20,000 bases of DNA from Rhizaria sp. SCN 62-66 (lineage: Eukaryota), in the NCBI GenBank assembly GCA_001724265.1, contig MEDY01000131.1:48565-68564 (forward strand). The letters run 5' to 3'. The position numbers and the translations under genes were made by a program. The notes beneath the pieces were generated by a model, which saw nothing but the letters and a program-made list of their open reading frames with translations, was not told the DNA's origin and did not search any database. Positions 1 to 20,000 of the stretch are shown here, one piece after another (position 1 is the stretch's first letter; each line of letters opens with the position of its first letter).

Positions 1-93
1 AATGAGAGTAGTACAACAAATGAGTTTATGGTTTGGACCGATACAGAGCTGATGAGAACGAATATTCCTAAATAACGTTAGTTCGATGCGTAC
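1..93 (-). other. 5' part of a spliceosomal intron (runs off window)
   Basis: CAG|GTACGC donor, similar to the GTACGT donor of the CFAP77 intron, with an abrupt change to AT-rich sequence. Confidence 0.75.
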
Positions 94-345
94 CTGGTGT
101 TTTGCGCGGAAGACCCACGCGCGCAGCGGCGTGCGCACAGTGAATACTAGCTCTCCTCGCGCCAGTCCGCGCGCGTCGAGCTCCACGGCGGCGTGCCGCA
201 GCAGCGCGAAGTCGGCGGGCGTCTTGGCGCGCGACGAGTGGTAGATGAACAGCGTACCGCTGAGGAGCACGCAGTAGTAGTCGCGGTACGCGTGGGGGGC
301 CGACGCCGGCGAAGGGGCGACGCGTACCGAGCCCGCTGGCAGCAG
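94..345 (-). other. PH domain (beta strands; C-terminal helix expected in the next exon)
   Basis: Translation LLPAGSVRV...AYRDYYCVLLSGTLFIYHSSRAKTPADFALLRHAAVELDARGLARGELVFTVRTPLRAWVFRAKHQ matches the PH pattern (R.Y.VL...L.Y; F.V.TP.R.W.F.A). Confidence 0.8.
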
Positions 346-3300
346 CGCGTCGGGCGCCGCCGGGGGCGCGATCACGGTGACGCTCCGACCGCCGCGATCG
401 CCGCGACTGCCGCGGTCGCCGGCGCCAGAACGACGGTGCTGTCGCCGCTGCCGCCGCCCGGAGGCCGAGGCAGACGCTGACAGCGACGACAAGCGCGCGC
501 CCAAAAACACCGCGCTGAGCTGCTGTTGCGGTGGGGCTGAGCCTAAGCGCCGGTCACCGGTCGCACTTCCCGCCGCCGCACTCGCACTGCCGCAGCCGCC
601 GTTGCAGCAGCCTGGCGGGAGAGAGAGTGCGACGCCCGTCAGCGCGGACCCAGACGCGGCGAGCTCCGGCACTGCGCAGGCGGCGGCGGGGTTCACCACA
701 AGCGCGGGCGCCGGCCCCGCCAGACCGGCGCCGACCACGGCGCCCGGCTGCGACTGGTACAGGATCGTCGCGGCGGCCAGCGAGGCGGCCAGCGCAGTAG
801 AGCCCGCGGCGGGCGCGCCGCCGATCACCACGGACGACGCGGACGCCGCGGCAACGGACGCCGCGGCGGCGGCGGCGGCAGACGCCGACTGGCCGGTCTG
901 CCCGCCCGCGGCGGCGGCGACGGTGGCGGCGCTGTTGGCCGACGCCTGGCCCGCGGCGGTCGCCGTTGCAGCGGCCGTCACCGGCAGCGTGAGCGCGCCG
1001 GCGCCCGCGCTGGCCACGGCAACGGCGGGCAGCGGCGGTGGCGGCATAAGACCGGTGTCGCCACCCGCCACCGCGCGCGCCGCTCTCGCAGCAACCTTGG
1101 CCGCCGCAGCCGCGCTGCCACCAGCGCCGCCACTGCCAGTCGAGTTTCTGTTGCTGTTCGCGGTGGCAGCGACTAGCGCGGCGGCGGCCTGCGCGGCGTT
1201 TTTGTACACCGCCGAGTCCGCCGCGGCGCCAGAGCCGGTGCTGTCCTCGAGCGCGAGTCCCAGATACGGTGCTGACAGCAAGTGCAGTCCGGGCGGCAGC
1301 TGCAGCATGAGCACGCCGCTGCGGTCCTTGGCACGAGAAAAGACCGGCAGACGCGAGAGCGACGGGCGCGGCGGCTCGACGGCGGGCAGCGCGGAGCCCG
1401 CGGCGGCAGCCACGGCGTTGGCCGCGCCCGCCGCCGCCAGCGCAGCCGAGTAGTCAGGCGCACTGGCGTGCGCCGCGGGCAGCAGCAGAGGCTGGATCAG
1501 CGCGGCGGCGGCTGCCCAGGCCTGGTCGACCGCGGCCGAGCCCCCGCCTACAGTCCCGTTATAAACCGCGCCGCTGTTGGTGCCGCTTGTGTTGGTACTA
1601 CTGCCGGAGTTTGTCGCAGCAGCCGCGGTTGGGGCGAAGCCACCGCCGGTCGCGGCCACGGTGGCAGCGCGCGACGCCGCGGACGCTGCGACCGAAGCCG
1701 CTACCGCAGAGGACGCGGCCGCAGAGGACGCGGCTGCCGCGGCCGCGGGCGAGGGCGCTGTCGTGGCTGCCGCGGCGGCCGCGGCGGCGACGGCTGCGGC
1801 GGCGGTGGCCGCGGGCGAGGTCTCGGCCGCGCGCGGCGTGATATCGAGAAACTGAGGTAAGATCGCGATCTGCGCGATGGTTTGCTCCGCGAGCGATGGC
1901 AGTGCAAGCCGCCACGCGCGCTGCTTGCCGCGCCACTGCGCGCCTGTGCACGCCGCAGCGAGCTCGCGGCGCGCGGGCAGCAGCAGCTGGCGCAGCGCGC
2001 GCGGCGACTGCACGCGGATCATCAGCGCGGCGCCGTCTGTCACGAGCCAAGCGGCGCAGAAGTTAGGCCGCATGCGCAGAGTGCGCCGCAGCGCGGCGAC
2101 GGCGTCGAGACGGCGCTGGCGCATGGCTGCGATGTCGTCGAGCAGCGCTGAGATGGCGTGGCGCATCATGTTGTACTCGTTGCTGAGCCGGATCACGACG
2201 CCGCGGTAGTGTTCGATGCGTTCCCGCTGGTCAGGAGTCAGTCGGAGCTGGCCGTTGGGCTGAGCAGCACCCAGAGCACCAGCGGCATTACCAGCGTTGG
2301 CACCTGCACCGGCGTTCGCAGCGCCGGCAGCAGCGCCAGGAGCAGCAGGCGCAGCGTCGGGGCCAGGGCCGGGGCCCGGTCCGCCACCGCCAGCCGCCGC
2401 CGCAGCATTGTTGTTATTCGGGTTATTGTTGTTGTTATCAGCAGCGCCGTTGGCATTATTCGCGTTGTTATTAGCGTTTGCATTGTTGATATTGGCATTG
2501 TTCGTGGCGGCATCCGCAGCAGCCTGCGCGAGCAAGAACTGCTCGTACTGCCCCATCTCCCTCTGTGCCGACTGCAACTTATCCCGTTTCGCATCAGACT
2601 CGGCCTCGTACTTGCGCACGCGCTCCGCATACGCGCGGCTCTGCTTGTCAACATCGTGCAGCTGTTTGAACGCCTGCGCAGCCTCGCCGGCCTCAGTCGT
2701 CCGCACCAGCCTCTGCAGCGCGTGGGACAGTTCAGACCCCGTATAGTGGCGCTCGGCGAGCCAGTACCGCATCTCGCTCTCTTCGTCGCCGCTCGCCAGG
2801 GCGGCAAGAGACAGCGGCGCGGAGTCGGCCGCGCTCACAGCCGCAGCGAAGGCCGCGATGCCCGCCGCGTCGCCCGCGCGTGGCAGAGGGAGGCCAAGCG
2901 CGGCGGCCACGGCGGCGGGGCGCGCGCCCAGACTGGGGTCCAGCGCGGCCGTGGGGGACCGAAACAGCCAGCGCCAGAACGCTCGCGGAGACGCAGCCGC
3001 AGCGCGCAGCTCGGCCGACGGAAACACCACCGCGCCCGAGCCAGCGCCAGAGCCTGCGCCAGAGCCAGCGGCGGATATCTGGGCTCGGAGCTGCACGAAG
3101 CGCCGGGCAGCAAGTGCACCATAAAAGCTACCGCACGGACTGGAGAGCACGCGCAGAGACGGCATGGTCTCCTCGTCGCTCTCACTCTCGGCGTCGTCGT
3201 CGTCGCTGTCGGCGCCGGTCAAGCCGCGGCGCTCGGGGTTGTTGTTGTTGTTCTGTTTGCTGCTGCAGTTCTTGTTGTTGTTGAAACCGCGCGTACTGCC

Positions 3301-5097
3301 ATTGCCCCCGTTGCTGGTGTTGGTGTGCGCGTGTGCGCAGTGTCGTGACGCGCACCTGAGCGACGAGACGGCGAGCGGCCCCGGCTGCGGCGAGAACGCG
3401 GGGTCATAAGCACCGCGTAAGGACAGCGGCACCGTCACACCCAGCGGCGCCCCAGCCCCAGCGCCAGCGCCAGCGCTGCCGCCAGAGACAGGCGCGGACA
3501 GGCCGCCGTGCGTTGCGGAGACCGAGGCGGCGGCGTCCGCGGCACGCGTGATCGCGAATTCCAGAGCTTTACGGCGGATGTACGGGTACGGCTCTTCCTC
3601 CAGTCTGCGCTCCTCCTCGTCCTCGTCGTCATCGTCACCCACCCTGGTGCTGTCGTTGTGGTGAGGGGCGTTGTTAGACCTCAGGTTGCGGGTGTTAGCG
3701 CGCGTGATGAGCGCAAGTTTGTCGATTTTTGCGTCCTCCTCGTCACTCAAAGCCCACTCAAGCGGGTCCGGGTCTGTCTCCGCCGCAGCCTCCGCCGCCG
3801 CCGCCGCCGCAGCCGCCATTGCCTCGGGTGCGCTCGTCGCGCGGGCGACAACTGCGGCCCTGGCGGCGGCGCGGCGCGCGGCGGCCTGCGTCGCCCGCTC
3901 CCGCACCTCATGGTCACACACGAATGCGCCTGCACCGGGGTCCGCTGCGAGCCAGCGCACGGGCGCCGACGAGGTTGCGCGGCCGAGCGCGCCCACAGCG
4001 ATGCGGTGCTGCAGCGCGGCGGGGTCGCGCGTGGCGTCGAGCGCGCGCTCGCGGTGCTCAATCCACGAGTGCGGAGTCACAGTCACTTCGGCCCAGTGCG
4101 CGCGCCAGCGCGGCGCGTCTTGCAGGATCTCGACGGGCAGCAGCGCCAGCGGCGGCGGCGGCGCGGCCACGCGCGTCGACGGGTCGGAGAAGTCCAGCGG
4201 CGCCAGCTCAGGGGAGTCGGACTGCGGCTGAGGCTGCGGGAACTGCAGCGCGCCTCCGTCCATCGCTGTCGCAGTGGCTGCAGTCGCAGCCGCCGTCGCA
4301 TTCGTCGGGGCAATGCTCGCGTGCACTGCGTTGCTGCTCTGCGTATTGGAGCCGTGGCTTTTATTGTTGTTAGTGGTGGGCTCGCGGAGAGCGCGGAGGG
4401 CGCGTAAGTGCGATGTCATATCCACACTGGGGGAGAAGAAATGGATGAAAAGGCCCGGGTGGTCAGGCGCGCACAGCGGCGTTGACGCGCGCAGCGCCGC
4501 AGACGCAGTGGCAGAGCCGCTGTCGCGCTCGGGGCTCGAGGACTTGCTGCAATCTGATACTGACGTCGACGACGATGATGGAGGAGGTGGAGGGAAGAGG
4601 TGCACTGAGGGCGGGGCGGGACGTGCCTTATGCGACGCGAAACCAATTGCGGGAAGCCCAAGACGCACACCATCGCAATCGTATGCGCCCGGGCTATGTA
4701 TTGCAGATGATTGAGCGGAGTTGGTCGAGTTTTGCTGGCGCGCCTGCGTCGTGAGGTGGACGGGGGTGCTGACGGGCAGCGTCAGCGCGGGGGGCGCGTG
4801 CAGAGCCGCCAGCGCGGCGTCCAGCCCCGGTGGAAAGGTGGACGAAATCACGTGCATCGGGTCGTACAGCAGCGACTCCGGGGGCGGCAGCGGGAGCGAG
4901 GCCGCGGCGGCAGAGACCGAGACGGAACCGCTGGGCTGCGACGCGCCTGTCGACACTGGGGCAGACGCCGACGCCGACAGGGCGCGCGGGGACAGCGCCC
5001 CCAACGCAAGCGGGGAACGCATAGGACTCAAAGCAAGGCCATTACCGCGGGTTCGTGGGCTGGCTGAGCCATCCCGCTGGTGTGGGGGCGAGAACAT
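94..5097 (-). CDS. Large exon (1668 codons) of an Ala/Ser/Pro-rich protein with coiled-coil-like segments and a C-terminal PH domain; gene continues beyond the left edge
   Basis: Read manually: the minus frame aligned to plus triplets starting at 1,4,7... has no TAA/TAG/TGA from 5187 to base 1. First ATG is at 5097 (MFSPPHQRDGS...). Third codon positions are GC-biased. The exon ends at CAG|GTACGC (94|93). The 5' end may instead be a splice acceptor near 5146 (tttaac...cctag). Confidence 0.85.
2407..2502 (-). repeat. Coding AAC/AAT-rich low-complexity tract (Asn/Ala-rich); a second poly-Asn tract at 3238-3285
   Basis: Runs of gtt/att triplets on the plus strand, in frame with the minus-strand exon. 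Confidence 0.7.
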
Positions 5098-6436
5098 GAC
5101 CCAAGAAGCGGTGGGCAATGCCTGCTGTGGTGGTCTCTGAGAGTGGCTAGGATTGATGCAAGATATGGGAAGGTTAAACAATCGACTTTAGAAATACACT
5201 AAGATATTTCAACTATATCAGTCGACTTATGCAAGACATGTACGCATATATTTCGTTTGACGGTCCTCATGATGAGCTGAATGGGGTACAAAAAGTCCGC
5301 TTTTTGAGAGCCCTTGGCGTTGCCAGGAACCAAGCATCTCGAGACGAAGCAGCGATATTTGCAAATTATGTTGCATACTGGCATGTGTCTTTTGAAAGTG
5401 GTCATTATCAACAGTAACTTGCAACTATTTATTTGCTCTACTATTACGAACGCGCTTTTGAATTTGAATAACGCTACTTCTCGTGAAGAAATACTGGGAA
5501 ACGTGACCATAGTCGCCTCATTGTCAACACTCGAAATGATGATATGCGATCAAATGTAGATATATATGCAGTCAATTTGAATCTCTGTTTACTATTAGCG
5601 TTGGAATTGCTGTTTTATGTTGATTATGCATATGTTTTTACTTAAAGCAAACCGTGATCGCGAAATATCTCGGTCAATTTTGTTTGCTTCAAGTCATCAT
5701 ATTTGCGTCTGCGTATGAAAGACGATTATTATTATTGGCACTTCGCGTTGAGTAGACAAACTCTAGGAAGCCAAATAATGCATCTATTCTAAATAAATCG
5801 TATATTATGTGTATGCCGCAACTTATCCTTGTGGCTCATCAGGACTTGTGCTTCTGTGGATCGGTAAAGAGTAACTGACAATCTGCTTCGACAAAATGAC
5901 TGGCTCACCGGATAGCACAAGGTCCTACGATAAAAACACTTTGCAGAAATAATTGTACTGGTGTCACAAATATTTTAAGAGTTCTCGAATTTTCAAAGCT
6001 CATGTCTGCATCTCTGGGTCTCATGGATTGTGATTTTGCGTCGAGGGGACGACTGTGAGCAGCTCGATGATGCTTCCAACTCGCTTCGCCGAGAAATCCA
6101 CTCTCTCCGTATCTATTCGGTCTCTAAGTCTCGTATACGTAATACTGCATATGATCAACACGACACTTACTTATATTCTACTTAACCTTCATGCCGGCAA
6201 CGATTATGCTGCATAACAGTCTTCCGAAGCATGACTGGATGAGCACTGGAGCCGACTTGAAGTTTTGTCGGAAATCCGCATTCATCGCAGCCCACATAGC
6301 TCACTGAAAGAAACCGCTGTGTTGGCATCCAATTTACTTGTTTTAGTACCTTTTATTGCCGAGCCCGCATTGCTCTGCGGAGAAGCCAGAGTGATCACGC
6401 CAAGCTTTTTAGTTTGCTCCCCACAACTTGGCAATC

Positions 6437-9400
6437 ATGTCTTCTCCAAGCCTGACTCCAAGTCATGCTGCGGCACCGGCAGCACATGTTGTCTCGTCGC
6501 CAGACGACGTGAACAGCAAGCTCTTGTCCACCGGGCCATGTGCGCTTATTGCAACTGCTCCTCTTCAGCGTCCTCATAGTTTGACGCTCCGCGCTTCGTC
6601 AACTGGCTCCAACGGCAGCTCCGGCTGCTCAAGCTCTGGCTCTCATGCCAGCTCTAACCACAACAACAGCTCAAGCACATCAATCTCGGTTACAATCTTG
6701 CAGCGCACTAGCCCGCTCATGTGTCCACCAGCGAGCGCGCCACACACCCTACATCATCCGACAACACGCCTCTTCGCAGCCGTCCCTCCAGCCACCGTCC
6801 CAGCCGCTCCCACAGTTCAGGCGTTCTCTTTCCCGACGCCAAACAACAGCTCGACCGGCGTGGGCAACAGTTCGTCGTCAACACATGGCAACCACGCGGC
6901 GCCTGAGCGTTCCCGCGCTCCTGCCAGGCTCGCGACGCCGCTGGACACGGATCTGTGCAGCGACGCTGTTTCTGACTACGGCAACAAAAACCGAGGCGAT
7001 GATGTTACAGCCATAACTGAAGCCACAACTGCAGAGCCGACGCTAGCGCGCGAGTCCGTGCTTCTGACAGACACAGCGCATGTACGTGAGGCTGCGCTGC
7101 GCGAGCGCGCTGTTCGCGAGGCTGCGCTACTACAGCAACAGCAACTGCAGTTGCAACAGCGACAGCAGCAAGCTCATGACCAGCCTCAGCCAGCGGCCGC
7201 ACTGCCGCAAGAGCCGATGTCGCAACAGCTTCTGTCCGCACAGCAGCAGCAAGACACCGCGGCGTTGCGTGAGGTCGCATTGCTGCAAGAGACAGCACTG
7301 TTACGAGAGTCAGAATCGCCGCACACGCGTGATATCATCACAGAGCCGGTGTTACTGCGTGAGCCAGTCTTGCCCCACCATGCAACGCAAAACCCTCAAG
7401 TGGCAATGACGCAGCCGCATGGGACGGCGCCGCTGCGGTCGGTTGCAGCGTCGCCAATATACCGCGCGTTTGACGTCCCCAGTCGCGCGAGCTCGCACTC
7501 GCACGCGCACTCACGCGTAAACTCGCACGCGCATCCTCATAGTGCGCATGCTGGTACTCAGCAGCATGTGAACTCTTTGCAGGTGCACAACGCCAACGCT
7601 GGCCTGGAGCACAGTCGTCATAAGAACGTCACGCCCAACAATCTCGGCGGAAGCATCTCGGTTGCCGCGGCGCCGACAGCAGCGCCATGCTCTGTGTGCA
7701 AGAAGCCGTCTGTTGCGTCGTCGCTGCCGTTGTCACCGCATTACATCTCAACCGCGCCAGGGCTAACTTCGACAACACGTCCTCCCATTTCGCCGCAACT
7801 AATGCGTCAGCCGTTGTTGGGAATTAGTTCTCGGTCGCCTTGCTGTGGCCGTCCTCATTACGTCCACAGCGCGAGCGTAAAGGCGGGCCTCCACGTTAAC
7901 ACAAACGTTAACAGCGACATTGCATCAAACGTCAACACTATGTCAAGTACACACAGCTCAGATGCAACCACCCATGTGTGCGTCAACACAGCCAAAGAGC
8001 GGCGTACTGGCACAAGTACCACGGCGATTCCGACCACTGAGCGTGGCAGCAGCACTGAGCACTCAACGGTATCAGAGCGCGCAGCTCTGGCGCGCCGCAC
8101 CAGTAGCGGCGCCAGCTTCAGCAGCGGCAGTATTCGGTCGCCGGCTGACATATCAGTAGCGCCAGCTTTGGGAACGGCAACGCCGACGACAGGCACACCG
8201 TCCGAGATCTCTGCGTTGCGCGTGTTTGTGCCCGTGTCGACGTCGTTTTCCGGCGCTGGCTTGCTGTCATCTGCGCGGTCACAGCGGTCGCTGGCTTCTA
8301 CGAAGCCCGAGTCGCCGCTGCTGTTTGTGTCACCGCACCAGTCTGAGACACCGGCGACAAGCACTGGTCTTGGTGCTTTGTCACAATCGCCGAGCACGGG
8401 GACAGTGGGAGGTGAGAGGCCTGGACAGCTGCGCACACACAGTCTTAACTTTGGCCCTGATCACGACACCATTGAAGAGATCGGTGAAATTGAGGCTATC
8501 ACCACTGATGACGGTGATGAAGATGATGGTCATATCAGCGCGTTTCCTTTCACAACGACATCGTCTCCTGCTAAGGCTACCGTCTTTACAGCGGTAGCCA
8601 CAGATGCGAATGAGACGCGTGCAAGTGCAGCGCATGAACTTGGTAACGTCGCAAACAAGGCTGAGGCAGCTGCACTGGCGGCGCGCACACATCTTGCAAT
8701 GACTGTAGCAAGGGAAATTAACACCGCACTTGAGAAAGAATTGGCGAAGCCGAGTCCGCCTCGAGGCTATTCGCACGGTCACCAAAGCTACACGCACGCA
8801 CAAACTCACAGTCACCACCTGCATTATGTACACAGTCAGAATCAGAGTCATGCCAAGGTTCACGGCCACCACGGTCATGGATACAGCCACGGTTATCATG
8901 ATGGGGTGCATCACAAGGCTGAGCAGGATCATGGGCAGCATGACAGTGTTTTTGAGAAGGAACGCAGCTTTAGTAGCAACTGCAGCCCTCACAGCCGCCA
9001 TGGAGACGAGCACGCCCACCATGTTCACCATCACCATCGCAGTAGCAGCAAAGACAAAGGCACATCGCCTCAAAGCGAGCATACGCCGCACTCAATAAAC
9101 TCGCGCGTTGACGTTCATTTGAAGTCAAAATCCGAGTCCCCGTTACAACCGCAGTCGCACTCAGCGATGCAGTCGCAGGCGCAGTCTCAGCCGCCTGCGG
9201 TTACGCTCTTCTTTCCAACCGCCAAATCTCCAGCTGCTCCAACTGCTCCGCGGCTGCGGCCAAAGCTTGCGCCCCTGCGCATTGCACAGTCGAGTGAAAT
9301 TATCTTCGCAACCGCGCTGCCGACACCGAGTGCGCGGGTGCCTTGTGCAGGCTTGCCAACGAGCAAGGGTGGTGGCGCTTTTGCGTTTCCAATCCCCGCT

Positions 9401-9811
9401 GCCAGCGCAAGCAGCAGCACTGCAAACGCATCAACAGTAGCGAACGCATCTCCGGGAGTTAACGCGCAAACAACGACTTCCGCTAGCTTAGCTCTACTGC
9501 CGCCAACATCAAGGCGCCCCGCGCCGCTTGCATTGCCAACTGCACCGGTAGCTGTTGCCGTCCCTATGACGGCCGTCGCGCGCGCAACTCCAGCGCCGCT
9601 GCAGCCGCGGCCAACGCCACTTATGACGCCGCAGCACCTCCGCATAGGTCCGCCGCATAAGCTGTTAACGCGTGATGCTGTGACTGGGGCGATAACTCCA
9701 CAAACTAAGTGCAAGACCGGAAAACAGGGTGTGTTTGCGTTTCCCGATCCCGGCGCTGCTGCAGCGCCGCTGTTGTTAGTGCAAGTGCGTCCGTCGCCGC
9801 GGGGTCAGTAG
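6437..9811 (+). CDS. 1124-aa disordered Ser/Ala/Thr/His/Gln-rich ORF; probably the N-terminal part of the downstream PP2C gene
   Basis: First ATG at 6437 (MSSPSLTPSH...). Ends at TAG 9809-9811, but the same frame stays open from 9812 to 16216 with no visible change in base composition. Confidence 0.75.
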   Translation: MSSPSLTPSHAAAPAAHVVSSPDDVNSKLLSTGPCALIATAPLQRPHSLTLRASSTGSNGSSGCSSSGSHASSNHNNSSSTSISVTILQRTSPLMCPPASAPHTLHHPTTRLFAAVPPATVPAAPTVQAFSFPTPNNSSTGVGNSSSSTHGNHAAPERSRAPARLATPLDTDLCSDAVSDYGNKNRGDDVTAITEATTAEPTLARESVLLTDTAHVREAALRERAVREAALLQQQQLQLQQRQQQAHDQPQPAAALPQEPMSQQLLSAQQQQDTAALREVALLQETALLRESESPHTRDIITEPVLLREPVLPHHATQNPQVAMTQPHGTAPLRSVAASPIYRAFDVPSRASSHSHAHSRVNSHAHPHSAHAGTQQHVNSLQVHNANAGLEHSRHKNVTPNNLGGSISVAAAPTAAPCSVCKKPSVASSLPLSPHYISTAPGLTSTTRPPISPQLMRQPLLGISSRSPCCGRPHYVHSASVKAGLHVNTNVNSDIASNVNTMSSTHSSDATTHVCVNTAKERRTGTSTTAIPTTERGSSTEHSTVSERAALARRTSSGASFSSGSIRSPADISVAPALGTATPTTGTPSEISALRVFVPVSTSFSGAGLLSSARSQRSLASTKPESPLLFVSPHQSETPATSTGLGALSQSPSTGTVGGERPGQLRTHSLNFGPDHDTIEEIGEIEAITTDDGDEDDGHISAFPFTTTSSPAKATVFTAVATDANETRASAAHELGNVANKAEAAALAARTHLAMTVAREINTALEKELAKPSPPRGYSHGHQSYTHAQTHSHHLHYVHSQNQSHAKVHGHHGHGYSHGYHDGVHHKAEQDHGQHDSVFEKERSFSSNCSPHSRHGDEHAHHVHHHHRSSSKDKGTSPQSEHTPHSINSRVDVHLKSKSESPLQPQSHSAMQSQAQSQPPAVTLFFPTAKSPAAPTAPRLRPKLAPLRIAQSSEIIFATALPTPSARVPCAGLPTSKGGGAFAFPIPAASASSSTANASTVANASPGVNAQTTTSASLALLPPTSRRPAPLALPTAPVAVAVPMTAVARATPAPLQPRPTPLMTPQHLRIGPPHKLLTRDAVTGAITPQTKCKTGKQGVFAFPDPGAAAAPLLLVQVRPSPRGQ

Positions 9812-9931
9812 TCGAGTATAGCTGAAGCAAGCAAGCTGCAGGTTTGTCTTCAACGGCGCGAGACAAAGCGCGGCAGCAACAGCGCAGCTATCGACATCGC
9901 AGGTGCGTCAACGACAGCCAGTGCAGCGACG

Positions 9932-12900
9932 ATGTGTGCGGTAGTGACAGCTCCACTTCGCGGCGACTGCGCGCGTGTTCGGCTTAAAGCAGCTGCAACA
10001 GAACGTGCGTTTTTAAGCTCCAAAAACAACGCAAATATTATTGCACGCGCCGCTAAGACTGGTGAATCAGTGCACGCATCGGGGGAAGGCAAATACGACG
10101 ACGATGTCTGCGCTGTTAACACTTGTCCTGACACACCCGTATCGCAAAGCAAGGTAGACATGACTCACATGAAGGGTTTCGGTGCGGCACCCGCATTGTC
10201 ACCCCGGCTCTGTGCATGCGTTTGCTCGTGTGCTAAGTCTGCAAAGCACGCGCCGGGCTACGGGCGCGTGCTTCGCGTGGAAACTGCGCGCGCGCTCCTG
10301 CACGAGTACGTGTTTGTTTCTTCGTCGCAGAACGTGACTGTAAGGCCTGATCAAGGCGACGTTTATTTGCGTCCTCGCAATGCGCTACAGTTAACGCAAC
10401 GCAAGGAACTATCGTTGGTTGCTGATGTGGCGGCGACGTTAGCACAGACTGATGACCTATATCATGCACGTGTTACAAACACTGTCTCATCAGTCGCGAT
10501 TGAAATTGAAGTTATGGATACCATGCGTGATAAAGGCTACTTTCCCGAAACTGAGAGCAACGACAGTAGCAGTAACAACGTGGGCAACGGCGCCGAGTTA
10601 ATAGCGTCATGCACTGTTAAGGGTCGGCAAAGCAGAAAGTTTGGTTTCGACCCATCGCCACCCACATCTCTGCGTCAAGCCGTCTGCACCCCCGGCGCGG
10701 CAATGATCATGGACCGCGGTGTGCAATACGGATTAGGACACCGCCTTAACAACCCCGCGCGGCGCGGTGGTCGTCGCATCTCACCGTCACACGCTGACCT
10801 TGCGCGGCGTTTGCGCGAAGGCCATGGCAAGCTGTACGACGATGAAGGCGACATCCCGGAGGAAGATGAGGACGGGATCGACGGCAACGGGGCTGAAGGC
10901 GGAATCGAGCTGCTTTCGCTCTCGTTGTCTGGCGACGGAGACGTAACTGCAACAGTCAGCGTGACAAGCAGTGGCGTTTCTTACAGCAGCTCGGTCACAG
11001 CTTCAGGCACCATAAATGAAACAAGCAGCACGCCGATCACTGTGCACAGCGACGACTCATGCAGTGTTAATCCTAGCTGCAGTCGTAGCTCCGAGAGCCG
11101 CTGTTGCTCAAGGTCCAAGGGCAGCAAAACCCGGAGCCCTGATAAGCAAAGCCAAAAGCGCGATCGTGCTCAGCACCGCAAACAGCACGCATGGCCTGCT
11201 TTTGGCTCGCCTCCGCCTCACAGCGAGCTAAACATTAATGACAATGCAGTTGACACCGAAGACCTTGATAGCAGCCATGGCGACTCGCTTGATAATGCTG
11301 TTAATGATAATGCGCGCACATCACCGCAGCCTCTTGGTAACGTTAAAAGCACAAGCGCAAGGTCATCAAACCGCGCAACGCAACGCGGTTACAGTGGCCC
11401 TTACGCTCCGCCTCAAGGCCGGGAAGTTGCTCCAAAGCACTTCTTTGGTCCTGCACTCGACTTATCCACGCTGCGCAGCAAAGGTGCACGCAGTGTCGCT
11501 GGTGGTTCTGTTGCTACAAGCAGAAGTGTGTCACTAGAGCGCAACAAAAGCGACCCAATTAACAACTCGCTCAAGATCAAGAGCAATGCCGACTCAGAAC
11601 TTGCGACAACAGCGCGCGTTGTCAGCCCGTTTTGTACGTTGCAGTCACCGCTTTCAGCGTTTCATTCACGCGCACTACGTGGAACAATCTCGGACACAAG
11701 TACTACGACCGCAGCAACGGTTGAAGCAGATCATGGGGAGAGCACGTCAACGCACGATGGTGAGCGCACTGGCTCACAGAGCGGTCAGCACAAAAACGGC
11801 TATAAATCGAGTCGAGGCACTTACGATCGTTCGATCTCTGTTGCTGGGGACACTAGTGTTGCCGGCAGCGTGACTGGGGCCGGACACTATGAGAGTGCTA
11901 GTTCCATCGACAACGGCCCCGGTGGCAGCAACTACAAAGGCAGCCGCACAGAAAGTATTTGTCAAGGTACTGCATCGCGGATTACAGCTAGCTCCAAGTC
12001 TGTTCGTCCTCTTCGTTCAGCTCTCGCGGCCACATGGACTGTGGCACGCGTCAACGACGGCTGCATGGATATGCTTACTGTTGCGCCCGCTAGCGCTGCG
12101 CTCACTCCAGCGTGTCTTCCGTTTCACATTCACTCATTACCACACACCGCCAACGTTGATAGAGCGGTCATTGGTGAAGCGTCACAACAGACACCGCTGT
12201 TGCAATGCGCAACTCTTCAGCAGCGACCACTGTTGGCGGCATCATTGCGCCGCGGCGAACCGTGGGTTATGGAAGACACGTTTCTCGCGCGGCCCACTCT
12301 GGGACCAACGCAACCGGATGAGGCTGTGCTCGTAATTTGTGACGGCCACGGCGAGTGGGGCCGTGCTGTTGCTGAAGTTGCCGGGATGGAACTTGTGGCA
12401 CATGCTGCTGTGGAAGTTGCAATTCCTACGTTTATGGGATCACCAGCGCATAGCGTCTCTGCAATTAAGAGTGCGCGATTGCAGTCACCTGATCCTATAA
12501 AACAATCATTGTCCAGCAAGCATTTGAGTACATCTCAGCCTTTTAAACGCCCACCGCATTTGCGCAAGGTTACTGCAAAGAGTGTTGGTGCCAAGAAAGC
12601 GTTTTTTCCGACTACTCAAAGTGCAACACACATTAGAGAAGCAACAATGTCAATGCTTCCATTAGATGTGCACCGTGAGTCGCCTATTGCTGAAACAGCA
12701 ATTGCTGTTGTCCCGCCAATCACGGTAATTGCATCCGCACCAGCACAAGAACATACGGCACACAGTGCAATGAACGCGGCCAATACAGCAGCAACGGCTA
12801 TTGCTGCGGCTACAGCTGCAGTAGCGTCATCGTACAACGTTGTTGTTGCGTCCGCGCACGCAGCTGCTGCTGCACGGATTGCGACAATTGCTGCTGCAGC

Positions 12901-15900
12901 TGCGGAAGCTGGGAATGAAACACCACTAACTGTTGTTGACCTTGGCAGTGACTTTGCGGGCGATTCCAACACAGGTCTTCAGAGTGAAATGTTGCCATCA
13001 GCACTGACTGACCGCAAATCCTTCCGCCATTACGCTGCGTTGCAGCAGCGTTCATTGCCGCCTGCCTTAGCACAAAGTGACGGCGACTCAGTCCACAGCT
13101 GTGACCGTGACATCAGCTCCGGTGATGAAGAGGACGCTGACGCACAAGACAACGGCAACAGCAGCAGCGTGTCTGACAGTGCTCTTGGTGTTGCTGTTGT
13201 AGAGCCTAGCCCGACGTCAGTCGTTACAACGCACGATCTGCGTGTGCGCGCAGAGCAAAGTCGGCTAAATGTCAATCTGGATTCTTGTAACAATGACGAT
13301 GGCGCTAACAGCACTGAAGAAGAAGCAGATATTAGCGGTCATGTCTTACCTCGTTCCGCGTCTTGGGAGTTTACTGGATATGAAACCGCGCCACTTTGGC
13401 ACAAATTGAGCACGCCGCCACCTATGCTGTTTCAGCAACCTGCTCCGACTGCTGGTCACATTCCGGTGGCCGTAGTGACGGTGCATCGGTTACGCGATGT
13501 GCCCACAGTACCCACCGCATGCGCCGCGCTTCAAGACGCGTGGATTCCCGCGCCGCGTGTTCATGAGAATAATGCAGTTGCACTCAACACTACAACAAGC
13601 CCAGCTACATTTTCAGGTGATCAAGACTTAGGATTCGCAACGCAACTTGAAGAAAACAACAGCGGCGAATGTGACAGTGGCCCCGCAACCGCGACACTCG
13701 CGAGTTCCGCATCTGTTCGAGAAAGCTCGTTGCCGAAATCGAATGATAGCAAAGATGGTTGTGTTGCGCGGACGACACAGTCACTCACGGTACAGCCTGC
13801 TTCATTGCAAAGCGACAGAACTGAACAGTCGACCGCTGGAGGTAGTAGTTCAGCTGGGCAGATTCGCGGCAAAACACGCTCCGATACTGGCACGCGTCCT
13901 ATAATTGCAGCGCCACGCTACACCAGTGTTACAGAAGAGTCAGCAGTGACACGCAATAGTGCCACTGAGAGTGATGGCACTGCAAGCAGTGACGTGGCCT
14001 TTACTCGTGCGCGGAGCCAGAGTAGCAGTCTTACAAAGAGCACATTTGCACCGCCGCAGTTGTTTGTCGCAAAATCTAATGGTGGTGACAGCAAGAGCAG
14101 TCGAAGTCGTAGCGCAATCGAGTCAGCGTTAAACACGACAGTCGGCACACAACATCAGAGCTGGCTTACAATCCATCCTGCGCAGTCTCCGGCGCGCGCA
14201 AGCCTCACCGTCCCGCGGTCGCCGTCGCTGACAACGATGGAGTCCGCGCTGTCTGCCTCAAGCGTACCCAACCCTACTATCGGTGCGCTTACTGTAACAG
14301 AAACTGGCGCGCAAGAAAGCCTCGGTCTGTGGGGACAGGTGCAAGCTGACTTGGAGTCCTGCGGCCGGAGTGCTGTGATTAAAGCATGCAAGGCGACGCC
14401 ATACTACGGTGCACCGACTGCTCTTGCGATTTTAGCAAATAAGTTGCCTCTGAACACTACCATAGCTTCTCGGCGCAAGCATACCTCCCAGCAGCCCGCT
14501 GCCTCTACTGCGGGACTGTCTCCGGTTGTTTCTGGTGCAGTTGACTATGCGCAGTCAGATACATCGCGGCTTACTAGTGCAACAGAGCTCGGTGGACACA
14601 CCGTTATCGTGCCCGTACACGAGTCTCCTGCACTTTTGGCAGACCGCTGGGCTGCGGACGCCGCAATGCATGCCGTCCTTACAGGGGCATTTGCGCAAGC
14701 GCAAGCGCGTTGTATTGGGGTTTTGTCCAAGTCAGAGTATAACTACCACTATCCGGCGGTCGTTGCTCGGGCTCCCGATGGCACTACGGTCGCAGGCAAG
14801 CTGTCACAGCGTGCAACAACGGACACTAAGACAGTGGTTAAAGGCGGTGCGGCAGCGCTTGTCGTGCGCGTCAGTGGTCGCCTGCGCCGTGTGTGGGCGG
14901 CGAGCACTGGCGACTGCAAGGCCATTTTGTTTCATATGCCGCAAATAATTTCAAAGTTCGCCAACGGCGGCTATGGCGCTTCAAGTAACATTAAAGTGGC
15001 CACTGCGCCGAGCATTGTCCCTGGAGTAACTCACGATGACTTAGCCCTTGAGCCTAGCCTTGTCTCTAACTCTGCAAAGACAGCCGCGCACGCGCGCCTA
15101 CAAGCGTCTCCCCGCGGGCCGCCACCAGCGCAGACGCCGCGCGTTGTCACAACGCCATCTGCTCGCGGTGGCAACGCAGCCTTCTCGTTTGCTGCCCGCC
15201 CGCCCCTCTCTCCTGCACACGTGTCACCACGGTTTCGTGGTAGTGCAACAGGAGCTGCACAGCCAGTGGCGTGCACAGCAACAACTTGCTGTTTAACAGC
15301 TTGCACAGGTCTCTCCCCGGCGTGCGTCACCGTTCGCGCCACAGTTACAGCGACACCGCTCACGCTTGAGCACCATCCGCAGCGCGCAGACGAGGCCGCG
15401 CGCTTGCTCGCAACGCAAGTGCCCGTGTTACCAGTGCGCGGCCGATTGCGCGTGGCAGGAGAGCTCGCGCTCACGCGTTCTCTTGGTGACTTAACGCTAA
15501 AACCCGCTGTATCCGCAACGCCTGAGTTGGCACGCGCAGGCTTTACTGTAGGAGACGTGCTAGTAGCCGCATCGGACGGGCTCTGGACTGTGGTGACTGT
15601 GGCCGAGGTTGAAGCCGCATTGGCAAAAGCAACCGTAGCGTGCCGACACAGGGACGACGCAATGACTGTAGGTGAGCGAAACGACGCGGTTTGCACAAAC
15701 TGCAGCAATAGTAACTCAAGTGAGCTCCTTTCATCTCCGCCGCCTCCGCCACAAGATGCAGCCGAGATGCAGGCTGGTCTTAGCGGCAGCGCGCACGAGC
15801 GTTTTTGGACCTCGCATCACGGCGGTACTAATGCTACAGAAGTCCGTGCAGCCGCTGCGCCCGCAGCGGAGAGCAGCAGCACCTCCTCGGCACATCACGC

Positions 15901-16216
15901 GGTTCCACACGTTGATACTGACGCTATCGATAACGCGCGGTGTCGCTCGGCGCTGTCGTCGCAGTGCCCGTGTATTTTAGAGGCAGCGCGCGCACTGTCA
16001 CAGCTCGCGCTCGACCGCGGCTCGCGCGACAACGTGACTGTGGCCGTGATGGACTTAACGCCGTACATTGCGGCCGCATGGGCAAGCGCGGCGGCGGCCA
16101 GCGAGCGCGCCGCCACGAAGGTCAACATTACTAGTAGCAGCAGCAGTAGCAGCAAAGCTGCAATGAAGCAGGGTAGTCGCGGGCAGAGTGCGACTGACAC
16201 TGCTGACAATCTATGA
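9932..16216 (+). CDS. PP2C/PPM-family Ser/Thr protein phosphatase with large low-complexity insertions (frame open from 9812)
   Basis: Motifs in canonical order: RRG..MED (12269), ICDGHG (12341), GGAAALVV (14843), STGDCKA (14903), LTLEHHP (15368), LALTRSLGD (15476), ASDGLW (15575), RGSRDNVTV (16028). Stop TGA, then AT-rich 3' region. Confidence 0.92.
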   Translation: MCAVVTAPLRGDCARVRLKAAATERAFLSSKNNANIIARAAKTGESVHASGEGKYDDDVCAVNTCPDTPVSQSKVDMTHMKGFGAAPALSPRLCACVCSCAKSAKHAPGYGRVLRVETARALLHEYVFVSSSQNVTVRPDQGDVYLRPRNALQLTQRKELSLVADVAATLAQTDDLYHARVTNTVSSVAIEIEVMDTMRDKGYFPETESNDSSSNNVGNGAELIASCTVKGRQSRKFGFDPSPPTSLRQAVCTPGAAMIMDRGVQYGLGHRLNNPARRGGRRISPSHADLARRLREGHGKLYDDEGDIPEEDEDGIDGNGAEGGIELLSLSLSGDGDVTATVSVTSSGVSYSSSVTASGTINETSSTPITVHSDDSCSVNPSCSRSSESRCCSRSKGSKTRSPDKQSQKRDRAQHRKQHAWPAFGSPPPHSELNINDNAVDTEDLDSSHGDSLDNAVNDNARTSPQPLGNVKSTSARSSNRATQRGYSGPYAPPQGREVAPKHFFGPALDLSTLRSKGARSVAGGSVATSRSVSLERNKSDPINNSLKIKSNADSELATTARVVSPFCTLQSPLSAFHSRALRGTISDTSTTTAATVEADHGESTSTHDGERTGSQSGQHKNGYKSSRGTYDRSISVAGDTSVAGSVTGAGHYESASSIDNGPGGSNYKGSRTESICQGTASRITASSKSVRPLRSALAATWTVARVNDGCMDMLTVAPASAALTPACLPFHIHSLPHTANVDRAVIGEASQQTPLLQCATLQQRPLLAASLRRGEPWVMEDTFLARPTLGPTQPDEAVLVICDGHGEWGRAVAEVAGMELVAHAAVEVAIPTFMGSPAHSVSAIKSARLQSPDPIKQSLSSKHLSTSQPFKRPPHLRKVTAKSVGAKKAFFPTTQSATHIREATMSMLPLDVHRESPIAETAIAVVPPITVIASAPAQEHTAHSAMNAANTAATAIAAATAAVASSYNVVVASAHAAAAARIATIAAAAAEAGNETPLTVVDLGSDFAGDSNTGLQSEMLPSALTDRKSFRHYAALQQRSLPPALAQSDGDSVHSCDRDISSGDEEDADAQDNGNSSSVSDSALGVAVVEPSPTSVVTTHDLRVRAEQSRLNVNLDSCNNDDGANSTEEEADISGHVLPRSASWEFTGYETAPLWHKLSTPPPMLFQQPAPTAGHIPVAVVTVHRLRDVPTVPTACAALQDAWIPAPRVHENNAVALNTTTSPATFSGDQDLGFATQLEENNSGECDSGPATATLASSASVRESSLPKSNDSKDGCVARTTQSLTVQPASLQSDRTEQSTAGGSSSAGQIRGKTRSDTGTRPIIAAPRYTSVTEESAVTRNSATESDGTASSDVAFTRARSQSSSLTKSTFAPPQLFVAKSNGGDSKSSRSRSAIESALNTTVGTQHQSWLTIHPAQSPARASLTVPRSPSLTTMESALSASSVPNPTIGALTVTETGAQESLGLWGQVQADLESCGRSAVIKACKATPYYGAPTALAILANKLPLNTTIASRRKHTSQQPAASTAGLSPVVSGAVDYAQSDTSRLTSATELGGHTVIVPVHESPALLADRWAADAAMHAVLTGAFAQAQARCIGVLSKSEYNYHYPAVVARAPDGTTVAGKLSQRATTDTKTVVKGGAAALVVRVSGRLRRVWAASTGDCKAILFHMPQIISKFANGGYGASSNIKVATAPSIVPGVTHDDLALEPSLVSNSAKTAAHARLQASPRGPPPAQTPRVVTTPSARGGNAAFSFAARPPLSPAHVSPRFRGSATGAAQPVACTATTCCLTACTGLSPACVTVRATVTATPLTLEHHPQRADEAARLLATQVPVLPVRGRLRVAGELALTRSLGDLTLKPAVSATPELARAGFTVGDVLVAASDGLWTVVTVAEVEAALAKATVACRHRDDAMTVGERNDAVCTNCSNSNSSELLSSPPPPPQDAAEMQAGLSGSAHERFWTSHHGGTNATEVRAAAAPAAESSSTSSAHHAVPHVDTDAIDNARCRSALSSQCPCILEAARALSQLALDRGSRDNVTVAVMDLTPYIAAAWASAAAASERAATKVNITSSSSSSSKAAMKQGSRGQSATDTADNL

Positions 16217-17025
16217 TATTGTTTTGATAACATTATGACTCAGCATATTTATTGATACAAACAAAAACATAAGACAATCTTTATTTTGCAAAATACACGC
16301 ATAGTACTTAAGTCAATCAATGATGACCCATGTTTAAGATACTTGTGATATCAAATGCATGCATACAAAATCGAATGTATGGATTCGTTTACCATCCGTC
16401 AAGATGGCATAAAAAGCACGCGAGTCGCCACGATCCAGACAAAGAGTTGAAGAACGTTACGAAGGACTGTGAAACATGCGTTATCTGCCAATTTTCGATC
16501 GCATTGGAAGAGGGCTACAAGAGCCCACGCATGCAGCAGTGTCGGAGCAAAATCGAGTCACAGTCACACACTCAACACTTGGGAGTGTTAAACGAGACGT
16601 CAGAAGAACATGATAATGTAAAATCACTGTGGTGATGCTGTGGTATAGCATATCAGCGATAAGCAGAAACATGTGACACAGGGTGGCGCGGCGCAGCGCG
16701 AAGCGAAGCTAGGTAAGTAAGTGAAGACAAACAATCTTTGTACAGGTCCACGTTGACACATGTAACCCAATTGATGGTCGCATACACAACACGTAACACG
16801 TGATGTCAGAAATGAACACGAATTAGTTCATGATGCATACATGAACGAATGAACAAAAGGTTTCAGAATAGTGTCACCCAACAAGCGAGAACACGCTGTG
16901 CTGTGTTAAAAGTCGCAGCAGGATTGACACATATACAGGACAGAAGAAGGCTGAATAGCAGCCAATAGAAAACAAGCATGGAAGTATAATATATCCCCCA
17001 CAGTACGTGAATTCCGTGCGCTTAC

Positions 17026-17481
17026 TTAGATCTCCATCGACTGGCCCTGCTCGCCCTCAGCCGCGGCCATCGTCTCAGTGCCAGCGTCGCCACCGACGCA
17101 CGCAGCCTGGGGGCCGTAGGTGTTGACAATGCGCACGCGCGAGGGCACGTCCTTGAAGCGCGCCATCTTAAACGGCTCCGGTGGCGGGGGCTGGTTGCGT
17201 GGCTTGTAGTGGCCCTGAGACGCCTTGGTGGGCTGCGGGGCGCGGAAGCCGCCGGAGCTTGCCGCCGTGGCGCCCGCAGCGCGCGTCGTGGAACCGCGGG
17301 CCGTAGTGTCGCCCGAAAAAGCCGCGGTGGCGCCGTTGGCGGTGCTGTTGGCGTTCTGGAGGGACTGAGTGGACGCGATCCACTGTCGCTGGTACTCGTT
17401 GGCCATGACGTTGTTGATCGGCGTCGAGGGCTTTGAGGGGCGGCCGTGAGTCATGTTGGGGTCAACACCCTTCACAGTGAC
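17026..17481 (-). CDS. CFAP77: CFAP77-like protein, exon 2 (spliced product 244 aa)
   Basis: THGRPSKPSTPINNVMANEYQRQW and PTKASQGH...EPFKMARFKDVPSRV match the recalled CFAP77 C-terminal motifs (G.P.RPSTP.....Y...W; KM.RF..V). Stop TAA. Confidence 0.82.
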   Translation of the reverse strand, partial: VTVKGVDPNMTHGRPSKPSTPINNVMANEYQRQWIASTQSLQNANSTANGATAAFSGDTTARGSTTRAAGATAASSGGFRAPQPTKASQGHYKPRNQPPPPEPFKMARFKDVPSRVRIVNTYGPQAACVGGDAGTETMAAAEGEQGQSMEI

Positions 17482-17616
17482 CTATAGAGAGAGAAATGAC
17501 TTAATAATAAGCAAGTATTTTGTGAGGCAAGTTCAAAAGAGTCTCTGGTAGCAAAGGTCAAATGTGTCAGAGAAGAAGGGAGAAAGCAAGAAAAGGTGTT
17601 GTTCAGGGGGACGTAC
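17482..17616 (-). other. 135-nt phase-0 GT-AG intron of the CFAP77-like gene
   Basis: GTACGT...tttctctctctatag; pyrimidine-rich, contains in-frame stops, and joins the two ORFs in frame. Confidence 0.85.
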
Positions 17617-17895
17617 GTGGGCTTGATTGCGGACAGCAGCGGTCTTGCTTGCCGCAGCCGCAGTCGCAGAGGAGGGCTTGCTGCCCAGATGAGTCTTCCA
17701 GTTGCCGACGCACATGCCGACGCCCTGGTCGTCCGCGGGGCGATCCGAGCGGCCGTACGCAAAGTTCTCAGGGGGCAGCGTGTGCGTCGAGGGGCGGACC
17801 TGCCCGACAGGGGCGCGGACGAGAAGCGTGTTGGTCTGCTTGTTGCGGGGAACGTTTGGCTTGCGGTACGTGCCCTCGTCGTAGATGTCAGCCAT
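17617..17895 (-). CDS. CFAP77: CFAP77 (DUF4483 / C9orf171)-like cilia- and flagella-associated protein, exon 1 (93 codons)
   Basis: NTLLVRAPVGQVRPSTHTLPPENFAYGR...DDQGVGMCVGNW matches the recalled CFAP77 N-terminal block (N.LL.R..LG......LP...F.YG). Ends at phase-0 donor CAC|GTACGT. Confidence 0.82.
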
Positions 17896-17964
17896 GATTG
17901 GGTCTCTGTGGAGGGCGATGAATCACGACGAGGAGAGCAAAAGTGAGTGAGGCGGTGTTGGGAG

Positions 17965-17973
17965 AAAATGAGC
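17965..17973 (-). promoter_or_regulatory. Candidate initiator (Inr) element GCTCATTTT about 75 nt upstream of the CFAP77 ATG; second TCACTTT near 17940-17946
   Basis: Matches the YCAYTYY initiator consensus and lies where the AT-rich upstream DNA meets a pyrimidine-rich 5' UTR. Confidence 0.4.
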
Positions 17974-18213
17974 GAATATAGGTATACATTATCCGTTTTT
18001 GGAAATGCAAAATCGTTGAGATATATTACACGTCGCATTCACTATAAAAACATCACAGTGCCCCTTTTGACGACGGCTAGCACAAGAAACATCGGGTTGA
18101 AAAGAACAGCCTTGACCTCGCCGGGATGTAACGGTCGGTCGGCAGTTGTCGACTGAGCACGCAGAGCGAAAAAATACAAAACCATCGTCCGGTGTGATTA
18201 AATCTGCATAAAT

Positions 18214-18531
18214 GACAATAATACGTTATTGTCTGTATGATGCTTGTACATGTCATGTAAATTGAGATGCTTATCTCGATAAGTAGTGGGATATGTCAGG
18301 ATATTAATATCCTACATCGTATTATACCGTTTGCGTCACTGTACGACAGAGCGTGACTTTAGTAAAGCATCGAGAATTTGTTGTCAAAATTGCAACGGGG
18401 ACATACATGTACATGTACTTCACAAAAGTCTGAGTAGATAGCATCCCATATGTTTACATCTTGAGTCCTTAAAAAACACTTTTGACACTTTCAATTGCCC
18501 CAGAAGCTATATTTAATATTACATGTAATAT
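18214..18531. repeat. Cluster of short palindromes and inverted repeats
   Basis: GACAATAA-tacg-TTATTGTC (18214-18233); CTTATC-tc-GATAAG (18270-18283); AGGATATTAATATCCT (18298-18313); TACATGTACATGTA (18404-18417); ATATTACATGTAATAT (18516-18531). Confidence 0.7.
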
Positions 18532-18584
18532 GAATAAATAAACATCCATAAACAAGATTAACGAGCCTGGATGAAGATGAGTCC

Positions 18585-19295
18585 TTATTAATACCACTCA
18601 AAGTTGTTTGGGGTGAAGCCCATGGGTCTTCTTTTTAGTTGTACAAAAATCGTGGCTACGTTGTCCAGGTCCTCATCTGCATCTGTCTCGTTGACTTCAA
18701 ATGTTTCGTTTTTGCGACTTCGTCCATACATTTCTGGGGCAAGAGTGTGAAAGTCCATTTTAGACATGCCTCTAGGGCTGACTTAGTCGAGTTGTGTGCG
18801 ACATCACTGTTGTTGACCAGGCTCATCCTGAGCTTATTAATCCTACTCTGCAGAGTCACACTTTCCTTGGCCGCAGCGCTTGCGTACAGTTGAGTCGCAC
18901 ACAGTTGCTGGAAAATTTCATCGAATGACACAAACAGCACTGGGAGCATTTTTACTTGTTAGACTCAAAGAATTGACAGTAATAATAAAGAGAGGAGTCG
19001 TACTCGATGGTGTGGCGTCTCCTGAAGTTGCGGCGTCGGCGGAAGCAGTTTCACTCACCGGTTTGCTCTGTGTCACGCGCACTGTCTGTGGGGCTTCAAT
19101 CGCTGCTAAAGTAAAGGTCGCAGTAACATGGCCAAACTCCACCTTGTCTACCCCGGTCTTGCGACTGCTGTCAGTACTGCAGCTGTTGCTGCTATCGTCG
19201 ATCGACAAGCATCTAGTATCGTCTTGCTCGTCACTGTCATCTGTGTCGATGAGATTTCTCACATCGGCGATATTCTTGCCAAAGCTTTGAATCAC
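18585..19295 (-). pseudogene. Coding-like island split across three reading frames (pseudogene or indel-affected gene), product unknown
   Basis: Higher GC than flanks. Overlapping minus-strand ORFs 19295-18918, 18949-18656 and 18767-18588 run consecutively, and the last ends in tandem TAA TAA. Confidence 0.4.
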
Positions 19296-20000
19296 ACATG
19301 TATAATATTATTAATAGTAATTGTAGACGCAACGTGAGATATGTTCATGCACCACATTTGACAGTTCAAAATGTGCGGATGCGATTATACTCGATTGTGA
19401 ATGACTAGTGATGTCTCGATTTCTCATCCTAGTACGTACGTACATCTGTATTAAAGAGTATATGCGTATTAATAACAATCTCCGTTTTATGAAAACCCCA
19501 AACTTGTGAGATATTTTGACTGATATTTGACTGGCGCTCGTAAAGAGTTGTCCAATGCCTTTTCTGACAAACAGCCCAGAAAATGGGTACTAGATGCTGA
19601 CATATGAATACGGACACAATGAACAAATACTACATGTAATTTTGACAAAATACGAATACGGCAAAATAATAATGATATGGCGACACAAGTGGCAAGATAT
19701 AGAGAGAAAAACATGGATATGATGCATATGAAATTTCTAAATGTACATTTGTACAATACTACTCGTTTAGTTAAAAAATAAACAAATCTTGAAGTGATGC
19801 ATGTAACGTCGCGATGTGAGCGGCAAAACCATTGGTCAGAAGACCACAGCAAACTATTGCCATCCACGCACGGCATACTCCTACGACAAGACTTCAGTGA
19901 AAAGTGAGATCGAGGTCGATTTTTTCTTTAGCAGCCCGAGATTGCATGTGATAGTGACGTGTCGCATCAGCAATCACAGCTGCAGCAGACTCGTCGGCAG

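Follow-up and report, generated by a model that had tools for sequence, protein, structure and literature searches.

A single in-frame TAG within a long PP2C-containing reading frame of an uncultured eukaryote: a possible young nonsense allele

Results

Overall organization of the locus

The window analysed in this study is a stretch of 20,000 nucleotides of contig MEDY01000131.1 (Rhizaria sp. SCN 62-66). Its forward strand contains two long stop-to-stop open reading frames, 6413..9811 and 9812..16216, the starts of which are congruent modulo 3, so that both lie in one frame. Translated, 6413-16216 has 3,268 positions and is interrupted once before its terminal TGA, by a TAG that is codon 1125 when counted from the ORF1 start at 6437; the surroundings of the internal stop read GGT CAG TAG TCG AGT ATA GCT. 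This bears out an earlier sequence-only reading of the same DNA, in which two open reading frames were described as sharing a frame with the TAG as the sole interruption. The other five frames over the same 3,268-codon span contained 92, 190, 119, 87 and 131 stops, and the longest open run among them was 261 codons; the two halves, ORF1 and ORF2, are both open far beyond chance expectation. The confident gene ends had been noted as TGA and TAA, and we found that ORF2 ends with TGA and the neighbouring CFAP77 gene with TAA. A repeat search around the TAG revealed nothing pointing to an insertion. The coordinates of the features are collected in Table 1.

Table 1. Features of the long reading frame and of the neighbouring CFAP77 gene, in window coordinates.
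Feature	Position	Strand	Basis
ORF1, 1,124 codons, N-terminal half	6437..9808	+	Open frame; codon log-odds favour this frame; corresponds to P0003
FxFP motif 1, FSFP, ORF1 residue 130	6824..6835	+	Pattern count compared with shuffles
FxFP motif 2, FAFP, ORF1 residue 982	9380..9391	+	Pattern count compared with shuffles
FxFP motif 3, FAFP, ORF1 residue 1100, 21 codons 5' of the TAG	9734..9745	+	Pattern count
Single in-frame TAG, context CAG-TAG-TCG	9809..9811	+	Same in L001; bridged by the X2/X3 contig
40 open codons from the TAG to the first ATG	9812..9931	+	GC 0.58, exon-like; positive frame-0 log-odds
ORF2 from the first ATG, 2,094 codons and TGA	9932..16216	+	Carries the PP2C match; corresponds to P0001
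Candidate N-terminal PP2C motifs MED ... DGHG, by eye only	12266..12361	+	String places
PP2C core match, SLGD and SDGLW; residues 1819-1954 counted from 9812	15266..15673	+	PF00481, 3kdj_B
PP2C C-terminal match, RDN motif; residues 2051-2084	15962..16063	+	Second stretch aligned with 3kdj_B and 3nmn_B
Terminal TGA of the long frame	16214..16216	+	Translation
CFAP77 gene, two exons	17029-17895	-	Pfam CFAP77 match in both exons
CFAP77 intron, 135 nt, GT..AG	17482-17616	-	Skipped in the X5 contig

Codon usage and base composition across the TAG

The 40 codons that separate the TAG from the first ATG at 9932 are all open, and their codon log-odds in the frame of the two halves (frame 0) are positive, in agreement with the earlier description of this segment as open and protein-like. 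These 120 nt have a GC content of 0.58 and contain no pyrimidine tract. In contrast, the real spacers of the window are long and AT-rich; the spacer at 5188-6436 comprises 1,249 nt with a GC content of 0.41, and that at 16217-17025 comprises 809 nt with a GC content of 0.42. The measured values thus match the claim that a GC-rich gap stands against AT-rich intergenic DNA of at least 0.8 kb. The pooled stop density of the five other frames was 619 in 16,336 codons (3.8%), and by our own arithmetic from this density the chance that two unrelated adjacent genes fall in one frame with 40 open spacer codons between them is approximately 1/3 x 0.21 = 0.07.

The codon log-odds model was trained on 10502-16213 only and was applied in segments of 150 nt. 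Over 6413-10688, frame 0 was the best frame in 51 of the 58 segments and frame +1 in none, and the frame-0 values were non-negative across the junction. Within 9638-9863, the values of frame +1 were strongly negative and those of frame +2 were not better than those of frame 0. The GC contents at the first, second and third codon positions were 0.62/0.57/0.58 and 0.61/0.57/0.51 in the two halves and 0.70/0.63/0.78 in the neighbouring gene. The shared frame, the codon usage, the exon-like GC content and the lack of an AT-rich spacer together lead to one gene: 6437-16216 is, or very recently was, a single gene. The earlier judgement that two separate ordinary genes are unlikely is supported by the same comparison of frame, codon usage, GC content and spacers. 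The core of that reading, one frame with one TAG, therefore stands; the five explanations that it offered for the TAG had been left unranked and are weighed in the Discussion.

The two halves of the encoded protein

ORF1 is of low complexity, with tracts rich in Ala/Ser/Thr/Pro, in Gln and in His, and no Pfam family matched it at E<=0.01 or even at E<=1. Three copies of the pattern FxFP were found in ORF1, a number that was reached in none of 20,000 shuffles of ORF1, and this excess argues that selection acts on the present frame. Active ERK2 binds FxFP, known as the F-site pattern (PMC4459106). The likeness of ORF1 to the ERK F-site, or DEF docking motif, consists of the three Phe-x-Phe-Pro occurrences, as four-residue patterns. 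The N-terminal half had previously been called a docking-type half; the three FxFP motifs are real and non-random, the half that carries them is probably disordered, and a docking role of the motifs is putative.

ORF2 matched the Pfam PP2C family PF00481 with an E-value of 2.6e-16, scoring 60.5 bits where the cut-off is 20.3, the match covering profile positions 124-221 of 255, and it matched the solved plant PP2C chain 3kdj_B with an E-value of 1.2e-18. Two stretches of ORF2 could be aligned with 3kdj_B and 3nmn_B, and they cover the SLGD, SDGxW and DN columns. The strings MED and DGHG are located approximately 1,000 residues N-terminal of the PP2C core match, and are candidates, picked out by eye, for the N-terminal metal-site motifs of PP2C; the isolated pieces with these strings gave no Pfam match at E<=1 and no match to a solved chain at E<=10. 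Compared with PP2C/PPM proteins (PF00481; ABI1/HAB1-type structures), ORF2 has the C-terminal 60% of the domain and the SLGD, SDGxW and DN motifs in common. In contrast, the protein here is about 10 times longer than typical PP2Cs, and large inserts of some 1,000 residues in all set its putative N-terminal motifs, which are statistically unsupported, apart from the core match downstream. The C-terminal half appears to be long and insert-rich, with a predicted PP2C phosphatase domain.

Searches for relatives suggest that the rest of the protein, outside the PP2C match, has no relatives in the libraries searched. The whole read-through protein retrieved only the window's own ORF2 product among 7,995 scored candidates, and a 1,167-aa piece spanning the junction, compared with 1.8 billion representatives in an exhaustive, profile-free search, retrieved only the window's own two products. 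In fragment searches, none of 7,999 candidates of 220-700 aa and none of 714 under 220 aa scored, and the exact pattern had no match in prokaryote genome contigs. In the ESM Atlas, the N-terminus of ORF2 gave no usable match, and a CFAP77 exon gave CFAP77-like clusters with no useful taxon.

Occurrence of the TAG in other assemblies

A metagenome scan returned 369 pattern matches, which collapsed to one locus (L001) that was identical to the window, and no orthologue was gained. The L001 contig corresponds to 8618-10439 of the window without a single mismatch over 1,822 nt, the TAG included. In the sequencing runs X2 and X3, a contig over 8559-10439 bridges the TAG with 0 differing letters; the X2 and X3 tables are identical and X2 belongs to the same study as the probable source, so that the two together amount to about one confirmation. 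The product of ORF1 (P0003, 1,124 aa) has been recorded on three contigs and that of ORF2 from the ATG at 9932 (P0001, 2,094 aa) on six, the contigs concerned reaching lengths of 72 kb, and no fused product was found among the proteins of 1,792-5,704 aa searched. Among the five indels listed for four runs, none lies within 9700-10000. As evident from these results, the TAG is present wherever the position is readable, in data sets labelled 2015-2017 and on up to six contigs, although the sets may not be independent. Its presence in every readable data set indicates that it is fixed there rather than a rare variant.

The runs that contain this locus are labelled bioreactor, wastewater and similar, and none of them is listed as an RNA source. 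X4 contains a strain 90-95% alike. For the four runs together, the differences considered are the best-supported 40 of 282 and the pieces are 32 of 155. X5 is labelled RNA-Seq cDNA and is also flagged 'RNA? (probably DNA)'. An X5 contig skips the CFAP77 intron 17482-17616 exactly, whereas the X2 and X3 contigs run through it. X5 has no cover at 5200-6067 and 14748-15181, gaps that play no part in the argument, and its depth in the bin 9540-9973 is 3.53.

Strain differences in ORF2

Among the 40 best-supported of the 282 strain differences, 38 are located in ORF2; 21 of these 38 are synonymous and 17 are not. By codon position, the same 40 differences fall on the third position in 20 cases, on the first in 14 and on the second in 6. 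One divergent contig has 6 nt inserted and thereby stays in frame. This pattern of differences indicates a translated, constrained ORF2, with purifying selection over most of the divergence. Coding constraint therefore continues 3' of the TAG, as seen in the 2,134 open codons and the synonymous-biased differences. Readthrough and a young nonsense allele predict such constraint alike.

Discussion

Several explanations would remove the TAG from the message or deprive it of its meaning as a stop. An artefact in the assemblies, either a wrong base or an indel, or an RNA that differs from the DNA at the TAG through editing or strain heterogeneity, is scarcely probable. Three separately reported assemblies are letter-identical, the split products occur on three and six contigs, none of the five listed indels is near the TAG, and we saw no hint of editing in this organism; on the other side, one of four X5 differences, an A>G, is outside the differences listed, which are 40 of 282. 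The proposal of compensating indels is likewise unlikely, as no listed indel is nearby and frame 0 holds through the junction. A short in-frame spliceosomal intron that removes the TAG has a slender chance. The organism does have GT-AG introns, as the CFAP77 intron is removed in the X5 contig, and a phase-0 candidate of 57 nt (GTGCGT..CAG) exists at 9785-9841; this string and a second one of 18 nt at 9804-9821, both put forward from the sequence alone, were found where they had been placed. However, such pairs are to be expected by chance: in the 400 nt to either side of the TAG, 711 in-frame GT/GC..AG combinations span it, so that finding one candidate carries no weight. In the 22 of these whose donor is GTRNGT, pyrimidines account for 0.30-0.60 of the last 20 nt ahead of the acceptor, and the GC content is 0.55-0.74, compared with 0.75 and 0.40 in the CFAP77 intron, which agrees with the earlier remark that the candidates do not resemble that pyrimidine-rich intron. 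No pyrimidine tract (at least 13 of 15) occurs anywhere in 9500-10100, and no joint at 9700-10000 is present among the pieces listed for four runs, including X5, which shows the CFAP77 joint. Sequence support for the intron proposal is thus lacking, no joint appears among the pieces listed, and we consider it improbable as the cause of the interruption. UAG might also be a sense codon here or be efficiently suppressed, by UAG-only reassignment or by a suppressor tRNA with a CUA anticodon. The two visible gene ends are TGA and TAA rather than TAG, and UAG-only codes are known from a rhizarian and from Iotanema (PMC5304391). The present locus resembles those of the rhizarian exLh (UAG=Leu) and Iotanema spirale (UAG=Gln) in that an in-frame UAG is found while UAA and UGA end genes. 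In contrast, the genes of those organisms contain several in-frame UAGs each, with totals of 384 in 71 genes and of 204 in 126 (PMC5304391), and in-frame UAG is far sparser here. The 3,259 codons of the long gene include one TAG, and the least used sense codon of this gene is found there five times; the two neighbours, of 1,729 and 244 codons, have no TAG, which makes a single one in about 5,230 codons for the three genes together. A tRNA scan of the 20-kb window found no genes, a weak result owing to its 20-kb scope. With one TAG in 3,259 codons against five occurrences of the rarest sense codon, the reassignment offered among the earlier alternatives has very little in its favour, and a UAG that is read as sense or efficiently suppressed is hardly to be expected here.

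Other explanations accept the TAG in the message and differ in how the downstream half would be made. In programmed UAG readthrough, termination would give a 1,124-residue FxFP scaffold, and decoding by a near-cognate tRNA would give a 3,259-residue scaffold-PP2C fusion, on the model of Drosophila kelch or of viral replicases. This is unlikely, though it accounts for one stop between two long same-frame halves, for an intact ORF2 with strain differences that are synonymous-biased (21/38 among those listed), and for a stop that is fixed in every assembly where it is readable; docking-like motifs joined to a phosphatase might also make functional sense. To our knowledge, cellular genes subject to readthrough gain more than 2,000 residues only in exceptional cases, and the extension here would be 2,134 residues long. 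The stop context also argues against readthrough: the +4 base is U and the -1 base is G, and neither CAAUUA nor CUAG is present (CAG-UAG-UCGAGU), whereas leaky contexts are characterized by C at +4, by CAAUUA or CUAG, and by A at -1 and -2 (PMC4615788). The 130 nt 3' of the TAG have a minimum free energy of -44.4 compared with a shuffle mean of -46.8 (z +0.69), and 147 of 200 shuffles fold as well; an Rfam search gave 0 matches. Drosophila kelch is similar in having a single in-frame stop between two long ORFs of one mRNA, with tissue-specific readthrough and a long form that adds a large second part (bioRxiv 10.1101/2020.06.22.165522). The kelch stop is UGA and its readthrough is attributed there to a predicted 3' stem-loop, in contrast to a UAG here, a fold that is no better than chance and a long form that is hypothetical. 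None of the known signals is present, and readthrough, which had headed the earlier list of alternatives, is accordingly doubtful. Gene fission is rather less to be expected: the TAG would truly terminate, and ORF2 would be expressed from the ATG at 9932 on a transcript starting within the 3' end of ORF1. It fits with an intact and apparently constrained ORF2, with a first ATG that follows after 40 codons and is preceded by a purine at -3, and with gene callers that recorded two products separately, although such calling is mechanical. Against fission, the gap of 120 nt is shorter and richer in GC than the real spacers (0.58 compared with 0.41-0.42 over 809-1,249 nt), the ATG at 9932 lacks the CAATC-ATG context common to the ORF1 and CFAP77 starts (with 2-3 starts compared), and no transcript start was seen in the contig data. 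That the locus is now two genes derived from one is thus quite improbable.

Our tentative preference is for a nonsense allele, young and fixed, in one giant PP2C gene; we consider this reading the most likely and nevertheless give it somewhat less than an even chance. The earlier alternative of a nonsense allele or a sequencing error therefore divides: the error is made unlikely by assemblies that are letter-identical, while the nonsense allele becomes the leading explanation. The weights that we assign to these readings rest on missing signals of the rivals and on general base rates. The TAG is found in the DNA of several assemblies, and its two flanking halves are in one frame, alike in codon usage and not parted by anything spacer-like; that ribosomes terminate at the UAG and that the mutation is recent, we infer. 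According to the nonsense-allele reading, 6437-16216 would be a single gene, its bearer being an uncultured eukaryote of wastewater-type metagenomes that is flagellated and has introns, and would encode a giant protein with a disordered N-terminal half carrying three FxFP motifs, followed by an insert-rich half with a PP2C domain. The UAG at codon 1125 would act as a stop in the sampled lineage, and the allele would be young and fixed in a near-clonal population. The main product would then be the 1,124-residue N-terminal fragment, and the phosphatase half would be made by background readthrough only, or not at all, and would have had too little time to decay.

Strain-specific premature stops are common in long, fast-evolving, dispensable genes of natural populations. 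Like other nonsense alleles and young unitary pseudogenes, the present locus shows one stop in an intact, codon-biased frame with no further lesion downstream. In those cases, however, a sense sister allele is usually known; none was retrieved here, so that both polarity and age of the change are inferences. What stands against a nonsense allele is the state of ORF2, which is open over 2,134 codons, carries a PP2C match above threshold and has the C-terminal metal-site motifs. Since ORF2 is intact and constrained, the stop can be disabling only if it arose very recently; otherwise it is bypassed and the downstream half is still translated.

If the TAG is a young nonsense allele, the locus would be an ordinary gene caught just after its truncation. 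The value of the finding would then lie mainly in annotation, as P0003 and P0001 would be two parts of one orphan gene. Should the stop be bypassed instead, the extension would rank with the longest known from readthrough in cells, in a lineage whose recoding is unstudied and in a context outside the current rules. In that unlikely event, the TAG would serve for programmed recoding in a free-living protist, and the ratio of a decoy scaffold to a docked phosphatase would be set at the ribosome without any of the readthrough contexts that have been described in animals, yeast, plants and viruses.

The CFAP77 intron and the sequencing runs

The CFAP77 gene was found to match PF14825 (Pfam) in both of its exons. 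The intron between them was pyrimidine-rich, with a GC content of 0.40, and was exactly absent from one contig of X5, a sequencing run labelled as cDNA. In the contigs of runs X2 and X3, this intron was retained as part of a continuous sequence. Upon comparison of X2 with X3, we found the contigs, their depths and their loose ends to be identical over the 13 kb compared. The two runs are filed under different coded studies and years; they may nevertheless represent one data set that was deposited twice, and their agreement should not be taken as independent confirmation.

Run X4 contained a second strain. A 546-nt X4 contig (10118-10663) revealed 14 differences from the window, another X4 contig carried a 6-nt in-frame insertion behind 11594, and one X4 contig of low depth (3.8) lacked 13796-13935, a stretch of 140 nt that is not a multiple of three.

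Coordinates of the intron and of the neighbouring gene
Feature	Position	Strand	Description
CFAP77 intron	17482-17616	minus	135 nt, phase-0, GT..AG
Upstream divergent gene	1-5187	minus	compared with the long gene (6437-16216)

Composition and start contexts of the neighbouring genes

The upstream divergent gene, which is incomplete at the window end and contributes 1,729 codons inside the window, showed a GC content of 0.65-0.78 per 500-nt window. Its GC3 was 0.78, whereas that of the adjacent long gene was 0.51-0.58, a sharp compositional contrast. No Pfam family was found for the product encoded by these codons. At the other end of the window, the region 18100-20000 was AT-rich (GC 0.40-0.45), and its ORFs on both strands were short and unconvincing.

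The start codons of ORF1 (6429-6441), the N-terminal half of the long gene, and of CFAP77 (17890-17902) shared the context CAATC-ATG (two starts), whereas ATG 9932, the first ATG after the in-frame TAG, lies in the context GACG-ATG; these starts are too few to judge. ORF1 also contained a histidine-rich tract at approximately 8850-9080, in which H runs, including HHVHHHH, alternated with G/S/Y/V. This tract could bind metal ions.
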